A DNA stretch of 64,000 nt from IMG/VR virus record IMGVR_UViG_3300049893_000724, positions 64,001-128,000 of that record; one strand, given 5' to 3'. Numbering within the stretch: the first letter of the stretch is position 1; the number at the start of each line of letters is the position of its first letter. A program made the position numbers and the translations under genes. This stretch comes from a virus. Positions 1-64,000 of this stretch are shown here, one piece after another. The notes below the pieces were generated by a model. It was given only the letters and a program-made list of their open reading frames with translations, had not been told where the DNA came from and did no database searches.

Positions 1-1437
1 TTCAAAGTTTTTAACTTTATAACCAAGATCTATTGATTCATTCAAAAGACTATCTATATAAAATTCCCCATTCACTCTAACATTATTTTTATATAAACTC
101 TCAAGAGATTTCAAATATATTTCTTTATTTCTAAAGAACATAGTTCCAACTACTGCATACTCTTCAATTGGATTTTCCCAAATAAAATCTTTAACATAAA
201 CATTTTTTACATATCCTTGATCATCAACATCTAACCAAGAATACATATTTGGATTATAGAAACTAGTGTAATTTTGTCGATAACTCCAAACAATCACATC
301 ATTATTAATATCTTCAACTAAAGAGAAAAATTTATCAACATCATAAAGCATTCCATTATCACACGCTGATACTAGAATTGAAGAATCTGCATTTACAACT
401 TCAACTAATTTTTCAGTAGTACACGCCTGGCCAGGAAGAACTCCATCAATCCACAAAACCTCTCCTGCTGGATGTGGCGCTGTCTGTTCTCTCAAACAAG
501 CATAGATTGTCCTATCAGTTTTGGGTAAACAGCGAACTGCTTGCTCAAACATATTCCTGCCATTTACGGGAATAAATGGTTTTGGTTGCTCATAACCTTC
601 TTTAGAAAATCTACTACCAGCACCTGCCATAGGAAAAACTAGAGTGCAATTTTCTAGTCTAACTTCTTTCTGACCTTCTAATGCTTTTCTATAATAATTA
701 GACCACTTCAAATACATATCAAGATCTAATGGCGTTCCCCACTGCAGCATATGAGGAACTTCATAAACTAATGATGTTAAATTATTTTTACAGAGGAGAT
801 TATAAATTAAACTTACATAATATTCGCCATTCAAGTTAACATCATCATTCATCATTTCTTGGAAGAATCTTTTAACATATTCTCCTCTTCTAAAGTAATA
901 AGTTCCAGTAGAAGCAAACTCAGACATTTTATCGTCTGTGAATGGTTGCTTTTCGCGGACCTCTAATATCTTATTGTTTTCATCAACCTTACAAAATGCA
1001 TAATTATCACTACCCAACATATGTGGATGAAATCCAGTATAGCAAATTACGCACCCATCACACTGAGTTTCATTTACAAATTTTTCAAAGTCTTGGTAGT
1101 CCCAATACATTGAAAAATCACAGTAATTAATTACAACTTGTTCATCATCTTCAATTTCATCAAAAATGTGAGATACTGTATAAACAGGTCCAAACTTATG
1201 AGATGGGATAACAAAAACTTTTTTGTTCTCACATATATTTTCTAATAAATTTAGAACATCAGTTTCTTCTGAGTTCTTATCATTTACAATGAATATGAAT
1301 TCAGAATCTTTTGGATACAGATCTACAATATGTTGAATTACAGTTTTTCCATCTATTTCTAACAAATACTTTGGCAGTTGATATCCAGCTCTAGAAAATC
1401 TACTGCTCATCCCAGACATGGGAATAATAATTTTCAT
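1..1437 (-). CDS. Tandem-domain sugar-phosphate nucleotidyltransferase (NTP_transferase family); 3' end runs off the window
   Basis: Manual translation from ATG at 1437: MKIIIPMSGMSSRFSRAGYQLPKYLLEIDGKTVIQHIVD. A second domain in the same frame (from ~660) reads LVFPMAGAGSRFSKEGYEQPKPFIPV. Both carry the G-x-G-S-R-F...PK signature. Absent from the ORF track because there is no stop in the window. Confidence 0.8.
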   Translation of the reverse strand, partial: MKIIIPMSGMSSRFSRAGYQLPKYLLEIDGKTVIQHIVDLYPKDSEFIFIVNDKNSEETDVLNLLENICENKKVFVIPSHKFGPVYTVSHIFDEIEDDEQVVINYCDFSMYWDYQDFEKFVNETQCDGCVICYTGFHPHMLGSDNYAFCKVDENNKILEVREKQPFTDDKMSEFASTGTYYFRRGEYVKRFFQEMMNDDVNLNGEYYVSLIYNLLCKNNLTSLVYEVPHMLQWGTPLDLDMYLKWSNYYRKALEGQKEVRLENCTLVFPMAGAGSRFSKEGYEQPKPFIPVNGRNMFEQAVRCLPKTDRTIYACLREQTAPHPAGEVLWIDGVLPGQACTTEKLVEVVNADSSILVSACDNGMLYDVDKFFSLVEDINNDVIVWSYRQNYTSFYNPNMYSWLDVDDQGYVKNVYVKDFIWENPIEEYAVVGTMFFRNKEIYLKSLESLYKNNVRVNGEFYIDSLLNESIDLGYKVKNFE

Positions 1438-1470
1438 AGATAAAATTTTTCTTTATAATATGTATTATAC

Positions 1471-1501
1471 AAAAAAAGAGGAGTTTATACAACTCCTCTT
1501 T
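1471..1501 (-). terminator. Intrinsic terminator
   Basis: Minus strand AAAGAGGAG-TTGTATAA-ACTCCTCTTTTTTT: hairpin plus U-tract. Confidence 0.7.
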
Positions 1502-1505
1502 GAAA

Positions 1506-1675
1506 TTCAGGCTCGCCACTTGTTCTTTAACTGGAAACAAGAAACCAGGCGGGGTTGCCCCATCCGCACCACTTGCTCTTGAGAGAAGCAAGAAACTCAT
1601 AGGGGTCATTTTGACTCCACCACTTGATTTTAAGAAACCAAGAAAAGTTGGGATAGTTTTGATATCTCGGAAATA
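1506..1675 (-). ncRNA. Cyanophage structured RNA of manA/wcaG type (most like manA)
   Basis: Three repeated units TTTCTTG...CAAGTGG(T/C)G on the minus strand, upstream of a sugar-nucleotide gene. Resembles recalled cyanophage manA/wcaG motifs; family assignment not verified. Confidence 0.6.
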
Positions 1676-1857
1676 CCAAAGAACGCGCACAAGAATAGCA
1701 CATCCCAAAGTTTAAGTTTGATTGCAAAAGGTACTGTGAGTAAACCTCCAATACATTTTAACAACAAACCATTTTTAAAATCTCCCCATAGCATGATTTG
1801 GTAACCAATAACGAGAAGAATATTTCCAATCCACCGAAGTAAATCAGATTTTGCCAT
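1630..1857 (-). CDS. Small multi-pass membrane protein
   Basis: 75-aa hydrophobic ORF in gene-strand orientation; its 3' end overlaps the RNA motif. Confidence 0.6.
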   Translation of the reverse strand: MAKSDLLRWIGNILLVIGYQIMLWGDFKNGLLLKCIGGLLTVPFAIKLKLWDVLFLCAFFGISEISKLSQLFLVS

Positions 1858-1883
1858 AAGGGGTTTGCTCCCGACCAGTGCTG

Positions 1884-2129
1884 TTATAGACCATCCGTGT
1901 CTTCATCATCTCGTACATAACAAGGAACTCTATCTGGATCTAACCATTTCGCATATTCAATATCCTCCATTGCAGTAGAACATTGTAGAACATTATCAAA
2001 AAGATAAATGTCATTCCAGCGTTTGGTGTATTCGTTTTGCTTTTGCATACGGTAATCAGGTTTACCGTTGATTTCAAGGATACCTGCTTCAACAAAACGG
2101 TATCCTTCACGTTCCAGAAGAACTTTCAT
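1884..2129 (-). CDS. Hypothetical protein
   Basis: 81-aa ORF, start overlaps the upstream stop (TAATG). Confidence 0.7.
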   Translation of the reverse strand: MKVLLEREGYRFVEAGILEINGKPDYRMQKQNEYTKRWNDIYLFDNVLQCSTAMEDIEYAKWLDPDRVPCYVRDDEDTDGL

Positions 2130-2341
2130 TATGCCTCAACTGTTTCAAGATCACTAGCGACGTATTCCATAAGCATCTCATAATCATCCAGAGGATCACC
2201 AGAAAATACTACACCTTCGTTCTCATAGTACCGACGAACCTTTTTGTAGAGTTTCGGATTCTTTACATCAAGGTAGAACTCGCCATTTGCGGCACCACGA
2301 AGGGTTTGAACGTCTTTCTTGAATTTTGCTGTGAGAGTCAT
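2129..2341 (-). CDS. Hypothetical protein
   Basis: 70-aa ORF directly downstream of a sigma70-type promoter. Confidence 0.7.
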   Translation of the reverse strand: MTLTAKFKKDVQTLRGAANGEFYLDVKNPKLYKKVRRYYENEGVVFSGDPLDDYEMLMEYVASDLETVEA

Positions 2342-2363
2342 TGTTTTGAATGTTGACCTTAGT

Positions 2364-2393
2364 ATTATAAGGGTTTGACAGGGTTTCTGTCAA
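2364..2393 (-). promoter_or_regulatory. Sigma70-like early promoter with internal palindrome
   Basis: TTGACA-18nt-TATAAT; the -35 box is one arm of TTGACA-N7-TGTCAA. Confidence 0.7.
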
Positions 2394-2394
2394 G

Positions 2395-2467
2395 TGCTCC
2401 CTGCGAGGATCGAACTCGCCTATATCCGATTATGAGTCGGGTGCTTTCACCAGATAGCTAAAGGAGC
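2395..2467 (-). tRNA. tRNA with CAT anticodon (likely Ile2/lysidine type; elongator Met possible)
   Basis: GCTCCTTTAGCTATCTGGTGAAAGCACCCGACTCATAATCGGATATAGGCGAGTTCGATCCTCGCAGGGAGCA; anticodon arm CGACTCATAATCG is as in bacterial Ile2. Confidence 0.85.
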
Positions 2468-2471
2468 AAGG

Positions 2472-2543
2472 TAGGACCGCAGAGAATTGAACTCCGTTCA
2501 CACCGTTATAAGCAGTGGGCCTTAACCAATAGGCGACGATCCC
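2472..2543 (-). tRNA. tRNA-Ile(TAT)
   Basis: Cloverleaf GGGATCG...CGGTCCTA; anticodon arm CACTG-CTTATAA-CGGTG; T loop GTTCAATT. Confidence 0.85.
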
Positions 2544-2551
2544 TTGCTAAA

Positions 2552-2782
2552 TTATGAACCTTCTTCGTGGTCAGTGTGAAGACGTATAAGTTCGTCATCC
2601 ACAACTGAATCCACTGCAAGTTTTATAGTTTCATTATAAGGGACTATTACTGCGTTCCTTTCTCCGTCTGTTATGATAAATGATTCTCCATTCTCAACTC
2701 TTTCTATCAGAGTATCAAAATTTGCTTGAAACTCTTCGACTGTAAATTTTTGGAGGTCCGTAATTTCTGGATACATTTTCAT
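2552..2782 (-). CDS. Phd/YefM antitoxin-like small protein
   Basis: FTVEEFQANFDTLIERVENGESFIITDGERNAVIVPY matches the Phd/YefM N-terminal pattern. Start moved to 2782 because the longer ORF overlaps tRNA-Pro. Confidence 0.55.
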   Translation of the reverse strand: MKMYPEITDLQKFTVEEFQANFDTLIERVENGESFIITDGERNAVIVPYNETIKLAVDSVVDDELIRLHTDHEEGS

Positions 2783-2799
2783 AAAGTGAAGTTTATGAG

Positions 2800-2873
2800 T
2801 CGGAATGACAGGATTCGAACCTGCGACATCTCGCTCCCAAAGCGAGTGCTCTACCAAACTGAGCTACATTCCG
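2800..2873 (-). tRNA. tRNA-Pro(TGG)
   Basis: CGGAATGTAGCTCAGTTTGGTAGAGCACTCGCTTTGGGAGCGAG...GTTCGAATCCTGTCATTCCGA. Confidence 0.95.
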
Positions 2874-2885
2874 TTATCTTTTAGT

Positions 2886-2914
2886 ATAATAGCACTCGGT
2901 CTTTACGCTGTCAA
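2886..2914 (-). promoter_or_regulatory. Sigma70-like promoter for tRNA-Pro
   Basis: TTGACA-17nt-TATTAT. Confidence 0.6.
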
Positions 2915-2916
2915 GT

Positions 2917-3033
2917 CTATTCTTTTGTATTATGTATGAAAGCAATTCCCATAATGGGTAGAACAATAATACCAAATCCACAAGCACCTAACCAAATAGG
3001 ACTTGCTGCTAAAACTTCTACTAAGTGCAACAT
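2917..3033 (-). CDS. 38-aa membrane microprotein
   Basis: Manual translation MLHLVEVLAASPIWLGACGFGIIVLPIMGIAFIHNTKE*; start overlaps the upstream stop. Confidence 0.55.
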   Translation of the reverse strand: MLHLVEVLAASPIWLGACGFGIIVLPIMGIAFIHNTKE

Positions 3034-3227
3034 TAGTATCCTCTCCAGGTTTTAAATTCGTGGTAAAAATATTGATCTACTGTATTATCCAGTGGGGCAT
3101 TATCTTCCCTATGTGCCCATTCTACACAAAATTCTACAATACGTCTATCGTGAAGTGAAGTGTGTCCCCACATTCTCACAAATGCTGATGCAGCAAAGTG
3201 GTATCTTTGTTTAGTGTGCGGTTCCAT
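3033..3227 (-). CDS. Hypothetical protein
   Basis: ORF track 3033..3251; likely start at MEPHTKQRY (3227). Confidence 0.6.
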   Translation of the reverse strand: MEPHTKQRYHFAASAFVRMWGHTSLHDRRIVEFCVEWAHREDNAPLDNTVDQYFYHEFKTWRGY

Positions 3228-3333
3228 TTCCCTTATAATCTTTGGAGTCATAGTATCCTCCTCGTGTTCCGAAATAGAGTGTTGCTAAAACAAAAGGAAC
3301 TGAAGCAAATAACAATAGTTTTCCCAATAACAT
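3211..3333 (-). CDS. 40-aa membrane microprotein
   Basis: MLLGKLLLFASVPFVLATLYFGTRGGYYDSKDYKGNGTAH*; ATG overlaps the PTOX stop (TGATG). Confidence 0.6.
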   Translation of the reverse strand: MLLGKLLLFASVPFVLATLYFGTRGGYYDSKDYKGNGTAH

Positions 3334-3833
3334 CAGACCATCTCCATTGCTCTTGAGAGTTCAATATAATGGTTCATCTCATCCACTGCGATCTCAGCGA
3401 TCTTGGTGTCCTCCTGATGGTCCCACAAGTAGTTGATATAAGTTTCGGTTGCGTGAAACTCAATCCCAGCATTCAAGTGATAAGCAGAAACGGGAGCAAT
3501 AAAATAATAACCCACCAAAATCCAATAATAGATGAGAACCAAATGATAAGCGAAAAAGCGATCAATCCAGCGATCTGCTCCGCCACGATGCTCCATTTCA
3601 ATAAGGTGTTCCGTTTCATTTAAGGTCTGTGCAAAGTGTTCTTTCATCAAATAATAATGAGATAAGTCTCTGAGTCCTAGTGATTCTTTGAGATGAAGCA
3701 CACTTACAAAAGCAAAGTAAGGTGCTCTGGCAATGGTCTCTAAAACCCAGAACCTTTGAATAGGAAAGTCACGATACAGAAAGTCAATGATTGATATCGT
3801 GACTGTTAGTATTGTATCGTTAAACTTTTTCAT
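3333..3833 (-). CDS. ptox: Plastoquinol terminal oxidase (alternative oxidase family), short phage form
   Basis: FWVLETIARAPYFAFVSVLHL...NETEHL...E(F)HATETY...DEMNH di-iron carboxylate motifs. Confidence 0.9.
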   Translation of the reverse strand: MKKFNDTILTVTISIIDFLYRDFPIQRFWVLETIARAPYFAFVSVLHLKESLGLRDLSHYYLMKEHFAQTLNETEHLIEMEHRGGADRWIDRFFAYHLVLIYYWILVGYYFIAPVSAYHLNAGIEFHATETYINYLWDHQEDTKIAEIAVDEMNHYIELSRAMEMV

Positions 3834-3919
3834 TGTGGATATGCGTGATTAAGTCCCCAGATAATAAAAAGTCCAATCGCACCAAAAAGTGTCATTGCTG
3901 TGTAGATAGTTTTACTCAT
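3830..3919 (-). CDS. 29-aa single-TM microprotein
   Basis: MSKTIYTAMTLFGAIGLFIIWGLNHAYPQ*; ATGA coupling with the PTOX start. Confidence 0.5.
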   Translation of the reverse strand: MSKTIYTAMTLFGAIGLFIIWGLNHAYPQ

Positions 3920-4202
3920 CTTCTTCGTCCTCGTAAGTAGATGGTTCTTCGAATAGTTCGTCTATCTTTTGTTGTAAAACTCTGCGTTGTAGTTGTTCGA
4001 TATCTTCTTCGGTGATTCTTAACACTAGTAACGGGTCTCCTGGTTTAACGTCGTTTAACTCTGGATGTTTTACTTTTGGACTTTTAGAATACCCATATTG
4101 AGCATTCATAATCATCCAACCTTGCACAATCATTGAGAGTGCGATACCCACAAGTACAAACCAAGGAACTAAAAATATTAGTGGAGTGTAATGTTGAGCC
4201 AT
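3912..4202 (-). CDS. Membrane-anchored protein, DUF2973-like
   Basis: N-terminal TM helix then KVKHPELNDVKPGDPLLV, similar to recalled cyanobacterial DUF2973. Confidence 0.55.
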   Translation of the reverse strand: MAQHYTPLIFLVPWFVLVGIALSMIVQGWMIMNAQYGYSKSPKVKHPELNDVKPGDPLLVLRITEEDIEQLQRRVLQQKIDELFEEPSTYEDEEDE

Positions 4203-4381
4203 GGGAACACAGGTGGAATGACCCCTATGAGTCTTAGTAATCCCTCAGCAAATAAAGCAAGAACCACCCAACCGACGCACATACTAATGATAGAAGCATT
4301 ACGGTTGTGTCTTCTGATAGCATCATCGATCATCTCCTGAACTTCAGAACGTGTAATAAACTCTTCTTGTTCGTGCATCAT
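4178..4381 (-). CDS. Small membrane protein
   Basis: 67-aa ORF with a C-terminal hydrophobic helix; coupled to neighbours. Confidence 0.6.
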   Translation of the reverse strand: MMHEQEEFITRSEVQEMIDDAIRRHNRNASIISMCVGWVVLALFAEGLLRLIGVIPPVFPWLNITLH

Positions 4382-4527
4382 TTCTCGTCTCCAAGAAATT
4401 TTGCGAGAGGATCTCTTTTGGTTTTTAAAATTTCACACGCTCTATAGTAAAACATATTGTTGGTGTTGCCAGAAGCTTCAAAAGTTGCCTTGATCTTCAC
4501 CCAGTTATCATAGGTGTGTTGATCCAT
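4378..4527 (-). CDS. 49-aa hypothetical protein
   Basis: MDQHTYDNWVKIKATFEASGNTNNMFYYRACEILKTKRDPLAKFLGDEK*; ATGA overlap with the next gene. Confidence 0.6.
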   Translation of the reverse strand: MDQHTYDNWVKIKATFEASGNTNNMFYYRACEILKTKRDPLAKFLGDEK

Positions 4528-4641
4528 GAGGTTTATACTTGTGATACTACTATATACTAGTCACAAGTATTTCACAGTCAACATTTTGTGTTCATTACGT
4601 AACACTGTTGAAGAAAATGTTAAATTTGTAACTTATCTAAA

Positions 4642-4726
4642 CGGAAAGGGTGGGATTCGAACCCACGGATGCTTTCACATCGCTAGTTTTCAAGACTAGA
4701 GCCTTCAACCACTCGACCACCTTTCC
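4642..4726 (-). tRNA. tRNA-Ser(TGA)
   Basis: GGAAAGGTGGTCGAGTGGTTGAAGGCTCTAGTCTTGAAAACTAG + long variable arm + GTTCGAATCC. Confidence 0.95.
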
Positions 4727-4737
4727 AGTGGGGAGGT

Positions 4738-4989
4738 TCAGCGAACCTCAAAGTCCAAACGCTTTACTTTGCGTTGGCGTCTTGCCTCTTGCCAGGCAAT
4801 ATCTTGTGAAGAGAGAACATTGGTTTTTTGTTCTTTCTGAATAGAGTTTAGCATTACAACTCGTGATAAGTCAACTGCGGAAATCTTATCACCACGAATT
4901 GTTGCCATATTTGGACAACCACAAGTGATTGTTTTCGTTGGGTGTCCAGTAAGTTCTTTATTGCAATCTTTGCATCTTATTGAAATCAT
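4738..4989 (-). CDS. Zn-ribbon hypothetical protein
   Basis: CKDC...CGC motif, 83 aa. Confidence 0.65.
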   Translation of the reverse strand: MISIRCKDCNKELTGHPTKTITCGCPNMATIRGDKISAVDLSRVVMLNSIQKEQKTNVLSSQDIAWQEARRQRKVKRLDFEVR

Positions 4990-5004
4990 TGTTCTTCATC
5001 CTAC

Positions 5005-5439
5005 TCATTGTAAATGAGATCTTAACTGCCAAACAAATTTACCGTGAGACTCCATTAAATCTTGAACTAGATTTGCAGTTGCGTATTGCTTTTGCCCTTC
5101 AGACTCTTCTGAAATCTCCTGCATTAGTTCACAAAACTTTTCGTTGTTCTCAAGCAGTTCCTGAAGCATTTCTTTTGCTCCTGTTGAACTTGCTGCTTCT
5201 TTAATCTGAGTAACCTCAAGCATTCTTGAAAGAGAACTGAGAGGTTTTACATTCAGATAACGCATATGTTCTGAGAGACGATCAATCTCTTCAAACATAG
5301 TTTCGTACTGTCCACCAAAGAGTTGATGAAGTTGAGTGAAATCTTCACCAACTACATTCCAATGAAATGCCCAAGTTTTATGAAACAAAACAAAAAGTGA
5401 TGACTGAGCATCACTCAAGAGTTTAAATAGTTTTTCCAT
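5005..5439 (-). CDS. dps: Dps / ferritin-like DNA-protection protein
   Basis: HWNVVGEDFTQLHQLFGGQYETMFEEIDRLSEHMRYL ferroxidase signature; C-terminal HGKFVWQL. Confidence 0.85.
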   Translation of the reverse strand: MEKLFKLLSDAQSSLFVLFHKTWAFHWNVVGEDFTQLHQLFGGQYETMFEEIDRLSEHMRYLNVKPLSSLSRMLEVTQIKEAASSTGAKEMLQELLENNEKFCELMQEISEESEGQKQYATANLVQDLMESHGKFVWQLRSHLQ

Positions 5440-5467
5440 TATACTCTTTTTTTAAATATTTATCAAG

Positions 5468-5539
5468 TGGGCGATGACGGATTCGAACCGCCGACCAATT
5501 GCGTGTAAAGCAACTGCGCTACCGCTGCGCTAATCGCCC
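5468..5539 (-). tRNA. tRNA-Val(TAC)
   Basis: GGGCGATTAGCGCAGCGGTAGCGCAGTTGCTTTACACGCAAT...GTTCGAATCCGTCATCGCCCA. Confidence 0.95.
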
Positions 5540-5543
5540 GTGT

Positions 5544-5647
5544 TATGTTTCCAGTAGCCACTCTTATCTCCCATAAGGAAGATGTAGGCATCGAACCTAC
5601 AAAGGACAGTCTCTAACGAAACCGCTGGGAATTCCACCCAGAACATA
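5544..5647 (-). ncRNA. Candidate tRNA-like multi-hairpin RNA of unknown family
   Basis: Closing stem TATGTT/AACATA enclosing four hairpins, one a T-arm GTAGG-TTCGATG-CCTAC; no normal cloverleaf. Confidence 0.5.
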
Positions 5648-5672
5648 GTTGGAAGAACCAAAGTACTTCCAA

Positions 5673-5744
5673 CTCCCCCTCCTGGATTCGAACCAGGGAC
5701 CAAATGATTAACAGTCATCTGCGCTACCGCTGCGCCAAGGAGGA
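5673..5744 (-). tRNA. tRNA-Asn(GTT)
   Basis: TCCTCCTTGGCGCAGCGGTAGCGCAGATGACTGTTAATCAT...GTTCGAATCCAGGAGGGGGAG. Confidence 0.95.
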
Positions 5745-5832
5745 ATGAGGAGAAGGAGTGCTCTTGGGCGAACCCGCAGGATCACTTCTCCTATTGGCGT
5801 CTTTCTAGGCTATCTGCCTAGCGACTACCAAG

Positions 5833-5903
5833 AGCGGGTAACCGGGTTCGAACCGGTGATTCCAACTTGGAAGGATGGCGTGTTACCGCTACACCATACC
5901 CGC
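5833..5903 (-). tRNA. tRNA-Gly(TCC)
   Basis: GCGGGTATGGTGTAGCGGTAACACGCCATCCTTCCAAGTTGGAATCACCGGTTCGAACCCGGTTACCCGCT. Confidence 0.95.
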
Positions 5904-5947
5904 AGGTGAGAAACATAGAGGGGTGGTGGTGTCTCTACGTTTCTCAT

Positions 5948-5982
5948 ATGACAATTATAAGGTGTGGATTTATAATTGTCAA
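5948..5982. promoter_or_regulatory. Palindromic, overlapping bidirectional sigma70-like promoter pair
   Basis: Minus: TTGACA(5982-5977)-17-TATAAT(5959-5954). Plus: ATGACA(5948-5953)-17-TATAAT(5971-5976). 12-bp perfect inverted repeat. Confidence 0.6.
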
Positions 5983-5983
5983 G

Positions 5984-6065
5984 TGTCGATGAAAGGACTT
6001 GAACCTTCACAGAATACTCTACTGGAACCTAAACCCAGCGCGTCTACCAATTCCGCCACATCGAC
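5984..6065 (-). tRNA. tRNA-Leu(TAG)
   Basis: GTCGATGTGGCGGAATTGGTAGACGCGCTGGGTTTAGGTTCCAG + variable arm + GTTCAAGTCC. Confidence 0.95.
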
Positions 6066-6367
6066 TAATTACGAAGTTCTACGTGAACCTCACGATGACA
6101 GTTAGCACAAAGTATAGAACACTTGTCTAACTCTGCTTGTATTTTTTTCCAACTCCAAAGTCGCATCTTAGTCCAAGATGCTTCTTTTTCTATTGGATTA
6201 AGATGGTGAAATTCTAAAACATCTGGATACTTATCATATCCACATCTTTCACATTTTCCACCTTTGTATTCTACGGCATCAAGTTTTCTTTGACGCCATC
6301 TTTGAATACAATACTGATTGAAGGCAGATTTCTCTTCCTCCGTCATCAGTTTATATGGTTTACTCAT
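6065..6367 (-). CDS. Free-standing HNH endonuclease
   Basis: CERCGY...LEFHHLNP...LCANCHREVH (Zn-finger HNH). Confidence 0.85.
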   Translation of the reverse strand: MSKPYKLMTEEEKSAFNQYCIQRWRQRKLDAVEYKGGKCERCGYDKYPDVLEFHHLNPIEKEASWTKMRLWSWKKIQAELDKCSILCANCHREVHVELRN

Positions 6368-6392
6368 TAGATTAGAATGTATAAGTCTAATC

Positions 6393-6400
6393 TATTTATA
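6393..6400 (-). promoter_or_regulatory. T4-type late promoter (HNH gene)
   Basis: TATAAATA on the minus strand 26 nt upstream of the HNH ATG. Confidence 0.7.
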
Positions 6401-6407
6401 AACCAAA

Positions 6408-6480
6408 CAGGCACGGAGAGGGTCGAACTCCCAATCGACATCTTAGAAGGATGCTGCATTATCCATTATGCTACGTGCCC
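6408..6480 (-). tRNA. tRNA-Arg(TCT)
   Basis: GGGCACGTAGCATAATGGATAATGCAGCATCCTTCTAAGATGTCGATTGGGAGTTCGACCCTCTCCGTGCCTG. Confidence 0.93.
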
Positions 6481-6566
6481 AAAAGACCTCCTGGTTTGTG
6501 CATCGTTGAGAGGCATAGGAGGGGCAGGACTTACACGGAGTTTGGACCCCCGCTGCCTATGAGAGT

Positions 6567-6595
6567 ATTGTATCAGTTCTTAGGGCAGTCGTCAA
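6567..6595 (-). promoter_or_regulatory. Sigma70-like promoter heading the tRNA operon
   Basis: TTGACG-17nt-TACAAT. Confidence 0.65.
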
Positions 6596-6971
6596 CCCAT
6601 ACAGAACAAATCCTCATTTCACCTCCTAATAATCTTTGAGCTTCTGAGCTATCTGGAGCTTTCTCGCTTAACCGTGGCAAAGGTATTTTAGGTGTTCCAG
6701 TGTCTCCTGTCAAGCGTTCATATTCACGAATAGCTCTATCAACATCACGCTCGACTCTTCTTTCAATAATCTTAGGGTCTTTAAGCAGCACGTCGTTGAT
6801 TACAGTGCCTGGGAATAGGGACCTCTGAACCTCGTCTAAGAGGTCCCAGAGCGCCTCCTGGGACGCTCCAGTGCATTGGGAGAGAGTTGCTACGATACCA
6901 CTTAATACAACGCTTATAAGGATTATCTGGTTCTTATCTGGTTTCTTCTTTCCGAAGTTAAAATTAAACAT
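6573..6971 (-). CDS. Hypothetical protein with N-terminal TM helix
   Basis: 132-aa ORF on the gene strand. Confidence 0.65.
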   Translation of the reverse strand: MFNFNFGKKKPDKNQIILISVVLSGIVATLSQCTGASQEALWDLLDEVQRSLFPGTVINDVLLKDPKIIERRVERDVDRAIREYERLTGDTGTPKIPLPRLSEKAPDSSEAQRLLGGEMRICSVWVDDCPKN

Positions 6972-7000
6972 AAAAAAAGGGGAGTAGCAACACTCCCCTC
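6972..7000 (-). terminator. Intrinsic terminator
   Basis: GAGGGGAGTG-TTGC-TACTCCCCTTTTTTT. Confidence 0.65.
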
Positions 7001-7032
7001 TATTTATTATTCAGTTGTTATATTTTATTGTA

Positions 7033-7665
7033 TCAAACTTCTACCGTGATCAGTTTGGAAGCATACTCATGAGCATACGAAGTGCGGGCACCATGATGCC
7101 CCCAACCAATCCAACTATACGCATAGTCCATGTAACGATTGATAGACTTACCTGGAGTTTTCATCCTGTCTTCAATACGTTGCCATTGAACCTCAGTCGT
7201 TAGATAACGAAGTTGCGTATGAAGTGATGATGGAGAACCACCATACTTCTTAGCAAAATCACCCAATCCATAATATCTGTTGGCAGATGTCCATTGGATC
7301 AGTCCATAACCGCCGTAGCAATTATAGTAACTGGTCCTGCTACCACCTTCACAAACATTAGGAACAAAAGTAGACTCTTGTCTAATGTTGCCCATGATAG
7401 TAGCAAGGGCGTTTCTGTCTTTAATACCACGCTCCTGGAAGAATGCCAGGGTAGCATTTTCATGTTCATTACACCCTTTACAAATTAGCCTTTTCTCTTT
7501 TGGCTTTTCAGCGGGAGCAACCTCTTTGGTCGCTGTCGTATCAAACTCCTTAATGATTGAGAATGGCACTGGAGGTGCCGTCAGAGGAGGAAATACAGGC
7601 AGTGTTGCCACATTGGTTGTAACCGTTGCCACAAGAGGCAGGGCTACTGTAAAGAAATTTTGCAC
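7033..7665 (-). CDS. Lysozyme-fold peptidoglycan hydrolase (phage tail-tip lysozyme / Phage_lysozyme2-like) with N-terminal signal
   Basis: NALATIMGNIRQESTF...GGYGLIQWTS motif; hydrophobic N-terminus; GTG start. Confidence 0.75.
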   Translation of the reverse strand: MQNFFTVALPLVATVTTNVATLPVFPPLTAPPVPFSIIKEFDTTATKEVAPAEKPKEKRLICKGCNEHENATLAFFQERGIKDRNALATIMGNIRQESTFVPNVCEGGSRTSYYNCYGGYGLIQWTSANRYYGLGDFAKKYGGSPSSLHTQLRYLTTEVQWQRIEDRMKTPGKSINRYMDYAYSWIGWGHHGARTSYAHEYASKLITVEV

Positions 7666-7794
7666 TAGTTTTAATTGAACTCTACATCCGTATAGGGAAA
7701 GCGCACTTCCCTCTTCTCAGAGGGCAGACCCCACGGCTCTAAATCAACTCAAAGTCTCATTATGAGAAAACCCACTTTTCAGTGGGTTATTAGC

Positions 7795-7823
7795 ATTATA
7801 AGTTTTTATTTAGATTTTGTCAA
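7795..7823 (-). promoter_or_regulatory. Sigma70-like promoter upstream of the lysozyme leader
   Basis: TTGACA-17nt-TATAAT, with TAAATA inside the spacer. Confidence 0.7.
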
Positions 7824-7993
7824 GATTCTGGTTCTAGAGAGACAATTTCTAATTCATCTCCTTCTGGTTCAATCCACTCATAGAACTCAGCAAGAATAGC
7901 ACGGGCATCCTCTTTTGGAATACTCATATCAGCAGCACGGTCAAGAGACCAAGTTCGTACATGAGCAACAATGTCTTCAGTCGTTGCATTCAT
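7820..7993 (-). CDS. 57-aa hypothetical protein
   Basis: Likely start MNATTEDIVAHVR; the longer ORF-track version overlaps the GIY-YIG gene. Confidence 0.6.
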   Translation of the reverse strand: MNATTEDIVAHVRTWSLDRAADMSIPKEDARAILAEFYEWIEPEGDELEIVSLEPES

Positions 7994-8420
7994 AATAGTC
8001 TTTTCGGAAGTACCTGTTGAGGATGTTGCTATTGTAGTATCTGGGTACTCCACTGTCAAGGGACTCTGTGAGGACGTTATGTGCGAATAGCTGTCGCGTT
8101 TCCTCAAAGTTTGTTTTGCCCTTTGTTTTATGTAATGATAAAATAGTGCGCGTAAAATTCTCCCTACCATACTTATCTACATCTTCCTTAAGTTCTGGAC
8201 ATGATCCGTAGTATTTTTTCCAATCAGACTCCGACTTAACTTTTCTAGATTTTCCTCTTGGTGTGCGGAAACTCCAGAAATACTTTCTACCAATATAGTC
8301 ACGATTAGTTTGGTTGCAATGAATATGATATACAAAACCAAAATAATCTTGAATATCACTTGAACCAAATACCTCTCCATTGTAGGTCCAAGGATTTTCA
8401 TAGTCAATATCTATACTCAT
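7977..8420 (-). CDS. GIY-YIG family endonuclease
   Basis: FGFVYHIHCNQTNRDYIGRK...YYGS...FEE...YYNSNI; start placed at MSIDIDYENP. Confidence 0.75.
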   Translation of the reverse strand: MSIDIDYENPWTYNGEVFGSSDIQDYFGFVYHIHCNQTNRDYIGRKYFWSFRTPRGKSRKVKSESDWKKYYGSCPELKEDVDKYGRENFTRTILSLHKTKGKTNFEETRQLFAHNVLTESLDSGVPRYYNSNILNRYFRKDYYECND

Positions 8421-8565
8421 CAAGAATGTATAACACTTCGTCCAGATATTTATGAGCAAGTCCTTTCATATCCATATCGTGCCTAACGTGCTCTGTGTGA
8501 AGTTGATTCTTGAGTTTTAAAACACGAACCTTAAGTTCTTCTTTCGTTATTTTATTTTTAGACAT
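8404..8565 (-). CDS. 53-aa hypothetical protein
   Basis: Manual translation MSKNKITKEELKVRVLKLKNQLHTEHVRHDMDMKGLAHKYLDEVLYILDEYRY*. Confidence 0.55.
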   Translation of the reverse strand: MSKNKITKEELKVRVLKLKNQLHTEHVRHDMDMKGLAHKYLDEVLYILDEYRY

Positions 8566-8590
8566 AAAAAAGAGGAGCTTATTGCTCCTC
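8566..8590 (-). terminator. Intrinsic terminator after nrdB region
   Basis: AGAGGAGC-AATAA-GCTCCTCTTTTT. Confidence 0.6.
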
Positions 8591-8743
8591 TATGTAGTAA
8601 TTATTGTTCATCCATTCATTACAATAGTCATAATCTCCAAACAAATACTCATCACACTCTGCAGCGTCTTTATATGCGTTCAGGATTGCCTGTTCGCACC
8701 ATTCATCATAGTTTGAATCCTGAGAAAGTATTTTTGGTAACAT
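8579..8743 (-). CDS. Small acidic hypothetical protein overlapping the nrdB end
   Basis: MLPKILSQDSNYDEWCEQAILNAY... Confidence 0.4.
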   Translation of the reverse strand: MLPKILSQDSNYDEWCEQAILNAYKDAAECDEYLFGDYDYCNEWMNNNYYIEEQ

Positions 8744-9890
8744 CTTGCTTGATTCCACCAACTACATATGATTCTACCTCCGTTTCCTGGGGAGCAACCT
8801 GAAGACCTTTGGAAGAAATCCAGTGCTGGGTCCAAGGAAGGGGATTATTGTTTGCTGAAATATCGTATTGGGGTTTTAATCCAATTGCTTTAAGTCTTCT
8901 GTTTGCAATCCATTCGACGTATTGCTGAAGAAGTTTGTCGTTCAGTCCAATCATGCTGCCATCTTTGAACAGATAATCTGCCCATCTCTTTTCTTCGTTT
9001 ACAGCACGATCAAACATCTTATACGTCCACTCCTCTTCTTCCTTCATAATCTGCTTCATTTCTGGATCATCACCATCACGCCATTTGTTTAAAATGTTTT
9101 GAGTGATAGCTAGATGTTGGTTTTCGTCTCTTGCGATAAGAGAGATGATCTTAGCGGATCCTTCCATAAGCTTAAGTTCGCCAAAGGCGAAACTACAAGC
9201 AAAACTAACGTAGAACCGAATACCTTCAAGAATGTTAACGTTTGCGACTGCTCTGTACAGTTTTCGTTTGACATCGTTGAGTGTTTCTTTTGCGTTTTGA
9301 ACTCCTTCAAGTCTGAACATCCAATCGTTGGAAGTTCCATAGTTTTGCGCTGACTGAATAAAGTCATCATATGATTCCGTAACGGTCTTAGCACGCTCCA
9401 GAATACGCTCATCCCTGATGATAGTATCAAATACCTCACTTGGGTCTGAATAAACGTTTTTAATGATGTAGGTGTATGAGCGACTATGGATCATCTCCAT
9501 AAATCCCCATACTTCCATACACGCCTCCAGTTCAGGAAGAGAGCAATATGGAATAAATGCCATACCAGGACCACGACCCTGAACTGAGTCAAGCATAATT
9601 TGATACTTTAAATTAGAAGTGTAGATATGCTTTTGTTCTGGGCGCAAAGTTTGATAGTCACCGCGATCCTTCTGGAGAGACACCTCTTCGGGTCTCCAGA
9701 AGTATCCAAGTTGCTGAGTAGTCAGTTTATCGAAGATAGGATATTTGTACGAATCATATCTCTGGATTCCAAGAGGTTGTCCAAAAAACATTGGTTGTTT
9801 TTTGGTGTCAACTTTTTCAGTATTAAAAACCGTCATTCCTTTGATTTGGGGTTCCTCTGTTGAGGAAATTTTAAACTGCACAGGATTCAC
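8706..9890 (-). CDS. nrdB: Class Ia ribonucleotide reductase beta subunit
   Basis: FWRPEEV, EMIHSRSY, LEGIRFYVSFA, RDENQH, C-terminal VAPQETEVESY. Confidence 0.97.
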   Translation of the reverse strand: MNPVQFKISSTEEPQIKGMTVFNTEKVDTKKQPMFFGQPLGIQRYDSYKYPIFDKLTTQQLGYFWRPEEVSLQKDRGDYQTLRPEQKHIYTSNLKYQIMLDSVQGRGPGMAFIPYCSLPELEACMEVWGFMEMIHSRSYTYIIKNVYSDPSEVFDTIIRDERILERAKTVTESYDDFIQSAQNYGTSNDWMFRLEGVQNAKETLNDVKRKLYRAVANVNILEGIRFYVSFACSFAFGELKLMEGSAKIISLIARDENQHLAITQNILNKWRDGDDPEMKQIMKEEEEWTYKMFDRAVNEEKRWADYLFKDGSMIGLNDKLLQQYVEWIANRRLKAIGLKPQYDISANNNPLPWTQHWISSKGLQVAPQETEVESYVVGGIKQDVTKNTFSGFKL

Positions 9891-12168
9891 ACTCTCCCTC
9901 CTCTACTGAACTTAACTCACTTAGCAAATCTTGAAGTTTGGGTTTTTCTTCTTCTACCTCATCATTCTTCATATCGTGAGTGTTTTGGTAGTAAGAAGTT
10001 TTCCACCCATACTTGTATGTAGTCAAAAAGTCTTGTGCCATCACGGACACTGGGACTTCGTTATCTTCGTAATTCTCCGGATTATAGGACCAGTTTCCAG
10101 AAATCGCTTGATCAAAGAACTTTTGCATAACAGCAACAATATTGATATACCCACGATTGCTAGGCATATCCCACAGTAACGTGTAATTGTTCTTAAGGGT
10201 ATGATACTGAGGAACGATTTGCTTGAGTGGTCCCTTCTTAGATTTCTTAACGGACAAGAATCCACGGGGAGGTTCAATTCCATTGGTTGCGTTTGACACA
10301 ACGGAACTGCTCTCCGATGGCATCTGTGCGGACAGTGTTGAGTGCCTGAGGCCGTGTTCCAAGATTGATGCTCTAAGACCTTCCCAATCATGTTGATAAG
10401 ATACTGAAGTGATTTCGTCTACGTCTTTCTTGTATGTATCGATTGGAAGAAGACCATCCGCATACTTTGTGCGACCAAAGTATTCACAGTGCCCCTTTTC
10501 TTTTGCAAGTTGGTTAGATGCTTTCAGTAGATAATACTGGAATGACTCCGAGAGTCCATGGACGGCATCCCATGCTTCTTGGGAATCATAATTAAAACCA
10601 AGTTTTGCCAAATAGTGTGCGAGACCAATAAATCCTATACCAAGGGAACGACGTGCCTTAGTGGCGATTTCTGCTGCCTCTACGGGGTACTTCTGATAGT
10701 CAATTAACTCATCAAGTCCACGTACTGAAAGGTCACAAAGTTCCTCAAGTTCTTCATCAGACTTTACCTTTCCAACATTAATAGCGGAAAGAATGCATAG
10801 TGCAATCTCACCAAACTTATCATCAATATGATTGATTGGATATGTTGGCAAAGTAATCTCTTGGCAAAGATTACTCATATTAACTTTATCCTTGAACGAT
10901 GAGTGAGAATTGCAATGGTCAATGTTCATGATGTAGACACGACCCGTCTCCGCACGTTCTTTAAGTAAGTTAAGGATGAGTTCCTGCGCTTTAATAGTTT
11001 TTTTCTTAACGGACGGATCTTTTTCATATTGTACGTAGAGATCATCAAACTCAGGGAGTCCAAAGCTATCATAAAGTCCAGGGACATCATGCGGAGAGAA
11101 AAGCGTGATCTCACCGTCTTGAATAAATCTTTCATAGAACAACTTGCTAATTTGAATTGAATAGTCAAGTTTACGGACACGATTATCTTCCGTACCCTTG
11201 TTATTTTTAAGAACAAGAATATCTTCTATTTCTTGGTGCCAGATTGGAAAGTGGACAGTAGCACTTCCACCGCGAATCCCGTTTTGTGTACAACATCTGA
11301 CAGTTGCCTCAAACTTTTTGAGAAATGGGACAACACCGGTATGCTGAACTTCACCGCCTCTGATTTTACTGTTGATGCCACGGATGCGACCTGCGTTGAT
11401 ACCAATTCCTGCTCTTTGAGCAACATAGCGACCAATTGCCATATCAGAGCTGAAGATGCTATCAAGGGTGTCATCAACGTCAACAAGAACGCAACTTGCA
11501 AATTGACGAAGTGGGGTTCTAACACCTGCCATGATTGGTGTAGGAATGTTGATTTTGTGCTTGGAGATTGCGTCATAGTACCTCCTGACGTATGACATTC
11601 TGGTTTCTTTGGGATATTCTGCAAAGATAGTCAGTGCAATCATCATGTACATAAATTGCGGAGTCTCATAAACTCCACCACCGCTCCTATCCTGCACGAG
11701 GTACTTATCAACGACTTGACGTAGACCTGCATAAGTGAACAGATAGTCACGGTCATGATCAATAAATGAATTAGCTTTATCAATCTCTTCCCGTGAATAC
11801 TTTGCAAAGATGTCTTTATCATATACATCGATGTTGGTGCAAGTGTAGATATGCTGTTCAAGATGAGGAAGTTCTTTCATCTTTCCATAAAGTTGTTTAC
11901 GAACAGCAAAAAGAAGCAGACGGGCAGCAACGAACTGATAATTTGGGTGATCTAGATCAATCAGGTCAGAAGCAGAACGAATCAGAATCTCCTGAATCTC
12001 TGCAGTTGTAATACCATCATAAAATTGAATACCAGACTTCATCTCTACTTGACTCGCAGATACGCCTGCAAGACCCTTGCACGCCTCTTCAACCATCAAA
12101 TGCATCTTGTCTAGGTCAAGAGATTCAATACGTCCATCACGCTTTTGTACTTTTGTTCCGTTGCTCAT
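9871..12168 (-). CDS. nrdA: Class Ia ribonucleotide reductase alpha subunit with ATP cone
   Basis: N-terminal VQKRDG ATP cone, FASCVL, SNLCQEI, MPSESSS, C-terminal CESCAV. Confidence 0.98.
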   Translation of the reverse strand: MSNGTKVQKRDGRIESLDLDKMHLMVEEACKGLAGVSASQVEMKSGIQFYDGITTAEIQEILIRSASDLIDLDHPNYQFVAARLLLFAVRKQLYGKMKELPHLEQHIYTCTNIDVYDKDIFAKYSREEIDKANSFIDHDRDYLFTYAGLRQVVDKYLVQDRSGGGVYETPQFMYMMIALTIFAEYPKETRMSYVRRYYDAISKHKINIPTPIMAGVRTPLRQFASCVLVDVDDTLDSIFSSDMAIGRYVAQRAGIGINAGRIRGINSKIRGGEVQHTGVVPFLKKFEATVRCCTQNGIRGGSATVHFPIWHQEIEDILVLKNNKGTEDNRVRKLDYSIQISKLFYERFIQDGEITLFSPHDVPGLYDSFGLPEFDDLYVQYEKDPSVKKKTIKAQELILNLLKERAETGRVYIMNIDHCNSHSSFKDKVNMSNLCQEITLPTYPINHIDDKFGEIALCILSAINVGKVKSDEELEELCDLSVRGLDELIDYQKYPVEAAEIATKARRSLGIGFIGLAHYLAKLGFNYDSQEAWDAVHGLSESFQYYLLKASNQLAKEKGHCEYFGRTKYADGLLPIDTYKKDVDEITSVSYQHDWEGLRASILEHGLRHSTLSAQMPSESSSVVSNATNGIEPPRGFLSVKKSKKGPLKQIVPQYHTLKNNYTLLWDMPSNRGYINIVAVMQKFFDQAISGNWSYNPENYEDNEVPVSVMAQDFLTTYKYGWKTSYYQNTHDMKNDEVEEEKPKLQDLLSELSSVEEGECESCAV

Positions 12169-13133
12169 ATTTTCTTCCAGGTGGTAAATTTAAGTTTTGC
12201 TTCTAATCCAGAGTAAGTATTTAATTCTATCACAGACTGAACATCTAGTCCAGATAAAACCATATCATTAATATCTTTTTCTTTTATACTAGAGGGCCAG
12301 ATAACAATTTTTTCTCCTCGATCAATGGTGCGGGCGATTCTTGATACAATTTCTTGATTTCTTGGTTCGTTATCATAGATCCAAACAGGATTGCTAATCC
12401 CCCACTTATCAAGATCACCGTCAGCTCCGCAAAGAGCAATCGCGTTTGAAATGAAAGTGGAATCAAACGGACCTTCGGTGACGTAGATAGTTTTATCTTT
12501 TTGTAATTCATCAAGACCATATATTTTCGGGGCATTGTCATTCAACATTACAGTGATGTATTTAATCTTGCTAGGACTAAGTACTCTTCCCTGAAATCCG
12601 ACCAGAGTATTTTGATAAAACAAAGGAATAATAATCCTAGGTTCATCTCTTTCTGTGCTGTCGAATGTTAGTTGAAGAGAGTTAGTCCACTCCTTAAATT
12701 TTTCAGCGTAATAATAGTTATCTGGGTTTAACTTTCTGTTTACCAAATATTTTTTTGCGTCAGGATTTTCTGATGCTTTTGGCAAATCCAACTTTGGTTT
12801 GAACTTTGGTACTTCAAACTGAAACACTGGTTCTTCTACCGTAAAGTTTCTGCCAGTGTGACCTTCTTTAAATTTTTCAAATGTATATTGTTTATGAATA
12901 ACTGAATCAATCTCTTTCAGAAAATTATTGAAAGAGATATTGACTCCACAGTTATGACACTTGAAGTTTGTATTATTTTTGACTTGATACAGATATCCCC
13001 TTGCTTTATTCCTGTTCTTCTGGGAATCTCCGCAAATGGGGCATCGAAAGTTATAAAGATTATTTTTTACCTTTTTAAACTTTTGAAATCGCGCAGAAAT
13101 CAGATTGATGTATTTAACATCAACATAATCCAT
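12165..13133 (-). CDS. gp61: DNA primase
   Basis: CPICGDS Zn finger, CHNCG, TOPRIM YVTEGPFDS, DNEPRN. Confidence 0.95.
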   Translation of the reverse strand: MDYVDVKYINLISARFQKFKKVKNNLYNFRCPICGDSQKNRNKARGYLYQVKNNTNFKCHNCGVNISFNNFLKEIDSVIHKQYTFEKFKEGHTGRNFTVEEPVFQFEVPKFKPKLDLPKASENPDAKKYLVNRKLNPDNYYYAEKFKEWTNSLQLTFDSTERDEPRIIIPLFYQNTLVGFQGRVLSPSKIKYITVMLNDNAPKIYGLDELQKDKTIYVTEGPFDSTFISNAIALCGADGDLDKWGISNPVWIYDNEPRNQEIVSRIARTIDRGEKIVIWPSSIKEKDINDMVLSGLDVQSVIELNTYSGLEAKLKFTTWKKI

Positions 13134-13156
13134 AATCAAACCTTGAAGGTCTATCT

Positions 13157-13184
13157 ATTCTATCAGACTATTGTGCCTTGTCAA
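13157..13184 (-). promoter_or_regulatory. Sigma70-like promoter for the primase-nrd operon
   Basis: TTGACA-16nt-TAGAAT with extended -10 TG. Confidence 0.5.
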
Positions 13185-13297
13185 GGCAAAAATAGGTCAT
13201 GATTCCTGTCCATTTTATAACGGAATTTGTTATTTTTTGTAGAGAGTAAGCGGACAGTTTCTTTTTAGTTTTCATGGCAGCAAGTGCCAACACTCAA

Positions 13298-13645
13298 TTA
13301 TTTATTTTTTACTTGCTCTGTAACTGAATTAAATGAGGAAGTTATAAAATCTGTTACAAATGGAACAAATAATAAAGCGAGTGCTACAACACCTGCAGCC
13401 ATCCATCTAAATTTAAAGAGTTCTTCAACTTTTATTTCTAATTTTCCGATCTTTTCATTAGTATCTTCATCATTTCTCGCACAGTTAAAAATTCTTTCAT
13501 CATGAACTGCAAGCATCTTGCAGATGTTTTGATTGGTCTCACTTAGAGTTTGAATGGCAGCGTCTACACGCTCTACCATTTCCTCATGAATTTTTACTCT
13601 TTCTTCAAGAACTGCAACTTTAATTTTTGAATCTTGCCCAAACAT
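13298..13645 (-). CDS. Coiled-coil protein with C-terminal TM helix
   Basis: 115 aa; heptad-rich then a hydrophobic segment (hemolysin XhlA/holin-like topology, unverified). Confidence 0.65.
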   Translation of the reverse strand: MFGQDSKIKVAVLEERVKIHEEMVERVDAAIQTLSETNQNICKMLAVHDERIFNCARNDEDTNEKIGKLEIKVEELFKFRWMAAGVVALALLFVPFVTDFITSSFNSVTEQVKNK

Positions 13646-13650
13646 TTCTC

Positions 13651-13866
13651 TTAGGGGGTTGATTTTTTCTTCATCCAGCGTTTGCGGGATCCTACACCTA
13701 AAGATGCATATTTCTTTCTTCTTGTTAACCCCATAACAGGATCAAATCCAGCAACGGGTCCTTTTGGATCCGAAGAACCACTAAAACCACCAGATCCCCC
13801 TGGAGCATTTGCAACCATTTGCTCTTTAATTATTGAAATAATTTTCTCAAGTTTCTTGGGATCCAT
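13651..13866 (-). CDS. Hypothetical protein
   Basis: 71 aa, Gly-rich with basic tail, IIKE|QM possible gp21 site. Confidence 0.6.
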   Translation of the reverse strand: MDPKKLEKIISIIKEQMVANAPGGSGGFSGSSDPKGPVAGFDPVMGLTRRKKYASLGVGSRKRWMKKKSTP

Positions 13867-14239
13867 TGTAGATTTTATTGAGTTCGGTTAAACAATCTAA
13901 ATCAACTTTTATATCGTGTATACTAGACTTAGGATACTCAGGAAGTCTGTTCAAAAAAATAATAAAACTTTTCATAGAAGACCACAACTCTTTTTCAATT
14001 TTGAAAAATAGCATTGGAGTCGTTGCTTCACCAAAAATATTATAAAGAACAATAAAGTGGTTAAGAAGAAGGTGAGTTTTTAACTCACCTGTATTCTTAT
14101 ATCGTTTCAAAAGTCTTTTAATGTACTTGAAATGATTTAAGTCCTTTTCAAAATCTTCTCTGGTTACTGCCTGAGGATTTTCATAATTTTTAATAGCGAA
14201 TAAGAGGAAATTATCCTCATTCAATTCATTAAAGATCAT
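13847..14239 (-). CDS. Conserved T4-like cyanophage hypothetical protein
   Basis: 130-aa ORF MIFNELNEDNFLLFAIKNYENP, recalled as widespread in this phage group. Confidence 0.75.
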   Translation of the reverse strand: MIFNELNEDNFLLFAIKNYENPQAVTREDFEKDLNHFKYIKRLLKRYKNTGELKTHLLLNHFIVLYNIFGEATTPMLFFKIEKELWSSMKSFIIFLNRLPEYPKSSIHDIKVDLDCLTELNKIYNGSQET

Positions 14240-14245
14240 ATATTA

Positions 14246-15007
14246 TCAGACTAGTGGATTAGAGTCATAAAGTGGGGTGTTGCCAGTTGTAATACCAGAC
14301 ATTGCTACAAGAGTCTCTTTCTTAACTCTTAGATTGCCTTCAGCATCCATATAGGTTTGAATGCCGACCCATCCTTCGTGGGATAGTTCATATCTAGTCG
14401 TGGCGGCAGAATCCATTCCACCTTCAGCAACACCATAAATTGATGCTTCATATCCACCAGTAACTCTTGTAAAATCTACTATACTCCCAGCAGGAATTGC
14501 TGATGCAATTGTTGAAGCAAGCGAAACAGTTGTTGAAGCAATAGAAGTAACAACTCTAGAGACACTACCACTGACCAAAGTATCTCCAACAATAATTCCA
14601 GTGGTGCTAGCAATTGCAACAATATTAGTTCCAATGCCAGCAGTTAAAGATACAGTGGTTTCAACAGCAAGAGAAGTTTCGGTAGGATCAGTGAAAATTT
14701 GTTGATATCTTGGATCCTTAATTGTATATTTTGGAAGTTCGCTGATATCAAATTGAACTCCAGAAATTGCAGCTCCACTCAAACCACAAGTTCTTCCAAT
14801 CGATAATTGTGTGGTGCTTGCAATACCAACAATTACAGCATCACCATAATAAGTTCCAGTTCTGCTACCAAAACGAATCACATCTCCAGTTGCAGCAGCA
14901 CCAACTTGACCAAAGGTGGTTCCAGAACCAGTTACTACGCCAGTAGAATAGTCTAGAGATACTGTTCCTCCTGAACCTTTAGCATCATTATTTCCCCAGA
15001 GTGCCAT
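14246..15007 (-). CDS. Virion structural protein (beta-rich, T/S/G-rich)
   Basis: 253 aa; late promoter upstream; HEGWVG...KKETLVAMS C-terminal motif. Confidence 0.7.
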   Translation of the reverse strand: MALWGNNDAKGSGGTVSLDYSTGVVTGSGTTFGQVGAAATGDVIRFGSRTGTYYGDAVIVGIASTTQLSIGRTCGLSGAAISGVQFDISELPKYTIKDPRYQQIFTDPTETSLAVETTVSLTAGIGTNIVAIASTTGIIVGDTLVSGSVSRVVTSIASTTVSLASTIASAIPAGSIVDFTRVTGGYEASIYGVAEGGMDSAATTRYELSHEGWVGIQTYMDAEGNLRVKKETLVAMSGITTGNTPLYDSNPLV

Positions 15008-15041
15008 GTTCTTTCTTCCGTAAGGTTAAATTTCTTAGAAA

Positions 15042-15049
15042 TATTTATA
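15042..15049 (-). promoter_or_regulatory. T4-type late promoter
   Basis: TATAAATA. Confidence 0.7.
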
Positions 15050-15078
15050 AAAAATAGAGACCCTGAAAAAGGGTCTCT
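15049..15078 (-). terminator. Intrinsic terminator
   Basis: AGAGACCCT-TTTTC-AGGGTCTCT followed by ATTTTTT. Confidence 0.6.
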
Positions 15079-15098
15079 GTAAATTTTGATTGATTAAA

Positions 15099-15278
15099 TC
15101 AAGGAGTTAAATCTGTTGCACCCTTCTTTTTCAACTGTGCTTGTGCTTGAATAAGAATGAGCGAAAGAATGCCGTTTGATTTTACTTTTGGGTTTGCTCC
15201 CAGTGCCTCAGAAACCGCAAACAAAACGGTTGCGATTAGGGCTTGATTAGCAAGACACCAAGCGACGATTGCTGACAT
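15099..15278 (-). CDS. 59-aa membrane protein (holin-like topology)
   Basis: MSAIVAWCLANQALIATVLFAVSEALGANPKVKSNGILSLILIQAQAQLKKKGATDLTP*; GGAGG RBS and TAAATA upstream. Confidence 0.6.
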   Translation of the reverse strand: MSAIVAWCLANQALIATVLFAVSEALGANPKVKSNGILSLILIQAQAQLKKKGATDLTP

Positions 15279-15323
15279 AATAACCTCCGTGTAAAGAGTG
15301 TATCCTGTCCTATTTAGGATTTA

Positions 15324-16865
15324 TCAACCACCAATTCCAGATACTGGTGTTCCAGCAGGAGTTTGGCGGATTGCTTGAAGTCTTCTTTGAAGAATATTAA
15401 TTTCAGCAGACTTTGCTCTTTGAGCAGCAACTTTTGCTTTTGGGTCTGGTTGTGTTGATTGTGGTTGGGTTTTTGGTTGAAGTTCCATTGCCTGCTCAGC
15501 CATTTTCTTGGCCATCTTAGTAGCAGTTGCATACATCACTTCTTTACCACGACCAGGATATCTCTTTTCAAAATCTGCTGCTTTGTCCTTCATAGACTTT
15601 ACAATGTCTTCTTTCTTTTTAGTTTCAGCAGCAGTCAGTGTTTTCTCATCGAGTTGAACTTCTTCCTTTCTAACATCAGCAAGAAGAGCATCTAACTTAC
15701 TAGTTCTTTTCTTTTTTGCAGGTGCCTTTGCTTTCGGTGCTGCTGCTTTCTTTGCCTTTGCTTTTGGTGGAGTTGTTGCACTGCCCTCCCAAGGATCAGA
15801 GGGTTTTTCTGCTTTCTTTTTAGTAGGTGGGGTATAAGAACCGCTACTTACTTTTTCTTTTTGTCCTGCACCAGCACCACGATAAGTTGATGGTTTTCTT
15901 GCTGCGGTGCTTGGTTTTTTATCACCTGCTTCCATTTTGCGGGCAACACCCAATGCACCTTTAGCAACCTTTCTTGCTCCAGTTGCTACTGCTTGTTTTG
16001 CTGCTTTTTTAACACCAGCAAGCCTCTTTTTAGCAGCACCTAAAAGACTTTGCTTTTTCTTTTCTGCTGTTGGAGTATCGTGACCAAAAGTTACCTTTGC
16101 TTCAGTAATTGCAAATTCGATTGCCTCTTCAATATCATCCTCTTCATAACCTTCAATTAAAAGTTCATCATAAACACTTTCAATGACATAATCCATCTCA
16201 TCAATTTCGACCATTTCCAAAAGAACTCCACCAAGACCTTCGATTGCTTCGCCAAGATCAAGTTTAGGGTTGATAACAATTTTGTTATTAACTTGCTTTT
16301 CTACAATTTTTTGATCCTGATCTTTTTTGGTTTCAATTTTATCAACAACTTCGATTAGATCCTCTCTCCAATTTGAATATCCCTCCTTTCTAACTCCAAT
16401 CGCTTTACCAATAGCTTTTCTGCGCTTATGAAGATACTTATCAGACTTATCAGTATCGCCGTCATTATCAATATCAGCGTCTTCCTTACCAACAGGATCT
16501 AATGCCTCAGCAACGGGATCCTTTGATCTGGATTTCCAAGTTCCACCATACTCTTTACCCATCTGAGATTTAAATGCTTTCACTGCTTTTTTTCTTACAG
16601 ATGCTTTTGGATGATCAGACACATTCTGGAGGGGTGTTCTTCCGCTAGGTGCTTCTCCCTGCTCTGGATCTACAAATGCTTCATCAACACCCATAGATTT
16701 TCTAGCAGCCTTTACCATATCTTTATGCGCCTTAGTCTTCATCATTTCTTGACGTGCTTTTTCGTTTTCTTCAGCACGCTTTTTCATATCAGTTTCAAGG
16801 TGCGAAGATTCCGCAACTTGCTCCAGATATACTCTGGAAATATCATTCAGAGGATTGATTGACAT
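15324..16865 (-). CDS. Low-complexity K/E-rich protein, putative processed internal head protein
   Basis: 513 aa with many (V/I/L)xE|A/K sites and basic patches. Confidence 0.75.
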   Translation of the reverse strand: MSINPLNDISRVYLEQVAESSHLETDMKKRAEENEKARQEMMKTKAHKDMVKAARKSMGVDEAFVDPEQGEAPSGRTPLQNVSDHPKASVRKKAVKAFKSQMGKEYGGTWKSRSKDPVAEALDPVGKEDADIDNDGDTDKSDKYLHKRRKAIGKAIGVRKEGYSNWREDLIEVVDKIETKKDQDQKIVEKQVNNKIVINPKLDLGEAIEGLGGVLLEMVEIDEMDYVIESVYDELLIEGYEEDDIEEAIEFAITEAKVTFGHDTPTAEKKKQSLLGAAKKRLAGVKKAAKQAVATGARKVAKGALGVARKMEAGDKKPSTAARKPSTYRGAGAGQKEKVSSGSYTPPTKKKAEKPSDPWEGSATTPPKAKAKKAAAPKAKAPAKKKRTSKLDALLADVRKEEVQLDEKTLTAAETKKKEDIVKSMKDKAADFEKRYPGRGKEVMYATATKMAKKMAEQAMELQPKTQPQSTQPDPKAKVAAQRAKSAEINILQRRLQAIRQTPAGTPVSGIGG

Positions 16866-16866
16866 C

Positions 16867-18162
16867 TTAATAAGTACTTACTTTCTTTGCCTTATACTTA
16901 TTTATGAAATTGATGCCGTATGCCTTTCCACCTTTTTGAAGGTATTGTTTATTAGTTCCAACCGCACCTGGGGTCATTTTAGAATAATGAATAAAAGCTC
17001 CTTTTGTTCCAGTTAAAGTATTGGGATGAATTTTATCTCTCATTGGACTATCCATCTTAACTTCAGTATATTCCATCACATCTTTAATCCACGATTTAAA
17101 CATATGTCCATCTTCAGTCACACAAATAAGGTGATTGGTTCCTCTACGCATTACTTCACCAACCAATCCAGTATTTAAGTTTTGTACTGTATCACCAATT
17201 CTAAAAATATTTCCCATAACATAATTCTCACGAAGATTTCTCATATCAAACTTTGGTGCAATTTCCCAAAGATTATAATTTTCTTTCTTAACTTTTTCTT
17301 TCTTTGCACCCATCCCCTGACGAACAGCATTGAATAAATTTTGCGCCTCTCCATCATCAAGAGTTTTTGGAGTTCCTCTACGGAATGAAGCAAAGTCATT
17401 ATCAATAACTGCTTTTCTCATCTTAGATGCAGACATTCCTTCCACACCTTCTGCATCAGCATCACGAACACCTGCAGAGATCACACGAATTTGATCAAAG
17501 TTGTAAAGTTCGCCGTTATACTTTTGAGCAAGATTTTCAAACTCTGCTTGACGATCTGAACCAACAACGATATTGACTGAAGTATATCCGTCTTCGTTTG
17601 CAGTTACAAGAACATTGAAAATTGATTTCATCTCAGGGTCATTGATGATGTTATCCTTAAACTCAGGAAACATCTTCTTCATATACCCAACTTTTTTACT
17701 TGGATCCAGTGGGTTCTTCTTAGGATCCTGAGTTCTTGAAGGATAAATCTTAATATCACCACCAGCAGAAATTCTCTTCGCAGACTTGAGAAGTTTTTCG
17801 TGCCCTACTGTTGGTGGATTGAAGCGACCAAATACAATAGTTAAAGGTGGAAGTTCTTGCGGTTGCTCTTCAGGTGCCTGTGTCGCAGGTGCTGCCTGGG
17901 GTTGTGGTGCAGGTGCTTGTGCCGCTTGAGTTGGTTGCGGTGTTGGAGTTGGTGCAGCAGGTTGTCTTCCACCACCAGGTTCTGGTGCTCCTGCTTGCCT
18001 ACCATCAATGAACTTGAGTTTTCCTTTATCTGTCCTTGCTACCGTCTTTCCACTACGATCTACCCATCCTCCGTGACCGTCTCCACGAAGTCCAAGTTTT
18101 TTTGCCTGCATCGCCGCTTGCGATTCAGTTGCTTCAGATAAAAAATTGAGAAAACTCTTCAT
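16867..18162 (-). CDS. Cytidylyltransferase-like (HxGH-type) protein with Pro/Ala/Gln linker
   Basis: VFGRFNPPTVGHEKLL, VVGSDR, MSASKMR; late promoter ATAAATA upstream. Confidence 0.85.
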   Translation of the reverse strand: MKSFLNFLSEATESQAAMQAKKLGLRGDGHGGWVDRSGKTVARTDKGKLKFIDGRQAGAPEPGGGRQPAAPTPTPQPTQAAQAPAPQPQAAPATQAPEEQPQELPPLTIVFGRFNPPTVGHEKLLKSAKRISAGGDIKIYPSRTQDPKKNPLDPSKKVGYMKKMFPEFKDNIINDPEMKSIFNVLVTANEDGYTSVNIVVGSDRQAEFENLAQKYNGELYNFDQIRVISAGVRDADAEGVEGMSASKMRKAVIDNDFASFRRGTPKTLDDGEAQNLFNAVRQGMGAKKEKVKKENYNLWEIAPKFDMRNLRENYVMGNIFRIGDTVQNLNTGLVGEVMRRGTNHLICVTEDGHMFKSWIKDVMEYTEVKMDSPMRDKIHPNTLTGTKGAFIHYSKMTPGAVGTNKQYLQKGGKAYGINFINKYKAKKVSTY

Positions 18163-18187
18163 ATTTTATATTAATATATTTTATTTA

Positions 18188-18979
18188 TTATTTGATATTT
18201 GCTATCAAATAATCAATGCTATCGGACTGTGTAATATCAAACGCAGATCTTGTTGGTTTTTTATCGATCAGTAAAGCTGTGCTAAATCTATAATTTGGAC
18301 TGCTACTACTTCCTTTTTTTCTAATTCTTAATTTTAGACTTCCATTAAATTTTATCATATCAGTAAATTTGGAAATACCAGCAGGATCTCTCCCCATATA
18401 ATAAGTTCCATATCCCCCAATGTGAATATAAAATATTTTTTTAGAATTATAAAAACTAGATAAAGTATTTGAATTTATTGGAATATACTTATCAGGAAAC
18501 TTTGAATAATCATATTCTTTATCTCCCCAAGTGATTTCTTGTCTTTTTGCTTTTTTTTCAAAAAGTCTGGGAATTCCAGAATTTCCCCAAGCAGTATTAG
18601 AATTTACGAAATCTTCAACTCCAAGTTGTTTTAAATTTTCTCTCATAGTTCTATCTTGAATGGTATTTTTTCCATCAAGATACCACTTTTTAGTAGAAAC
18701 ATTATACTTCAATCCACTTTGTCCATAATCTGCCTTTTCATCCAATTTTATTTCTAAATTATAAGATTGACCTTGCCATAAAAATTTGCAATCTGGAGCA
18801 CTATTATCAGCACCAGCAGGAGTAAATCCAGGAGGAACCAAATCTTGGTCTTTTAATAGATTAAAAATATATTCTTCATACAAAAAACCTTTATTATCAT
18901 AATTTATTGGTAGATCATAATAATCTTTATCTTGTACACTATCTTCGGTATGACGCTTTTTTGCTAATGTTTTAGCCAT
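18188..18979 (-). CDS. Putative PD-(D/E)XK endonuclease
   Basis: GFLYEEYI...APDCKF...NLEIKL...DYGQ; AT-rich. Start moved to MAKTLAKK because the track ORF runs through tRNA-Ala. Confidence 0.55.
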   Translation of the reverse strand: MAKTLAKKRHTEDSVQDKDYYDLPINYDNKGFLYEEYIFNLLKDQDLVPPGFTPAGADNSAPDCKFLWQGQSYNLEIKLDEKADYGQSGLKYNVSTKKWYLDGKNTIQDRTMRENLKQLGVEDFVNSNTAWGNSGIPRLFEKKAKRQEITWGDKEYDYSKFPDKYIPINSNTLSSFYNSKKIFYIHIGGYGTYYMGRDPAGISKFTDMIKFNGSLKLRIRKKGSSSSPNYRFSTALLIDKKPTRSAFDITQSDSIDYLIANIK

Positions 18980-19011
18980 CAAACTAATATACTCTTTTAA
19001 GTATTTAGAAG

Positions 19012-19084
19012 TGGAGAATAGGAGACTCGAACTCCTGACACCCGCCTTGCAAAGGCGATGCTCTACCAACTGAGCTAATTCCCC
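19012..19084 (-). tRNA. tRNA-Ala(TGC)
   Basis: GGGGAATTAGCTCAGTTGGTAGAGCATCGCCTTTGCAAGGCGGGTGTCAGGAGTTCGAGTCTCCTATTCTCCA. Confidence 0.95.
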
Positions 19085-19094
19085 GAATACAGAT

Positions 19095-19123
19095 ATTATA
19101 AAACCCCTCAACTAAAAAGTCAA
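19095..19123 (-). promoter_or_regulatory. Sigma70-like promoter for tRNA-Ala
   Basis: TTGACT-17nt-TATAAT within an AACCCCT/AGGGGTT inverted repeat. Confidence 0.7.
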
Positions 19124-19153
19124 GGGGTTAGAGCAACCTTCCGTGGTTATTTA

Positions 19154-19915
19154 TCAGTATTCGTATCTGCTATCATCAACAGACTTACCTGCTCTTCTTG
19201 CTGCTTTGTTTCCACTTCCTCTATCACCTGCACCAAAATCAGATTCTCCACCACGACCACCTCTCGTGGCACGTTTAGCTGGATCTGCACTTACCTTACG
19301 ACTATATGCTGTTCCACCTGGTTTGTTCATTACTTTCTTGTAACGCTCACCAGTTAGTGCTTCACCAATCTCAACTTCCTCATGCTGCTTACGGAGTTTT
19401 GCAAGCACAGCACCTGCTACCTTTTCACCACGCTCTTTGGAACCATAACGCTTCCCTGCAGAAGCAGCAATCTTGGCGAATGCCTTACCAGGTTTACCAA
19501 TATCTTTACCCGCTCTTGCTGCCTTTGCTGAATATGATGCTTCAAGGATAGCATCAATCTCTTCAGATGAAAGTTGCGCCATCATCTGTTCAGGATTTTC
19601 GTGTCCCTCGGTTTGGAGATACTCAAGAACAGTATCAAAAATATCTACTTCCTCATGGGTCATTCCGACCACGGATGGTTTGGTTTTCTTAGTAACCTTA
19701 TCGTAGAACTTGATGTCTCTTTCCATTTTTTCAGCATTTGCTTTTCCTGCTGATGGAGAAAGACGCTTTTCACCACCTCTTCTTTCGGCAGCAGATGCTT
19801 TTCTCATCTCAGTATCATGGCGTGAAGCACCTTTTACTGCCTCATCAATTTCTTCCTGAGGAGCATAAACTTCAGAATATGCTTCTATCAAACCTCTAAG
19901 TTCTTTGCTATCCAT
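19154..19915 (-). CDS. Low-complexity basic/acidic modular protein, putative internal head protein
   Basis: 253 aa; EIDE|A, ILE|A, EIGE|A sites; late promoter upstream. Confidence 0.75.
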   Translation of the reverse strand: MDSKELRGLIEAYSEVYAPQEEIDEAVKGASRHDTEMRKASAAERRGGEKRLSPSAGKANAEKMERDIKFYDKVTKKTKPSVVGMTHEEVDIFDTVLEYLQTEGHENPEQMMAQLSSEEIDAILEASYSAKAARAGKDIGKPGKAFAKIAASAGKRYGSKERGEKVAGAVLAKLRKQHEEVEIGEALTGERYKKVMNKPGGTAYSRKVSADPAKRATRGGRGGESDFGAGDRGSGNKAARRAGKSVDDSRYEY

Positions 19916-19948
19916 TAGATTAACAATATCTTCTGATTTATTTATTAT

Positions 19949-20458
19949 TCAGACCAACTCCATTGGATAGTGCTCGGAATCAATATTAATCGTCTTCTTT
20001 CTTTTCTTTCTTGCTTCATTTACTGCCGAAAGTGTGAATAAATCAGAGTGCTTTTCACCAAACTTTCTTACAACTGTTCCAGCAAGTTTATTTGCTTCAT
20101 TCTCCGAAGGACTTCCAGCAGCACTATTTCCATGAACTCCGCTCCTATGTTGGCGATAATGAGTAAGTTCGTGAGCAACTGTTCTCAAAATATCCATTGT
20201 ATGACGACCTTGAATATCAATTACAATGCGATTATCTTTAATTTGACCAAATGCAGAAATTCTCTTTGCAAACTTCGGATCATCAATGAAATGTATTTTT
20301 GGAAGTTCTTTAATTCCCAGTTCTTTTTTTGCAAAAGGAAGAAATGTATGAACGATTTTTTCAAAGTGATCTTTACTAATTCCTTCTGCAACAAAAGACA
20401 GAGAAATGTTGAACATCTCCCTGTCTCTTTGAAATTTTCTCCACTCAGAAAAATACAT
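19949..20458 (-). CDS. Putative zincin metallopeptidase
   Basis: LRTVAHELTHYRQH (HExxH) plus downstream ENEAN. Confidence 0.6.
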   Translation of the reverse strand: MYFSEWRKFQRDREMFNISLSFVAEGISKDHFEKIVHTFLPFAKKELGIKELPKIHFIDDPKFAKRISAFGQIKDNRIVIDIQGRHTMDILRTVAHELTHYRQHRSGVHGNSAAGSPSENEANKLAGTVVRKFGEKHSDLFTLSAVNEARKKRKKTINIDSEHYPMELV

Positions 20459-20475
20459 TGCCCTTTTCTAAGTAT

Positions 20476-20664
20476 TTATTCAACACCCAATACAGCACCA
20501 ATATTGTCATCAATTTGTTGAACTACAGAACGAATATCAGCAATACGAGGTGGAACACTTACTTCATCATAAGTATATCCTTTTTGTGCTTCAAATAAAA
20601 CTTGACGTACCGCTGCTGCAGCACGAACGTCTACTTTAATTGTTACTTGTTTTTCTTTAGTCAC
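20476..20664 (-). CDS. Hypothetical protein
   Basis: 62 aa, coupled to mazG. Confidence 0.65.
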   Translation of the reverse strand: MTKEKQVTIKVDVRAAAAVRQVLFEAQKGYTYDEVSVPPRIADIRSVVQQIDDNIGAVLGVE

Positions 20665-21065
20665 AGGTCTCCCTCCTTACGATTTTCAGAACGTTCAATA
20701 GTAAAAGCACCCTCAGGATAACGAGCACTCAGTTTCTCAAAGTTCATTTGAATTACTTCTTCAAGAGAAATATCAAGACCAATACACGCTTGGGATACAT
20801 ACCACATAATATCTCCAAGTTCGCGCTTCAGGTGAAACAAGTTTTCTTCATTTACTGGTTTACCTTGGAAAATAATTTTCTTTACAACTTCAGTAAACTC
20901 TCCTGCTTCAGCGGACATTCCTACAGCAGCAGTAAGCAGTCGCTCGGTAGGAAACTCTTGCAGTTCCAAGTCATGAAGACGCTTGAGAAAATCACTATAT
21001 TGTTTGCTGGGGTTTGATGTGGTTGCATCAACGAATTCAACATATTTGTTAAGATCAATAGTCAT
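20661..21065 (-). CDS. mazG: MazG-like NTP pyrophosphohydrolase
   Basis: EAGEFTEVVKK...ELGDIMWY...NFEKLSARYPEG. Confidence 0.93.
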   Translation of the reverse strand: MTIDLNKYVEFVDATTSNPSKQYSDFLKRLHDLELQEFPTERLLTAAVGMSAEAGEFTEVVKKIIFQGKPVNEENLFHLKRELGDIMWYVSQACIGLDISLEEVIQMNFEKLSARYPEGAFTIERSENRKEGDL

Positions 21066-22441
21066 TAGAATTTAAATCCTTCGAATGATTTTTTAGGTTT
21101 CTTTTCTTCATAATCATACTCTTCTTCTTTTCCGTTGTCAAGAATATCTTGCTGAGCAGATTGTTCACAATCATAAAGACGCATCTTGGCACGATCAATA
21201 CCTACAATAAAACGCTTATGAATAGTAGGATCATTATATCTGTTCTTAAGTTGCTTAACTAGAATCTGTCCAAGCCCCTCCAACTCTTCAGTGCTAATAA
21301 GGGCAAACATAAGATCAGCAGTAGCAGGAAGACCAAAGGACTCAGAAGTATCAGTAAGTTCAACATCAGAAGAACCATAACCTGAACGAGTGGTCTGAGT
21401 AGCGGAGACAATTGGGACATTAAACTCGACGGCGAGGCCCCTAAGTTCCTCAGCAATTGCTTTGACAAAAGTATAAGAGTTGATGTTGCTGTTTCCGCGA
21501 TACCTACTGGAAGCACAAATATTAAGGTAATCAATGAAAATAATATCAGGTCTAAATGACTTTTTAAGTGCAAGTTCATTAAGAAGTGATTTAAAGTGTC
21601 CAGCATGAGCTGATGCTGTGGGGTATTCCTTAATTATAAGAGTTCCCTGAGTTTTCTTCGCAAGGTTGGTAACCTTGTTCTCAAACATTTGTTTGGGGAG
21701 ATCTGTGATGTCTTGAATAGGTACGTTAAGGAGGTTGGCATCAATTCGCTCAGCAATTCGCTCCTCCGCCATTTCAAGAGTGATGTAGAGAACGTTCCTG
21801 CCTTGCAATAAGACGGAAGAAGCCACATGGCACATAAAGAGACTCTTTCCGACACCCGTACCAGCCAAAGCGATATTGAGAGTCTTATTAGGTAAACCAC
21901 CTTTTGTGATTTTGTTGAAGTACTCCAAGTCGAATTCAATTTTGTCTTCCTTTTTATGGTAGGACTCATAGCGTAGTTCATAGTCTAACAGATAATCGTG
22001 CCCGATGTGGGTATCAAAAGATACTGCCAAGGCATCGGATAAAATACTAGGAATGCTATCACGATTTTTCTTTTCATCTTTACCATCTGCAATATGGATT
22101 GATTCCATCAAAGCAAGATAGATAGCACGATCACGACACCACTTCTCAGTAGTATCAACTAACCAATTAAATTCTGCTGGGACATCATCAAGACAACCAA
22201 TCAAATGAGTGATTTCTTTGAAAGAAGTATCATTAATATCTTGACGCTTCTCTACTTCAATACAAAGAACCTCTTTTGTCGCAGGTTCATTGTATTCTTG
22301 AATAAACTTCAAGATTTCTTCAAATACAACTTTCTGATTTGCATCCTCAAAGTATTCTCCTTTAATAAAAGGAATAACTTTGCGAACATATTCTTCATTA
22401 TGAAGAAGGTTGCGAAGAATCAGAAACTCAACTTTATCCAT
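21065..22441 (-). CDS. gp41: Replicative DNA helicase
   Basis: Walker A AGTGVGKS, YITLEM, IDYLNI, SATQTTRSG. Confidence 0.97.
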   Translation of the reverse strand: MDKVEFLILRNLLHNEEYVRKVIPFIKGEYFEDANQKVVFEEILKFIQEYNEPATKEVLCIEVEKRQDINDTSFKEITHLIGCLDDVPAEFNWLVDTTEKWCRDRAIYLALMESIHIADGKDEKKNRDSIPSILSDALAVSFDTHIGHDYLLDYELRYESYHKKEDKIEFDLEYFNKITKGGLPNKTLNIALAGTGVGKSLFMCHVASSVLLQGRNVLYITLEMAEERIAERIDANLLNVPIQDITDLPKQMFENKVTNLAKKTQGTLIIKEYPTASAHAGHFKSLLNELALKKSFRPDIIFIDYLNICASSRYRGNSNINSYTFVKAIAEELRGLAVEFNVPIVSATQTTRSGYGSSDVELTDTSESFGLPATADLMFALISTEELEGLGQILVKQLKNRYNDPTIHKRFIVGIDRAKMRLYDCEQSAQQDILDNGKEEEYDYEEKKPKKSFEGFKF

Positions 22442-22970
22442 GGGGCATATCAAATACGAATGTTATTCTTGTCTCATCACCGATATTCACGGTGCCGTGT
22501 GGTAGTTTATTATTGAACCATAAAAGTGTACCAGGTTCTACAATCACACTATCAGTTCCACAGAAATACTGATACCTCCCAACGATGGAAAGGTGATATC
22601 TGTCTCTTGTTAAGTAATAAGTGCCTTCATCAATATGAGCACCTACCATTCCATCAACAGGAAGTGAAAGAAATCCACAACGATGCAGTTCTCTATTTCC
22701 AAAATGTTTGCGTATAATCTTTCGAATTTCGCTGTGATGGTGATATGCTGGAGTTTTAATACTGATCTCAGAATCCCCAACAAAATCTTCTTTAGTTTTG
22801 ACACCACCCATTATAAGTTGAAGAGCACTCACTGGCAAGTCAGCAAATCCTCTATCAACTAATGATTGGGAATCTTTCAGATGTTTCTGATGATCCCAAT
22901 CCTGTGGGTATTTTTTGAGTTGATCTACAACTTTAGATACGTTGATTCCAGTTTTGAGAACCTTGATCAC
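22434..22970 (-). CDS. 2OG-Fe(II) oxygenase, Asp/Asn beta-hydroxylase-like
   Basis: HID...PHGTVN...RITFVFD jelly-roll HxD..H motif. Confidence 0.8.
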   Translation of the reverse strand: MIKVLKTGINVSKVVDQLKKYPQDWDHQKHLKDSQSLVDRGFADLPVSALQLIMGGVKTKEDFVGDSEISIKTPAYHHHSEIRKIIRKHFGNRELHRCGFLSLPVDGMVGAHIDEGTYYLTRDRYHLSIVGRYQYFCGTDSVIVEPGTLLWFNNKLPHGTVNIGDETRITFVFDMPHG

Positions 22971-23971
22971 GATCCGTAACTAAATTCTTCTCTTGCAATT
23001 TGGTCAAGTTTTTCCATCACTTCTTCTGTGAAGTATTCTTCTGGATTGGCAAGAATTTGTTTGGCATAGATCTTCTTACCATCCATCTCATAGCGTCCCG
23101 CTACATTCTTCCAGAGTCCACCAAGTTCACCAAGTTCCAGAAGACCATAGTAACGATCAAGGCCGCGCTCATCATAATACAAACGGACTTCAACATCTTT
23201 GTTCTCCTTACTCAGACGCGACTTAGCAGTCTTAGCTTTGATAATATTGCCGACCACTTCTGTTCCATCTTTTTCCTTCTTTTTGCTGAGATAGATGATC
23301 GTACTTGCTGCGTACTTGAGTCCAGAACCTCCGCCCATTTCTTTTGTTGGTACGTAAGCTCCGATGACATCGTATGTATGATTTGTGACAATGAGCGGAA
23401 CATTTGCCTGTCCTAGTTTAAGGGTTAACATTCGGAAAGCACCTTTAACAAGTTGCGATTTAGTCATATCACGAACTTGCTTATCGTTCAGTGCATCAGT
23501 AATTTCTTTCTCAGTGGAAAGCATACCAAGAGAGTCTAGCACAAACATACAAGGTTTGCGTTCTTCTACAGGTTTTTTTAAGTATAGGTCTACTGCCTTA
23601 AGTGCTTTAGTACGGAACTCCTCAATCGTAACGACATTAACAACAACAAGACGAGAAGTATCAATTCCACGCGATTCTACAAGGGATTTGGTGATAGCGG
23701 CTTCAGTATCAAAGTAGAGACAATAACCATCGGGGTGAGTATCAAGAAAATTCTTAACCACAGCGAGAGAGAAGAAAGTTTTTCCAGTAGAAGACTCTCC
23801 AGCAATAGCAGTAATCTTATTCCCAGATACACCACCAAATATGCTACCTGAAACCAGTGCATTAAAAATGTACGAACCCGTGTCAACATAAGTCTCAGTC
23901 TCATCAATATCGGACGCTAACTTAGTAAAGTCATCACCAATTTCTTTTACAATATCTTTAAGAAAATCCAT
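22967..23971 (-). CDS. uvsX: RecA-like recombinase
   Basis: AGESSTGKT, DSLGML, GGGSGLKYAAS. Confidence 0.96.
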   Translation of the reverse strand: MDFLKDIVKEIGDDFTKLASDIDETETYVDTGSYIFNALVSGSIFGGVSGNKITAIAGESSTGKTFFSLAVVKNFLDTHPDGYCLYFDTEAAITKSLVESRGIDTSRLVVVNVVTIEEFRTKALKAVDLYLKKPVEERKPCMFVLDSLGMLSTEKEITDALNDKQVRDMTKSQLVKGAFRMLTLKLGQANVPLIVTNHTYDVIGAYVPTKEMGGGSGLKYAASTIIYLSKKKEKDGTEVVGNIIKAKTAKSRLSKENKDVEVRLYYDERGLDRYYGLLELGELGGLWKNVAGRYEMDGKKIYAKQILANPEEYFTEEVMEKLDQIAREEFSYGS

Positions 23972-24135
23972 CACGCTACCATCCCGTATTCTTCACGAAG
24001 TATTTTTTTATAAGGTAAACCCTGTTCTCTGAGTTCTTTTACAAGTTTAAGTTTTTGAAACAATGCAGTGTCTCCACCAAGAGCCATAGCATTAATAATA
24101 GTATTCAATTCTTGATCATTAATAGGTAGATCCAT
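23971..24135 (-). CDS. 54-aa hypothetical protein
   Basis: MDLPINDQELNTIINAMALGGDTALFQKLKLVKELREQGLPYKKILREEYGMVA*; coupled on both sides. Confidence 0.6.
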   Translation of the reverse strand: MDLPINDQELNTIINAMALGGDTALFQKLKLVKELREQGLPYKKILREEYGMVA

Positions 24136-26630
24136 TAAGCAAAAAAGAGTTCAAGGTTTACAGTTTTTTCTACACTCCACCCAATAGAATCAAGGATAAT
24201 CTTGAGTGGTTCTAGAAATGCTTTCTCAAATTGTAAGTCATAGTCTATGTATTTGTCAAGATTAAGTTCCTTTGGAAAATCTTGAATAAACGAGATAACA
24301 TTCTCGTGAATTGTATTTGGTTTCTTAAGATAAACAAACTTAATCTTCTCACCGTTTTGAATGGCAGAATACTTATTAGTAAGTTTGTTCTTTTTAATAT
24401 AATGATTAAACAGAAGTGCTCCACGAACATGAATAGGCGTTCCCTTCACATAAATGTCTGATGATGATTGATACTTTTGAACATCAGATGCTGAACGTGG
24501 AAAAGAAATAGATTCTGGAGAAAGTGTCCTGAATTCAAGGCGACATTTGTCAATGAAACTAATCATATCGTCTTCAGTTCCACTCATCATAATATTGAAA
24601 GAATCTTTGAGCATTTTGCGGCAAGGTGCTGGTGTGGATGACTTGATTGCTTCAATACCTTTAATCTTCAGTTTTGGTTTCTCATAACGAACACCTTCAC
24701 TATCCCATACGCTGAGAATATATCGCTTTTTCGCAGTCCAAATGCCACGTTCAGCAATACACTCACGCTTCATAATCATTTTCTGTTCGTAGGCGTTTGC
24801 GTAGTCAGCCAATTCTTGGTAAGAACCTTCAATATACTTCTCAAGTTCCACCTTACAGATCTTATCAAGGAACGTGACAATGCCTTCAGTAGTTTTCTCT
24901 CTTCCCTTGAATATAGTTTCAACCAGAGGACCCATATTGATATAAAGAGAATCAGTATCAGATGCAATAACATAATCTTCACCATCCGTTTTGAGAACTT
25001 TGTTTAGATAAGAATTAACACGGTTCATAATCCACTGAATAGAAACCTGTCCAGAGAGAGTAATCGCTTCAGCATTTGCGAGTTTGTAATAACGGAAATA
25101 CTGATTGCCGATAGCACCATAAGCAGAGTTAAGTTGAATCTTACGTGCCATCTGAATGTTATTGCATCGGGCAATCTCTTTTACAAGTTCTTTATTCTTT
25201 GTCTTTTCATATTCTTGCTCTGCCGCAAGCATTTTCTTTTTGAAGATTACACGTTCATTATAAATTTTTTCCATCAGTTCAGGAAGAAATCCACGCACGT
25301 CTTTGCGATACATTGCACCGTTAGCACAAATCGCATAGTCCTTGTACAGTTCAAAATTAAGACTTTGGTTCAGGATTTTATCCACAGAGACTGTTGGATG
25401 CTTTTCTTCTACAAGAGTTTCTGGTGAGATGTTATACATCATAATCAGGTGGGGATATAGTGAGTTTAAGTCAAAACTCACTACCCAATCATACATTCCA
25501 GGGATGGGTTCTTTTACATAAGCACCAGCATACTTTTCGTCTTTCTGTGTTTTATTCTTTGGGGGAATAACAATGTCTCTCTTCTTCAAATAAGTGTAGA
25601 TAATATTATCCCACATACGAACTTGATAGAACACATCGGCATAATTTACTTTGGCATCATATGCCATCGTAAGTGCAAGTTCAATCAGTTTCATCTTGTC
25701 CTCAAGACGATCAACAAGTTCTACGTCAACAATGTTATATTCAATGAACTTCTGCCAACCTTGAGTGTAGAAATCTTTGAAGGTATCAAACTCAGAGTGA
25801 TCAAGTTTTTTAGAACCAAGTTCAACCTCAGCGATATAATCAAGGCGATATGATTCCTGATTTGTATAGGTGAACTTCTTATACAAATCAAGATAATCAA
25901 GTTGAGTCAAGCCACCCACATCGAAAGTGGTGTGCTTTCTTCCCTTGATATAAGTTTCACCCTCAGTGACAAGTCCCCAGTTGGAGAATCTCTTCATTAG
26001 TTTCTCACCAAGGACACGATTGAGTCGTTTGCAGATATAAGGAATATCATACAACTGAATATTCCAACCAGTAATCACATCAGGAACATTCACCATCCAA
26101 TAGTTGATGAAATGACTCAACAACTCATACTCAGAGGGACAGTGATGGTACGTCAAGTCCTTACGATTATGCTTGAAAGGTTTAACACCCCAAGTAATGA
26201 TTTCCTTAGTTGTATAGTCCTGAATAGTGATTGCAAGAATCTCTTCAGAGCAAGATTCCACATCAGGGAATCCTTCTTCAGAAGCAACCTCAATATCCAA
26301 AGTTACAAGTTTGATTTTACTGATATCAAACTTGATTTCATCCTCTGGATATTTTTCTGAGATGTATTGGTAGATATATCTGTCATTGCCGTAGATTTCA
26401 AATCCATCTACGCCTTCATACTTACTATAAAACTCACGACAGTCTTTTACTGTACCAGGTTTAACTGGTTCAACTTTTTCTCCACTTAATGTTCTATACT
26501 TAGAATCTTTTTTAGTTTTTACAAAAAGGGTTGGGAAGAACTCATCCCTTGTTTCAAATCTTTTACCATTCTCTACGCCACGAACCAAAAATTGATTTCC
26601 AATCAATTGAACATTAGTGTAAAATCTCAT
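24135..26630 (-). CDS. gp43: Family B DNA polymerase
   Basis: DIE exonuclease motif, DLNSLYPH, KIQLNSAYG, SDTDS; uninterrupted 831 aa. Confidence 0.98.
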   Translation of the reverse strand: MRFYTNVQLIGNQFLVRGVENGKRFETRDEFFPTLFVKTKKDSKYRTLSGEKVEPVKPGTVKDCREFYSKYEGVDGFEIYGNDRYIYQYISEKYPEDEIKFDISKIKLVTLDIEVASEEGFPDVESCSEEILAITIQDYTTKEIITWGVKPFKHNRKDLTYHHCPSEYELLSHFINYWMVNVPDVITGWNIQLYDIPYICKRLNRVLGEKLMKRFSNWGLVTEGETYIKGRKHTTFDVGGLTQLDYLDLYKKFTYTNQESYRLDYIAEVELGSKKLDHSEFDTFKDFYTQGWQKFIEYNIVDVELVDRLEDKMKLIELALTMAYDAKVNYADVFYQVRMWDNIIYTYLKKRDIVIPPKNKTQKDEKYAGAYVKEPIPGMYDWVVSFDLNSLYPHLIMMYNISPETLVEEKHPTVSVDKILNQSLNFELYKDYAICANGAMYRKDVRGFLPELMEKIYNERVIFKKKMLAAEQEYEKTKNKELVKEIARCNNIQMARKIQLNSAYGAIGNQYFRYYKLANAEAITLSGQVSIQWIMNRVNSYLNKVLKTDGEDYVIASDTDSLYINMGPLVETIFKGREKTTEGIVTFLDKICKVELEKYIEGSYQELADYANAYEQKMIMKRECIAERGIWTAKKRYILSVWDSEGVRYEKPKLKIKGIEAIKSSTPAPCRKMLKDSFNIMMSGTEDDMISFIDKCRLEFRTLSPESISFPRSASDVQKYQSSSDIYVKGTPIHVRGALLFNHYIKKNKLTNKYSAIQNGEKIKFVYLKKPNTIHENVISFIQDFPKELNLDKYIDYDLQFEKAFLEPLKIILDSIGWSVEKTVNLELFFA

Positions 26631-26890
26631 TCTTTAATTAAGTCCTCATATTTTTCAAGTAGAGTCGGAGTTGGATCTGCTAAAGTTAAAATCTTGTCCG
26701 AACTCATCATAAATGTATCTTGCTTTGTAACTCCAAGCAAGAATGGTTCTAAAGTTTGGTCGCTTTTTACAACGAATGGATTAGTCAGTTTACAGTCTGG
26801 TTCTCCAATGTCAGCACCAACTTCTTCAATTTGTGTTATCAGAATTTGATTGTTCAGTAGTGCTAGTATCTTGATTGTTTTCGGTTCCAC
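26627..26890 (-). CDS. Small hypothetical (Sm-like) protein
   Basis: 87 aa; ATGA overlap with gp43. Confidence 0.65.
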   Translation of the reverse strand: MEPKTIKILALLNNQILITQIEEVGADIGEPDCKLTNPFVVKSDQTLEPFLLGVTKQDTFMMSSDKILTLADPTPTLLEKYEDLIKE

Positions 26891-27209
26891 GGGATAAAAC
26901 GTCCTCCACGTACATTTCTGATAGTTTTACAATAGGTTCTACAATAGTCACAACCCAGTCTGCAGCAACTGGAATGACGTGATCTTTTGAAAGGGGCATC
27001 CAAGGATATAGAGATACTTGATATGCTGCCTTTTTCTGTTCTTCGGTGCTTTCTTCGGTTAAAAGACTAGGGTCTCTCATTTTAACCAAACAAGGTTTGT
27101 TAAGAAAATATCCAACCACTCTTCGGTCTTCATCCTCACCCACAACCATTTCTTTAATGTCAGAAATAATATCTTCTCCCGACTTTAAAAGTAAAAGTTT
27201 GATCGTCAT
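26826..27209 (-). CDS. Hypothetical (Sm-like fold) protein
   Basis: MTIKLLLLKSGEDIISD...LYPWMPLS; GGAG RBS upstream. Confidence 0.7.
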   Translation of the reverse strand: MTIKLLLLKSGEDIISDIKEMVVGEDEDRRVVGYFLNKPCLVKMRDPSLLTEESTEEQKKAAYQVSLYPWMPLSKDHVIPVAADWVVTIVEPIVKLSEMYVEDVLSRGTENNQDTSTTEQSNSDNTN

Positions 27210-27214
27210 TTGTA

Positions 27215-27238
27215 CTCCATACCTCCATACCTCCATAC
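27215..27238. repeat. Tandem repeat (CTCCATAC)x3
   Basis: Three exact 8-mers; on the minus strand GTATGGAG x3 before ATG 27209. Confidence 0.9.
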
Positions 27239-27292
27239 ATTCTACCAATAAAAAAAGGAGGAGTCAACCTGGATTTTGCCAGGAACTCCTCT
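27239..27292 (-). promoter_or_regulatory. Terminator overlapped by a sigma70 promoter
   Basis: Hairpin GAGGAGTT..GACTCCTC + T-tract; TTGACT(27267-27262)-17-TAGAAT(27244-27239). Confidence 0.6.
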
Positions 27293-27316
27293 TGCGCCGA
27301 CGATATTCAAAAGTAT

Positions 27317-27502
27317 TTATTCGCCGCCATTACCTCCACCCCCATTTCCACCATCTCCATCACCATTACCACCAGCACTTGAGCGACTTCTTACGGGAAC
27401 TGCGTATCCTTTTGGAATTCTTTTTGATTTACCTTGCGAATAAACAGTATGTGGAACTGCTCCTTGATATGCAATTTTTTGAAATTCGTCGAAAGATTTC
27501 AT
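27317..27502 (-). CDS. Small Gly-rich protein with capsid-targeting-like N-terminus
   Basis: MKSFDEFQKIA...GGNGDGDGGNGGGGNGGE; TAAATA upstream. Confidence 0.55.
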   Translation of the reverse strand: MKSFDEFQKIAYQGAVPHTVYSQGKSKRIPKGYAVPVRSRSSAGGNGDGDGGNGGGGNGGE

Positions 27503-27515
27503 TTTTTATTTTTAT

Positions 27516-27950
27516 TTAGAGATAATCTTTTCGCTTGTGGTGATCAGGAACAATCCTACCAAGAGTAATATTCAGAAGCCCATCCTCAAAATCAACTGAT
27601 CTAACTTCCGTATCATCAGAGAGTGTCCACGCTCTCTTAAAACTCCGTTGAGCCAAACCTTTGTGGAGATAGTTGGACTCCGTTTCTTTATCTTCTTTTT
27701 GACCTTCAACAAAGAGTTTTCCATCTTGCGTGTAGACATAAACCTCCTTCTTTTTAAATCCAGCAAGAGCGAGTTCAAGTCTTGATTCTACATTACTGAC
27801 TTGAACTAAGTTATATGGTGGATAGTTTGTAGTGGTTTCGTGCAGATGGAAAAGACGGTCAAAGTATTCATCCATTCCGATTGAGTTGCGAGTAATCTTC
27901 TCCATTAGGGCAGGAAGATCCGCAGCAGTATAACGTGCAAGGTTAGTCAT
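27516..27950 (-). CDS. hsp20: Small heat-shock protein
   Basis: YPPYNL...LALAGFKK...HKGLAQRSFKRAWTL...FEDGLLNI alpha-crystallin domain. Confidence 0.95.
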   Translation of the reverse strand: MTNLARYTAADLPALMEKITRNSIGMDEYFDRLFHLHETTTNYPPYNLVQVSNVESRLELALAGFKKKEVYVYTQDGKLFVEGQKEDKETESNYLHKGLAQRSFKRAWTLSDDTEVRSVDFEDGLLNITLGRIVPDHHKRKDYL

Positions 27951-27958
27951 TTTAGTAG

Positions 27959-28003
27959 CTCCTTTAAAAGCGAGTTTGTGTTGTGTGGACCCTTACGGCA
28001 TCC
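27959..28003 (-). promoter_or_regulatory. ROSE-like RNA thermometer candidate in the hsp20 5'UTR
   Basis: CTC-G-CTT-TTA-AAGGAG hairpin with UCGCU facing the SD; upstream GNRA hairpin GGATGCC-GTAA-GGGTCC. Confidence 0.5.
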
Positions 28004-28058
28004 ATTACTAATTATAAGAGAAACGAAAAAAAGAGGGGTGTTGATAACCCCCCCCCCT

Positions 28059-28406
28059 TCAAGCAACACGCTCAACATAGTAACCGTATTGTTTAGTGTC
28101 TTCTCGATAAGCTTTTGAGGTTTTCCATAAACGACCACCAACCTTATCACTACTCGGAACATTTGGACGACCAAGACCATCTTCCCAATCTTTTGGCGAA
28201 ACTGTTTTCCAAAACCAATCCCCAATTTCATAACTAGGGTCTCTCCAAGGATAGGAAAATCCACGACCCGAATAGTTACGTGCCTTTATCACAACATATG
28301 GACGTTGTTTTTTAGTGCCTCGTGAAAAAAGGGGAACCTCATGAGATGTTGATTCAAGTTTCATGGTTTCAATGTTAAACGTTCTGTCTAGTTGATTAAA
28401 AGTCAT
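28059..28406 (-). CDS. Hypothetical protein
   Basis: 115 aa with its own sigma70 promoter. Confidence 0.6.
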   Translation of the reverse strand: MTFNQLDRTFNIETMKLESTSHEVPLFSRGTKKQRPYVVIKARNYSGRGFSYPWRDPSYEIGDWFWKTVSPKDWEDGLGRPNVPSSDKVGGRLWKTSKAYREDTKQYGYYVERVA

Positions 28407-28439
28407 AATGTACTTGTATTGTCATTTAGTGTCCGTGTT

Positions 28440-28477
28440 ATTGTACCAATAAAAAAGACCCCTGTCAAGGGGTCTTT
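28440..28477 (-). promoter_or_regulatory. regA terminator whose loop is the -35 box of the next promoter
   Basis: AAAGACCCC-TTGACA-GGGGTCTTTTTT-ATTGG-TACAAT (17-nt spacer). Confidence 0.7.
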
Positions 28478-28524
28478 GGGTGTTCCGACTTTTGTAGAGT
28501 GCCGCACGAATGGCACAAGACTAT

Positions 28525-28962
28525 TTATTCTGCCTCAGCAGTTTTTCCTTTCTTACCAATATTATACTTCTGTTCCAAAATCCAATCGCCCTTGTCCTTA
28601 TATGCAAGAACTTTGATTTGGTTCAGAGGTGCAATGTCGTTTACACTGTCAGGTTTTACAACCGTGATTAGTCCCCAATCAGCAAGAAGACGGACAATGC
28701 GATTGCGGCGTTGAACGTCATTCACAGTCAGGTTAGCGTGCTTACCATCCAGGGCAAACAGTTCCTTAAAGTGAACGATGTAATATCTACCTTGCTTATG
28801 AAGAATGTGGCAAGATTGATAGAGTTTTTTCTCCTTACGCGATGCAACTCCGATACGGGTCAGGGTTTCACGAACTTTAAGGAAATCATCGGGTTCATTG
28901 AGAATGACCTCGACCATTTGGTCTTGAGCCCATTCTACTGTAGGTTCTACCGTGGTAGTCAT
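28525..28962 (-). CDS. regA: Translational repressor RegA
   Basis: DDFLKVRETLTRIGVAS...LYQSCHILHKQGRYYIVHFKELFALDG. Confidence 0.96.
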   Translation of the reverse strand: MTTTVEPTVEWAQDQMVEVILNEPDDFLKVRETLTRIGVASRKEKKLYQSCHILHKQGRYYIVHFKELFALDGKHANLTVNDVQRRNRIVRLLADWGLITVVKPDSVNDIAPLNQIKVLAYKDKGDWILEQKYNIGKKGKTAEAE

Positions 28963-29327
28963 TTGGATCCTCCAATATCAAGTCGTTGTTTAATAAAGTT
29001 AAGTTGTTCTTTTGTCAGGATTTTCAGTGCTTGGGATGCCTTCTCATTACTATAACCATAGTATGATTTAACACATTCTAAGTCTGTAACCTTATCCTTT
29101 CGGAGCCAGGGAGAAAATCTCTTCTTTTTCCTTAGACTATTTAGATAAAACGAATATTGCATATCTTTGTCAAGTTGATGATGCATATTCATTTCGTTTG
29201 CATACATTAAACAATCAATATGCCCAGACAAACAACGATTTACAATATATGGAGGATAAGACTTAATATCCTCTGCCAAATCTTCTTTTGTAAAATTAAT
29301 TGAGTTTAACCAGTCTTTGAGTTCCAT
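28959..29327 (-). CDS. gp62: Clamp loader small subunit
   Basis: WLNSIN, YPPYIVNRCLS, RKKKRFSPW, YYGYS. Confidence 0.92.
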   Translation of the reverse strand: MELKDWLNSINFTKEDLAEDIKSYPPYIVNRCLSGHIDCLMYANEMNMHHQLDKDMQYSFYLNSLRKKKRFSPWLRKDKVTDLECVKSYYGYSNEKASQALKILTKEQLNFIKQRLDIGGSK

Positions 29328-30442
29328 TATCGAATAATTTGAATGTCATCATTATCTGTCCAGAGTTCGACCTTTGTCCTGAACCTATTTTCCTCTTTTA
29401 GTTTTTCATATCTCTTCGATGCCTTCTTTTTCCACCAAGAAATAATATTTTCTAAGTAATACTTATCCCAGTTTGGACCACGAAGAAGTTCAGTTTGTTC
29501 TCCAAGAATAACCTCACGAACATTTGAATATCCATACTCACAGATATAAAATCTTTTCTTTTGAGTGAGAGCAAAAGCAGCATTAATCACTTCATTGAAT
29601 GTAGAAAGTTTTTCTTTATCTTGAAGTGAATTACGGATGATGGAAATCATTTTAGTCTGACGCTTCATCTTTTTAGATGATGCTTTGTTGTCAGTAAGAG
29701 GAGTATTGTTATTGAGTAAAGTAAACCTATCGTGAAGTTTGTGAAATGCCTCATCGTGAAGCAAAGGGAGAAACTTACTTTCAGTCAGTCCCTTGTACCT
29801 CATAAAAGGTTTAAGACCATCATACTGAGATGCATCTGTAGTAGAACCATAGAGAGATGTGGTTTCAAACAAAGCAATATCTTTTTCAAATACTTTGTTT
29901 AGAGTTTCCCTTGCATAATGAGAACAACAGAAAAGAGCAAGAAGTTTACCGCCAAGATAATTATATCCAAACGGTTGAGAAGGAACAATCACAAAACCCA
30001 TCGCTGCATGGCGATTAAAAATAGAAAGGTCTGGTGCTTTTCCCAACCATTCATTTCTTGGTTTTGAATTGATAGTAGGTGAACCAAAACGAATAAATCC
30101 AAGAACTTTTTTTGTGTTCTTTTCAAATATCATCCAACGAAGTTCTCTACCAGGAATGTTCTCTTCATTATTATGCGAAGAAACTACCTTAAGAAGAGTA
30201 TTGTAATGTTCTTGAGGAAGTGCCTGCTGAAAACGATCTCCAATGAATTTAATATCAAACTCCATATCTTCAGGATGAATATCCTCATTGAAGAACTCAT
30301 CATGAAGAGGTGCTAAAGTATTAGTTCCTTTGATAACTTCCTTCTTTACAAAACGCAAGTAGTCTTCAATATTTCCCATTTGGGAAAAATACTTGATGAA
30401 TTCATCAGCAGCCCACTGAGCATCCTGTTCAGAAACGATCAT
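29327..30442 (-). CDS. DUF4338 / Druantia DruA-like protein
   Basis: GRELRWMI...LGFIRFGSP...VPSQPFGYNYLGGKLLA...ETTSLYG matches recalled DUF4338 motifs. Confidence 0.65.
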   Translation of the reverse strand: MIVSEQDAQWAADEFIKYFSQMGNIEDYLRFVKKEVIKGTNTLAPLHDEFFNEDIHPEDMEFDIKFIGDRFQQALPQEHYNTLLKVVSSHNNEENIPGRELRWMIFEKNTKKVLGFIRFGSPTINSKPRNEWLGKAPDLSIFNRHAAMGFVIVPSQPFGYNYLGGKLLALFCCSHYARETLNKVFEKDIALFETTSLYGSTTDASQYDGLKPFMRYKGLTESKFLPLLHDEAFHKLHDRFTLLNNNTPLTDNKASSKKMKRQTKMISIIRNSLQDKEKLSTFNEVINAAFALTQKKRFYICEYGYSNVREVILGEQTELLRGPNWDKYYLENIISWWKKKASKRYEKLKEENRFRTKVELWTDNDDIQIIR

Positions 30443-31386
30443 TTGAACTCACACTCCACCATAATTTCTGTTAGGGCAGCAAGAAGATTTATTTCTTGGT
30501 CAGCAACGAACGCACATTGGTATTGATACTTAGCAATAATAAGAACGGCAGCAGGAATAGACTGGGGTGAAAGATTATCAAAAGCGGCGTCATAAACCCT
30601 GCGAAGTAGATTGCTAGCGTCGTTGTCCAGGTTCCCGACCACCCACTTTCGGACCTCAGTAAAGTTTTTATCTTTGAGATACTTGATAAGATCATTTGTT
30701 TTTACATCAGAAAAAGAAGCAAGAATACCAGAATTAATTTCGCCACCCGAAGAATAACGTTGGCACTCATTAAGAACTCGCCTCCAATCGGGGAAGTGTT
30801 TATTAATCAGTTCAAGGAGAACTTTGTTGTCAAACTTGACATTTTCCTTTTGAAGGATGTCTTGAAGGCGTCCATAAAATCCAGCAGCAAGTTGTGCCTT
30901 TTCTTTTCCCCTGATACTAAAGTCAACGACTGCACAACGGGAATGAAGGGGTTCAATGATTTTGTTTTTGTAGTTGCAGGTGAAGATAAATCGGCAGTTG
31001 TTAGCAAACTCCTCAATAGACGCCCGTAGGAGGAGTTGAACGTCGTTGGTTGTGTTATCTGCCTCATCAATGAGGATGACTTTGTGTTTAGCAGTTGACG
31101 AAAGTGATACGGTCGAAGCGAAGTTTTTCGCATTGTTTCTGACAGTATCAAGGAATCGACCCTCATCGGATCCATTGATGACATAAACATCGACTCCTAG
31201 TTCATTACAAAGTGCTTTAGCGACTGTAGTCTTACCACATCCAGCAGGACCAGCAAGAAGAAGATTTGGCACTTCTCCCTTATCTAGAAAATTTTTAAAA
31301 GTTTGTTTAGTTGCATCTGGAAGAATACAATCCTCAATAGTTTTGGGTCGATATTTCTCAACCCACAAAAATTCATCACGACTCAT
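30439..31386 (-). CDS. gp44: Clamp loader large subunit (AAA+)
   Basis: WVEKYRP, GPAGCGKTT, DEAD, SRC. Confidence 0.96.
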   Translation of the reverse strand: MSRDEFLWVEKYRPKTIEDCILPDATKQTFKNFLDKGEVPNLLLAGPAGCGKTTVAKALCNELGVDVYVINGSDEGRFLDTVRNNAKNFASTVSLSSTAKHKVILIDEADNTTNDVQLLLRASIEEFANNCRFIFTCNYKNKIIEPLHSRCAVVDFSIRGKEKAQLAAGFYGRLQDILQKENVKFDNKVLLELINKHFPDWRRVLNECQRYSSGGEINSGILASFSDVKTNDLIKYLKDKNFTEVRKWVVGNLDNDASNLLRRVYDAAFDNLSPQSIPAAVLIIAKYQYQCAFVADQEINLLAALTEIMVECEFK

Positions 31387-31388
31387 AA

Positions 31389-31511
31389 TTAAATCCAATC
31401 TGGTTTTTTTAAATAAGAACTTGGGACAATTTCCAACCATTCTTTTCCATCAAAAATATACAACTTATGTGTATATTTGTGCAGGAAAACATCACCTTTT
31501 TGATATTTCAT
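31389..31511 (-). CDS. 40-aa hypothetical protein
   Basis: MKYQKGDVFLHKYTHKLYIFDGKEWLEIVPSSYLKKPDWI*; ATGA coupling. Confidence 0.45.
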   Translation of the reverse strand: MKYQKGDVFLHKYTHKLYIFDGKEWLEIVPSSYLKKPDWI

Positions 31512-32020
31512 ACCCATTCAGGTTTACGTTCTGGCATACGAAGATAATTATCCTTCACCCAAGGTTTTGAAGCAATGTACCTTTTATATGCAGTAAAGGT
31601 ATCAATACTATCGTCAAATTTCCATTCCTCAGGCATAGCACGAGCAAATGGAGTCACTTCTGTTATCTTGCCTTTGGGGAACAGATAATAAGCATCTACA
31701 AGAGTCTTGTAGCAGGAGTGAGTCTTATTATATCGCAATGCATACTCATCACACAAGTTCATACCCCACTTAATCAACCAATAGGCATTGTGGATATTAT
31801 CCAGTGCCCATTTGGTACAGGGATGATTACGAAACGCACCCTTTTCAGTTCTGTAGGGAGTGCCATCAGTTTTAGGTAGAGTGCCGTAGTTATGACCCCA
31901 TTTTTCAGATGCCACAATGGAAAGCATTTGGCAGCATTCCAGGGGCATCTTGACGATGTGTTTGTCGGGAAGACAGACGGCACTTTCTGCAGGCCAAGGT
32001 GATGTTACGAAGATGTTCAT
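31508..32020 (-). CDS. Pyrimidine-dimer DNA glycosylase / endonuclease V-like
   Basis: MNIF...DKHIVKMPLECCQML...HPCTKW...TPFARAMP. Confidence 0.75.
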   Translation of the reverse strand: MNIFVTSPWPAESAVCLPDKHIVKMPLECCQMLSIVASEKWGHNYGTLPKTDGTPYRTEKGAFRNHPCTKWALDNIHNAYWLIKWGMNLCDEYALRYNKTHSCYKTLVDAYYLFPKGKITEVTPFARAMPEEWKFDDSIDTFTAYKRYIASKPWVKDNYLRMPERKPEWV

Positions 32021-32682
32021 CCAAAAGTAGAATCAGGTTCCAGAGCAATATAATAGCACAGGTCGTGGTTCTTACTGGTAAAACGTGACAGAAGTTTTTG
32101 AGAAACAACAACCTCATAAGTTCCAGGAAGAACTTTAATATTCTCAACTTTGAAGTTGAAAACAAACTCAGAGTCAGTTTCACCAACAACAATTGCAAAA
32201 TCATTAGAGGTATCGTTCTTCTTATCACGAACCACCAGTTTCACTACACCACCTTCACCAACCGCAGAGATGTCAGGAAGTTGATACACCGCTGCTGCTT
32301 TCAGGAGTTTATCCAGTTGCTCAGTGCTCAGTTCAAAACACACATCCTCACTAGGAAGATTGATTGCTTTGTCGGGAGGAGTGATGATAACAGTAGGGTC
32401 TGCAAAGAAATACTTAGAGCGCATTTTACCTTCGCGGATAACTACATATCCATCGTTGACAAAATCAAGTTCAGGGCTTTGATGTAGACCAAGACCATTC
32501 AGGAACTGATTAAGATCGTAAATACCAAAGTCTTTAGGAAACTCTTCGGTGATTGTTGCTTCAGCAAGAATGTTCTTCATCACACTAATAGTGCGAAGTT
32601 TGTTTCCTTCTTTGAAAAGAATAGATTGATTAATTGAAGAGAAGTTTTTGAGGACAGAGAGAGTTTTATCAGAAAATTTCAT
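32017..32682 (-). CDS. gp45: Sliding clamp
   Basis: MKFSDKTLSVLKNFSSINQSI...FGIYDLNQFL...YYIALE. Confidence 0.95.
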   Translation of the reverse strand: MKFSDKTLSVLKNFSSINQSILFKEGNKLRTISVMKNILAEATITEEFPKDFGIYDLNQFLNGLGLHQSPELDFVNDGYVVIREGKMRSKYFFADPTVIITPPDKAINLPSEDVCFELSTEQLDKLLKAAAVYQLPDISAVGEGGVVKLVVRDKKNDTSNDFAIVVGETDSEFVFNFKVENIKVLPGTYEVVVSQKLLSRFTSKNHDLCYYIALEPDSTFG

Positions 32683-32684
32683 AA

Positions 32685-33281
32685 TCAATAAGGATAGTTG
32701 TTAGAGTTGTTCTTGTGAAGTCCAGCAAAGTGATAGAGAAGAACGCAATAGTGAATTGCTTTCAGAATATCCATCTTGGATTTACCATTCTTCTTACCAA
32801 AGCGAGAGAGATACTTGATAGCATTTGAGCGAGTAAATGCTTCAGCATCACCAATACTCTCAATCAAATCAAGAGTTTGGGTTTTGGATTGTTCAGAAGT
32901 GTAATGAGAATGATAGGTGCTGGAAAGATACTGCTCTACTTCTTTCAGAGTTTTATCTTCTTCATATTTCCAGAAACCATTTTTGTTTGTATCTTCAGGC
33001 ACAGTCAAATTAAATGTAGAGGAGGGATTGAGAGAAATATGGTCATTTCCAAGACCACCAGGAAGACGAGATCCAGAAAAAACAATCTGATCCGAAGATA
33101 CATAAGGATTTCCAGTCAGACTAATACCATCATCTTCCCAAAAATCTTGAGCAGCAACAGGAGCTCCAAGATTAAGAACATCAGTATTTTTTGTATCGTA
33201 GAGGGTTTCAAAATTTTCTTTGTTTATACTCTCACCGAAAGTATAAACACCTGGTTTTTGGTCAGTCATAATAAAGGTCAT
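32685..33281 (-). CDS. DUF3310-like protein with extended N-terminus
   Basis: C-terminal HSHY...QTLDLIESIG...SNAIKYLSRFGKK...DILKAIHY. Confidence 0.7.
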   Translation of the reverse strand: MTFIMTDQKPGVYTFGESINKENFETLYDTKNTDVLNLGAPVAAQDFWEDDGISLTGNPYVSSDQIVFSGSRLPGGLGNDHISLNPSSTFNLTVPEDTNKNGFWKYEEDKTLKEVEQYLSSTYHSHYTSEQSKTQTLDLIESIGDAEAFTRSNAIKYLSRFGKKNGKSKMDILKAIHYCVLLYHFAGLHKNNSNNYPY

Positions 33282-33302
33282 AAACTACCTGTAAGTATTG
33301 TA

Positions 33303-34436
33303 TCAGAAAACTTCCTCAGAAGCAAATGCGGCGCGAACTTGAGCTTCAGAGGTCACGGAAGGCATCTGGAAATCAGCATCCACTTTGTCATACAGTTCCA
33401 GGAAGGATTGCTTGGTTTCGTCATCAAAGCGGTTCACACACACTTGAATTGCCTTTGCCTTATCTTGGAAGATGCTGTAAGCACGGATGATGTGAACCAG
33501 GCGGCGGGTGCTGATGATTTCCTCAATACCACCGTCATAGAAGGTCTTGCGGATGATGTCTGCCCAGTCCACCAGGCGCTTGCAGAAGTCACGGTCTTCC
33601 ACACCCAGGTCCAGAGCGATGCCTTCCAGAATTCGTTGCTCAACAGCAGGAGCGGGATAGGACTGCTCAAAAGTCACAGGGAAACGCTCTAGGAATGCTT
33701 CGTTGAGAACGTTGGTGCCGATGAAGCGACCGTCATCAGAACCCTTACCCTTGGTGTTTGCAGTGGCAACCACATTAAAACCAGCGGCAGGTTTTACGAA
33801 GCGACCAATCTTCTTCAGGAACACACCCTTACCTTCCAGAATGGACTGGAGACACAGAATCTTATTAGAGGCAAGGTCAATCTCATCCAGCAGCAGCACG
33901 GCGCCACGCTCAAGTGCTTCCACAACAGGACCATTGTGCCAAACAGTTTCCCCATTCACCAGGCGGAAACCACCAATCAGGTCATCCTCATCAGTTTCAA
34001 TCGTGATGTTCACACGAATGAGTTCACGCTTAAGTTGAGCACACGCTTGCTCCACCGAGAACGTTTTACCATTACCCGAAAGACCCGTGATGAACGCAGG
34101 GTAAAAGATACGGGACTGAATAATTTTTTTAATATCACCAAAGTTACCAAACTTGACGAAGGTATCATCTTTATCGGGAATGAGGTTTTGTTCGGTAGGA
34201 GGAATCACAGCAGGTGCTTGGAAAGTACGTTCGATTTCTTCAACCTTCTGTTGAGTAACTTCAAGATTCCAACGACCCCGACCAACTTTAAACTGCTCCA
34301 AACGTTTTGTAACAGTAGGATAAGAAATATCTTTAGAAGCACAATAACCGCGAACATCTGCAGCGGTAAATTCCTTACCAAATGTATTCTTCAGATCGTC
34401 AATGATTTGATCGTCGGTCATTTGAATGCGAGACAT
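33303..34436 (-). CDS. cobS: CobS/MoxR-type AAA+ ATPase
   Basis: GLSGNGKT, LLLDEID, ATANTKGKG, FLERF. Confidence 0.9.
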   Translation of the reverse strand: MSRIQMTDDQIIDDLKNTFGKEFTAADVRGYCASKDISYPTVTKRLEQFKVGRGRWNLEVTQQKVEEIERTFQAPAVIPPTEQNLIPDKDDTFVKFGNFGDIKKIIQSRIFYPAFITGLSGNGKTFSVEQACAQLKRELIRVNITIETDEDDLIGGFRLVNGETVWHNGPVVEALERGAVLLLDEIDLASNKILCLQSILEGKGVFLKKIGRFVKPAAGFNVVATANTKGKGSDDGRFIGTNVLNEAFLERFPVTFEQSYPAPAVEQRILEGIALDLGVEDRDFCKRLVDWADIIRKTFYDGGIEEIISTRRLVHIIRAYSIFQDKAKAIQVCVNRFDDETKQSFLELYDKVDADFQMPSVTSEAQVRAAFASEEVF

Positions 34437-34504
34437 AATCAGAGTGGTTTGTTTCAACTGAAGTCATTATAAAACAAAAAAGGGGTCTCTGGGACCCCGA
34501 GTGG

Positions 34505-34690
34505 TCAGTTAGCAAACTGGTTCTTAAGTTTTTGAAGGTGCTCTTGACTTCCAATACAACCTTTATAACCAGGATAGTATTTTTCTACTACAGAGTTAAT
34601 TCCCATAGCAGTAATGGCACTATCACACTTTACCCAAACTTCTTTGGTGTCATACTTTACAACGTGCTCAAATGGAAATTTAGTTTTCAA
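34505..34690 (-). CDS. Hypothetical protein
   Basis: 61 aa; ATGA coupling. Confidence 0.55.
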   Translation of the reverse strand: MKTKFPFEHVVKYDTKEVWVKCDSAITAMGINSVVEKYYPGYKGCIGSQEHLQKLKNQFAN

Positions 34691-35343
34691 TTTAATTCTC
34701 CAAGTGCCTTTGCCTTACGAACTTTATTAGGTCTTAATTTACCACCTGGATAGTTTCTTTCATCATTACCTTCAAAATCAGGATCTACATTAGCACGATG
34801 TCTTGCTGCTCTATCTGGAGAATATCTATCAGTATGAATATCCTTTCTGCGATTGGGAGCAATCTTATCTGCTGCTCTCTTTTCTTTTTGCTTGAGGGCA
34901 CTACGCTTCTTCTTATAATCTTTAAGAGTCATACCCTCTTCAATTTCAACTTCTTCTTTTCTTGTTCTTTCTGCTTGTTTGCGCTTAGCATATTGCATAT
35001 AAGTTTCACCTGGTTTTAGTCTATTACTATAATCGGGTTTTGTTTGTGCTGAGGTGCTTTGTCCTTTATCTTCACGGGCTCTCATCTGAGGTCCTTTGCC
35101 AGGAAGTTTCTTATCTTGCTCTGGATCTGGATGCCACCAATCACCAGCTTCATTTACAGATTTTTTCTTCGCTTTTTCTTTCTCCAACCAACCACCCTGC
35201 ATTACTCCTGATAAAGGAATTTTTACAGTTGGTTTATCATCAGGATGACCACCATAATCTCTACCTCTGTAATCTGTTCCACGATGGGGACGACCCGTGG
35301 AACGATCATAGGCTTCAAGTGCGAATTGTTGGTAGGTCTTCAT
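34687..35343 (-). CDS. Basic modular protein with T4 IP-like capsid-targeting N-terminus
   Basis: MKTYQQFALE|A; internal VNE|A and EIEE|G; ATAAATA upstream. Confidence 0.75.
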   Translation of the reverse strand: MKTYQQFALEAYDRSTGRPHRGTDYRGRDYGGHPDDKPTVKIPLSGVMQGGWLEKEKAKKKSVNEAGDWWHPDPEQDKKLPGKGPQMRAREDKGQSTSAQTKPDYSNRLKPGETYMQYAKRKQAERTRKEEVEIEEGMTLKDYKKKRSALKQKEKRAADKIAPNRRKDIHTDRYSPDRAARHRANVDPDFEGNDERNYPGGKLRPNKVRKAKALGELN

Positions 35344-35366
35344 ATCTACGGATACTTTTTAGGTAT

Positions 35367-37550
35367 TTATGCCACGAGAGAAATGAACTCACCAAGAACT
35401 TTTTTATTCAGTTTTTTAGTTTTCAATGATTTTACAAAGGCAGATTTGATTTGAGATTTAGTAGCATCTTCAGCAACATCAAATTCAGTATCTTGAGACA
35501 GAGCAGTTGAAGACAAACCAAAGTAAGCATCATAACCAGAATTCGTAATTGTAAAACTCTTCAGTTTCTTCCAATCACTTTGAATTTTTTGATATTGTTT
35601 ATCGTTGTCATAGTGATAGAGACTAATGAAGCGATTTGCATTGCGACTCTCAAGAACACGAATGCCGATGAAATTTACCGAAGGAAACTTATCCTTTAAA
35701 TTATGGAGAAGAGTATCGGTAAATTGATGATATCCATAATCAAACTTATAGGTGGTTCCAAGTTTACGGTCACGAAGGAAAGTTTTATGGGGATTAACAC
35801 CAGCGATGCCAATACGAGGCTCACTTTCCCAAGCACGTTTTACTTCACGATGATAAGGAAGATGATTTGCCTCACCATCAGTTAGAACAATACACTGAAC
35901 TTTCTGGAGTTTATTTTCACGTTGAAACTTAGGAAGAATTTGATGAAGAGAAACTAATGCTTCATTCAGAGGAGTTCCAGAGAGAGACAAACGATTTGGA
36001 TAAGTATAAGGAGTTTGATAAGTGTCTCCAAAGTAAACAGCGAGACGCCAAATGTTTAACATTTGATTCTCTAGTTCTTTACCAGAAACTTTACTGGTAA
36101 GAATATTCATCAAGGAAAAACTCTCATCAATAGAGAGAAGATTTTCTTTCTTCTCGTAGTGAGAGGTTCTATCAGCGGGTTTGAACATTCCAGTTGCATA
36201 ATCGTGCTCTCCACGACGCCATTCATTAGTAAAAGCATAAACCTCAAAGGGAATAGAGACTTTTTTACAAAACCACACGAGGTTGAACAGTTGCTTACAA
36301 GTATCAGTCAGTACTTGAGACATTGAACCAGACCAGTCCAGAACAAACACTAGACCGTGATTTTTGCCGTCAGGAATTATAGACACTTTTTTGAAAAGAT
36401 CTTCATTGTATTTGTAAGTATGAAGACGAGCAGTATCAAGAACTCCAGTGCGAGCAGTAGAGGCACGGGAATAAGAATCTGCTGCCTTACGGCACTCAAA
36501 CTCTTTTACCAGATAGTTGACTTCTTTCTGAGCGGATACTTTAAACTTCTTAAATTCAGTATCTGCTTTCAGAAACAAACTTTCGGGAGTAAGATGTTTG
36601 TAATTTTCTTTTAGAGTTTGTTCGTAGGACTTTTGCTGTTGGTGAAAAGAAGCATCAATATGGGTATGAACTTCATCATTCTTACCAATAATAGTTTCAA
36701 GATTAACTTGAGGAATTTCTACATAAACATTTTCATAACCATCATCATTCACCAGATCACGAATTTTATCCTCCAAATTATCCGCAGTGCGGACCTCAGG
36801 TTCTTCACTATGGTCCGGAATCATATCAGGACCCGATTGAGTAGGGCCCTCATTTTCATTTTGCTGTGCTTCTGATTTGTTAGTTTCTCCCTCTTGTTCC
36901 TCATCACTTTGCTCACTTTCCACGTTTTGTTGAGTAGAAGAATTGGAATTACCCTGAGTTTCGTGATCATCAAAATTGGAAACTTTTTGCTCCTGTTCTT
37001 TTTCTTTTTTACAGTATTGATAGAGTGCTTCAGCAGCGTCCAGAACATCATCAAACGTTTCAGTTTCTGCAATCCTATTAATAATATCCATCTCCTCACC
37101 ACGCTTAATAGGAACGTCAATGAAGTTTCCAACCTTAAACCACAGGTTTGCGCGGTCAGCAAGATTCATCTCACCAACTTTCTCATCTTCAAGTTGAAAG
37201 AAATCCTCTTCGTTCAATTCTTTATAACCATTGAAGAAAGTCTTAGCAAGTCCCAGATACTTACGCTTCATCAGTTTCTCAATACGGGCATCTTCCACCA
37301 CATTCACAAACTGAGCAGGGACTTTTACTTTTTCAGTCCAATCTTCATCAGGAGTAAAGAGAGCATGACCAACTTCGTGACCCACCAGCAGGTCATACAC
37401 AGTGTTGCTTGCCTTTTCCCATAGAGGCAGAGTGAGCACACGAGTATGAACGTTGAAGCAAGCGGTTGCTACTTTCTTGTGCTCCACCACAAGGTCTTCC
37501 GTGGCAAGCAGTTTAGCAAGTTGGGACTTGATTTCGTGACTGACAGGCAT
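35367..37550 (-). CDS. Metallopeptidase-like + VWA (CobT-like) protein
   Basis: GHEVGH and VVEDARIE at the N-terminus; MIDAS DWSGS...TP...LTDG at the C-terminus. Confidence 0.88.
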   Translation of the reverse strand: MPVSHEIKSQLAKLLATEDLVVEHKKVATACFNVHTRVLTLPLWEKASNTVYDLLVGHEVGHALFTPDEDWTEKVKVPAQFVNVVEDARIEKLMKRKYLGLAKTFFNGYKELNEEDFFQLEDEKVGEMNLADRANLWFKVGNFIDVPIKRGEEMDIINRIAETETFDDVLDAAEALYQYCKKEKEQEQKVSNFDDHETQGNSNSSTQQNVESEQSDEEQEGETNKSEAQQNENEGPTQSGPDMIPDHSEEPEVRTADNLEDKIRDLVNDDGYENVYVEIPQVNLETIIGKNDEVHTHIDASFHQQQKSYEQTLKENYKHLTPESLFLKADTEFKKFKVSAQKEVNYLVKEFECRKAADSYSRASTARTGVLDTARLHTYKYNEDLFKKVSIIPDGKNHGLVFVLDWSGSMSQVLTDTCKQLFNLVWFCKKVSIPFEVYAFTNEWRRGEHDYATGMFKPADRTSHYEKKENLLSIDESFSLMNILTSKVSGKELENQMLNIWRLAVYFGDTYQTPYTYPNRLSLSGTPLNEALVSLHQILPKFQRENKLQKVQCIVLTDGEANHLPYHREVKRAWESEPRIGIAGVNPHKTFLRDRKLGTTYKFDYGYHQFTDTLLHNLKDKFPSVNFIGIRVLESRNANRFISLYHYDNDKQYQKIQSDWKKLKSFTITNSGYDAYFGLSSTALSQDTEFDVAEDATKSQIKSAFVKSLKTKKLNKKVLGEFISLVA

Positions 37551-37719
37551 TGGTCTTTGTTCGTATGAGACCATTATAAAACGAAAGGTCGCCCTTTGGA
37601 CGACCCATGTGACGCTTTTTGAACTGGGCAAGTCGTGCTTTTGCTTGCCTCAGTGCTTGCGGTTTAAGTTTTCGTTTTTGTTCTTTCTTGGAATGGTGTT
37701 TCCAGTTTGGGACTTGCAT
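37513..37719 (-). CDS. Small basic hypothetical protein
   Basis: MQVPNWKHHSKKEQKRKLKPQALRQAK. Confidence 0.5.
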   Translation of the reverse strand: MQVPNWKHHSKKEQKRKLKPQALRQAKARLAQFKKRHMGRPKGDLSFYNGLIRTKTNACQSRNQVPTC

Positions 37720-37733
37720 TGTTCTGTGATGTA

Positions 37734-39446
37734 TCAAGACATCATACGTGAAAAACCTTTGACTTTTTCAAACCTTATGACGCTTTCAAATCTGTCCTCC
37801 AGACCAGTTTTGTGAGAGATGACAAAAATGTTTGCGTCTTTAATCACATAACGAATAATCTTAAGGAACTCTTCCGTTCCAAATCCATCAAGTGAAGAAT
37901 CAAATACCTCATCCATAATCAAAAGATTGGTATTGACTGAGTTTTTGAATCTTGCAACTTCACGCCAGGTAAAGAGAAGTGCGAGGTCAATTCTCATTTT
38001 TTCTCCTTCACTAAAAGAAGCATAGGAGAAATCTTCGTGAATGGGTGACTGGACGGTTTCGTTGAATTCCTCATCAAGTGTGAAGTTAATATAGAAATCC
38101 ATCATCTGAAGATAACGGTTAACTTGCTGATTTATCAGCGGTAGATACTTCTTAATGATTTTGGTCTTTACTCCACCGTCTTTTAACAAACTATACGTAA
38201 AGTCGTAATAGTTGATTGTGTCTTTTTTAGAAGCGAGTTCGTCGTATGTAGTTTTTAAGTTTTTGTTGAAGGATTCTAACTTCTCATGTTCAGAATTTCG
38301 GTTTGCAAGGTTCTCGGTAATAGTTTGAATTTCAGATTCAAGATCTCTGATTTGTCTCTGACATCCAGCGATCTTAGTATTGTTTTGAGAAATGCCATGC
38401 GTTAGTTTTGTAATCTCCTTCGTAAGAGTAGTGAATTGACGCTCTCGCTCCTCTTCCTCTTTAATTGCCTCCTCTAGTTCTTTATAACCAGATTGCAACT
38501 CCTTTGCCTTATTTTGAGCGTCTGTAATTCTATTTATTCTGAAGGTCTCTTCGATTGGTTGTGTGCAGGTTGGGCATACCGTATTCTCTGCAAAGAACTT
38601 ATGTTCTTGAGTGATTGTTGATACTTTTTGGGAGAGTTTGCCTTTGAGGTTTCCTAGCTTACGAAGTTTTTCTGCTGCACCGGTAACAATCTCCTGTTCC
38701 TTCGTGTATTTAAAAACGTCTTCTTCCAGAAGAGCATTTTCATTCATATAAACACCAACTTCAGTATCTAACTTGGCAATCTTTTCTTTGCTGGCGTTTA
38801 TATTGGCATTACCACGATTTTCAAGTTCCTCAATAAACTCCTTTTGCATCTTGACCTTATCAAGAAGAGATTCTTTTTTGAGTTCCAAAACTTTGATATC
38901 TTCTTTCGACTGGCGAATCTTTTCTTTAATAATCATATTCATAGAAGAAAAGATTTTAATATCCAACAAATCTTCGATAACTTCACGACGATGAGCCGCA
39001 GGAAGTTGCATAAAAGGAACAAAAGTGCTTGAACCCAAAATAACAATTTGAGTAAAAGACTTGTAATTCATTTTAAGAACATTTTGTTCTAACCATTTCT
39101 GCTGATCTAATGCGGCAGCAGATTGATCTAATGCAGCACCATTTCTCCAAATTTCAAATACTGCTGGTTTGATTCCACGTATAACTTTCCATTCAACGTT
39201 CCCAATAGAAAACTCAACTTCAACTTTACAGTCTTTGTCATTGACACTATTAATCAATTGAGGTTTATTAATCTTACGAAATGGTTTGCCAAACAAAGAA
39301 AATGTAAGAGCATCCAACACGGTACTCTTTCCAGCACCATTTGTACCAATAATCAAATTGGTTGTATTTTTAGTAAAATCAAGTTCAGTGTATTGATTTC
39401 CGGTTGAAAGAAAATTTTTCCAACGAATAGTTTTAAATAAAATCAT
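37734..39446 (-). CDS. gp46: Recombination endonuclease ATPase subunit (Rad50-like)
   Basis: GTNGAGKST, CPTC hook, FSEGEK, DEVFD. Confidence 0.96.
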   Translation of the reverse strand: MILFKTIRWKNFLSTGNQYTELDFTKNTTNLIIGTNGAGKSTVLDALTFSLFGKPFRKINKPQLINSVNDKDCKVEVEFSIGNVEWKVIRGIKPAVFEIWRNGAALDQSAAALDQQKWLEQNVLKMNYKSFTQIVILGSSTFVPFMQLPAAHRREVIEDLLDIKIFSSMNMIIKEKIRQSKEDIKVLELKKESLLDKVKMQKEFIEELENRGNANINASKEKIAKLDTEVGVYMNENALLEEDVFKYTKEQEIVTGAAEKLRKLGNLKGKLSQKVSTITQEHKFFAENTVCPTCTQPIEETFRINRITDAQNKAKELQSGYKELEEAIKEEEERERQFTTLTKEITKLTHGISQNNTKIAGCQRQIRDLESEIQTITENLANRNSEHEKLESFNKNLKTTYDELASKKDTINYYDFTYSLLKDGGVKTKIIKKYLPLINQQVNRYLQMMDFYINFTLDEEFNETVQSPIHEDFSYASFSEGEKMRIDLALLFTWREVARFKNSVNTNLLIMDEVFDSSLDGFGTEEFLKIIRYVIKDANIFVISHKTGLEDRFESVIRFEKVKGFSRMMS

Positions 39447-39705
39447 GATTTGAATTTGGTGGAATTACAATATCATCTGGGGTAATAACTACGTATTGGT
39501 ATCCGTGAATTTCACAGGTTTTTACCATCACATCATCTTCAATTTCAATTACATGCATTTCTGGACTTCCATCTTCTTCCAACATCATAGCATATCTTAC
39601 AGCATCATCTTCTTCTTCGAAGAGATATAAAATTTGCTCTCCTTCTGAGTTAGCTACTGAATATGCACCTTCTGTTTCTTTTCCGTTGATGGTTAAAATA
39701 AACAT
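39433..39705 (-). CDS. Hypothetical protein
   Basis: 90 aa acidic, between gp47 and gp46. Confidence 0.7.
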   Translation of the reverse strand: MFILTINGKETEGAYSVANSEGEQILYLFEEEDDAVRYAMMLEEDGSPEMHVIEIEDDVMVKTCEIHGYQYVVITPDDIVIPPNSNHDFI

Positions 39706-39706
39706 C

Positions 39707-40747
39707 TCAAACTAACTCACATGCCTCTTGATAAATTTCTTGTAGCATTTTTTGAACTATTGATTTATCAAGGTTAACTTCCGCTTCCTCAATGTATCTA
39801 TTGAGAATCGAAAGTGTATCTTCAGATTCAAATGCCTCAAACTCTTCAGATTCTTGCATTTCAAAGTTTTCAATAATTTTTAACTCTGAAATATTTGAAG
39901 AGTATAATTTATCGACAAACTTTTCAAACTTTTTAGTATCAGTTTTTTTACGAACTACTACCTTTACAATTTTATTTTCATACTCACGAGTATCAAATGT
40001 TTGGTAGTTTGTATCCTCATAATAAATGTTATAGAACAATCTATGAGGATTATTAACTGAGTTATGCTCTAAAGTTTCAGTATCAAAAATATGGAATCCC
40101 CGAGTATCATTTACATCATTCCAAAACATCTCATAAGGATTACCAAGATAGAAAACAGTTCCGTTAGTAGAACGAGTATGGTAATGACCGGAAAATACCT
40201 TAGAGAAGTTTTTAAAAAGATTTGCTTCCAATCCGTGTTCCATTACAACTGAGCGATTTACCCTAAAACCTTGCAATTCAAGGTGACCCATAGCAACTTT
40301 ACAAGAAGTTTTTTTAATCATCTTAAGAGTTTTATCTTGGTTATCCTGATTAATCCAAGGAATAAAAAGAAGTTTGAGTCCGCCAATCACAACTTCTTTT
40401 GGCTCAGCATAAACAGTCACATTATCATACTCACGAAGTAACAAATCCACAGCATTTACTTCGTTTGTATTCTTATAATATGCGGTATGGTTTCCGACAA
40501 TTGTATGAACTTGGATACCCATACTCTTAAGGCGATCATAATAATTGTTCTTCGCCCAAGAAAGAGCAGAGAAATCAATACCCTTACGACTATCAAAAGT
40601 ATCGCCCATATCAATGACTGTGGTGATACCCTCTTTCTCTAGAGTAGGAAAGAAAATGTCATTATAAAACTTCAAGAAATAATCATGAAAGAGTTTTGAA
40701 TTCTTTCGTGCTCCGAAGTGCTGGTCAGTGATAATAGCGACTTTCAT
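39707..40747 (-). CDS. gp47: Recombination endonuclease nuclease subunit (Mre11-like)
   Basis: TDQHFG, MGDTFD, VGNH, SGHYH. Confidence 0.96.
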   Translation of the reverse strand: MKVAIITDQHFGARKNSKLFHDYFLKFYNDIFFPTLEKEGITTVIDMGDTFDSRKGIDFSALSWAKNNYYDRLKSMGIQVHTIVGNHTAYYKNTNEVNAVDLLLREYDNVTVYAEPKEVVIGGLKLLFIPWINQDNQDKTLKMIKKTSCKVAMGHLELQGFRVNRSVVMEHGLEANLFKNFSKVFSGHYHTRSTNGTVFYLGNPYEMFWNDVNDTRGFHIFDTETLEHNSVNNPHRLFYNIYYEDTNYQTFDTREYENKIVKVVVRKKTDTKKFEKFVDKLYSSNISELKIIENFEMQESEEFEAFESEDTLSILNRYIEEAEVNLDKSIVQKMLQEIYQEACELV

Positions 40748-41245
40748 TCAATAGCGAAGTTTGGAATGGACACCATCTTTGATGCTATTATAGTCGGAAT
40801 AGTTCCCGCCGTCAACTGAATTATCGTCAGTAAAGACTTCAGAAAATCCTGAGCGTTCAAGGATCTTATTCTTGATTTCTAGTTGACGCTTCTCTCTTTG
40901 AATGCGACGGAGAAATGCGTAGTGAATAATTTGAGTAAAGTATGCAAAAGGATTTTGGGATTTCTCAGGATTAAAATTATGAATGTACTGAACACAATTT
41001 TCAATACCATCAGAAATCATATCTTCCTTGAACATATAGTTCACGAAGTTTGGTTTGAATGACAAGTGATTTGCAATCTTCAGGAAACACTCTCCAATGT
41101 AGCGAGGGATGGGTGGTTTTGGTTTCCCTTGGATCTCTGCGATTTCTTTGTCTTCACGGTACTTAATCAGTGCTGCAAGGAACTCTTTGTTATTGACGTA
41201 ATGTTCTGACCTCTTTCTTTTGGTCATGACTGCTGTGGTTATCAT
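40748..41245 (-). CDS. gp55: Late transcription sigma factor
   Basis: HYVNNKEFL, EDMISDGIENC, NPFAYFTQI. Confidence 0.96.
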   Translation of the reverse strand: MITTAVMTKRKRSEHYVNNKEFLAALIKYREDKEIAEIQGKPKPPIPRYIGECFLKIANHLSFKPNFVNYMFKEDMISDGIENCVQYIHNFNPEKSQNPFAYFTQIIHYAFLRRIQREKRQLEIKNKILERSGFSEVFTDDNSVDGGNYSDYNSIKDGVHSKLRY

Positions 41246-41292
41246 GAGTTTTTATCATTATTATGTAGGTATAATAACATAAACTTAACTAG

Positions 41293-41321
41293 TTGACAAG
41301 GTATTTAAAACTGTGTACAAT
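41293..41321 (+). promoter_or_regulatory. Plus-strand (antisense) sigma70-like promoter
   Basis: TTGACA-17nt-TACAAT facing against the gene strand. Confidence 0.5.
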
Positions 41322-41350
41322 TACCTTTGTCGAGGTTAAAAAGATTGGCT

Positions 41351-41737
41351 TTAACTATTTTTATAGAGCTTTTCTAAAATCTCTTTAGCATCATTAACAT
41401 TAGCGATATATCCCATTTTTCTATCAATCTTAGTTTTACTATCTTTTGATCCAGATCTTACATAGGATTGATACATCATAATCATTTCGATATCTGAAGA
41501 TTCTGAAAGAGTAAGTACATCTTCAAGATTAAGAATAAACATATCTTCAGTTGTTGTTTTTAACCAAGGTTCTAATTTATATCCAACTACACCCATTCTA
41601 CCTTTAATTTCCGAAACAATAATTGGATTGGAAATAATCAACATTGTTCTATCATCTTCTTCAGAGGCTGCTACCTTTGCAAAGATTTCCTCTCCTGTTT
41701 TTAATTTAACTGTTGCATAAAAATCATCTTCTATCAT
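41351..41737 (-). CDS. Hypothetical (Sm-like) protein
   Basis: ATVKLKTGEEIFAKV...LEPWLK; 128 aa. Confidence 0.75.
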   Translation of the reverse strand: MIEDDFYATVKLKTGEEIFAKVAASEEDDRTMLIISNPIIVSEIKGRMGVVGYKLEPWLKTTTEDMFILNLEDVLTLSESSDIEMIMMYQSYVRSGSKDSKTKIDRKMGYIANVNDAKEILEKLYKNS

Positions 41738-43205
41738 TTTTCTTAAGTTGTATAGTGATTATCTCATAGTTAAAGTTCTCTTCATTATAGATCTTAATTC
41801 TTTCAATGAGGTGATTTAAAGTATAATTCTTTCTTGAGTTATATGTACAGTCATCAGCGATATCATAAAGAGTTGCTTTTACTTTATCTTTTCCTTTTCT
41901 AAGAACTCGTCCAATGCTTTGAAGATTACGGATTCTGGATTTGCTAGGTGAGGCGAAGATAACATTATGGAGGTTTTTAATGTTGATACCAGTAGAAAAA
42001 GTTCCATACGAAGCAACGATAATTGCGTTGTTTTCTCTCTCTGTAATTTCACGAACTAATTCTCTTTCTTCAGCATCCACTCCGCCATGAACAAAAAATA
42101 CTTTACGTTCATCTCGCTTTTGACTATTTATCTTTTCGTATAAGACTGCTCCGTGTGCTTCTACTCTACTGAATAGAACCAAAGTATTACCTTTTAAATC
42201 AAGAGTAAGATTGGTAATAAATTTATTTCTTTGTTCGTGAGAGATTAGATATTGTATCTCATCTTCATATGTCTCAAACTTTTGTGGTGGGTGCTTAAGA
42301 ACAATACACTGAATGTCAAGTTGAGAGAGATGACCTTGTTTCATTAATTCATCAGTTCTTGTTACCTTATATGAAGGTCCAAATAATCCCTCAAGAACCC
42401 ACTTATGAGTTTGAGTTCCATCTAAAGTTCCTGTAAATCCAAATCTATATTTTGCGTGATGAAGTTTGGTCATAATCTCTATCAAAGATTTAGACTTGAA
42501 TAAATGTGCCTCATCGCCTATAATCACACCATAGTCTTCAAAGAATGAGCGTTCTAGTTTATAGACAGATTGCCAAGTCGTAATTGTAACTGAAAACTCA
42601 TTTGTTTTTTCCCTACCAGAATAGATACGGTGGCAATATGTCTCAGCATCCCAACCATAGTCCTGGAAGTCCTTATACATTTGCTCTACCAGAGATGTCG
42701 TTGGAACGACTAAAAGTATTTTTTCGTTCTTATCAACATAGTATCTCACTAATGAATAAATCATCAGAGATTTGCCTGATGCAGTGGGACTTATCAGTAG
42801 CTTTCGATTATGTCTTAATGCATCGTATACTCCCTCTACTTGATACTGGCGTGGAGAATGAGCACAAATAGATTGCATATAATCTTTGACACCTTCATAT
42901 GAGATATTTTCATTTACCTCAAAAGGTTGTCCATAAAATTTATTGTCTTCAAATTTGTAAGAATATCCGTACTGCTCACAAAAATTGACAATCTTATCTA
43001 AGAGTCCAACATAAATTTGTTTGGAACGCATATCATACAAGTGAATTTCCCCATTCCAATTCCTTCCACGGTACTGGGGCATAAATTTTGCATTTGGAAC
43101 CTCAAACTTAAAGTGGTCTCTAAGTTCATACTCAATGTGAGGTTCCGTGTTAATTTTTAAAAATACTTCGTTTGATTTGGATATAACAAGGTCTGTCGTA
43201 TTCAC
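41724..43205 (-). CDS. uvsW: SF2 helicase UvsW
   Basis: SPTASGKS, DEAH, TGT, QSIGRVLR. Confidence 0.96.
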   Translation of the reverse strand: MNTTDLVISKSNEVFLKINTEPHIEYELRDHFKFEVPNAKFMPQYRGRNWNGEIHLYDMRSKQIYVGLLDKIVNFCEQYGYSYKFEDNKFYGQPFEVNENISYEGVKDYMQSICAHSPRQYQVEGVYDALRHNRKLLISPTASGKSLMIYSLVRYYVDKNEKILLVVPTTSLVEQMYKDFQDYGWDAETYCHRIYSGREKTNEFSVTITTWQSVYKLERSFFEDYGVIIGDEAHLFKSKSLIEIMTKLHHAKYRFGFTGTLDGTQTHKWVLEGLFGPSYKVTRTDELMKQGHLSQLDIQCIVLKHPPQKFETYEDEIQYLISHEQRNKFITNLTLDLKGNTLVLFSRVEAHGAVLYEKINSQKRDERKVFFVHGGVDAEERELVREITERENNAIIVASYGTFSTGINIKNLHNVIFASPSKSRIRNLQSIGRVLRKGKDKVKATLYDIADDCTYNSRKNYTLNHLIERIKIYNEENFNYEIITIQLKKNDRR

Positions 43206-43233
43206 GATGTCTCATGCATCTATGAATATTTAT

Positions 43234-43671
43234 TTACCCCAGTCCAGCGTTAAATCTCATAAACTCAATTGCATTCTTGATTTGATACGTTCTATTTTGA
43301 ATCATTTTTAAAATGCTTTCAATATAAACAAGCATCGTATCGTAATAATCAATCTTCAAACACACTGTTGAAAGTTTTTCATCGGCATCAAGGTACTTTT
43401 GCATTGTATCTTTATCACGAATCTTTTTTGGAAAGGGATCTTCTACATAAGTTTCTGGATCTGCTTTTCCAGAATAGTATTCGTACCTTTCGTGGCGAAT
43501 ATTTTTTCTCTGTTGCTCTGCTTTCTTTCTTAGAAGAAAAATGGTATTATATAAATCAAAGTATTTTGCATGAAGAACTGGGATATTTGTAGATTCTGTA
43601 TGGAGATTGTCCATATCTATTTTTGAATCTTTTTCCCACATTTCTTGAATAGTATCAAGATCAATACTCAT
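43234..43671 (-). CDS. uvsY: Recombination mediator UvsY
   Basis: WEKDSKID, HAKY, RTYQIKNAIEF; T4 synteny. Confidence 0.9.
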   Translation of the reverse strand: MSIDLDTIQEMWEKDSKIDMDNLHTESTNIPVLHAKYFDLYNTIFLLRKKAEQQRKNIRHERYEYYSGKADPETYVEDPFPKKIRDKDTMQKYLDADEKLSTVCLKIDYYDTMLVYIESILKMIQNRTYQIKNAIEFMRFNAGLG

Positions 43672-44222
43672 AAGGGATTGCCGGAAAGATCAGTTATATT
43701 GTAAATAGTATACTTGAAAGCAACGTCTGCTGTAAAGTATTGAATATCTGTTTGTGTTGCATCAAATGTAAGTGTCCCCAAACTATATGGAAAAAGATCT
43801 TTAAATTGAACTTGAAAGTTTGGTATTTGACTACTAGTTAAAATTTGGAGAGTCCCATCTGAATAAATGTTCAGACCCTTTTGAACATAGTTTGCTCCAC
43901 CATAAGCATCAGAATCATTTAACTCTGCAAATTGACTTAGTTTTTCTGGATATCCTAGACCACGAATCCAATTTTGAATTGCATTATAATTTTCTAAATT
44001 TTCATCAACAATAAATCTAAGATTCAAATCCCCAAAAATAATCTTGTCGCCTGGAATATCAATATCTTTTAGATATGTGGGTTGATTTGCAATTCCCAAT
44101 GTCAATTCTGGTATGTTTGCCTCATTGGCAAAAAATGAAACTTTAGGAAATCTAGTTAATGTAAATTTAAATCCTGTTGGCGATAGAAAATTTCTATTCT
44201 CTATCTGAGATGCTTTTGCCAT
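43668..44222 (-). CDS. gp3: Tail completion / tube terminator protein
   Basis: NRNFLSPTGFKF...FGDLNLRFIVDENLENY; position after gp23. Confidence 0.75.
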   Translation of the reverse strand: MAKASQIENRNFLSPTGFKFTLTRFPKVSFFANEANIPELTLGIANQPTYLKDIDIPGDKIIFGDLNLRFIVDENLENYNAIQNWIRGLGYPEKLSQFAELNDSDAYGGANYVQKGLNIYSDGTLQILTSSQIPNFQVQFKDLFPYSLGTLTFDATQTDIQYFTADVAFKYTIYNITDLSGNPL

Positions 44223-44243
44223 CTTTTTTTAAATATTTAGAAT

Positions 44244-44269
44244 AAAAAAGGGACCCTCTAGGGGTCCCT
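44244..44269 (-). terminator. Terminator after the major capsid gene
   Basis: AGGGACCCC-TAGA-GGGTCCCTTTTTT. Confidence 0.75.
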
Positions 44270-44289
44270 GAAAATTTATGTGAAATGGA

Positions 44290-45726
44290 TCACATGAGGT
44301 TCTTAACAGCAACTCTTCTGTAGTAACGGTTTGCGTCGAGGCGCAGTCTACCGAGACCCTGAGTTGTGCCTTCAGCGAATGGGTTAGCAACAAGACCATA
44401 ACGGGTCTTAAAGCCAATCTTTGGCTGGAAGCTGTTCTCACCAACGGCACGTACCATTTGGAGAGGAACATATGGGCAGTAGAAGAGACCTGCGTCATAA
44501 GGAGATGAACCCTTATAACCAACAACATAATACTGGTTACCTGGGGTTGCGTTAGCAGAGGTCAGGTTAGCAGCATATGGATCGATGTATACGCGGAACT
44601 TACCTAGCAGAGTACCTGCGAAGGTGTTACCGGTGTCATCAACATTCAGGTTAGCGTTGAGTGCTGGGGTGTAATCCAGAACACCAGCCATGGTTAGAGC
44701 GGAAGCAACGTCTGCAGAGCAGAGGATGATGTTGCCCTTTCCACGACGAGTTCTCTGAGCGATTGCGTTTGCATCACGCTCAATCTGGAACAGGAGACCC
44801 TTGAACTTCTCAACTGACCAACGACCATTGGAGTCGATGTCGAGGTCGAAGATACCAGGAGTTGCAACGTTCTGTACAGCACCTTGCTCAGCAACCTTGT
44901 AGATGGTTCTGATAACTTCGCGGTTGATTTCAGCAAGAATCTCAGTTGAGAGAATGTTTGCTAATTCTGCTTCAGCATTCAGACCGTGGATTGCCTTGAG
45001 GTCCTGAGCGAGTTCTAGTGAATACTCAGCCTTCAGAGCGCGTGACTTTGCAGTAACGGTAACTTTCTCGATGCTGAATGCCATCTGGTTGAAAGCATCA
45101 GTGGTGCTTCCATCAAGATTTTCAGCGTCGCCAGTTGCCATACCCTGACCAACGTTATATGGTGAGGGGTTGGTGGTTGCAGTACCAACTGGGTTTAGAA
45201 CTGATGGGTTGGTGCCGCTCTGTGCGGTTGTACCGAAACCAACAGGACCATCCGAATAACCAGCGGTCTCGTCGAATCCAGCATCGTTTCCAGAGAATGC
45301 TGAATCTACTTCGTTATAGAAGGTTTCAGCACCAGTCTGTGACTGATAACGTGAACGCATTGCGAAGATGAGTCCAGTAGGACCGCTCATTGGTTGAACG
45401 CCAGCGAGGTCATAAGCGACCAAGTTTGGCATTGAACGACGGATTAGGCTGATTAGAACTGGGTCGAAACCTGCAGTTGGACCACCAGCAGCGGATGTGC
45501 CACCGAAACCGCCTGAACCACCAGCTGAGTTTGCGCTGTTGGTTGGTGACTCGGTAAGCATACCCATTGAGCCGCTCTCAAAAGAAGCTTGCTCTCTTAG
45601 GAATTTTTCTTGGTTCTCTAACAGGACAGCGGTTACCGCTCTACGATGCGAATCTTTGATTGAATCAAGACCCTCATAGTTGAGGATAGGAGCCCACTTT
45701 TCCTGCAATTGTTCGGAATGGAACAT
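44290..45726 (-). CDS. gp23: Major capsid protein
   Basis: DPVLISLIRRSMPNL, VQPMSGPTGLIFAMR, FYCPYVPLQM, KTRYG. Confidence 0.98.
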   Translation of the reverse strand: MFHSEQLQEKWAPILNYEGLDSIKDSHRRAVTAVLLENQEKFLREQASFESGSMGMLTESPTNSANSAGGSGGFGGTSAAGGPTAGFDPVLISLIRRSMPNLVAYDLAGVQPMSGPTGLIFAMRSRYQSQTGAETFYNEVDSAFSGNDAGFDETAGYSDGPVGFGTTAQSGTNPSVLNPVGTATTNPSPYNVGQGMATGDAENLDGSTTDAFNQMAFSIEKVTVTAKSRALKAEYSLELAQDLKAIHGLNAEAELANILSTEILAEINREVIRTIYKVAEQGAVQNVATPGIFDLDIDSNGRWSVEKFKGLLFQIERDANAIAQRTRRGKGNIILCSADVASALTMAGVLDYTPALNANLNVDDTGNTFAGTLLGKFRVYIDPYAANLTSANATPGNQYYVVGYKGSSPYDAGLFYCPYVPLQMVRAVGENSFQPKIGFKTRYGLVANPFAEGTTQGLGRLRLDANRYYRRVAVKNLM

Positions 45727-45775
45727 TTGCGTTTACCTTTTGTAAGTGAATGTTTGGGTTTGACTAATATTGAAT

Positions 45776-46948
45776 TCAGTTTTTAGCAACTGCCTTCAGG
45801 GTCTGAAGGTAAGCAGCCATTGTTCCTGAGATTGACTCAGGTGCATTGTCTACCTGTTCAGACAGACTTTCGGATTTTGCTTTTGGAGCTTTCTGTGCTG
45901 AGAAGTATGACTCCTTCAGCATCTCCAGTTTTTCACGATATTGATCTTCACTTTCAAACTCAACACTTTCGGCAAGTGAAGCGAGCTTGTCTTTCTGAGT
46001 AGCAGCGAGGCCCTCAGAGACTTTTTCAAAGATTCCTTCGGCAACCGACTCTGCGAGACGCTTGTTTAGGGAAACGTTCTTCTCAATTTGCTCGTTGAGT
46101 TTTGTTTCCATATCATCAAGTTTTTCTACCATGCTCTCAAGAACATCATATTTATCTTCAGGGATTGATACATAATGTGCTTCAAAAAGTTCCTTCATTC
46201 CTGAGAGGAATGATTCGGTCATTTCGGTCTTAAGACCATTTTCAATAACGAGTGCATTTTCTTGCATCCACTCGTCGGCAACATACTCTAGGTATGCATC
46301 TACACGCTCAGCAAGTTGAGATTTGATTTCTTCAACTTCCTCAGCAAGAGCAGCAGCATACTGCTCTTCAATGGTTTCTTTAATTTCAGAAACCTTGGAA
46401 CGAAGAGCAGCTTCGAAGATGGTACGTGCCTTTTCTTGGAACTCTTCGGAGAGTTCTTCGCCAGATAGAAGAGCATTTACATCCTCTTCAATATCAAAGG
46501 ACTCTTCCATTTCCTCTTCTTCTTCCTCTTCCTCTTCTTCCTCTTCTTCTTTCTTACCTTTCTTCTTACCGCCCTCTTCTTCCTCTTCTTCTTTAGCTTC
46601 TGCTACAACTTCTTCCTCTTCCTCATCAGTTTCTTCTAAGAGTTCTTCATCTTCTTCATAATCTTCTTTTACGCCACCAGGCATTGGCATTGCAGGCTTA
46701 GCACCTTTATTTACAACATCCTTTACTTGCTTAAGAGTGCCACCGGGGGTCTTCAGCTTTGCTGAGTCATCATCTGGACGATAGTTAGAAGGATCAGGAC
46801 CACCTAGATCTTCCCAACTTGCGGTCTGACCTGGGGTTGAACCTGAAAGACTTGGCATCGCATCTGCTGCTTTTGCATTTGCATTAACAGCAGTTTTGGA
46901 TTGCTTAGTGCCTACTTCCATTTCTTGTAATTGTTTACCACGAGACAT
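45776..46948 (-). CDS. gp22: Prohead core scaffold protein
   Basis: Acidic coiled coil, FEAA, YVADEWM.EN; synteny gp21-gp22-gp23. Confidence 0.92.
   Translation of the reverse strand: MSRGKQLQEMEVGTKQSKTAVNANAKAADAMPSLSGSTPGQTASWEDLGGPDPSNYRPDDDSAKLKTPGGTLKQVKDVVNKGAKPAMPMPGGVKEDYEEDEELLEETDEEEEEVVAEAKEEEEEEGGKKKGKKEEEEEEEEEEEEEMEESFDIEEDVNALLSGEELSEEFQEKARTIFEAALRSKVSEIKETIEEQYAAALAEEVEEIKSQLAERVDAYLEYVADEWMQENALVIENGLKTEMTESFLSGMKELFEAHYVSIPEDKYDVLESMVEKLDDMETKLNEQIEKNVSLNKRLAESVAEGIFEKVSEGLAATQKDKLASLAESVEFESEDQYREKLEMLKESYFSAQKAPKAKSESLSEQVDNAPESISGTMAAYLQTLKAVAKN
46500..46665. repeat. Poly-Glu coding microsatellite in gp22 (GAA/GAG runs)
   Basis: TCTTCC/TCTTCT repeats on the plus strand encoding EEEEEE tracts. 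Confidence 0.8.
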
Positions 46949-46984
46949 TTGAACTCTCCGATTTTCCTGTATGAAATCTATATT

Positions 46985-46992
46985 TATTTATA
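46985..46992 (-). promoter_or_regulatory. T4-type late promoter (gp22)
   Basis: TATAAATA. Confidence 0.75.
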
Positions 46993-47002
46993 AATTAAGA
47001 AA

Positions 47003-47653
47003 TTACAATGAGTTGATAAACTCATTGAATAGTGATAACTTGTATTCTTCAAGAATACCTTGATCAACTAGAGTATTTATACTACGTTTAGCGTGCTCTG
47101 CTGCCTTTTCCTTCAAAATGCCACCATCCCACACCCATTCTTTACCTTCCATAATTCCCTGAACAAAAGCATCAGGAGCTGAAGGATCTGCTACAATATC
47201 AGCGGCAGTTGCTAGCATAAAATCTTCACCAACTTCAGCATATCCTTCATTGTTTTGTTTTACTGAACCAATACCACGAGAGGAAACGCCAAGAGTAACT
47301 CCTTCTTTTAGAAGTGATTCGGCAATCTTACCCATTGGGGTAGAAAGAATTTGTGCCTTACCAATAAAGTTGTTACCCTCTCTTTGAAGAGAAACAATTT
47401 TATGAGAAACGCGATCAAGGTTTACTGTTGGGCCATCTGGATGTCCAAGTTCACCAAGAGCACGACCTTTGTTTACATACTGCTCGGTGTAACGCTTTAC
47501 CTCTCTTTCCATAACAGGCATACGATACATTCTACCGTTACGGTTCACCACTTCAGTTTGAAGGAAAGGTCCTTGAATATAGAGAGTTTTTTTGCCGTTT
47601 ACACTTTCAGTAATAACTTCTACTGCTTCGATTTCTTCGGTAATGAGTTTCAT
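47003..47653 (-). CDS. gp21: Prohead protease
   Basis: GELGHP, VSSRGIGS, DIVADPSAPDAFV. Confidence 0.96.
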   Translation of the reverse strand: MKLITEEIEAVEVITESVNGKKTLYIQGPFLQTEVVNRNGRMYRMPVMEREVKRYTEQYVNKGRALGELGHPDGPTVNLDRVSHKIVSLQREGNNFIGKAQILSTPMGKIAESLLKEGVTLGVSSRGIGSVKQNNEGYAEVGEDFMLATAADIVADPSAPDAFVQGIMEGKEWVWDGGILKEKAAEHAKRSINTLVDQGILEEYKLSLFNEFINSL

Positions 47654-48201
47654 TATGCTTGCCCCGAGACTTGTACTTGTTGATAATATAAAGTTCCTGA
47701 ACCAGCACCAAAAACTGATACTTTGTTTGATGCAGCTACGGATGCTTCTGATGCAAATGCTGTTACAATTCCAGCACTGTTATAATCAACAGTCATTCTT
47801 GTTTGATAATATCCACCAACATTTGAAGTGGTGTCAACAGAAATAACTCTTTGATGAGTAAAGTTGTAATAAGTCTGCCCCGATACTGACAGAGTTACAT
47901 AATCACCCACACCAAATGGAACTTGAGTTCCTTCTGGTACAGTGACGATGGTTGTAGTTCCCGTTGTTACACCAACAACTCTATTGGATGCTTTTGTTAA
48001 AGCAAGGGTTGCAGTTTCTCCAGAAGGAACATAGTAATCTGTTGCTGTTGCTGATGGAGTTGCTCCAACTGCAACGAAAGCAGCACCACCAACAGCAACC
48101 ACCCTCAGAACACTTGATTGTACTGTAAATGCTGATGAAGTTGTTGCAGTACCTGCAGTAAATGTAAATGAGGACCCTGCCCCAACTGGTCTATGAGCCA
48201 T
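47653..48201 (-). CDS. Putative virion structural protein
   Basis: 182 aa, T/V/A-rich beta character; late promoter TATAAATA at 48226-48233. Confidence 0.7.
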   Translation of the reverse strand: MAHRPVGAGSSFTFTAGTATTSSAFTVQSSVLRVVAVGGAAFVAVGATPSATATDYYVPSGETATLALTKASNRVVGVTTGTTTIVTVPEGTQVPFGVGDYVTLSVSGQTYYNFTHQRVISVDTTSNVGGYYQTRMTVDYNSAGIVTAFASEASVAASNKVSVFGAGSGTLYYQQVQVSGQA

Positions 48202-48263
48202 TATTTTATTAGATACACTTTTAGTTATTTATAATTTTGAATTTATTTTATTTTACTAACCCT

Positions 48264-51200
48264 TTATGCAAGTGTTATATTTGCCGATCTTAGAATTCCA
48301 TCAGTGCCTCTAACTTTAATTCTTAAATTAGTATTACTTGTGAGTTCAAAACTCATTTGAGAATTGCTTGGTGGGGTAGATGTATTTGCAAGTCCAACTG
48401 TTGTAATTCCTGAAATTATAGTTCCACCAGTTGGGTCTATTTGAACTCCTACATATCCACTTGCTGCAGTTGCATCATCTTCTCTAAAAATTCTAAATGT
48501 ATTTGAAGATGAATAGTTGTCAATATTCCAACGATAAGAAGAACTTGGTTGCCCTCTTAAAATAACTCTATTGTTTGAACTACTATCTTGATGAACCTGA
48601 ACTTTACCAAGAACTGATAATGTTTCTGTTGGATTTGTGGTTGCTATACCAACTCTATTGTTTGTAGCATCAACCGTTAATGTTCCACCATTTACTCTTA
48701 AATCACTAGTAACTGTAGTAACACCCGTTATATTGAGAGCAGTGAATGTTGGATTTGTAATCCATTTTGCACCACTCGAAACTCCAGTATTTGATAAAAC
48801 TGAATTAGGAGATCCTATGGTATGGGTGCTGTCATACAGTCCATCGTGGAAATGAACAGAGGTGTGAACATCTAAACCATATGCTGGAAGTGTGGTTCCA
48901 ATACCAACATTACCAGTTGTACCTCTAACAGTTATTCTTGTAACTGGTGAGTTTGATGCACTTCCTGTTGCAATACGAACATCCTTCGCGTCATCAGTAC
49001 CAAGAGAAAGACTGCCTGCGGATGCATAAAGATAAGTACCATTTGGATCGTCCCAGACACTGCTACCAACAAATCCAGAAGCATTGATACCAAAGTCTCC
49101 ATAATAACTATTAGCACCTCCACTATCATTAGCAACAATAAAGTCAGTTGATGCTTGAGTTCCTGAATTTTTATTTTGGAAAATGATCTGAGCATAACCA
49201 TTAACATTATGATCAAAGTTTGCAACTAAATCAGTATCATTAAATCCAAGTTGTCCAACACTAAACAAACCATTTTTGTTTGGATTGGAATAAACTGTTC
49301 CAGTTACACTTAATGATGGGGTTTGTGCTGCGTTATTTGCAGTGACAATTGTACGAGCCGCAGTAAGAACAGTGGTGATATGAGCAGCATCATTTACGAC
49401 TAAAGCAGTATTTGGACCACCAACTACTACAGTATTAGTAGTTCCGAAAGTACTTACGCCAGTAACTCTTACATTATCATTAACAACTAATGCAGTATTT
49501 GGACCACCAACAACAACTGTTCTTCCCGCAGCATCTGTAAAAGTAGAGACACCAACACTCATTCCAATAGATGAGGTATTACCATATCCAAGAGTGGTAT
49601 TAAGATTCTGAGTTCCTGCACCTGTCGCAGTAATCGTCACATTACCTGTATTTTGATTGACTGAAATACCAGAACCAGCAGTAATATAAGTAACGATACC
49701 AGTTAAGTTAGAACCAGAACCACTAAATGAATTTGCGGTTACAATACCAGTAAAACTTGCACCATCACTACCAATAAATCCACCACCAACTCTTAAATCC
49801 TTTGCAATATATCCACCACCAGCAACTTGAAGTGCTCCGCTACCAACTCCACTTGTATTATCCGTGTTTGTGATGATCGTGGGGGCAGCACTTGTTACAA
49901 GAGCAGTAAAAGGATCAATCTGGAATAGTGTTCCAATACCAGAAAGAATTTTAAAACCACCACGACTTAATTGTAGATACTGATTTGTATTACTAATTGC
50001 AACACCATCAGTTAATGGGTCCGTATCAGCAATTGTAAGAGTACCGGCAGAAATTACGATATCTTTAAATGGAAATGCGGAAGTACCTAAACTTATTCTT
50101 GATGGAATTGTTGGTACAATACTTGTACTAAGTCCAATAAAAGTATTTCCTACTCCACTTAAAGTGGTTACCGAAGCAACACCAACAGAGAATCCACGAC
50201 TTGAGGTATTACCATACCCCAAAGTTTGATCGAGAGTTTGTGTAGTTGAACCAGTGCCTGCAACTACCCCCGCGATTTGTTGAATAGTTACAATTGCAGA
50301 AGGAATTGCTGGAATATTGACTGATATTGGTGGATTTCCAACGGAAGTTATTACTCCACCGCTGGAGAGAAGTTGCATATTTGCATCATCGGACATCCAT
50401 TTATATTCAATATAATCACCAGCGATCATATCAATGATAAAGTTCCAAGCCGCAACATTTTCAGCGTTCGTTCCTTGAACTGCAATAGTTGTATTTGTAT
50501 CTGGTAAATCGACTCCATTTTTACTTAACCAAATCCAAATATTTCCCGTAGCACCAGATGCTTTATCCAACTGAAGAGAAAATTGGGTGTTATAAACTCC
50601 AGCGTATTCTGCAACTATTTTTGACCCATTTTGAATATTAAATCCATTTGAGGCTGCAGTGGAATTGAGTTTTACAACACTAGTGCTTGCAATACCTGTT
50701 GCTTGTGTTGTTGTATCATAAAAACTTCCATAATATCCGATGTTCGTCGTACCAATTCCAGTTGCACTGATAGTAACTGTTCCAATTCCATTGGAAGGAG
50801 AAATTGTAATACCAGTTCCTGCAATAATTTGATTTACAATTGTAGGTTTATTCAGGATTGAAGAAACACCAACGGTAGCATTCCAGTCACTGTTTACTTG
50901 TACACCTGCCCCTGTAACATTAGTAAATTCTGCAGTATTCGTAGTCGAGTTCCACTGCAAATACTTGCCATCATAAGCACCTGGATTTGTTGCAACACCA
51001 ATAACATCGTCCAAAAATCTTAAACGAGTTTCACCACCACCACCAAGAGTGGCAAGTTGCTGTTGAATGCGATTGATGAATAAACGATAATGTTCTTGAA
51101 GTTGATCTAGGGTTACAAAGTTTTGATTGAGAGGTGTAAGAGGATCTGAACTTTTTTCATCTGGAGGAATATTCAGAAGTCCTTCTTTAATAACTTCTCT

Positions 51201-52373
51201 TACAAGAACTTCTGGTTCAATCTTTGAATAAGTCTCTTTGATATAATCAATTTTCTTTTCAAGACGATTTAAATTTTCTTGAAGATTTCCTACGGGAAGT
51301 TTTTCAATTTCACTAAAAACTTCTTCCTTAAGAACTTCAATGTCTTGATGGTGATTTTGAATATATCTTTCAACAACTTCTAAATCTTTTTTAGTCTCGC
51401 TAGATTGATTTGCAACATCTTCATATTGAGACTTTAATTCACCAATATTAGTTTGAACTTCTTTAATACTTTCATTGAGAGAAGGAATTGTATTAAGTTT
51501 TTCGGAAAACTCTTGGATTAATTTCTCAGTATCTTTATTGTGCTTTTCAAAAACTACAACATCTGCCTTAATATCTAATATTTCTGAGGAAATATGATCT
51601 TTAAAACTACCAATATCTTCATTGAAATTATCAAGTTTGCCATCTAAACTTAAAGAAATAACACCAAACTTATCTTCAATAGTCTGAAGATTGGATGTAT
51701 TATCCTCTTGAATAGAATTCTCTAGATTTAAAAATGCTTCGTAAAGAGACTGAATAACTTTTGAGTATTCTTCTAATTGTTCGTTCTCTTTTGATATTCT
51801 ACTTTCAACAATTTTTGAAAGTTTATTATAAGTATTGACTGTATCTTTTACTTCTGTTGAGGTTTCTTTAAGTCTTTGATCAAAAAATTCTAAATTCTCA
51901 TCAATTGCAAAAGCAATATTTTCAATTTTAGAATCAATATCCTCTCTGATCTCTACAATATTCTCTGATACAACTTCTTTGAGTTGATCAAACTTGTCGC
52001 CAATACGCAGTTCATTATTAGTAATTTGTTTTTTATATTTTGGAAATTCATTTTCAACTAAATTTCCAATAATATTCGTGAGTTCTGTTACTTTATCTTT
52101 GAATTCACGAATATCTTTTTTATTTGATTGCTTAAATTCTTTTTGCAGGTAATCAAAATTTTCCTGCATTGTGTTGATTTGAGAAAGTACTAAACTTTCC
52201 AAATCATTCTTAACTACTTTTTGAGAAAGTTCCTGTTGTAGTTGAACAACTTGTTCAGATAAACTTTCTACCTTAGATAATTCATCACGCAGAGAGTTAT
52301 CAGATTCAACAACGGGGAGGTTGCTGTCCTCTTCTTTTTTACCAAAAAAATCTGATGGTTTCTTGAGTGCCAC
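48264..52373 (-). CDS. 1369-aa coiled-coil + fiber-like protein
   Basis: N-terminal ~440 aa acidic coiled coil; GGGGE hinge; G/T/S-rich repeats and fiber-like GNVGIGTT motifs. Confidence 0.8.
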   Translation of the reverse strand: MALKKPSDFFGKKEEDSNLPVVESDNSLRDELSKVESLSEQVVQLQQELSQKVVKNDLESLVLSQINTMQENFDYLQKEFKQSNKKDIREFKDKVTELTNIIGNLVENEFPKYKKQITNNELRIGDKFDQLKEVVSENIVEIREDIDSKIENIAFAIDENLEFFDQRLKETSTEVKDTVNTYNKLSKIVESRISKENEQLEEYSKVIQSLYEAFLNLENSIQEDNTSNLQTIEDKFGVISLSLDGKLDNFNEDIGSFKDHISSEILDIKADVVVFEKHNKDTEKLIQEFSEKLNTIPSLNESIKEVQTNIGELKSQYEDVANQSSETKKDLEVVERYIQNHHQDIEVLKEEVFSEIEKLPVGNLQENLNRLEKKIDYIKETYSKIEPEVLVREVIKEGLLNIPPDEKSSDPLTPLNQNFVTLDQLQEHYRLFINRIQQQLATLGGGGETRLRFLDDVIGVATNPGAYDGKYLQWNSTTNTAEFTNVTGAGVQVNSDWNATVGVSSILNKPTIVNQIIAGTGITISPSNGIGTVTISATGIGTTNIGYYGSFYDTTTQATGIASTSVVKLNSTAASNGFNIQNGSKIVAEYAGVYNTQFSLQLDKASGATGNIWIWLSKNGVDLPDTNTTIAVQGTNAENVAAWNFIIDMIAGDYIEYKWMSDDANMQLLSSGGVITSVGNPPISVNIPAIPSAIVTIQQIAGVVAGTGSTTQTLDQTLGYGNTSSRGFSVGVASVTTLSGVGNTFIGLSTSIVPTIPSRISLGTSAFPFKDIVISAGTLTIADTDPLTDGVAISNTNQYLQLSRGGFKILSGIGTLFQIDPFTALVTSAAPTIITNTDNTSGVGSGALQVAGGGYIAKDLRVGGGFIGSDGASFTGIVTANSFSGSGSNLTGIVTYITAGSGISVNQNTGNVTITATGAGTQNLNTTLGYGNTSSIGMSVGVSTFTDAAGRTVVVGGPNTALVVNDNVRVTGVSTFGTTNTVVVGGPNTALVVNDAAHITTVLTAARTIVTANNAAQTPSLSVTGTVYSNPNKNGLFSVGQLGFNDTDLVANFDHNVNGYAQIIFQNKNSGTQASTDFIVANDSGGANSYYGDFGINASGFVGSSVWDDPNGTYLYASAGSLSLGTDDAKDVRIATGSASNSPVTRITVRGTTGNVGIGTTLPAYGLDVHTSVHFHDGLYDSTHTIGSPNSVLSNTGVSSGAKWITNPTFTALNITGVTTVTSDLRVNGGTLTVDATNNRVGIATTNPTETLSVLGKVQVHQDSSSNNRVILRGQPSSSYRWNIDNYSSSNTFRIFREDDATAASGYVGVQIDPTGGTIISGITTVGLANTSTPPSNSQMSFELTSNTNLRIKVRGTDGILRSANITLA

Positions 52374-52429
52374 TTATATCTTTCAAAAATTTCTATAACA
52401 ATATTTATTTTACCAACAAATACGATATA

Positions 52430-52594
52430 TCAACTATCTTCAGTTCCTAAACTTCCAGCAAAAACTGATGAGGCTACTTCTGGACGTGCCATATCAATTT
52501 TTTCTGCAGATTTTGCAAAAAGAAGTTCCTTAATTTTATCGCTGATCTGAGAAGGAGATTCGTCAGATGCAATCATATCTAAAAGGTCATCCAT
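52430..52594 (-). CDS. 54-aa prohead-region protein
   Basis: MDDLLDMIASDESPSQISDKIKELLFAKSAEKIDMARPEVASSVFAGSLGTEDS*; late promoter at 52620-52627; sits where T4 has gp67. Confidence 0.6.
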   Translation of the reverse strand: MDDLLDMIASDESPSQISDKIKELLFAKSAEKIDMARPEVASSVFAGSLGTEDS

Positions 52595-52622
52595 TTTTAA
52601 TACCTAAGTAATTTTTCTCTAT

Positions 52623-54317
52623 TTATATCTCACCACCCTTAGGCATTTCTACTGCTTTACCATCAGCCTCAGTAGCAGCGCCTTGAGCATCGAGATTTGG
52701 TTCCATTACTGGTTGACCTAAATCCATTCCTGCTGGTTGTTGACCTGGTTCTAATGGCATACCTGTCATTGGATCAACTGGTGCATTTGGATCAGGAATA
52801 ACACCGTCTTTAATTTCTTTTTTGATAATCTTATCTTGCTCTAAGATTTCCTCATCAGTTTGACGAAGAATCTTTCTTCTTACATAATCTTGAGAGAAGT
52901 ATTTGCCAACATATGGTTCTGCAACCTGAACCATATTTAATCTTTCATTTAGCAGTTCTGCATCTTTAAGTTCTGCAAAATGATTATCATATAAGAAATC
53001 ATATTGGATATGTTCATCCATTTTCTGCCAGTCTTCTGGAGTAATGATATTCTTGAGGATGAGTTGAGTCTTCAGCATATCATTGAACATATAAGAAAAT
53101 CTCTTTCTTAAACGTGCAACAAACTTACTAAACTTAACTTCATCACGAAGAATTTCTGATGAACGTCCAAGATTAAATCCACCCTCTCCATCCATTCTTG
53201 AGGGTGGGACATTTAGTGAACGATATAGTTTTTTCTTGAAGTATTCAATGTCAGTAATTTCTCCAAGGTTTTGTCCACCTGGAAGTGTAGAGATTTCAGT
53301 GCCTCTGCCACCTTCACGACGAGGAAGCCAGAAATCTTCAAGCATTGCCATAAACTTCTTATCATCACGGATTTCTCCGGTGTTTGCATCATAGACCATT
53401 TTATTTCTATAACGCATCATTACATCACGGAGATATTGCTCCGCCTTTACCTTTGGTAGATTGCCAACATCAATGTAGAAAATTCTACGTTCTGGTGCGC
53501 GTGATAGTCTATAGATAACAAGACTGTCTTCAATCATGCGAAGTTGATTGAGAGACTTGATTGCTTTATGGAGATATGAGAGAGTTGATCCTTTATTTCT
53601 ATCTACCAATCCAGATGTGCAATATGTGATCGAATCTCTTGAAAACTTGATGCCACCTGTACCACCAAGAGATGATGGGTTTGTGGTTGGATAAGTCATC
53701 TTTGGATTATAGATGAAATATTCCTCGATTTCGGGGAATTCATAATCCATTGGATCATCAACATTAACACCAGCAAGTCTGTAAATCTTTTTATCTCTTT
53801 CAGATTTTTTCTGCTGACGAACATAACGCATTTTCATTGCGTCAATGTATCTCAGTTCTTGAATACCTTCGTGAGGATTTTTTAAATCAATGACTTTGTG
53901 ATAATAAAGTCTTCCATCAACATACCAATTTCTATAGATTTCGTGAGACTTTCTATCAAAATCTAGCAGTTCTAAAATATGCTTAAATTCTTCTCTAATT
54001 TTCTTCTTAATACCATCACTGGCATTGAGGTTTGATAATTCGATTGAAACTGGGCTATCGTTTGTGTCGCTTACGATTGCTTCGTTTACAATATCTTCAA
54101 TGGCACTATCACACTCTGGGTGAAGGGCCATTTCACGATATCTTTTGATTAAATCAAATTCTGTTCTATATACGCCTTCAATATCTACATACGAACCAAA
54201 AAATCCACTAGTTAGATAAAAATCACTCCCGTCCTCGTTATTAGGAGCAACGGGAGATAAAACACTTGGAGATGTTGGTTCGTTATCCTCAATAGAGAAT
54301 CCAAACAATTTTGACAT
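52623..54317 (-). CDS. gp20: Portal protein
   Basis: YREMALHPECD, WYVDGR, RAPERRIFYIDVGNLPK, EDFWLPRREGGRGTEI. Confidence 0.98.
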   Translation of the reverse strand: MSKLFGFSIEDNEPTSPSVLSPVAPNNEDGSDFYLTSGFFGSYVDIEGVYRTEFDLIKRYREMALHPECDSAIEDIVNEAIVSDTNDSPVSIELSNLNASDGIKKKIREEFKHILELLDFDRKSHEIYRNWYVDGRLYYHKVIDLKNPHEGIQELRYIDAMKMRYVRQQKKSERDKKIYRLAGVNVDDPMDYEFPEIEEYFIYNPKMTYPTTNPSSLGGTGGIKFSRDSITYCTSGLVDRNKGSTLSYLHKAIKSLNQLRMIEDSLVIYRLSRAPERRIFYIDVGNLPKVKAEQYLRDVMMRYRNKMVYDANTGEIRDDKKFMAMLEDFWLPRREGGRGTEISTLPGGQNLGEITDIEYFKKKLYRSLNVPPSRMDGEGGFNLGRSSEILRDEVKFSKFVARLRKRFSYMFNDMLKTQLILKNIITPEDWQKMDEHIQYDFLYDNHFAELKDAELLNERLNMVQVAEPYVGKYFSQDYVRRKILRQTDEEILEQDKIIKKEIKDGVIPDPNAPVDPMTGMPLEPGQQPAGMDLGQPVMEPNLDAQGAATEADGKAVEMPKGGEI

Positions 54318-54359
54318 AATTTATTTTTTTAACTCTTAGTCTTGAGACTATTTATTAGA

Positions 54360-54929
54360 TCAACTTTCGCCTGTATATGGAGTCCAGTATTGAACCTGGA
54401 ATTCTACGGTGAATTCTTCAATAGTGTCGGCGGTATCATATGAAAGATCAATTGCAGAAATATTAGTTGGGAAGATGCTATAAAATTTGTATTGTTTAGC
54501 AACTTGAAGTCCCTGTCCAACCGCATTATTTCCGCCAGTGGTGCTTGGAAGTCTCTTTAATTGCTTAACGAGAACATCTACCATGTAATCATTTGGATTG
54601 GTTGCACCGCTACCGTCAGCATATTGCCCAACATATTGCATCCATGCTTCCATTGCAGTTCTAATTTTGAAATCTTCATCGTTGATAACGGTGATAGTCC
54701 AAGTATCAAATGTTCTGTCACCTGCTACCTTGAAGATTCTTCCTCTAAAAGGAACATCGATTGATGCAATATTTGAGGCTGGTAAGTTAGCTGCTTTGCA
54801 TAATACAGAGAATTCATTAGCATCAAATTCCGCTCCTCCTGGAAAGTTGGTTAAAACAACTTCAAATAAATTAGGACGAGCGCCACCACCCTTGAGTACT
54901 GTTTTAAAATCCTGAATACTGTGTGCCAT
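54360..54929 (-). CDS. gp19: Tail tube protein
   Basis: GGGARPNLFEV, AGDRTFDTW, EEFTVEFQVQYW. Confidence 0.95.
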   Translation of the reverse strand: MAHSIQDFKTVLKGGGARPNLFEVVLTNFPGGAEFDANEFSVLCKAANLPASNIASIDVPFRGRIFKVAGDRTFDTWTITVINDEDFKIRTAMEAWMQYVGQYADGSGATNPNDYMVDVLVKQLKRLPSTTGGNNAVGQGLQVAKQYKFYSIFPTNISAIDLSYDTADTIEEFTVEFQVQYWTPYTGES

Positions 54930-54962
54930 TTTTAGGTCCTCCTTGTTGTTTTGTAATTAAAA

Positions 54963-57164
54963 TCAAACTGTACCAGCCACTTCTTCAAATGCTACTCCAG
55001 TACGTGTAGCAACGAAGGTTAGGGTTATGTAGTTGATAGACTTGGCAGGCTTCAGGTAAATGTCTGCTCTAAATTCATTATTGTCAATCACATCAGGAGT
55101 GTTATTTGACGTATCGCATACAACCAAGAATCCATACAGTCCTCTCTTTGCCTGAACATCGCGGAGATATGGTTCAACAATATTTTTAAAGTTTGCTCTT
55201 GTCAGTTCATCGTTGAGTTCAAAGAGTTGCGCCTGAGCGGCTTTTTGAAGTGCTTGCTCAATTGTGAGGAACAAGCGACGAACGTTAATTCTATCAAAGG
55301 AAGATGCATAGGCAAGAGCAGTTTTGTCGCCAAACAGAAGAGTTCCGACCCCAGGTTGAGTAACGATTGAGTTAATTCTCAGAGGATAAAGTTGATCTCT
55401 CTGTGCCTTAGATGGGTTATATGCAAGTTTAATTGCATTGTTCAGAATTCCTCTCTGCTGACCTGCAGGGGAGAACCAAGGATATGAAACAATGTTTGTG
55501 CGACACATCAGACCAGCAACGTCAGCATTGCAAGGAATGTAAACAAACTTATTATTAAATCTATCGTAAGTGTACTTATACCCACTATCAAATACAGTGT
55601 ATGATGAAGATGATAGTGAACTGAAGTAACTGATTAGATTATTTGTTTGAGTTGTGGTGTTAGTGATTCCAACAAGATCTGCTCTATGAGGACCAACAAC
55701 TGCCATACAATCCTTTCTTCCTTCTGCAAGAGAGATAAGATATTGCGCTTTTGCCTGGGAGTCTGATTTTGAAGTAAGACCAGGACCCATGATCAAATAA
55801 TCAACTTGAACATTATCTTTATTGGAGAAAAGATTATATGAGTTTTGTAAATCTCCAAGAGTTGTTGCAGATCCACCTGAAGCAGAATAATTAACACCGC
55901 CACCCAAACTATAAGTTTTATTTCCAATTGCGCTGAAAGTTACTCCTTGAGCATTTTGACCCCAGAGACCTTGTGCAGTAGTGTATGGTGTAAATGATGT
56001 TGAGAATGCAACTGCTCTTGGGGCAGTACCCCAATAAGAGTCCGCAGCACTTGATGGATTATATCCAGCCCAAATTTGAGATGAAAAATCTGCAATGTAC
56101 TGCTTATACCAAATTTTTTGTGGGGAATTGACTGCGGAAACCGCATCAGCTGCTTTTGAAAGACCTAGATGCTTCTCAATCAAAGTTCCTTGAACACCTG
56201 TGATTGATCCTAGATCGTCAACTACAACAACGTGTATTCCATCACCTTCACCTGCTCTATCAGCAACATACTGATTAGTTGTTGGTTTTGGTGCGATTGA
56301 TTTCCAATAAATTGTGCTGTTTGTGAGACCTAAAGTTTGTTGGTCATACCAATCAACGACTGTTGCGGGAGTTACACCTGCCAATCCTTGGGTAGAACCA
56401 GTAGCAATACCGGAATTGTTTATAAACTTAATTGTATTGGAAGTTGAGAAAGATGCATAACTTGCCGATTGGGCATAGTTGATTAAACTTTCTGTTCCTG
56501 CAGAGGAAACTCTTGAAACAACATGAACATCAATTGTGCTATTTCCGTTTGTGGAATCGGTAGTAACACCAGTGATAATTCCTTTGAGATAACCACTAAA
56601 CAAAGAAGTTGTTCCTGCGCCAGGAAGAACAACGTTAGTGAGTGCAGCAGTAATACCATACCCAACCACAGCACCTAAAGTTGCTAAATTGGTTGTTGTA
56701 ATTCCGATGGTTTGATCTGCAAAATCGTCAATAAAACAAACTTTTAATCCATTTGCCCAAGTGCCTGGATTCTTTGCCGCATAGGTAAAGTTTGTTGCCT
56801 CAGACCAATTGCCCGTATAGTCATCATAATTTTTAATTTTTGAATTGGTTGTGGAAGCGATTCCAACCCCAGCATTCGCATTATTGAGGCTTGAACCATC
56901 AGTTCTAACAACCTTTAAAACTCCGCCATATGAGAGATATGATGAAGCACTCATCCAGTACTCATATTGAGCGTCTGTTGAAATAGGCTTACCGAATACA
57001 TTGATTAAATCTTGTTCGGTTGCAATATCAATAGGGTAATCGACAGGTCCAATAGGAAAAGGTCCTGCAATCGCACCAATATTATCTAATACATTATCAG
57101 CTCTTCCTACCGTTAGATCAACCTCCCTGACTAGTACCCCAGGAGATAATTGAGGAGTCGCCAT
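54963..57164 (-). CDS. gp18: Tail sheath protein
   Basis: LSPGVLVREVD, PWFSPAG, FDRINVRRLF, KPAKSINYI. Confidence 0.97.
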   Translation of the reverse strand: MATPQLSPGVLVREVDLTVGRADNVLDNIGAIAGPFPIGPVDYPIDIATEQDLINVFGKPISTDAQYEYWMSASSYLSYGGVLKVVRTDGSSLNNANAGVGIASTTNSKIKNYDDYTGNWSEATNFTYAAKNPGTWANGLKVCFIDDFADQTIGITTTNLATLGAVVGYGITAALTNVVLPGAGTTSLFSGYLKGIITGVTTDSTNGNSTIDVHVVSRVSSAGTESLINYAQSASYASFSTSNTIKFINNSGIATGSTQGLAGVTPATVVDWYDQQTLGLTNSTIYWKSIAPKPTTNQYVADRAGEGDGIHVVVVDDLGSITGVQGTLIEKHLGLSKAADAVSAVNSPQKIWYKQYIADFSSQIWAGYNPSSAADSYWGTAPRAVAFSTSFTPYTTAQGLWGQNAQGVTFSAIGNKTYSLGGGVNYSASGGSATTLGDLQNSYNLFSNKDNVQVDYLIMGPGLTSKSDSQAKAQYLISLAEGRKDCMAVVGPHRADLVGITNTTTQTNNLISYFSSLSSSSYTVFDSGYKYTYDRFNNKFVYIPCNADVAGLMCRTNIVSYPWFSPAGQQRGILNNAIKLAYNPSKAQRDQLYPLRINSIVTQPGVGTLLFGDKTALAYASSFDRINVRRLFLTIEQALQKAAQAQLFELNDELTRANFKNIVEPYLRDVQAKRGLYGFLVVCDTSNNTPDVIDNNEFRADIYLKPAKSINYITLTFVATRTGVAFEEVAGTV

Positions 57165-57246
57165 TTTTTTCTCCGTAAAATCTCAGTTTATCTAAAAAAT
57201 ATTTATTAAAAACTCACTTTTCACGGGGGAAACGTGACGTGAATAT

Positions 57247-57477
57247 CTACCAATCAGGATATTCCCACTTATCAAGAACTGATGTCACTATTCTACTAGA
57301 AACAATTCTTTTTATTGTACACTCTTTACATTCATAAGAATATGAAGATGCTACAGGGCCCCTATCTTTACGAGTTTGGTAAAAACCATCTATCAAATTT
57401 TTCATTTCTCCACACACTCTACACTTTCTATCCACAAGAAGCAAATGACCCAATCGTATTTGAGCATCAAGTTCCAT
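57247..57477 (-). CDS. Small CxxC Zn-finger protein
   Basis: RKCRVCGE...YECKEC; TAATG coupling to gp17. Confidence 0.6.
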   Translation of the reverse strand: MELDAQIRLGHLLLVDRKCRVCGEMKNLIDGFYQTRKDRGPVASSYSYECKECTIKRIVSSRIVTSVLDKWEYPDW

Positions 57478-59123
57478 TAAGAAAGGTACTCCCACATATA
57501 CGCACGATCACCATATTCATCAACGTGCCATCTATCACCATCAGCATCTACAAAACTTGTGTCATCGAGACCATCCAAAATGAATCCAAAAGGTGACATA
57601 TCTTGCTCAATTTGATTTTTTTGTTCTTCATATAATCTTTTTCTTACATCTTGGTCTGTGAGTTCTTTGAAGTAATCTTGTGCAACTAACCAAGCATAAA
57701 TTACAAGACACATTGCAAGGTCGTCATTACATCCTTCTTCTGCTTCAAATGAATTATGCTTTTGGATGAATGTTGTAAGTTCACTGATAATTTCATAGTC
57801 ATTTATTAGTAACTTACTTTCCTCAATCATAGTCTTTAGATTAAGACATCCAACTTTCTTAACTGTTTTGGACATCTTTACTCCAAGTTGAGTTTTCTTT
57901 CCAGAAAAACCTTGACCAACGATTTGACCTGCTCTGCCTCTCATTGAGCACATTAAAAGATTGTTATATTCCAAATCGTATTGGAGAATACTTGCTACCT
58001 GATCTCCAACGTCATTTACCTCACATAAAATATAAGCACTATTATATGCAGATGCTGTTTCGTGAATTATACTTGGAAATAGCATCGGTTTTATTTCATT
58101 GTTTCTATACTTGGCAACAACTTTATGTGGGAACTGGGTGATATCTACCACAGCAAACGCAGAATAATCATTACCAACCCCTCTAGCAACGTCTACAGTG
58201 ATGAGGTAATCATGATTCTCTACAGGGTCCTCATAAACATCTAAACCAGCACTGCGGGTCTTGGGAGCGTCGTATACGAGGGTTCTGAGTTTGCTTGGTG
58301 CAATGAGAGTATCAACAGAACCTAAGAATTCGCATTCAAATTCTACCTTGAACTGTTGTTCGGAAGTGTTTGCAATTGTTTGTTTTTTCCACTCTTCATC
58401 ACGCCCAGGAACTTCACTCCAATGAACGTCAGTAAAGACATATTCATTTTTACCTTTTTCAGCATCGTGCCACATACGGTAGAAATGATTCATACCGTGT
58501 GGCGTAGAAACTATGATGACTTTTGTTTGTTTACCAGAAGTAATAGTAGGATAAACAGATGCAAAGAACGAGTCTGCAATATGGTTTGGAACGAAAGCGA
58601 ATTCGTCGAGGAAGAGGATATTAAATGACATACCTCGGACAGCACTCGCAGATGTAGAAGCTGCCAATATCTTACTGCCATTTTCTAACTCCAATGAACC
58701 TTTGTTCCAAGCAATAATACCTTGCTGCATCCACTTAGGAAGATTTTCATATGCAGTTTGCAATCTATCAAGAAGTTCTCTTGCGGTTGCCGCTTTGTTT
58801 GCAAGAATACCAATGTTTACATTATCATTAAAAACTGCATAATGCAATAAAAAAGAAACCACGGTTGTAGACTTACCTGTCTGCCTAGGCATCTTACAGA
58901 TATTAAATCTATGATTATGGAAATTATTAATTAACTTCTCTTGGAAATGATATGGTTTAAATGTTTGTAGTCCGTGATCTAGAGTAACAATTTTTACATA
59001 ATTATTTGCAAAATAAACGGGATTATCCTTACATTTCATAAACTCAAGAATTTGTTCTTGAGTAAATTCAATAGGAGTATTTGCTTTTTTTAAAAGCGGA
59101 TTACCGAGATAAACATCACTCAT
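57477..59123 (-). CDS. gp17: Terminase large subunit
   Basis: PRQTGKST, LDEFAF, STPHG, DVARG, DDLAM. Confidence 0.98.
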   Translation of the reverse strand: MSDVYLGNPLLKKANTPIEFTQEQILEFMKCKDNPVYFANNYVKIVTLDHGLQTFKPYHFQEKLINNFHNHRFNICKMPRQTGKSTTVVSFLLHYAVFNDNVNIGILANKAATARELLDRLQTAYENLPKWMQQGIIAWNKGSLELENGSKILAASTSASAVRGMSFNILFLDEFAFVPNHIADSFFASVYPTITSGKQTKVIIVSTPHGMNHFYRMWHDAEKGKNEYVFTDVHWSEVPGRDEEWKKQTIANTSEQQFKVEFECEFLGSVDTLIAPSKLRTLVYDAPKTRSAGLDVYEDPVENHDYLITVDVARGVGNDYSAFAVVDITQFPHKVVAKYRNNEIKPMLFPSIIHETASAYNSAYILCEVNDVGDQVASILQYDLEYNNLLMCSMRGRAGQIVGQGFSGKKTQLGVKMSKTVKKVGCLNLKTMIEESKLLINDYEIISELTTFIQKHNSFEAEEGCNDDLAMCLVIYAWLVAQDYFKELTDQDVRKRLYEEQKNQIEQDMSPFGFILDGLDDTSFVDADGDRWHVDEYGDRAYMWEYLS

Positions 59124-59138
59124 AACAAAACCTACTTA

Positions 59139-60833
59139 TTAATTACAGTTCCAACGACGAAGTGCTTTGTTTATATTGCTATCCGGGTCTCTTGCGGTTT
59201 TTGCTGAAGTCAATTTTGACTTCATCCCCTTCATTCTACGGCAAAAAGACTTACGACGTGCTGCTCTTTTACCTTCTGGATTTTTTTCAGTAACTGCAGT
59301 TTGGAGTTTTGAACCTGGATTCTCACGGCGATATGCTTTTACTGCAGCAGGACTTAATCCATCAGTTTTATCTTGACGATTTACTTTTTGCCAGTCTTCA
59401 TCAACTTCAACTTCTTCGCCCATAGGCTTTACGTAGTTTTTATTAAAACCCGGTTTTCCCGCACTACCGCCTTGATAACCAATTCTGATTAATGGTTGTC
59501 CTGGTTGAATTTCTGAAACTGAATGATAAATTACTTTTGCGCCTGGATAAACCTTTTCAATTTCACTAGAGATTTCACTTCTGGTCGGTAGTTTTGTTTG
59601 TGGGAAAAACATTTGTATGCCGTGATACTTCCCTCTCCAAGAAATAGTAATTGAAATTATATTTCCAGTCTCTGCTTGCAATCTAGTTGCTTCTTCAACC
59701 TGAGACTTAAATCCTTTAATTGGTTCTGGGTTAATTAAATCAACGACCTCAGCAAAGGTGTTTCCATTTGCATCTTCTATTGTTTGCTCAGGAACGCAGT
59801 TTGGAACCATTTTCTTTCCTTTCTTTTTCATGCCAACTTGCTTATAACCAGACCAACACGCTTCATCCATTTCCCCACTTGCAACATAATCTGCCGCAGT
59901 ATCAATATAATCTGCTGCTTTTGTAATTTTAGATTGTACCCATGCTTCTAAATCTCCTTCACCTTTACCTACTTTCATTTGAAGTCTTTTTACAGCATCA
60001 GCAATAGTTTTTAACTCAGATCTTGCCATTGAATATTCATGATCTTTAATGGAAACCTTATCCCATGCCTTTCCGCCATATGAACATTCAGATCTAGTTT
60101 CTCTCTTATCACACAATGGACAGTATCTTTGTTCTTCAACTGCTTCTGACTTAGTTCCCCAGTTATCCGCACCAACTTTGCGGCACTTGACTAATGCACC
60201 TGAAGCATATGCACTTGGCCAAACACTATAACGTGATTTTACTTTGTGGTAGCAAGCATCTTTTTTGCCGCTACCTTTACCTGGTTTATCTTTTGCTTCT
60301 TGTACATCCATTTCTTCTTTCATTTTCTTTCTAGGTGAATCTGTAGAAACATAGGTTGGTTTTGCGGCACCTGATTTTTGTTGCTGGCCAGGATCCGCTT
60401 CTTTTTTTCTTCTTGCTGCAGATAGTCTCTCTGCTTTAGTCATAGTCGCTCTTTTTGCAGAAGAAACACACTTAGGAACTCCTTCTCCAGGTTCATCACT
60501 TGCACATGTCCCACCAGTTACTACATTAACCCAACCAGACTTTCCATCTTTTGATTTAGACTTTCCAAACCAATCACGAAGTCCCTCTTCGGTAACATCT
60601 TTAAATTTTTTATGGTGCTTCTTAGCATCCGCTTCCATTTTTTTCAAACGAGTATAATAATCTGGTATTTCATCCAGATGTTGAAGAGCAATGTCCATTG
60701 CAAGTTCATGATCTTTAGTGTGTTCATGTTCAATAGGTTCACCCATATCAAGTTGCTTCTGAATGAAAGAAACATCAAGACGATGCTTTTTTGCAATCTG
60801 CTCAACTGTTTTATGTGGTTTAATTTTGGGCAT
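59139..60833 (-). CDS. Modular basic polyprotein-like protein (DUF5661-like N-terminus)
   Basis: 564 aa of short modules separated by E|A/E|G/E|D sites; five modules carry Cys pairs. Confidence 0.75.
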   Translation of the reverse strand: MPKIKPHKTVEQIAKKHRLDVSFIQKQLDMGEPIEHEHTKDHELAMDIALQHLDEIPDYYTRLKKMEADAKKHHKKFKDVTEEGLRDWFGKSKSKDGKSGWVNVVTGGTCASDEPGEGVPKCVSSAKRATMTKAERLSAARRKKEADPGQQQKSGAAKPTYVSTDSPRKKMKEEMDVQEAKDKPGKGSGKKDACYHKVKSRYSVWPSAYASGALVKCRKVGADNWGTKSEAVEEQRYCPLCDKRETRSECSYGGKAWDKVSIKDHEYSMARSELKTIADAVKRLQMKVGKGEGDLEAWVQSKITKAADYIDTAADYVASGEMDEACWSGYKQVGMKKKGKKMVPNCVPEQTIEDANGNTFAEVVDLINPEPIKGFKSQVEEATRLQAETGNIISITISWRGKYHGIQMFFPQTKLPTRSEISSEIEKVYPGAKVIYHSVSEIQPGQPLIRIGYQGGSAGKPGFNKNYVKPMGEEVEVDEDWQKVNRQDKTDGLSPAAVKAYRRENPGSKLQTAVTEKNPEGKRAARRKSFCRRMKGMKSKLTSAKTARDPDSNINKALRRWNCN

Positions 60834-60988
60834 TATTCAACTGGTTTTGATTTAGTCTGCTCACCTTTTGCTCTTTTTTTTCTCCCCGCACAATGAGCAC
60901 GTTGAGAAAATCCTTTTGGATTTGAGCAATCAATACTCTTTTTATATTTATTAGTCCACTCTTCTTGAAACTGCTTAAACGTTTTCAT
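60833..60988 (-). CDS. 51-aa basic peptide with IPI-like capsid-targeting N-terminus
   Basis: MKTFKQFQEEWTNKYKKSIDCSNPKGFSQRAHCAGRKKRAKGEQTKSKPVE*; coupled to both neighbours. Confidence 0.65.
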   Translation of the reverse strand: MKTFKQFQEEWTNKYKKSIDCSNPKGFSQRAHCAGRKKRAKGEQTKSKPVE

Positions 60989-61409
60989 CTTGAGTTTGTT
61001 GTTTTAATAGTTTTGCTAGTTCTGCAGTGGATCCCACAAAAAGTGCATTATTAACTGTAGTGGGACCTTTACTAATTTTTTCTTCTTCAATATCTTTTAG
61101 TTTTTTCTGAAGATCCATTAATTTATCTGTTGCATCAGCCACATTTTTAATAAGTTGACCGGCAACTTCATACGCTCTTGGCATTTCACTTTCCTGTGCA
61201 AGTTCAAGAATCCCATTGATTGCTTCTTGTCCTTTTTCAATCAAAGAATACAAATTTCCTCTGGTGTATTCATAATCTTTTTTGATATCATCTACAGTTG
61301 AAGCGATTTTTTCTACTTTTTCGATAGAAGTATCAACGTCAGTAGAAACTATTTCTCCTGATACATTAAAAGTATTATTCAATTCATCAAATTTTTTTGT
61401 CATTTTCAT
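60975..61409 (-). CDS. gp16: Terminase small subunit
   Basis: DYEYTRGNLY, AQESEMPRAYEV, NNALFVGST. Confidence 0.93.
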   Translation of the reverse strand: MKMTKKFDELNNTFNVSGEIVSTDVDTSIEKVEKIASTVDDIKKDYEYTRGNLYSLIEKGQEAINGILELAQESEMPRAYEVAGQLIKNVADATDKLMDLQKKLKDIEEEKISKGPTTVNNALFVGSTAELAKLLKQQTQDENV

Positions 61410-62407
61410 GATGTCGAACCACTAAATCCAAAATCATCTCCCGCTTCAATCGCAGCATTATCCGCAGTTGTTATTGATTTAACTGCCGCCCCTGCGAGAT
61501 GTGAAGTAATCGTGGTTCCATCTCTGCCTCTATCGACAGTTAAAACATTACCAGTCTTAAGTTTTACATAGATCTCTTCACCTTCAAGATCTAAGTAGGT
61601 ATTGACGGAAATTGAAGATGCATTGTTAACTTCAATAAGAATATCTTCAGTCGTAATATCCTTAACAAGATTTGTTAAGACTATACCAGTATAGTTCTTA
61701 ATTGCTCTTGGTTCTGATGTATAAACAACTTCGCGTCTTGGTGTTGAAGTTGCATCGCCAGTAATATAACTGATAGTGGTCTTTTTGACGATATCTTTTG
61801 TTGCTGTTTGAGTTGGTCCAAATAGATAGGTTTTTGCAGTAAATCTTAATGTGTATATTAAAACTCTTCTTGTAGTAAAGTTACCTTCATAATCATCCTG
61901 GAAAGTTATATTTTCTAAAACTATTGGAATATCTCTTTTTTCATTAATCGCATCAACAAGTTCTACTGTTAGATTGTAAGACGGTTGGAAATATGGTAAA
62001 ATCTGCTCTACAATTTGCAATGCATCATCATTTAATTTGGACATGATTGATAATTCAAATTGCATATTATAAGGAACAGGCATATATGCTTTTTTAATTA
62101 TCGTTCCATCTTCTGCCGTTCCTGCAGTGAATGTTTGAGTTGTCGTTACTTTTCTAGATGCATCATAAGTTAACCCAGTAAATTCAAATGACATTCTGGG
62201 CAATGTAATTTGAACGGGTTTATTGAGATCTGGAGATTGCTCAAGTCTTGCTAAGAATTTTTGTGTTGGTCCATATGCTAGAGGGACTTTAATAACATCA
62301 ATAACTTGATTTGAATTATCTGTATGTTTAATGCTAATATCATTAAACAAAGATCCAAATGCTATAACAGTTTTTCTTAGAATTTCGTTATAAAAATATT
62401 CAAACAT
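61406..62407 (-). CDS. gp15: Tail sheath stabilizer / completion protein
   Basis: YFYNEILRK, VPLAYGP, LPRMSFE, EQILPYF. Confidence 0.95.
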   Translation of the reverse strand: MFEYFYNEILRKTVIAFGSLFNDISIKHTDNSNQVIDVIKVPLAYGPTQKFLARLEQSPDLNKPVQITLPRMSFEFTGLTYDASRKVTTTQTFTAGTAEDGTIIKKAYMPVPYNMQFELSIMSKLNDDALQIVEQILPYFQPSYNLTVELVDAINEKRDIPIVLENITFQDDYEGNFTTRRVLIYTLRFTAKTYLFGPTQTATKDIVKKTTISYITGDATSTPRREVVYTSEPRAIKNYTGIVLTNLVKDITTEDILIEVNNASSISVNTYLDLEGEEIYVKLKTGNVLTVDRGRDGTTITSHLAGAAVKSITTADNAAIEAGDDFGFSGSTS

Positions 62408-62453
62408 TTTATTGGTTCCTAGTGATACTATTTAATCAAATAATAAATTGTAT

Positions 62454-63869
62454 TTATGGCATCCCAAAGGGATTGCTTTCTGTAAAATCAATAATGTTAT
62501 CCGCTTCAGTTTCTATATTTAAGTTATCAGCATATGCATCTTTAATGTCATATGCGTTAATGGATGATAATACATACGATGCTGAGGAAGCGGATCCAAC
62601 AATATTTTCTCCTCTAGTAAATGTTCCTGTTACATTAGAAACTTCAAGAATGTTGGATACAGAATTCCAAGATCTTACTCTTGCGGTTACGCCGCTAGAA
62701 CTTCCTGTAATTACTTCATTATATTGATAAGTCCCAAAACCAACAAAGGATGGTGCAGAAATTGTTATTGTTGGTATTGATACGTATCCGAGTCCAGAGT
62801 TTGTAATATTGATTGCCGTAATCGTTCCCGCCGCACTGACGACTGCTGTAGCAGCAGCTGAAACAGTTGCGGCACCACTAAATGTAATGATTGGTGCTGT
62901 TGTGTAACCAGATCCTGCATTAGTGACTGTAATTGGACCAATCAAACCGTTTCCAATGTATGCAGTTGCTGCTGCCCCAGATCCTCCTCCCCCAATAAAA
63001 CGAACTCCTGGTGCTACAGTGTAACCGGATCCTGGATTTACTAGATAGACATTCTGGACAGACTTGTTTTGTGGATTTATATTGTCATTACATACCACAA
63101 CGCCGCCAACCATAACTGCTGTAGCAATTCCAGTAATTCCTCCCGCAGGAGCAGAGGATATTCCAACTGTAGGAATACTAGAATAACCACCACCACGATT
63201 TGTAAGTGCAATATACCGAATTGCTCCATTCGCTAAGGTTGTAGTTGCGGTTGCAGTTGTTCCTGCACCAATCATTGTGAGTATTTGAGTTACAGCGACT
63301 CCACCACCAATACCATCAGTTGTATCTCCACCACCTATAATATTATCATCAATTTCGTCAACACTAGTATCAATAACTTCATCTTCATATCTAAAGAGTT
63401 CACACTTTAAAGTATAAACATAAGTTTTTTGTAGTTGGTAAAATGGTTGTTCATGCTCTACAAACTTTACTTCAAATAATCTATCTCCAAGAGGGAAATA
63501 AATTAAATCACCTTCTCTTGGTCTTGTTCCTAATTTGATATTTGGTTTATTCTTTATAAGAGGAACAATATATGATTCAAATCTCTCTTTAGATACAGTA
63601 ATTGTTAATTCATTGAGTGCCTGAATTCCAAATTTAGAAAGGATAGTTGTATTGTCTCCATACCCCTCATAATTTTCAATGTAAGCTTCTAGGGGATACG
63701 CATCATCAAATGCAGATTCTATTACCTCTCTTAAAACTGTTTTTTCTGTTAGATATCTCCTGGGCAAATAGTGAATATCAACTCCGTACATACGAAGTTG
63801 TTCGTTAATCAAATCTTGTATTAACCCTTGCTCACCAGCGGAACCTTGTAAAAAGAATGGATTAAGCAT
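62454..63869 (-). CDS. gp14: Neck protein with inserted repeats
   Basis: MLNPFFLQG, EQLRMYG, RPREGDLIYFP, CELFRYEDE. Confidence 0.93.
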   Translation of the reverse strand: MLNPFFLQGSAGEQGLIQDLINEQLRMYGVDIHYLPRRYLTEKTVLREVIESAFDDAYPLEAYIENYEGYGDNTTILSKFGIQALNELTITVSKERFESYIVPLIKNKPNIKLGTRPREGDLIYFPLGDRLFEVKFVEHEQPFYQLQKTYVYTLKCELFRYEDEVIDTSVDEIDDNIIGGGDTTDGIGGGVAVTQILTMIGAGTTATATTTLANGAIRYIALTNRGGGYSSIPTVGISSAPAGGITGIATAVMVGGVVVCNDNINPQNKSVQNVYLVNPGSGYTVAPGVRFIGGGGSGAAATAYIGNGLIGPITVTNAGSGYTTAPIITFSGAATVSAAATAVVSAAGTITAINITNSGLGYVSIPTITISAPSFVGFGTYQYNEVITGSSSGVTARVRSWNSVSNILEVSNVTGTFTRGENIVGSASSASYVLSSINAYDIKDAYADNLNIETEADNIIDFTESNPFGMP

Positions 63870-63873
63870 TTGA

Positions 63874-64000
63874 TCATCCTATCATATCGAAAGGTGGAAG
63901 TTCATAAGTATTGGACATTTTTTCCATTAAAATATCTATCTCTCTTTGAGCATCGTCATACATTTGTCTACCATTTAATTCAACTCCACCCGGTAACTTG
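63874..64000 (-). CDS. gp13: Neck protein, C-terminal fragment (5' end outside the window)
   Basis: KLPGGVELNGRQMYDDAQREIDILMEKMSNTYELPPFDMIG*. Confidence 0.9.
   Translation of the reverse strand, partial: KLPGGVELNGRQMYDDAQREIDILMEKMSNTYELPPFDMIG

Follow-up and report, generated by a model that had tools for sequence, protein, structure and literature searches.

Permuted gene orders, in which the T arm is followed by the 3' acceptor strand, a linker, and the 5' acceptor strand, are known from the permuted tRNA genes of Cyanidioschyzon merolae and from the two-piece tmRNA genes of cyanobacteria, and the acceptor helix of tmRNA carries a wobble of the G3.U70 type. Cyanobacterial RNase P does not require an encoded CCA. 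The tRNA clusters of phages also yield stable RNAs that are not tRNAs. In T4, species 1 and 2 (RNAs C and D, encoded by rnaC and rnaD) are about 120-140 nt long and come from a cluster that also contains a homing endonuclease gene; rnaC ends in a T-arm-like hairpin. To our knowledge, none of the non-tRNA stable RNAs of phage tRNA clusters reported since T4 species 1 and 2 has a known function.

A tRNA-derived mimic with a related layout is YrlA (RF02553). In YrlA of M. smegmatis, a closed 7-bp acceptor stem follows the T arm, and RNase P cuts there in vitro (PMC4201824). The RNA is also cleaved and CCA-tailed in vivo, which Chen et al. credit to the 7-bp stem, and the same work pointed out that tRNA dimer junctions resemble YrlA and suggested a tRNA origin for it (Chen et al. 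2014, PMC4201824).

The locus and its features

The window, by which we mean the whole 64,000-nt stretch of DNA that was analyzed (positions 64,001 to 128,000 of IMG/VR record IMGVR_UViG_3300049893_000724), comes from a 184-kb record of a T4-like cyanophage (Kyanoviridae) that is 88% complete. Among named phages, its closest relatives are the lake Synechococcus phages DSL-LC03 and DSL-LC02, together with S-SRM01. Within its tRNA array, the genes for tRNA-Asn and tRNA-Val are separated by a spacer of 133 nt (5540-5672, minus strand), inside which ARAGORN and Rfam call nothing. A sequence-only reading of the window had placed here a structured RNA that is unannotated, resembles a tRNA, and has a canonical T arm, and every minus-strand element that it listed between 5540 and 5672 is present in the sequence as written. 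The layout is a 5' hairpin followed by a closing stem, P1, around four hairpins, H1 to H4. The conserved core of ~100 nt lies at 5544-5647 (minus strand), and the RNA in the present phage, including the 5' hairpin, measures 133 nt. The features of the locus are as follows.

6065-6367: HNH gene in the same tRNA array
5954..5982, minus strand: putative sigma-70-type promoter TTGACA-17-TATAAT, a perfect match, identified from the consensus only
5672/3-5745, minus strand: tRNA-Asn(gtt), called by ARAGORN and Rfam
5649..5672, minus strand: 5' hairpin TTGGAAG...CTTCCAA, relic of the 5' acceptor strand and D arm of an ancestral tRNA-Ser
5642..5647, minus strand: 5' strand of P1, TATGTT, closing stem of the conserved core
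5625..5641, minus strand: H1, CTGGG-TGGAATT-CCCAG, homologue of the tRNA-Ser anticodon arm
5607..5624, minus strand: H2, CGGTTTC-GTTA-GAGACTG, 7-bp stem with tetraloop, homologue of the long variable arm of tRNA-Ser
5601..5606, minus strand: joiner TCCTTT, single-stranded and conserved
5584..5600, minus strand: H3, T arm GTAGG-TTCGATG-CCTAC
5566..5583, minus strand: H4, ATCTTCC-TTAT-GGGAGAT, sealed 7-bp acceptor-like stem
5550..5565, minus strand: tail AAGAGTGGCTACTGGA, 16 nt, conserved and unpaired, degenerate remnant of a tRNA-Ile D arm
5544..5549, minus strand: 3' strand of P1, AACATA
5467/8-5539, minus strand: tRNA-Val(tac), called by ARAGORN and Rfam

H3 has the 5-bp stem and the GTTCRANNC-type loop of a T arm, and H4 is contiguous with it, the two stems adding up to 12 bp (5 + 7). 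The 5' hairpin occurs only in copies of the element that lie downstream of tRNA-Asn. It had been read as 9 bp long; only seven of these pairs covary in relatives (TTGAAAG/CTTTCAA, TTGATAG/CTATCAA, TTAGAAG/CTTCTAA), and the outer two are formed by the last bases of tRNA-Asn. At the other end, the nucleotides ACAC (5540-5543) extend from P1 to the RNase P site of tRNA-Val. The site of the element thus agrees with the proposal that the RNA would be freed by RNase P, cutting at tRNA-Val, together with 3' processing of tRNA-Asn.

Judging from its position, the promoter at 5982-5954 would drive a transcript with tRNA-Gly, tRNA-Asn, the element, and tRNA-Val. In three freshwater or aquatic studies, RNA libraries yielded contigs that cover the element, and some of them bridge to tRNA-Asn or tRNA-Val; because these are assemblies, which hide ends, strand, and level and may include carried-over DNA, their support for transcription is weak and they give none for processing. 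The ends of these contigs were considered as possible RNA ends and rejected, as they follow strain variants and are silent on processing.

Comparison with described RNAs

Like YrlA, the element is a tRNA-derived mimic in which the T arm leads directly into a closed acceptor-like hairpin (H3 and H4). It differs from YrlA in having neither a D-arm hairpin, the 16 nt after H4 being unpaired in the consensus, nor a Ro60-binding helix, and in retaining homologues of the anticodon and variable arms. Furthermore, the element is open at the position of the D stem, whereas YrlA is open at the anticodon stem. The Rfam YrlA model gives the element 17.3 bits against a cut-off of 69 (E = 0.99), and it does so by borrowing the D arm of tRNA-Val. 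The 184-kb phage record, at 88% completeness, also differs in having no TROVE (Ro60) gene; RtcB and a CCA-adding enzyme are absent from it as well, and therefore no pathway is pointed to by the phage's own genes.

The likeness to T4 RNAs C and D lies in the setting: a non-tRNA RNA of similar size, encoded on the strand of the tRNAs in a phage tRNA cluster that holds a homing endonuclease gene, and in both cases presumably freed by tRNA processing. When the T4 tRNA region was searched with our covariance model with filters off, no match covered rnaC or rnaD, and blastn gave none.

Searches of wider collections were similarly negative. An Rfam search, which the sequence-only reading had advised, matched no family to any copy of the element. 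The tRNA model RF00005 gave no match on the element in the window even at E <= 10, and none at the gathering score at eight homologous loci; ARAGORN made no call on the element of the window, and only for homologues of the L073 class did it propose a tRNA, a poor "tRNA-Phe(gaa)" of 90 nt. Two versions of the element, compared by blastn with 50,697 GenBank phage records, retrieved nothing but one 25-nt match to the T arm (E = 0.09). In 185,579 prokaryote genomes, the H1 pattern had 39 matches, about as many as expected by chance, and none was confirmed by the covariance model. We found no public description of the family, and the IMG/VR structured-RNA catalogue (PMC10690425) could contain it.

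Fold and covariation

The folding energy computed for the 133-nt spacer is -47.1 kcal/mol (z = -4.24), and none of 200 dinucleotide shuffles folds as well. From an alignment of 45 homologues, RNAalifold independently returned all five helices, P1 and H1 to H4, with the inner 4 bp predicted in the case of P1. The sequence-only reading had named covariation among homologues as a point to look for, and it is present: once copies from metagenomes are included (55 distinct sequences), each helix has at least one double compensatory change. In P1, four of the six pairs are changed on both sides (GGTT/AACC, TGTT/AACA, CATT/AATG, CGTT/AACG). H1 has a single compensatory change, U-A to C-G, seen in L260 only. 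H2 shows C-G to U-A at two pairs, and H4 shows U-A to C-G at two pairs. In H3, two pairs are affected (U-A to C-G and G-C to A-U), for instance in GCAGA...UCUGC of the L158 copy.

Across the 45 sequences, 96.4% of cells are paired, compared with 40-52% in controls with slid partners. Ten pairs are changed on both sides, most of the compensatory changes being carried by one to five sequences of an alignment of close relatives (91% mean column identity), and several of the double ones by no more than one to three. None of 500 shuffles of these 45 sequences attains any of five measures, a statistic that relatedness inflates. The five helices P1 and H1 to H4 are thus shown to be upheld by compensatory changes.

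These results bear on the explanation that the element is a decaying, functionless pseudogene of a tRNA-Ser/tRNA-Ile junction, whose conservation is only apparent and stems from the kinship of the contigs. Neutral decay is at odds with 96% paired cells and 10 doubly changed pairs, and with the fact that P1 and H4, neither of which exists in that form in the tRNA ancestors, are kept by compensatory changes.

Most of the variation falls within P1 and the H2 and H4 caps, the variants of H2 including 6-bp stems with UUCG or UUAG as the cap. Sequence conservation is seen in H1 (stem and loop), in the UCCUUU joiner, in the T loop, in H4, and in the unpaired tail. H1 is the most conserved part of the RNA, with a mean column entropy of 0.05 in the stem and 0.20 in the loop; the joiner is nearly invariant (mean entropy 0.15), and the tail has a mean entropy of 0.20. 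A minority of homologues have other T loops (UGCGAUA, AUCGAUG). In H4, the G at the position after the loop (G+1) is invariant and U-1 is found in 47 of the 55 sequences; the G.U pair at the acceptor-like position 3:70 is retained in 52 of 55, with covarying pairs next to it, and the position corresponding to the discriminator varies (U in 48, G in 4, A in 3).

Four other pairings were considered and rejected. A helix of GGUGG/CUACU and AUUC/GAGU, which replaces H1 in the minimum-free-energy fold of the single sequence, has no doubly changed pair, and its A-U pair is broken in 33 of 36 homologues. A D-stem-like pairing of GAAC in the tail with a 5' GTTC shows only one-sided or wobble changes and is incompatible with the covarying P1. 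A pairing of CTAYTGG in the tail with CCAGYAG at the H1/H2 boundary has a mismatch at the commonest base (C opposite A). Finally, dimerization by kissing H1 loops, which would rely on their AAUU palindrome, is contradicted by the UGGAACU variants, which lack it.

Distribution and conservation of the family

We collected 55 distinct core sequences from about 80 IMG/VR contigs and 22 metagenome contigs. One 20-mer of the core has exact matches in 67 IMG/VR contigs, and diverged copies were added from IMG/VR and metagenomes by means of two degenerate patterns and the covariance model R1. The word shares in marine, salt-marsh, and aquaculture runs are small and support no statement on habitat.

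In seven genomes with the same neighboring Dps-like gene, the core is 93.3% identical, compared with 75.5% for the third codon positions of Dps, 89% for all Dps positions, and 79% for tRNA-Val; the identity of the core is still about 92% after the 20-mer used for ascertainment is dropped. The flanks of the core, in turn, cannot be aligned between contexts. Conservation by kinship would not be expected to leave the core at 93% and third codon positions at 75%, nor to keep the core intact amid so many unalignable flanks, and both observations count against the pseudogene explanation.

At the Dps locus, the element is found in only 14 of 80 close relatives, and the covariance model detects no diverged copy in the remaining ones. 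Since approximately four fifths of the closest relatives at this locus do without it, the element is dispensable. Its frequent absence, together with arrays that are full of gains, losses, and degenerate tRNAs, is what a pseudogene would also show. The element is therefore an optional module that is either conserved or absent, and its core is a real RNA family under selection, a gene-like module of the phage tRNA array.

Origin from a tRNA-Ser/tRNA-Ile junction

The best non-self matches of the covariance model, on four contigs, are all junctions between adjacent tRNA-Ser(gct) and tRNA-Ile(gat) genes, in arrays of the same kind (25-32 bits, E about 3e-5 to 6e-7). The element itself is also present on one of the four, a complete genome of 213 kb. 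The Ser-Ile junction was picked by blastn as well (79% identity over 38 nt, E = 0.001), and the full unit of 5' hairpin and core, in L054, aligns to tRNA-Ser(gct) with z = 7.7.

The alignment of the covariance model to the junction gives the following correspondences.

H1: anticodon arm of tRNA-Ser
H2: long variable arm of tRNA-Ser
H3: T arm of tRNA-Ser
H4, 5' strand and loop (CATCTTCC-T-TAT): 3' acceptor strand of tRNA-Ser, discriminator, and 2-3-nt spacer (CATCCTCC-G-TAT)
H4, 3' strand GGGAGAT: 5' acceptor strand of tRNA-Ile, 7 of 7 identical
Tail: D arm of tRNA-Ile

The pattern of H4 that matches the Ser-Ile junctions is CATCYTCC-K-TAT-GGGAGAT. In copies that follow tRNA-Asn, the 5' hairpin corresponds to a remnant of the 5' half of tRNA-Ser (GAAAGGATTGG versus GGAGGATTGG). 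The TCCTTT joiner is an insertion relative to tRNA-Ser, and P1, which has no counterpart in tRNA-Ser or tRNA-Ile, is a new stem. An A.C mismatch that H4 would have inherited from the ancestral junction has become an A-U pair in the element. Taken together, these alignments trace the element back to a junction between genes for tRNA-Ser(GCU) and tRNA-Ile(GAU).

This origin revises two points of the sequence-only reading. The arms had been described as lacking an anticodon/acceptor order, which is wrong: they stand in tRNA order, with homologues of the Ser arms followed by the 5' acceptor strand of Ile. The GG-containing loop of H1 had been taken for a D-like loop that could form a tRNA elbow. 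As H1 is homologous to an anticodon arm, its loop is not a D loop; it was once an anticodon loop, and its expected place is a long way from the T loop. For the elbow contact, the GG of the 3' tail, left over from the Ile D loop, is the better candidate. A change of G to A in the tail is accompanied by a change of U to G in the T loop in all three sequences concerned, which belong to one clade, and this co-change is a hint that the tail may be the partner of the T loop.

The clear homology to tRNA-Ser and tRNA-Ile also speaks for the pseudogene explanation, as the element resembles tRNA remnants in descending from genes of the same arrays. It differs from such remnants in being far more conserved than synonymous sites and in having two new compensated helices, P1 and the sealed H4, and a decaying junction would not be expected to repair its A.C mismatch to A-U. 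We consider a functionless pseudogene distinctly unlikely. A degenerate tRNA, which the earlier reading had itself set against its proposal, is thus what the element is by origin, while its covariation instead supports an RNA maintained by selection.

Genomic contexts

The orientation of the element is always that of the tRNAs. Its upstream neighbor is tRNA-Asn, about 34 nt away, or tRNA-Gly, at 24 nt; the next feature downstream is Leu(caa) at +3/4, Val at +6, Thr at roughly +50, His at roughly +100, or else further conserved hairpin modules. Altogether, the core is met in intact form in no fewer than six different flanking contexts. In one class, the core starts 4-9 nt after a promoter sequence, TTGACA-17-TAATAT or TTGACA-17-TAACAT. 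The copies in L158 and L172 are far from any tRNA, and in many relatives tRNA-Asn and tRNA-Val lie 0-3 nt apart, free of any spacer.

This arrangement invites the explanation that the element is a cis-acting structural spacer of the tRNA operon with no function in trans, one that blocks mispairing of pre-tRNAs, positions the cuts of RNase P, RNase E, or RNase Z, and shields the 5' end where it starts the transcript. The constant orientation, the distance of 24-35 nt from the preceding tRNA and, often, of 3-6 nt to the following one, the promoter-proximal copies with P1 at the predicted transcript start, and the several other conserved hairpin modules in the arrays of relatives would all suit such a role. 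A spacer, however, needs stable stems only, yet there is sequence conservation in the H1 loop, joiner, T loop, and tail, and the loops of H2 and H4 are free to vary; moreover, many relatives have no spacer between Asn and Val, and the L158 and L172 copies are remote from the tRNAs that they would serve. We regard this explanation as unlikely, although it deserves some weight.

Homing offers another account of the conservation, in which the core would be the recognition or insertion site of an HNH endonuclease, or would have been dragged along and homogenized by co-conversion. Two classes, which make up about 30% of contigs, have an HNH gene whose end lies at the core or 36 nt within it, and the array of the window has an HNH gene of its own. 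Nevertheless, the abutting HNH proteins of the two classes are only 49% identical, while the cores are about 94% identical (L054 compared with L073/L083-type copies, and L112 with L073), so that co-conversion is no explanation for the conservation. An adjacent HNH gene is lacking in about 70% of copies, co-conversion leaves the compensatory base changes unexplained, and being a target would account for the insertion of HNH genes but not for the conservation of the sequence. A by-product of homing is accordingly very improbable.

Proposed function of the RNA

We consider it fairly probable that the element is a non-decoding tRNA mimic that engages tRNA-recognizing proteins and is kept by selection. 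The RNA would be made within the transcript that also holds tRNA-Gly, tRNA-Asn, and tRNA-Val and would be set free when tRNA-Asn is processed at its 3' end and RNase P cuts at tRNA-Val. It may then adopt an L shape, with H3 and H4 as a 12-bp acceptor/T arm and P1 and H1 as the other arm. P1 would run into H1 without a gap, as the D stem stacks onto the anticodon stem, and would occupy the place of the D stem, with H2 in the place of the variable arm; the 16-nt tail would join H4 to P1, and its GG would meet the T loop. The predicted product is a look-alike of a class II tRNA that has a sealed acceptor end, is open at the D-loop position, and does not decode. It could act by occupying a protein that recognizes the shape of tRNA, either as a decoy for a tRNA-targeting host nuclease or by capturing a tRNA-processing or tRNA-modifying enzyme.

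Two features of a working tRNA are missing. A tRNA-type anticodon loop has 7 nt with U33 and a purine at 37, and the H1 loop, UGGAAUU, has G at 33 and U at 37 (consensus YGNAAYU); without U33, it is unable to decode. Likewise, the two ends of the RNA do not pair into an acceptor stem that leaves the 3' end free, as H4 is closed by TTAT. The departures from the usual T loop (UGCGAUA, AUCGAUG) weaken the case for strict tRNA mimicry, and the dispensability of the element and the absence of Ro60, RtcB, and a CCA-adding enzyme from the phage record also count against the mimic reading.

The loop of H4 may itself be a substrate. We predict an RNase P site there, 5' of the invariant G, between 5573 and 5572, because of the precedent of M. 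smegmatis YrlA, the 7-bp stem, the invariant G+1, and the U-1 in 47 of 55 sequences. Such cleavage underlies a further explanation, which takes the element for a two-piece, circularly permuted tRNA-like RNA able to become charged: RNase P would open the H4 loop, the upstream piece would be trimmed and receive CCA, and AlaRS (through G3.U70) or SerRS (through the variable arm) would aminoacylate it. The element does share with permuted tRNA and two-piece tmRNA genes the order of T arm, 3' acceptor strand, short linker, and 5' acceptor strand, together with the G3.U70-type wobble. The stem length and the bases around the predicted cut, the retention of the G.U pair in 52 of 55 sequences although adjoining pairs covary, and the cleavage and CCA addition undergone by M. 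smegmatis YrlA are all in keeping with it. However, the G.U pair follows by construction from U70 of Ser and G3 of Ile, and the discriminator varies. The element also differs from those genes in having no usable anticodon loop, since UGGAAUU cannot decode, and in lacking a tag reading frame; in the window, ARAGORN detects no tmRNA. A permuted RNA that becomes chargeable in this way seems to us very doubtful. A phage-encoded two-piece RNA charged by a host synthetase, yet non-decoding, is likewise highly improbable; if it were true, the charged RNA might tie up AlaRS, SerRS, or EF-Tu, supply an aminoacyl-transferase, or work at the ribosome as a minimal tmRNA-like factor.

Implications for phage tRNA clusters

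Under the preferred reading of the element as a non-decoding tRNA mimic, the family is a clean, datable example of the birth of a non-tRNA stable RNA in phage tRNA clusters. The route would be the sealing of the junction of two adjacent tRNA genes into a hairpin and its closure by a new stem, with the result of a tRNA-shaped RNA that is neither chargeable as transcribed nor decoding. Since YrlA has the same architecture and a suggested tRNA origin, tRNA-dimer junctions may be a recurrent source of tRNA mimics. The family also yields a sharp biochemical prediction, namely RNase P cleavage at one bond. It is abundant in lake cyanophages and under clear constraint, and if its partner is a tRNA-targeting defense nuclease or a tRNA-processing enzyme, it would represent a new kind of RNA-based phage counter-measure.

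Homing endonucleases and the 5' edge of the element

The tRNA arrays of the window and its relatives are populated by HNH homing-endonuclease genes, as follows:

Window 6065-6367, minus strand: HNH homing-endonuclease gene
L112:2294-2854 and L073:2050-2616 (related contigs): HNH homing-endonuclease genes

In two classes of relatives, the end of the HNH gene directly adjoins the tRNA-like element, and in the L073 class the HNH frame enters closing stem P1 and hairpin H1 by 36 nt, with its TAG stop in the loop of H2. Because HNH frames end at or inside the element, the core's 5' edge is a possible homing site.

Neighboring hairpins, tRNAs, and promoters

Further conserved non-tRNA hairpin modules, whose stems covary, adjoin the element in relatives. 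The window spacer between tRNA-Gly and tRNA-Asn resembles, as judged by eye, the second hairpin of the first example below.

3' of the element in L160, L173, L033, and L005: hairpin modules, exemplified by CACTGC-CCTCTAAT-GCAGTG + GCAGGA-AGTGTC-TCCTGC; AAATCCTAAG...CTTAGG + GGGGA...CCCC; and GTAGGTGCCAAAACC...
Window 5746-5831, minus strand: Gly-Asn spacer (GGAGAAGTGATCCTGCGGGT)

Atypical or decaying tRNAs are abundant in these arrays. In a dozen contigs (L054:2826-2898; also L058, L070, L094, and others), ARAGORN reports, about 100 nt 3' of the element, a “tRNA-His” whose anticodon is ATG; it also returns several “???” tRNA calls. L073, L093, and L102 carry a degenerate tRNA-Asn whose T arm is odd (GTAGGGGCAGTACCTAC).

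Two predicted promoters lie at the coordinates below. The near-consensus one, assigned to the Dps-like gene, overlaps the tRNA-Val 3' end; the perfect one sits in a palindrome, so that the plus strand also reads as a promoter.

Window 5438-5466, minus strand: TTGATA-17-TATAAT
Window 5005-5439: Dps-like gene
Window 5982-5954, minus strand: TTGACA-17-TATAAT

Other RNA motifs and the head of the array

Three Rfam families were matched:

L172:5051-5248: group I intron (RF00028), 53.6 bits
Window 1505-1600, minus strand: wcaG RNA motif (RF01761), 104 bits
Window 6486-6522, minus strand: abiF RNA motif (RF03085)
L112:636-672, L033:2030-2066, L054:363-399, and L156:5766-5802: abiF RNA motif (RF03085)

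The intron lies about 180 nt 3' of a diverged element copy that is not adjacent to tRNAs, on a 250-kb contig. The wcaG motif is found downstream of the tRNA region, and relatives also carry it (e.g., L033:6231-6331).

The abiF motif, which reaches 45-54 bits in the window and relatives (cut-off 37), marks the start of the tRNA array. It stands immediately 5' of the leading tRNA, which in the window is tRNA-Arg, and this placement recurs in the four relatives listed. Since the bacterial motif accompanies abortive-infection abiF genes, the orphan phage copy could represent an antitoxin-like counter-defence RNA.

Follow-up and report, generated by a model that had tools for sequence, protein, structure and literature searches.

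A leader resembling the T4 capsid-targeting sequence heads a putative three-module cargo protein in a conserved, hypervariable slot of cyanophage genomes

Introduction

The internal protein IPI of bacteriophage T4 blocks a host restriction nuclease. According to the accessible parts of one account of the T4 system (PMC9026906), the first ten residues suffice for targeting to the T4 head, with residues 4 and 7 acting as targeting determinants and residues 8 and 10 as processing determinants. The same parts of that account describe other basic proteins with such leaders in related T-even phages, where T2, T6 and others carry them in place of IPI, IPII and IPIII.

Virion proteomes of cyanophages repeatedly list enzymes, among them SAM hydrolase, kinases and cytidylyltransferase/NMNAT, without an explanation for their presence. 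In cyanophage S-CREM2, 52 of 219 coding sequences specify virion proteins (PMC10665884, Table 3), and the accessible portion of that paper offers no targeting signal for the virion enzymes. None of the openly available papers found in our literature survey linked the T4 tag to cyanophages. Among the papers listed for the capsid-targeting sequence, none concerned cyanophages by title or abstract, and leader strings used as search terms were traced to a T4 vaccine paper alone. Searches on prohead protease, propeptide and virion-associated proteins returned nothing relevant, and two reviews (PMC2993671 and PMC2984593) held nothing under terms for internal proteins or targeting.

Here we describe an open reading frame (ORF) for a 218-amino-acid protein in a 64,000-nucleotide stretch of viral DNA (hereafter ‘the window’; positions 64,001 to 128,000 of IMG/VR record IMGVR_UViG_3300049893_000724). 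The complete record, 184,459 bp in length and 88% complete by estimate, derives from a T4-like cyanomyovirus. Judging from sequence comparisons, we consider it probable (roughly two chances in three) that this ORF specifies a late, head-targeted precursor that would be cut into three basic peptides, and that it represents an allele, without the enzyme, of the cargo slot by which related phages deliver a SAM lyase.

The closest described systems are the T4 internal proteins. Like IPI, IPII and IPIII, the protein is small and basic and begins with a ten-residue tag, MKT[YF]Q[EQ]F..E, that is followed by Ala. The T4 proteins are made late, the ORF is preceded by a late-promoter-like motif, and a gp21-type protease is encoded in both genomes. 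However, the likeness to IPII and IPIII does not extend past residue 11, residue 8 of the cyanophage protein is Ala, and the host is a cyanobacterium. Moreover, the T4 proteins lose only their leader, as described in the part of PMC9026906 available, whereas the cargo of the ORF is a chain of three modules with internal cut motifs. The polymorphic internal-protein loci of the T-even phages, to the extent that partial descriptions portray them, also present a fixed slot in which the leader is kept while the cargo varies among close relatives. The cyanophage variation differs in being combinatorial, with modules or an enzyme gained or lost at protease motifs.

Three further systems share single features with the locus. 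The virion-associated SAM hydrolase/lyase of S-CREM2 (ORF6) and the T3-type SAM lyase family PF23780 are similar in that, among relatives of our ORF at this slot, a leader of the same kind is followed by this domain; ORF6 resides elsewhere in its genome, however, and the ORF itself has no SAM-lyase domain. The g16-g17 ‘virion protein’ polyproteins of phrog_727, which end in DUF6321, share one module with the ORF through ACG-2014d gp085, but lack an MKT-type leader at their own start. Finally, T4 Alt and the ejection proteins of giant phages such as SPN3US are likewise head-packed cargo trimmed by a prohead protease. Judging from abstracts and partial descriptions, they appear to have other leaders and no sequence relation to the ORF.

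Results

Organization of the locus

The 218-aa ORF is flanked on one side by a gene for a 754-aa ‘peptidase’ (phrog_459) and on the other by one for a CobS-like AAA ATPase (phrog_249, PF07728), and the DNA around it matches 414 records, all of which are from cyanophages or marine viruses. The encoded protein begins MKTYQQFALEAYDR, and the features discussed below are collected in Table 1.

Table 1. Coordinates of the leader gene, its modules and neighboring elements, and of other ORFs with leader-like starts (positions in the window unless marked as genome positions).
Feature	Position	Strand	Remarks
218-aa ORF	34687..35343	-	Basic, pI 9.8
Late-promoter-like motif ATAAATA	35364..35370	-	3′ end 20 nt from ATG
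Leader MKTYQQFALE, residues 1-10	35314..35343	-	Like T4 capsid-targeting sequence; 8/11 identities, IPII/IPIII
Module M1, residues 11-65	35149..35313	-	C-terminal VNE; pI 9.6
Module M2, residues 66-136 (AGDWWHPDPE...)	34936..35148	-	C-terminal IEE; pI 8.2; matches phrog_727, phrog_11470
Module M3, residues 137-218 (GMTLKDYKKK...)	34690..34935	-	pI 10.3; stop codon 34687-34689
61-aa partner ORF (orf61)	34505..34690	-	TTG start overlapping the stop of the leader gene
GC-rich hairpin and T-run, terminator-like	34476..34498	-	Read by eye from the sequence
Gp21-type prohead protease	47003..47653	-	PF03420, 5.7e-39
Leader bearer, 431-aa cytidylyltransferase (phrog_395)	18162		MKSFLNFLSE
Leader bearer, 51-aa ORF	60988		MKTFKQFQEE; between small terminase gene and 564-aa phrog_727 gene
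Leader bearer, 61-aa ORF	27502		MKSFDEFQKI; position 10 without Glu
Leader bearers beyond the window, 201-aa and 63-aa ORFs	genome 165923 and 166535
Leader-regex match, doubtful, 42-aa ORF	13975

Over the whole genome there are 47 copies of ATAAATA on the coding (minus) strand versus 3 on the plus strand, and the motif is found ahead of several head and tail operon starts. It is absent ahead of the two genes that flank the 218-aa ORF. The sequence-only reading that first drew attention to this gene had noted the motif at about 22 nt upstream, and the distance is 20 nt. At the other end of the unit, the putative terminator would close a transcript carrying the leader gene and orf61, ahead of a cobS promoter sequence, TATAAT (34466-34471).

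Family searches return little for the protein as a whole. No Pfam family matches the ORF, and its sole PHROGs matches, both confined to module M2, are with two families of unknown function. In the phrog_727 match (E=4e-13), residues 57-151 align with profile positions 193-280 of 450. Membership of the ORF in phrog_727 was therefore rejected, since one module is held in common and the profile is not spanned. A tblastn search of phage records matched only residues 55-124 and found no full-length relative among named phages, a set from which the nearest records may be absent. This M2 region is 52.9% identical to ACG-2014d gp085 over residues 55-124, where the sequence ILE precedes the module. The S-SCSM1 homologue (ORF29) of the 564-aa gene of this phage is annotated as a virion protein and lacks M2. 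Neither PHROGs nor Pfam has a family for orf61, and the idea that orf61 is a remnant of a SAM lyase was ruled out. PF23780 has no match anywhere in the genome record, which is an estimated 88% complete.

The ESM Atlas model of the 218-aa protein is of low confidence (pLDDT 0.52, pTM 0.18). No named look-alike exceeds 0.84 in the Atlas, and structure matches at TM <0.4 are not meaningful, so that no fold backs any activity. Such a model fits a disordered basic protein, and we read nothing further from it.

The leader resembles the T4 capsid-targeting sequence

The T4 leader sequences used for comparison were taken from NC_000866, in which IPII and IPIII both begin MKTYQEFIAEA and IPI begins MKTFKEF, with ITE↓A at residue 19 (↓ marks a cut or proposed cut). 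BLASTP aligns the ORF with IPIII and IPII over residues 1-11 with eight identities and finds no match past these, at a pairwise E of 0.003-0.01 for the 11-residue match. The near-exact likeness to IPII and IPIII that the sequence-only reading had pointed out is thus borne out by the T4 sequences themselves. The aromatic residue at position 4 (Tyr) and Phe7, which are targeting determinants in T4, are both present. Glu10 and Ala11 are also in place, although residue 8 is Ala (ALE↓A) where T4 and most relatives have Ile, Leu, Val or Met; in relatives this position is A, T, V, I or M. Because this Ala sits three residues before the first cut, the leader may be cut poorly or not at all.

A consensus of 67 unique related leaders reads M-K/R-T-F/Y-Q-E-F-[MVI]-x-E-A. 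It agrees with T4 also at positions outside the search pattern, namely T3, Q5, E6, the hydrophobic residue 8, E10 and A11.

Within this genome, MK[TS][FY]xxF is found at the N-terminus of 7 of 1938 ATG ORFs of at least 30 aa, where 0.14 would be expected from the frequency of the motif inside ORFs. This corresponds to an approximately 50-fold enrichment at N-termini. The leader marks a dispersed set of late genes, which bears out this part of the earlier suggestion of a dispersed family identifiable by it. The three similar leaders cited in support of that suggestion were all located, one of them without Glu10 (Table 1). The restriction of position 3 to Thr or Ser in the pattern proposed there does not hold in other cyanophages. 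Across these phages the leader heads unrelated cargo, including SAM lyase, kinase, cytidylyltransferase and basic modules.

The ORF occupies a conserved slot with exchangeable cargo

A protein search yielded 224 relatives, the best 120 of which were listed. Among those listed, the nearest full-length relatives are P0007 (85% identity) and P0008 (76%), which keep all three modules; at the point where the ORF stops, both extend beyond ...KAKALGELG with a PF23780 S-adenosylmethionine (SAM) lyase domain. Another relative, P0006 (88% identity, 213 aa), ends where the ORF ends. The PF23780 domain was found in slot relatives P0007, P0012, P0022 and P0045.

To place these proteins in their genomic setting, IMG/VR was scanned with P0007 as the query; this returned 274 relatives, from which 80 loci were retained. 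The order peptidase, leader gene, 61-aa ORF, cobS is complete in 69 of the 80 loci, and in the remaining 11 the missing neighbor lies off the end of the contig. The 61-aa ORF directly follows the leader gene in 79 of 80. The sequence-only reading had regarded the gene as inserted in the early region. This view proved wrong, since the slot is kept in every related locus with enough flanking sequence, and the gene is therefore not an odd insertion.

A start of the form M[KR][TS][FY]xxF is carried by 71 of the 80 slot genes; of the nine without it, three are cut by a contig end, in four there is an upstream ATG unlikely to be the true start, and the N-terminus of the last two is a different one. 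Among the 71 leader-bearing relatives, 62 have TAAATA within 60 nt upstream, most commonly at a distance of 20 nt. What follows the leader is highly variable. The slot genes in these loci consist of zero to three basic modules plus the SAM-lyase domain. The most compact form, leader and SAM lyase only (170 aa) with no modules, accounts for 42 of the 80, and in the others M1, M2 or M3 is inserted.

A second scan, with the ORF itself as the query, led us to examine 14 further loci, 12 of which hold enzyme-less alleles in the same slot. Their architectures are leader plus M3 (94-99 aa), leader plus M2 (74 or 100 aa) and two longer forms. In the ORF the SAM-lyase part is missing as a whole, with a clean edge at a module junction and no stop codon breaking it. 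The ORF is one allele, lacking the enzyme, of a conserved hypervariable slot.

The enzyme-less allele was also recovered in independent material. Only two sequencing runs (X1 and X2) contain at least half of the sampled words, and X1 is possibly the source sample; runs with small word shares were left out of any use for habitat. A contig assembled from a run of a second study spans 34479-35142, including the junction with orf61, with zero differences, which indicates that the allele is not an assembly quirk of one sample.

Modules are joined at head-protease motifs

The ORF contains exactly three sites of the form [LIVMAF]-x-E↓[AGST], located after residues 10 (ALE↓A), 65 (VNE↓A) and 136 (IEE↓G). 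The last two had been proposed in the sequence-only reading to divide the protein into three modules. When the protein is shuffled, a mean of 0.8 sites is found versus the 3 observed (P=0.037). Because a site count in a single protein is weak evidence by itself, the case rests instead on junctions compared among relatives. Across 170 unique relatives, [LIVM]-x-E, the motif of the T4 head protease, precedes 206 of the 207 module junctions, regardless of which part lies upstream, although the relatives are not independent and this proportion overstates the number of separate events.

The shuffling of parts occurs exactly at the proposed sites. In relatives the leader is joined straight to AGDWWHPD (M2), GMT.KD.K (M3) or TSLTR (SAM lyase), always at the same residues. 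M1 alone stands between the leader and the SAM-lyase domain in three loci (L043, L057 and L075), the leader is joined directly to M2 in, for example, P0045 and L017, and M3 occurs behind three leader classes.

Purifying selection acts on modules M2 and M3, also where alleles without the enzyme are compared. For M2, dN/dS is 0.15 in comparison with an M2-only allele (L157). For M3 the values are 0.09-0.20, and the same range is obtained for M2 and M3 together, with enzyme-less alleles included. Rows for L043, L057, L031, L028, L044, L017 and L159 were discarded from this analysis because their local alignments overran the shared module.

The genome also encodes a candidate enzyme for cutting at these sites. 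Its gp21-type protease is 43% identical to T4 gp21, and the major capsid proteins of T4, this phage and S-CREM2 share an invariant LTE site in their N-terminal part. T4 gp23 is cut at this site, after Glu65. On the strength of this sequence conservation, we propose that the protease may cut the [LIVM]-x-E sites.

Leader-bearing proteins are found in cyanophage virions

The sequence-only reading had suggested virion proteomics as a check on whether leader-bearing proteins are enriched in particles. In S-CREM2, the pattern M[KR]x[FY]xxF matches four ORFs, three of which are annotated, and all three annotated products, a small number, are virion proteins (hypergeometric P=0.013). A widened form of the original pattern that kept Thr or Ser at position 3 matched no annotated S-CREM2 gene; position 3 was freed after that null result and after the virion N-termini had been seen, so the count is partly post hoc. 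The three proteins are the SAM hydrolase ORF6 (MKDFDSFLEE), the kinase ORF14 (MKRFDAF, from a GTG start) and the cytidylyltransferase ORF154 (MKNFSSF). Two other virion proteins carry close variants of the leader, ORF136 (MQTFSMFFSE) and ORF13 (MKDLHSFLTE). ORF6 was detected in virions through 19 unique peptides (PMC10665884). The authors of that study remark, in the portion of the paper available, that abundant late proteins could contaminate CsCl-purified particles (PMC10665884). A looser pattern, M..[FYLW]..[FL]..[ED], matched 20 S-CREM2 ORFs, mostly unannotated or non-virion, and was dropped as too loose.

In S-SCSM1 (MK867354), one of two annotated leader-bearing genes, that for the NMNAT (ORF91), carries a virion-protein annotation, as judged from the record and the accessible parts of its paper (PMC9602691). 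The other, for the 106-aa ORF30, is not marked as such. Leader-bearing proteins are thus found in virions of S-CREM2 and S-SCSM1, and ORF30 counts against the proposed role of the leader. The cytidylyltransferase of S-SM1 (T4-GC190), whose N-terminus is MKKFSAFLNE, is named among the virion-detected proteins in the part of PMC3037559 available. A leader-bearing cytidylyltransferase/NMNAT has therefore been detected in virions of S-SM1, S-SCSM1 and S-CREM2, so far as these partly accessible sources report. The same cytidylyltransferase has a start of the form M[KR]x[FL]xxF[LF]xE↓A in P-TIM68, S-RIM8, ACG-2014f, S-SSM4 and Bellamy. Homologues at 80% coverage or more are present in 367 of 558 phage records, and most of the 60 alignments listed begin at residue 1.

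Discussion

Proposed mechanism and alternative explanations

The mechanism that we propose would be, by analogy, that of the T4 internal proteins, with the difference that a module chain and an optional enzyme are swapped at protease motifs. A T4-type late promoter of its own would drive late transcription of the gene, and residues 1-10 would act as a capsid-targeting sequence that takes the precursor into the assembling prohead core. The gp21-type protease would then make three cuts, behind the [LIVM/A]-x-E motifs that end at residues 10, 65 and 136, to yield three small, basic and mostly disordered peptides of 55, 71 and 82 aa. These peptides may be retained in the head alongside the DNA and accompany it into the next host. 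For the 218-aa protein, we infer its targeting, cutting, retention in the head and delivery, as well as the roles of the peptides, from its similarity to these systems. In related alleles the SAM lyase removes the cofactor of SAM-dependent host defenses. An anti-defense role is plausible for the long alleles only, which carry the domain that this phage lacks.

The peptides might instead be head-assembly material only, with fragments that leave the head or that serve solely as counter-ions for packed DNA, and with no effector role. T4 scaffold fragments leave the head after cutting, before or during DNA packaging. The basic character of all three modules would suit such a function, as would the low confidence of the structural model and the failure to match any family of known activity. 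We nonetheless consider this explanation unlikely. The same slot and leader carry a SAM lyase, for which there is sensible use only inside the next host. In addition, the modules are optional, as is evident from their absence in more than half of the SAM-lyase alleles (42 of 80), which speaks against a requirement in assembly, and they are under purifying selection even where no enzyme is present.

It is considerably less probable that the ORF is a relic, without function, of a packaged SAM-lyase gene whose enzyme part was lost. Such an origin would account for the fact that P0007 and P0008 continue into PF23780 exactly at the stop of the ORF, and for the lack of this domain throughout the genome record (88% complete by estimate). 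However, there is no damage to the reading frame, to the leader, to the promoter motif or to the coupling to orf61, and the enzyme is missing cleanly from a module junction onward, with no disrupting stop codon. Furthermore, enzyme-less alleles with several architectures occur in 12 other loci, in P0006 and in the run from the second study, and dN/dS is 0.09-0.20. That the shared N-terminus is a generic start module, serving translation efficiency or another partner, with its T4 likeness convergent or coincidental, is very improbable: the 11-residue match reaches an E of only 0.003-0.01 and the leader-bearing ORF30 of S-SCSM1 is unreported in virions, but the motif is enriched about 50-fold at N-termini, the match to T4 extends to positions on which no selection was made, and the leader heads unrelated cargo, including enzymes that are among the ‘unexpected’ non-structural virion proteins.

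Implications of a shared head address

Beyond the head-targeted precursor that we favor for this ORF, a bolder reading is possible, although we regard it as doubtful. T4 and the T4-like cyanophages might share an ancient and portable ten-residue head address able to load any protein, the tagged genes might constitute a fast-evolving injected arsenal in which the cut motifs serve as safe recombination joints where modules and enzymes are exchanged with no harm to their neighbors, and the three peptides of the ORF might be anti-defense or takeover effectors. If this were true, the packaged proteome of any such phage could be read from its genome sequence. A tag of the T4 type would explain how the enzymes that recur in cyanophage virion proteomes enter the particle, and for hundreds of cyanophages of oceans and lakes the injected proteins would then be predictable from sequence. 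In the slot itself, cargo evolves by the gain and loss of modules at protease motifs, a simple, testable way for payloads to diversify in the arms race between phage and host. Because the tag is almost identical to that of T4, the idea is directly testable in T4, where the genetics are in place.

Contigs from RNA libraries

Parts of the gene are represented in contigs from two RNA libraries (X19 and X20), which may stem from DNA carry-over and so need not reflect transcription. In contigs from two RNA libraries, both of them from relatives rather than from this exact phage, and one with a joint that has only 25 letters on one side, position 34689/34691 is joined to 34966/34968, such that 276 bases are skipped in frame. 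A skip of this kind would drop the C-terminal 92-93 residues, which correspond to M3 and the linker before it.

Leader exchange and possible presence/absence variation of the C-terminal module

The C-terminal module of the leader gene (M3, residues 137-218 of the 218-residue product) is not tied to one leader, as in related phages it is joined to the MDSKELRGLIEAYSEVYAPQEEIDE type and the MSINPLNDISRVYLEQVAESSHLE type as well as to the MKT type that resembles the T4 IPII/IPIII capsid-targeting sequence. Both of the additional types also occur at the starts of other ORFs in this genome, as listed in the table. When the leaders at 80 loci were sorted, 31 fell into class 1, six into class 2, seven into class 3 and 34 were of other kinds. 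The MDSKELRGLIEAYSEVYAPQEEIDE and MSINPLNDISRVYLEQVAESSHLE types may represent alternative head addresses.

The module also appears to come and go as a unit. Contigs from two RNA libraries, produced in different studies, join across an in-frame skip of 276 bases (window 34689-34968), although one of the two joints has only 25 letters on one side. This skip would delete the C-terminal 92-93 residues of the leader gene, which correspond to M3 plus the preceding linker, and it points to natural relatives that differ in whether they have this one module.

Locations of additional leader-bearing ORFs and associated genes
Feature	Length (aa)	Position	Strand	Remarks
Other leader type, MDSKELRGLIEAYSEVYAPQEEIDE/A	253	window 19154-19915	-	TAAATA motif upstream
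Other leader type, MSINPLNDISRVYLEQVAESSHLE/T	513	window 15324-16865	-	TAAATA motif upstream
Leader-bearing cytidylyltransferase	431	window 16867-18162	-	conserved stretch, residues 11-55
Small leader-bearing ORF	51	window 60833-60988	-	adjoins g16-g17 modular 'virion protein' gene
Small leader-bearing ORF	106	S-SCSM1 44215-44535		adjoins g16-g17 modular 'virion protein' gene
ORF12, 'CRISPR-Cas9 nuclease'		S-CREM2 record 7704-10313		virion protein
61-aa ORF	61	window 34505-34690	-	follows leader gene

Sequences that accompany the leaders

Directly after the leader of the cytidylyltransferase lies a conserved stretch of ~35 residues (A..A.K.GL...G.G.W.D..GK...). Two virion proteins of cyanophage S-CREM2 share this stretch: the kinase ORF14, where it again follows the leader, and ORF12, in which it lies close to the start. 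A further match is at the N-terminus of phrog_3561. The stretch could constitute another component of the signal for loading. ORF12 carries a leader-like motif (...LRFASFMAE/A) at residues 17-26 and not at the start given in the annotation, which would mean a wrongly assigned start or the use of an internal address.

Neighboring ORFs and putative late-promoter motifs

The 61-aa ORF follows the leader gene in 79 of 80 related loci, independent of the cargo, and in this genome the two are translationally coupled. Searches of Pfam and PHROGs returned no family match for it. An overlap of stop and start joins the small leader ORF and the g16-g17 modular gene both in this phage and in cyanophage S-SCSM1, but the leader ORF comes before the modular gene in the former and after it in the latter, where the S-SCSM1 record carries no virion-protein annotation for it.

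Counted over the entire genome, the minus strand has 47 copies of ATAAATA and the plus strand three. So strong a strand bias agrees with use of the motif as a late-promoter element, the late genes of this genome being read from the minus strand.

Follow-up and report, generated by a model that had tools for sequence, protein, structure and literature searches.

A reshuffled polyprotein of small, mostly cysteine-paired modules between the terminase genes of a T4-like cyanophage, a candidate capsid cargo

Between the small and large terminase genes of a T4-like cyanomyovirus, two coupled open reading frames (ORFs) form a cassette that encodes a 51-aa peptide and a 564-aa modular protein (P0001). 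At a probability of roughly one half, we read this pair as a late capsid-cargo cassette, whose polyprotein would be cut by the prohead protease gp21 into mini-proteins retained in the head. The 564-aa protein is, judging from its sequence, probably packed into the capsid and cut up, because each mini-protein is preceded by a motif of the T4-type head protease. The window analysed is a stretch of 64,000 nt. An initial annotation had placed the cassette between the terminase genes, and both ORFs were indeed found there, flanked by gp16 and gp17:

60975-61409: gp16, small terminase (PF11053, phrog_445)
60833..60988, minus strand: 51-aa ORF (module M0), predicted ORF, where the initial annotation had it
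59139..60833, minus strand: 564-aa modular ORF (P0001), predicted ORF, likewise
57477-59123: gp17, large terminase (Terminase_6N/6C)

A stop/start overlap, TAATG, joins the 51-aa ORF to the 564-aa ORF, and the 51-aa ORF shares 14 nt with the end of gp16. Fusion of the two ORFs by a programmed frameshift was rejected, as the overlap is a plain TAATG with no slippery heptamer. In many phages the polyprotein gene belongs to the gp13-gp20 structural operon, where it stands coupled between the two terminase genes. The 'virion structural protein' that adjoins gp17 in S-T4, and also ORF31 of S-SCSM1, are unrelated to P0001.

P0001 (pI 9.4, 11 Cys) matches Pfam DUF5661 at its N-terminus (PF18905, E 3.1e-13, 50.3 bits, cut-off 27) and DUF6321 at its C-terminus (PF19846, E 3.7e-13, 50.3 bits, cut-off 28.5). 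Its PHROG matches, among them phrog_727 (E 2e-107) and phrog_3477, are all function-unknown families. The protein belongs to the DUF5661/DUF6321 modular family, equivalent to PHROG 727/3477 and to the cyanophage gene cluster T4-GC119, and it matched the cluster members PSSM2_123 of P-SSM2 (tblastn) and SSM1_115 of S-SM1, the latter in M3, M7, M2 and M4a (BLASTP, E 6e-23 to 2e-10). The T4-GC119 family occurs in 15 of the 16 cyanomyovirus genomes compared in 2010 (PMC3037559), with a gene length of 276 to 2985 nt over 15 cyanophages and no gene in S-PM2 (PMC3037559 Table S8). The suspicion that single-gene annotation had missed the system proved justified: database names for the polyprotein family are only 'hypothetical', DUF5661 or DUF6321, and we found no paper on it in the literature searched on DUF6321, DUF5661 and DUF5872, on g16-g17 hypervariability or on the cyanophage capsid targeting sequence.

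All six Glu-terminated linkers described earlier were located in P0001: DVTE/E (residues 79-83), DVQE/A (176-180), EAVE/E (230-234), EMDE/A (321-325), QVEE/A (378-382) and EVDE/D (476-480), where the slash marks the unit boundary. They delimit the following units:

60588..60833, minus strand: unit 1 (M1), residues 1-82; helical DUF5661 module with an EHEHT motif and no Cys; ends ...KDVTE/E; E 3e-13; pLDDT ~90-96
60297..60587, minus strand: unit 2 (M2), residues 83-179; GLRDWF...GWV...C110-x11-C122, basic, with a disordered tail; ends ...MDVQE/A; phrog_12753, phrog_3477
60135..60296, minus strand: unit 3 (M3), residues 180-233; KDKPGKGSGKKDAC194YHKVKSRY.VWPSAYASGALVKC217RKVG; ends ...EAVE/E; weak DUF5872 match, E 0.05
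59862..60134, minus strand: unit 4 (M4a and M4b), residues 234-324; RYC238PLC241...C250 knuckle, then a helical hairpin DHEYSMAR...AWVQSKITKAADYID; ends ...GEMDE/A
59691..59861, minus strand: unit 5 (M5 and M6a), residues 325-381; beta-hairpin C326WSGYKQVGMKKKGKKMVPNC346, then a TIEDANGNTF segment; ends ...SQVEE/A
59397..59690, minus strand: unit 6 (M6b), residues 382-479; beta-beta-alpha-beta, no Cys, disordered tail; ends ...EVEVDE/D; pLDDT >90
59142..59396, minus strand: unit 7 (M7), residues 480-564; helical, basic DUF6321 module, pI 10.3, with C531...C563; E 4e-13

The five modules said to carry Cys pairs or triplets were likewise recovered (C110/C122, C194/C217, C238/C241/C250, C326/C346 and C531/C563). 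Relatives keep all 11 Cys almost without exception, over 57-132 diverged instances for each module; those of M2 are kept in 115 of 115. The count of seven modules stands for the units bounded by hydrophobic-x-Glu; by homology P0001 splits into nine segments, not seven, because M4 and M5/M6 each divide in two.

The AlphaFold2 model of P0001 has no global fold (pTM 0.31), with modules that reach pLDDT 80-96. Its low-confidence segments (residues 79-84, 169-189, 229-231, 360-385 and 452-478) coincide with five of the six junctions. Confident separate modules joined by floppy linkers are what the initial annotation had foreseen in place of one globular unit, and the model supports a string of independent modules rather than a single globule. 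A sequence search of PDB chains with P0001 returned chance matches only (E>0.5), Foldseek with the whole model gave no PDB match at E<=0.001 and, against BFVD, only members of P0001's own family, and the ESM Atlas search returned unnamed viral clusters only. Module-wise Pfam at E<=10 gave the weak DUF5872 match of M3 and otherwise spurious rows, and on 78 shuffled relatives Pfam detected no enzyme or known functional domain, only DUF6321, DUF5661, DUF192, DUF5872, DUF3008, DUF2630 and IF2_N. In a wide VIA-align search with the whole model, the best matches were those of M1 to the RNA polymerase omega subunit (Z 5.4) and of M6b to B. subtilis RNAP epsilon (Z 4.7) and T7 Gp2 (Z 3.9). Folded alone, M6b gave pLDDT 78 and pTM 0.60, and a repeat structure search with this single model found no significant PDB match (no Z reached 5, no Foldseek E below 0.7). 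These resemblances are taken to reflect a common beta-beta-alpha-beta arrangement rather than to indicate RNAP binding.

The initial annotation had also asked whether the modules are shuffled, duplicated or stand-alone in related phages, and all three were found. At E<=1e-3, 10,989 clusters (50% identity) match P0001; among 150 representatives of these ~11,000 clusters there are more than 80 distinct module orders, and 78 of the 150 are non-collinear with P0001. The order in S-T4, for example, is M2-M4b-M3-M5-M4a-M6-M7, with M4a and M4b apart and reordered. In close homologues (64-92% identical) whole modules are inserted, deleted or duplicated exactly at junctions; M2 is duplicated in P0076, and M0 lies in frame within the polyproteins P0072, P0084 and P0115. 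Stand-alone copies include M7 in two podoviruses, HTVC034P and P-SCSP1g; M3 as gp70 of Roseobacter phage CRP-902; M6b as 80-aa clusters in the ESM Atlas; and M5 in P0001's own genome (genome 20744-20899, plus strand, outside the 64-kb window). These M7 and M3 copies lack an acidic leader and start directly at the basic module, in phages taken to be without a T4-type protease; to our knowledge, T7-like phages have no T4-type prohead protease. Such sequence comparisons support the modules as independent evolutionary units.

Most module starts follow a common motif. Of 699 junctions in relatives, 510 (73%) have an [LIVMF]-x-E whose end falls between -6 and +1 relative to the start of the module, whereas at random positions in the same proteins the mean is 102 of 699 (15%; maximum 127). 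The motif is present irrespective of the upstream module, with a share of 83-95% at the starts of M3, M5, M6b and M7 and about one third only at those of M4b and M6a. Within the motif, P3 and P1 are conserved while P2 varies freely, as in SQ[VIML]xE/A; in T4, an Asp at P1 prevents processing. Nine of the 13 [LIVM]xE motifs of P0001 fall in the six inter-module linkers, and the density of hydrophobic-x-Glu is 0.026 outside modules vs 0.013 inside, in linkers that are Glu-rich anyway. A DNA-level recombination signal is thought unlikely, because with P2 free and P3 degenerate at most five conserved nucleotides are left. The specificity of T4 gp21 is L/I-X-E, and it cuts a Glu-Ala bond in gp22 (PMC9026906). 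The same window encodes gp21 and the major capsid protein gp23:

47003..47653, minus strand: gp21, prohead core serine protease (PF03420 Peptidase_S77, E 9e-38; 43% identical to T4 gp21, E 2e-34)
44290..45726, minus strand: gp23, major capsid protein, N-terminal ...GMLTE59/S60 aligned with the T4 cleavage site ...SFLTE65/A66

The T4 gp23 propeptide is 65 residues long (PMC9026906). Family-wide enrichment, agreement with the published specificity and a gp21 gene in the phage support the earlier assignment of the junctions as candidate gp21-type, Glu-terminated sites.

The leader of the 51-aa ORF had been likened to those of T4 internal proteins, and comparison with the T4 record upheld this: T4 IPII and IPIII start MKTYQEFIAE/A, with the same aromatic positions, 4 and 7, as the 51-aa ORF. 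Residues 4 and 7 of the T4 leader direct targeting, and 8 and 10 processing (PMC9026906). Position 8 in the 51-aa ORF is Q, not I/L, and F7-Q8-E9 fits hydrophobic-x-Glu. Similar leaders stand on two other proteins of the window:

60959..60988, minus strand: ten-residue leader MKTFKQFQEE of the 51-aa ORF (aromatics at 4 and 7, Glu at 9 and 10)
34687..35343, minus strand: second modular protein of the same pool, 218 aa (leader MKTYQQFALE/A; phrog_727 match)
16867..18162, minus strand: 431-aa cytidylyltransferase (leader MKSFLNFLSE/A)

After its leader, the 51-aa ORF continues as a basic peptide, W..KYKKSIDC..PKGFSQ.AHC.GRKK. It has 239 stand-alone homologue clusters, and among the matches listed these are mostly 51 aa long and conserve the leader as MKTFKQFQE[EDS]; the pair with the polyprotein recurs in another gene neighbourhood (L012). 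By this conservation the 51-aa ORF is a real gene. Upstream of the cytidylyltransferase start by 20 nt lies AATAAATA. In S-CREM2 the cytidylyltransferase gp154 carries the leader MKNFSSFLTE/A and ORF136 the leader MQTFSMFFSE/D, and the virion proteome includes both; the cytidylyltransferase family is detected in S-SM1 and S-CREM2 virions. Leaders like the T4 capsid-targeting sequence thus go with packaged proteins (S-CREM2 gp154 and ORF136, T4 IPII and IPIII). P0001 itself starts with MPKIKPHKTVEQ, which is no capsid-targeting leader, and an MKxFxxFxxE start was found in 0 of 150 polyprotein representatives. The missing targeting leader of the 564-aa ORF counts against entry of the polyprotein into the prohead. 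For the idea of piggy-back targeting, a complex prediction that paired the full-length polyprotein with the 51-aa product gave 'no answer' (score 0.00), which speaks neither for nor against binding.

Relatives of P0001 have been detected in virions. T4-GC119, including SSM1_115, is listed as structural, with 13 peptide counts in S-SM1 virions, and the homologue in Syn9 is annotated yet undetected in Syn9 virions (PMC3037559 Table S8). S-CREM2 ORF137 was found in virions with four unique peptides and 4.1% coverage (PMC10665884 Table 3). The S-SM1 and S-CREM2 data are from whole CsCl-purified virions, and the published values are peptide counts and coverage. ORF29 of S-SCSM1, another relative, is annotated 'virion protein'.

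For the products of the cassette we infer head entry, cleavage, retention in the head and peptide roles as follows. The 564-aa polyprotein would be a flexible string of independently folding mini-proteins, mostly basic and mostly with an invariant Cys pair, and would be incorporated in the prohead core. Cleavage by gp21 behind the Glu of the hydrophobic-x-Glu that leads into each unit would then yield some seven products of 6-11 kDa, which would remain in the head alongside the DNA and do the work that internal proteins do in T4. For the 51-aa product, entry would be by its 10-residue T4-like leader, which a gp21-type cut would then remove. The basic charge of the modules suggests DNA charge neutralisation, and their very fast turnover suggests host-directed effectors. 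If the cargo reading is true, the T4 leader and gp21 scheme known from coliphages and giant phages also loads cyanophage cargo, and evolution has compressed many cargo proteins into a single cleavable, freely reshuffled polyprotein. It would also account for the hypervariability of the locus, and offer a source of dozens of tiny autonomous folds, probably disulfide-stabilised, and a natural scaffold with which marine phages could be made to package foreign proteins. Cultured carrier phages already exist, so the reading is directly testable.

The most serious alternative, which we consider rather unlikely, is a multidomain virion or late protein that stays uncleaved, in which the string of mini-domains acts as one flexible polypeptide, for instance as a tether, inside the particle or on its surface, that binds DNA or proteins at several points, and hydrophobic-x-Glu is merely a favoured linker or module-cap sequence. 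The motif is kept at the extreme N-terminus of many relatives (MINE/EGL..., MTLTE/GSL...), where cutting has no clear purpose; such a cut removes only 4-7 residues, and therefore the motif might be intrinsic to modules or linkers. The leaderless polyprotein, the generally acidic linkers and the virion-detected relatives without reported fragments also suit an uncleaved protein. However, seven unrelated folds start after the same three-residue pattern, with P2 free and behind any upstream neighbour, the motif residues are modelled as disordered rather than packed onto the module, and the same modules occur alone in other phages.

A bolder form of the cargo reading is doubtful: that the cassette delivers combinatorial Cys-stapled effectors, released by gp21 and injected with the DNA, each with a separate host target, the shuffling being the trace of an arms race. 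Targets would then be such as defence systems, transcription machinery and nucleoid proteins. Few marine viruses are as abundant as the T4-like cyanophages, and the cassette, if it does deliver effectors, would be among the ocean's most abundant undescribed host-takeover or counter-defence systems.

Variability of the locus bears on an improbable alternative, an accessory of the prohead core or scaffold comparable to T4 gp22, gp67 and gp68, whose gp21 pieces mostly exit before DNA packaging and whose modules act in assembly rather than as cargo. An assembly factor is expected to be conserved, whereas module content varies between phages 80-90% identical elsewhere and the gene, absent from S-PM2, ranges from 276 to 2985 nt; the invariant Cys pairs and podovirus stand-alone copies point to autonomous functions. 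The cleavage-type motifs would be the same in such an accessory, T4 core proteins are cut into multiple head-exiting fragments (PMC9026906), virion peptide coverage is low or absent (S-CREM2 4.1%, Syn9 '-'), and the gp22 of the window contains a long poly-Glu stretch, on which basic modules could be held. Like the predicted cassette, T4 gp22, gp67 and gp68 yield small peptides when they are cleaved in the prohead at multiple L/I-x-E sites; unlike it, they are conserved assembly proteins, acidic or helical, without Cys, and most of their fragments leave the head.

Least probable is a late protein without a structural role, such as a regulatory or nucleic-acid-binding factor, whose virion signals are carry-over of a sticky, highly basic protein: stand-alone modules among non-structural genes in HTVC034P and in the early region of the P0001 genome, low peptide counts and the Syn9 result agree with it, but two studies found relatives in CsCl-purified virions (S-SM1, S-CREM2), the S-SCSM1 relative bears a virion annotation, and in many phages the gene is part of the structural operon.

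Read as a cleaved capsid cargo, the cassette comes close to the T4 internal proteins IPI, IPII and IPIII (and Alt), with a predicted likeness in late expression, in small basic head proteins, in non-essential, highly variable cargo and in a cut by a gp21 homologue after Glu at hydrophobic-x-Glu. Their mature parts share no sequence or fold homology with the cassette modules. T4 internal proteins have one leader per protein, whereas the cassette has many units in one ORF, with internal sites and a leaderless long ORF; its units are of 25-100 aa, mostly with invariant Cys pairs, and their cleavage and packaging are predicted only. Polyvalent proteins (Iyer et al. 2017, PMC5512222) also join many unrelated domains in one polypeptide, with combinatorial architectures, solo versions, genes beside virion genes, predicted packaging and delivery with DNA, and proposed proteolytic release of domains. 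They carry enzymatic or DNA-protecting domains (ARTs, nucleases, ArdC, MuF) and their own zincin-like peptidase, whereas the cassette modules are tiny and non-enzymatic and the proposed protease, gp21, acts in trans; by Pfam, none of the signature domains (MuF, ArdC, zincin-like MPTase, ARTs, nucleases) was found in P0001 and the 78 relatives. In the phiKZ-like giant phages (phiKZ, 201phi2-1, SPN3US), inner-body and ejection proteins are head-internal substrates of a gp21-related protease that recognises a short x-x-E and cuts behind its Glu, often more than once per protein; the resulting pieces either are ejected or remain with the DNA (PMC9026906, PMC5694885). Those proteins have no domains in common with the cassette and are large and mainly propeptide-trimmed, not strings of unrelated mini-domains, and their motif is S/A-x-E, whereas that of the cassette is hydrophobic-x-E.

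The 564-aa ORF lies between the two terminase genes of a 184-kb T4-like, Kyanoviridae-like cyanomyovirus genome, whose nearest isolates in gp17-gp18 DNA (~78% identical) are SynMITS9220M01, Bellamy, S-SCSM1 and S-SM2. We give a probability of about 0.5 to the reading that its product is head-packaged cargo cleaved by gp21, the prohead core protease. The 51-aa ORF coupled upstream starts with a 14-nt overlap with the end of gp16, and its stop codon TAA shares bases with the ATG of the 564-aa ORF (TAATG). The genes gp21, gp22 and gp23 lie farther downstream of gp20.

Genes at the locus (window coordinates)
60975-61409, minus strand, gp16 small terminase
60833-60988, minus strand, 51-aa ORF
59139-60833, minus strand, 564-aa ORF
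57477-59123, minus strand, gp17 large terminase
after gp17, minus strand, endonuclease VII-like gene, then gp18, gp19, gp20
47003-47653, minus strand, gp21 (Peptidase_S77, E 9e-38; 43% identity with T4 gp21)

The endonuclease VII-like gene, an 82-aa zinc-finger ORF (phrog_4723; 57247-57495, minus strand), overlaps the end of gp17; in other cyanophages, mobile cassettes associated with homing endonucleases occupy the g16-g17 region (Sullivan et al., 2010, PMC3037559).

The initial annotation had described the 564-aa protein as a string of Cys-paired cationic peptides separated by E-terminated linkers, and all six linkers and five Cys motifs that it quoted are present in the translation. An AlphaFold2 model built with an 86-sequence alignment had a mean pLDDT of 75.9 and a pTM of only 0.31. 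Individual modules reached pLDDT 80-96 while their mutual arrangement was not fixed, so the chain is not predicted to fold as one globular unit; pLDDT fell below 50 at residues 79-84, 169-189, 229-231, 360-371, 375-385 and 452-478, segments that coincide with five of the six junctions originally proposed. Homology splits the chain into nine segments.

Segments of the 564-aa protein, with the motif that precedes the module in the representatives where given (↓, junction)
M1, residues 1-82, DUF5661, helical, EHEHT motif; junction similar to those of M2, M3, M5, M6b and M7
M2, residues 83-175, GLRDWF...C-x11-C; [VIML]xE↓G/E
M3, residues 176-233, weak DUF5872 match; [VL]xE↓[AV]KDK
M4a, residues 234-262, CxxC...C knuckle; junction similar, as for M1
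M4b, residues 263-322, helical hairpin
M5, residues 323-350, Cys-bounded beta-hairpin; [VIL]xE↓[AK]CW
M6a, residues 351-380
M6b, residues 381-475, beta-beta-alpha-beta; [VILF]xE↓A
M7, residues 476-564, DUF6321; hydrophobic-x-E↓DWQ or AW

Each Cys position is kept in at least 94%, and mostly 100%, of the 57-132 diverged instances per module. The whole protein has a pI of 9.4, with M2, M3, M5, M6b and M7 at 9.1-10.3, and this basic charge suggests DNA binding. Fold and profile searches of the modules returned no function for any of them.

An exhaustive HMMER search matched 10,989 clusters (50% identity) at E<=1e-3, and the nine modules were mapped onto the 150 best representatives. More than 80 distinct module orders were found, and 78 of the 150 are not collinear with the 564-aa ORF, whose modules account for a mean of only 58% of a representative's length, the rest being other modules. 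The order is M2-M4b-M3-M5-M4a-M6-M7 in S-T4 and M4a...M2...M3-M5-M7 in S-SM1. Among close homologues (64-92% identical), entire modules are gained, lost or doubled precisely at junctions: a module is added behind M1, M2 is duplicated, or ~50 aa are inserted between M4b and M5. The strongest single sign of module independence is an in-frame insertion between M2 and M3 of WSDKYKKSIDC.NPKGFSQRAHCQGRKKK, the core of the 51-aa ORF. Stand-alone copies exist of M7 (pelagiphage HTVC034P and the T7-like cyanopodovirus P-SCSP1g), M3 (Roseobacter phage CRP-902), M6b (80-aa clusters in ESM Atlas) and M5, the last as a 52-aa ORF elsewhere in the same genome (20744-20899, plus strand, outside the window; CW.GY...C hairpin, E 0.002 against the module profile). 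Judged by these comparisons, the modules are independent evolutionary units, shuffled, duplicated and stand-alone. Such rapid turnover would be more in keeping with cargo directed at the host than with a housekeeping role in condensation.

The profile start of each module was then projected onto the representatives. A hydrophobic-x-Glu motif directly precedes unrelated modules irrespective of the upstream neighbour. At a single fixed offset it occupies 313 of 588 junctions vs. a per-position background of 1.9%; within -6 to +1 it is found at 510 of 699 (73%), against 102 on average and at most 127 at random positions in the same proteins (200 trials). The share is 83-95% for M3, M5, M6b and M7 and only about one third for M4b and M6a, so M4a+M4b and M5+M6a are usually single units. 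The seven modules first proposed therefore stand as motif-bounded units, while homology divides M4 and M5/M6 further to give nine. In the close-homologue alignment the P1 Glu and hydrophobic P3 are retained and P2 is free, as in SQ[V/I/M/L][E/D/K/T]E↓A. T4 gp21 cuts after Glu in L/I-X-E, first observed at a Glu-Ala bond in gp22 (PMC9026906). In the N-terminal region of gp23, ...GMLTE59↓S of the window aligns with ...SFLTE65↓A of the T4 record, in agreement with the 65-residue T4 propeptide (PMC9026906). Many relatives also carry the motif right at their N-terminus (MINE↓E..., MTLTE↓G...); short propeptides, like the 7 residues removed from T4 Alt (PMC9026906), and an intrinsic module feature fit these copies equally.

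The family corresponds to gene cluster T4-GC119, which 15 of 16 cyanomyoviruses carry as genes of 276-2985 nt and S-PM2 lacks (Sullivan et al., 2010, PMC3037559); we confirmed SSM1_115 and PSSM2_123 as relatives. Supplementary Table 8 of that study lists it as 'Structural protein', with 13 peptide counts in purified S-SM1 virions, yet the annotated Syn9 gene product went undetected in virions. S-CREM2 ORF137, which carries M7 at its C-terminal end and is encoded between gp16 and gp17, was identified in virions from 4 unique peptides covering 4.1% of the sequence (PMC10665884, Table 3). For S-SCSM1 ORF29, a collinear homologue (E 1e-91), the annotation reads 'virion protein'; the authors of that record had analysed virions by mass spectrometry. 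Low peptide coverage is expected because the sequences are Lys/Arg-rich, and it cannot separate the full-length protein from fragments. The main rival reading, clearly less probable than cleavage by gp21, is a multidomain virion or late protein that stays uncut. A role as a core accessory, cut and then expelled, seems improbable, and carry-over of a non-structural protein during virion preparation is the least likely of the four readings.

Stand-alone homologues of the 51-aa ORF fall into 239 clusters; those listed mostly have 51 aa, and the majority of these carry the leader MKTFKQFQE[E/D/S]. T4 IPII and IPIII begin with MKTYQEFIAE↓A, in which residues 4 and 7 serve targeting and residues 8 and 10 processing (PMC9026906). 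Aromatic residues are kept at 4 and 7 in the 51-aa ORF, and F7-Q8-E9 matches hydrophobic-x-Glu. The leader was found neither on the 564-aa protein nor on any of the 150 representatives. A metagenomic contig has the two genes together again in another gene neighbourhood, where they overlap by 4 nt. The 1010-aa relative P0198 is likewise encoded between gp16 and gp17; the gene upstream of it specifies, in place of the 51-aa ORF, a four-Cys protein of 65 aa with leader MKSFQQFLFE↓D (L013:1820-2017, another genome), which has weak Pfam matches to HiPIP/BAS4. Two or more unrelated small proteins share this kind of leader at the locus.

Two further genes of the genome bear a leader. One encodes a 218-aa modular protein (34687-35343, minus strand; MKTYQQFALE↓A; phrog_727 match), whose modules (GDWWHPDP..., RLKPGETYMQYAKR...) also occur within the S-SM1 polyprotein, with junctions VNE↓A and IEE↓; it is a second member of the module pool, and one with a leader. 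The other is a 431-aa cytidylyltransferase (phrog_395; 16867-18162, minus strand; MKSFLNFLSE↓A). Its family, T4-GC190, is among those detected in S-SM1 virions (PMC3037559). The S-CREM2 virion proteome includes the cytidylyltransferase gp154 (MKNFSSFLTE↓A) and ORF136 (MQTFSMFFSE↓D), encoded between gp16 and the modular ORF137. This is circumstantial support for the leader as a capsid address in cyanomyoviruses, which would explain the odd packaging of an enzyme in S-SM1 and S-CREM2.

The closest known systems are the T4 pathway of internal proteins, capsid-targeting sequence and gp21 and, alongside it, the inner-body and ejection proteins that phiKZ-like phages cleave at multiple sites. Polyvalent proteins (Iyer et al., PMC5512222) follow a similar principle, with many domains joined in a single packaged polypeptide, and differ in domains and protease. 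New here would be many tiny, mostly Cys-paired cargo units strung into one reshuffled ORF, with proposed internal cut sites on which the protease would act in trans. Our literature search found no description of such a shuffled, concatenated cargo polyprotein, and the family resides in very abundant ocean phages.

In the podoviruses and the roseophage, no acidic leader precedes the stand-alone copies: their first residues already belong to the basic module (MAKTPLWQRKAGKN..., MAQKKNVRLKMGKHK..., MAAKKKPKRDACY...). T7-like phages are not known to encode a prohead protease. In Prochlorococcus phage P-SCSP1g (L008:2459-2877) the 84-aa stand-alone DUF6321 protein is flanked by major capsid and tail-tube genes and adjoins a 58-aa hyper-basic ORF (MAKKKGLYANIHAKRKRIKAGSGEKMRKPG...); both may be internal or non-structural, since cryo-EM of its relative P-SCSP1u shows no capsid decoration protein.

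The gp22 scaffold (45776-46948, minus strand) contains a ~60-residue, nearly pure Glu/Asp tract (…EEDEELLEETDEEEEE…EEEEEEEEEEEEEE…), which, speculatively, might retain basic modules of the cargo inside the prohead core through its charge. The octamer AATAAATA occurs 14 times in the window, always on the coding strand (6.5 expected; 0 of 100 shuffles reached 14), for example at 18182, 46981, 52402, 54349, 57200 and 60945, all on the minus strand. Five copies lie 20-36 nt upstream of late or structural gene starts, the spacing of T4-type late promoters. A copy lies 20 nt upstream of the cytidylyltransferase start. The copy at 60945-60952 falls within the 51-aa ORF and precedes the polyprotein ATG by 112 nt; it may act as an internal promoter or simply reflect the conserved codons N-K-Y.
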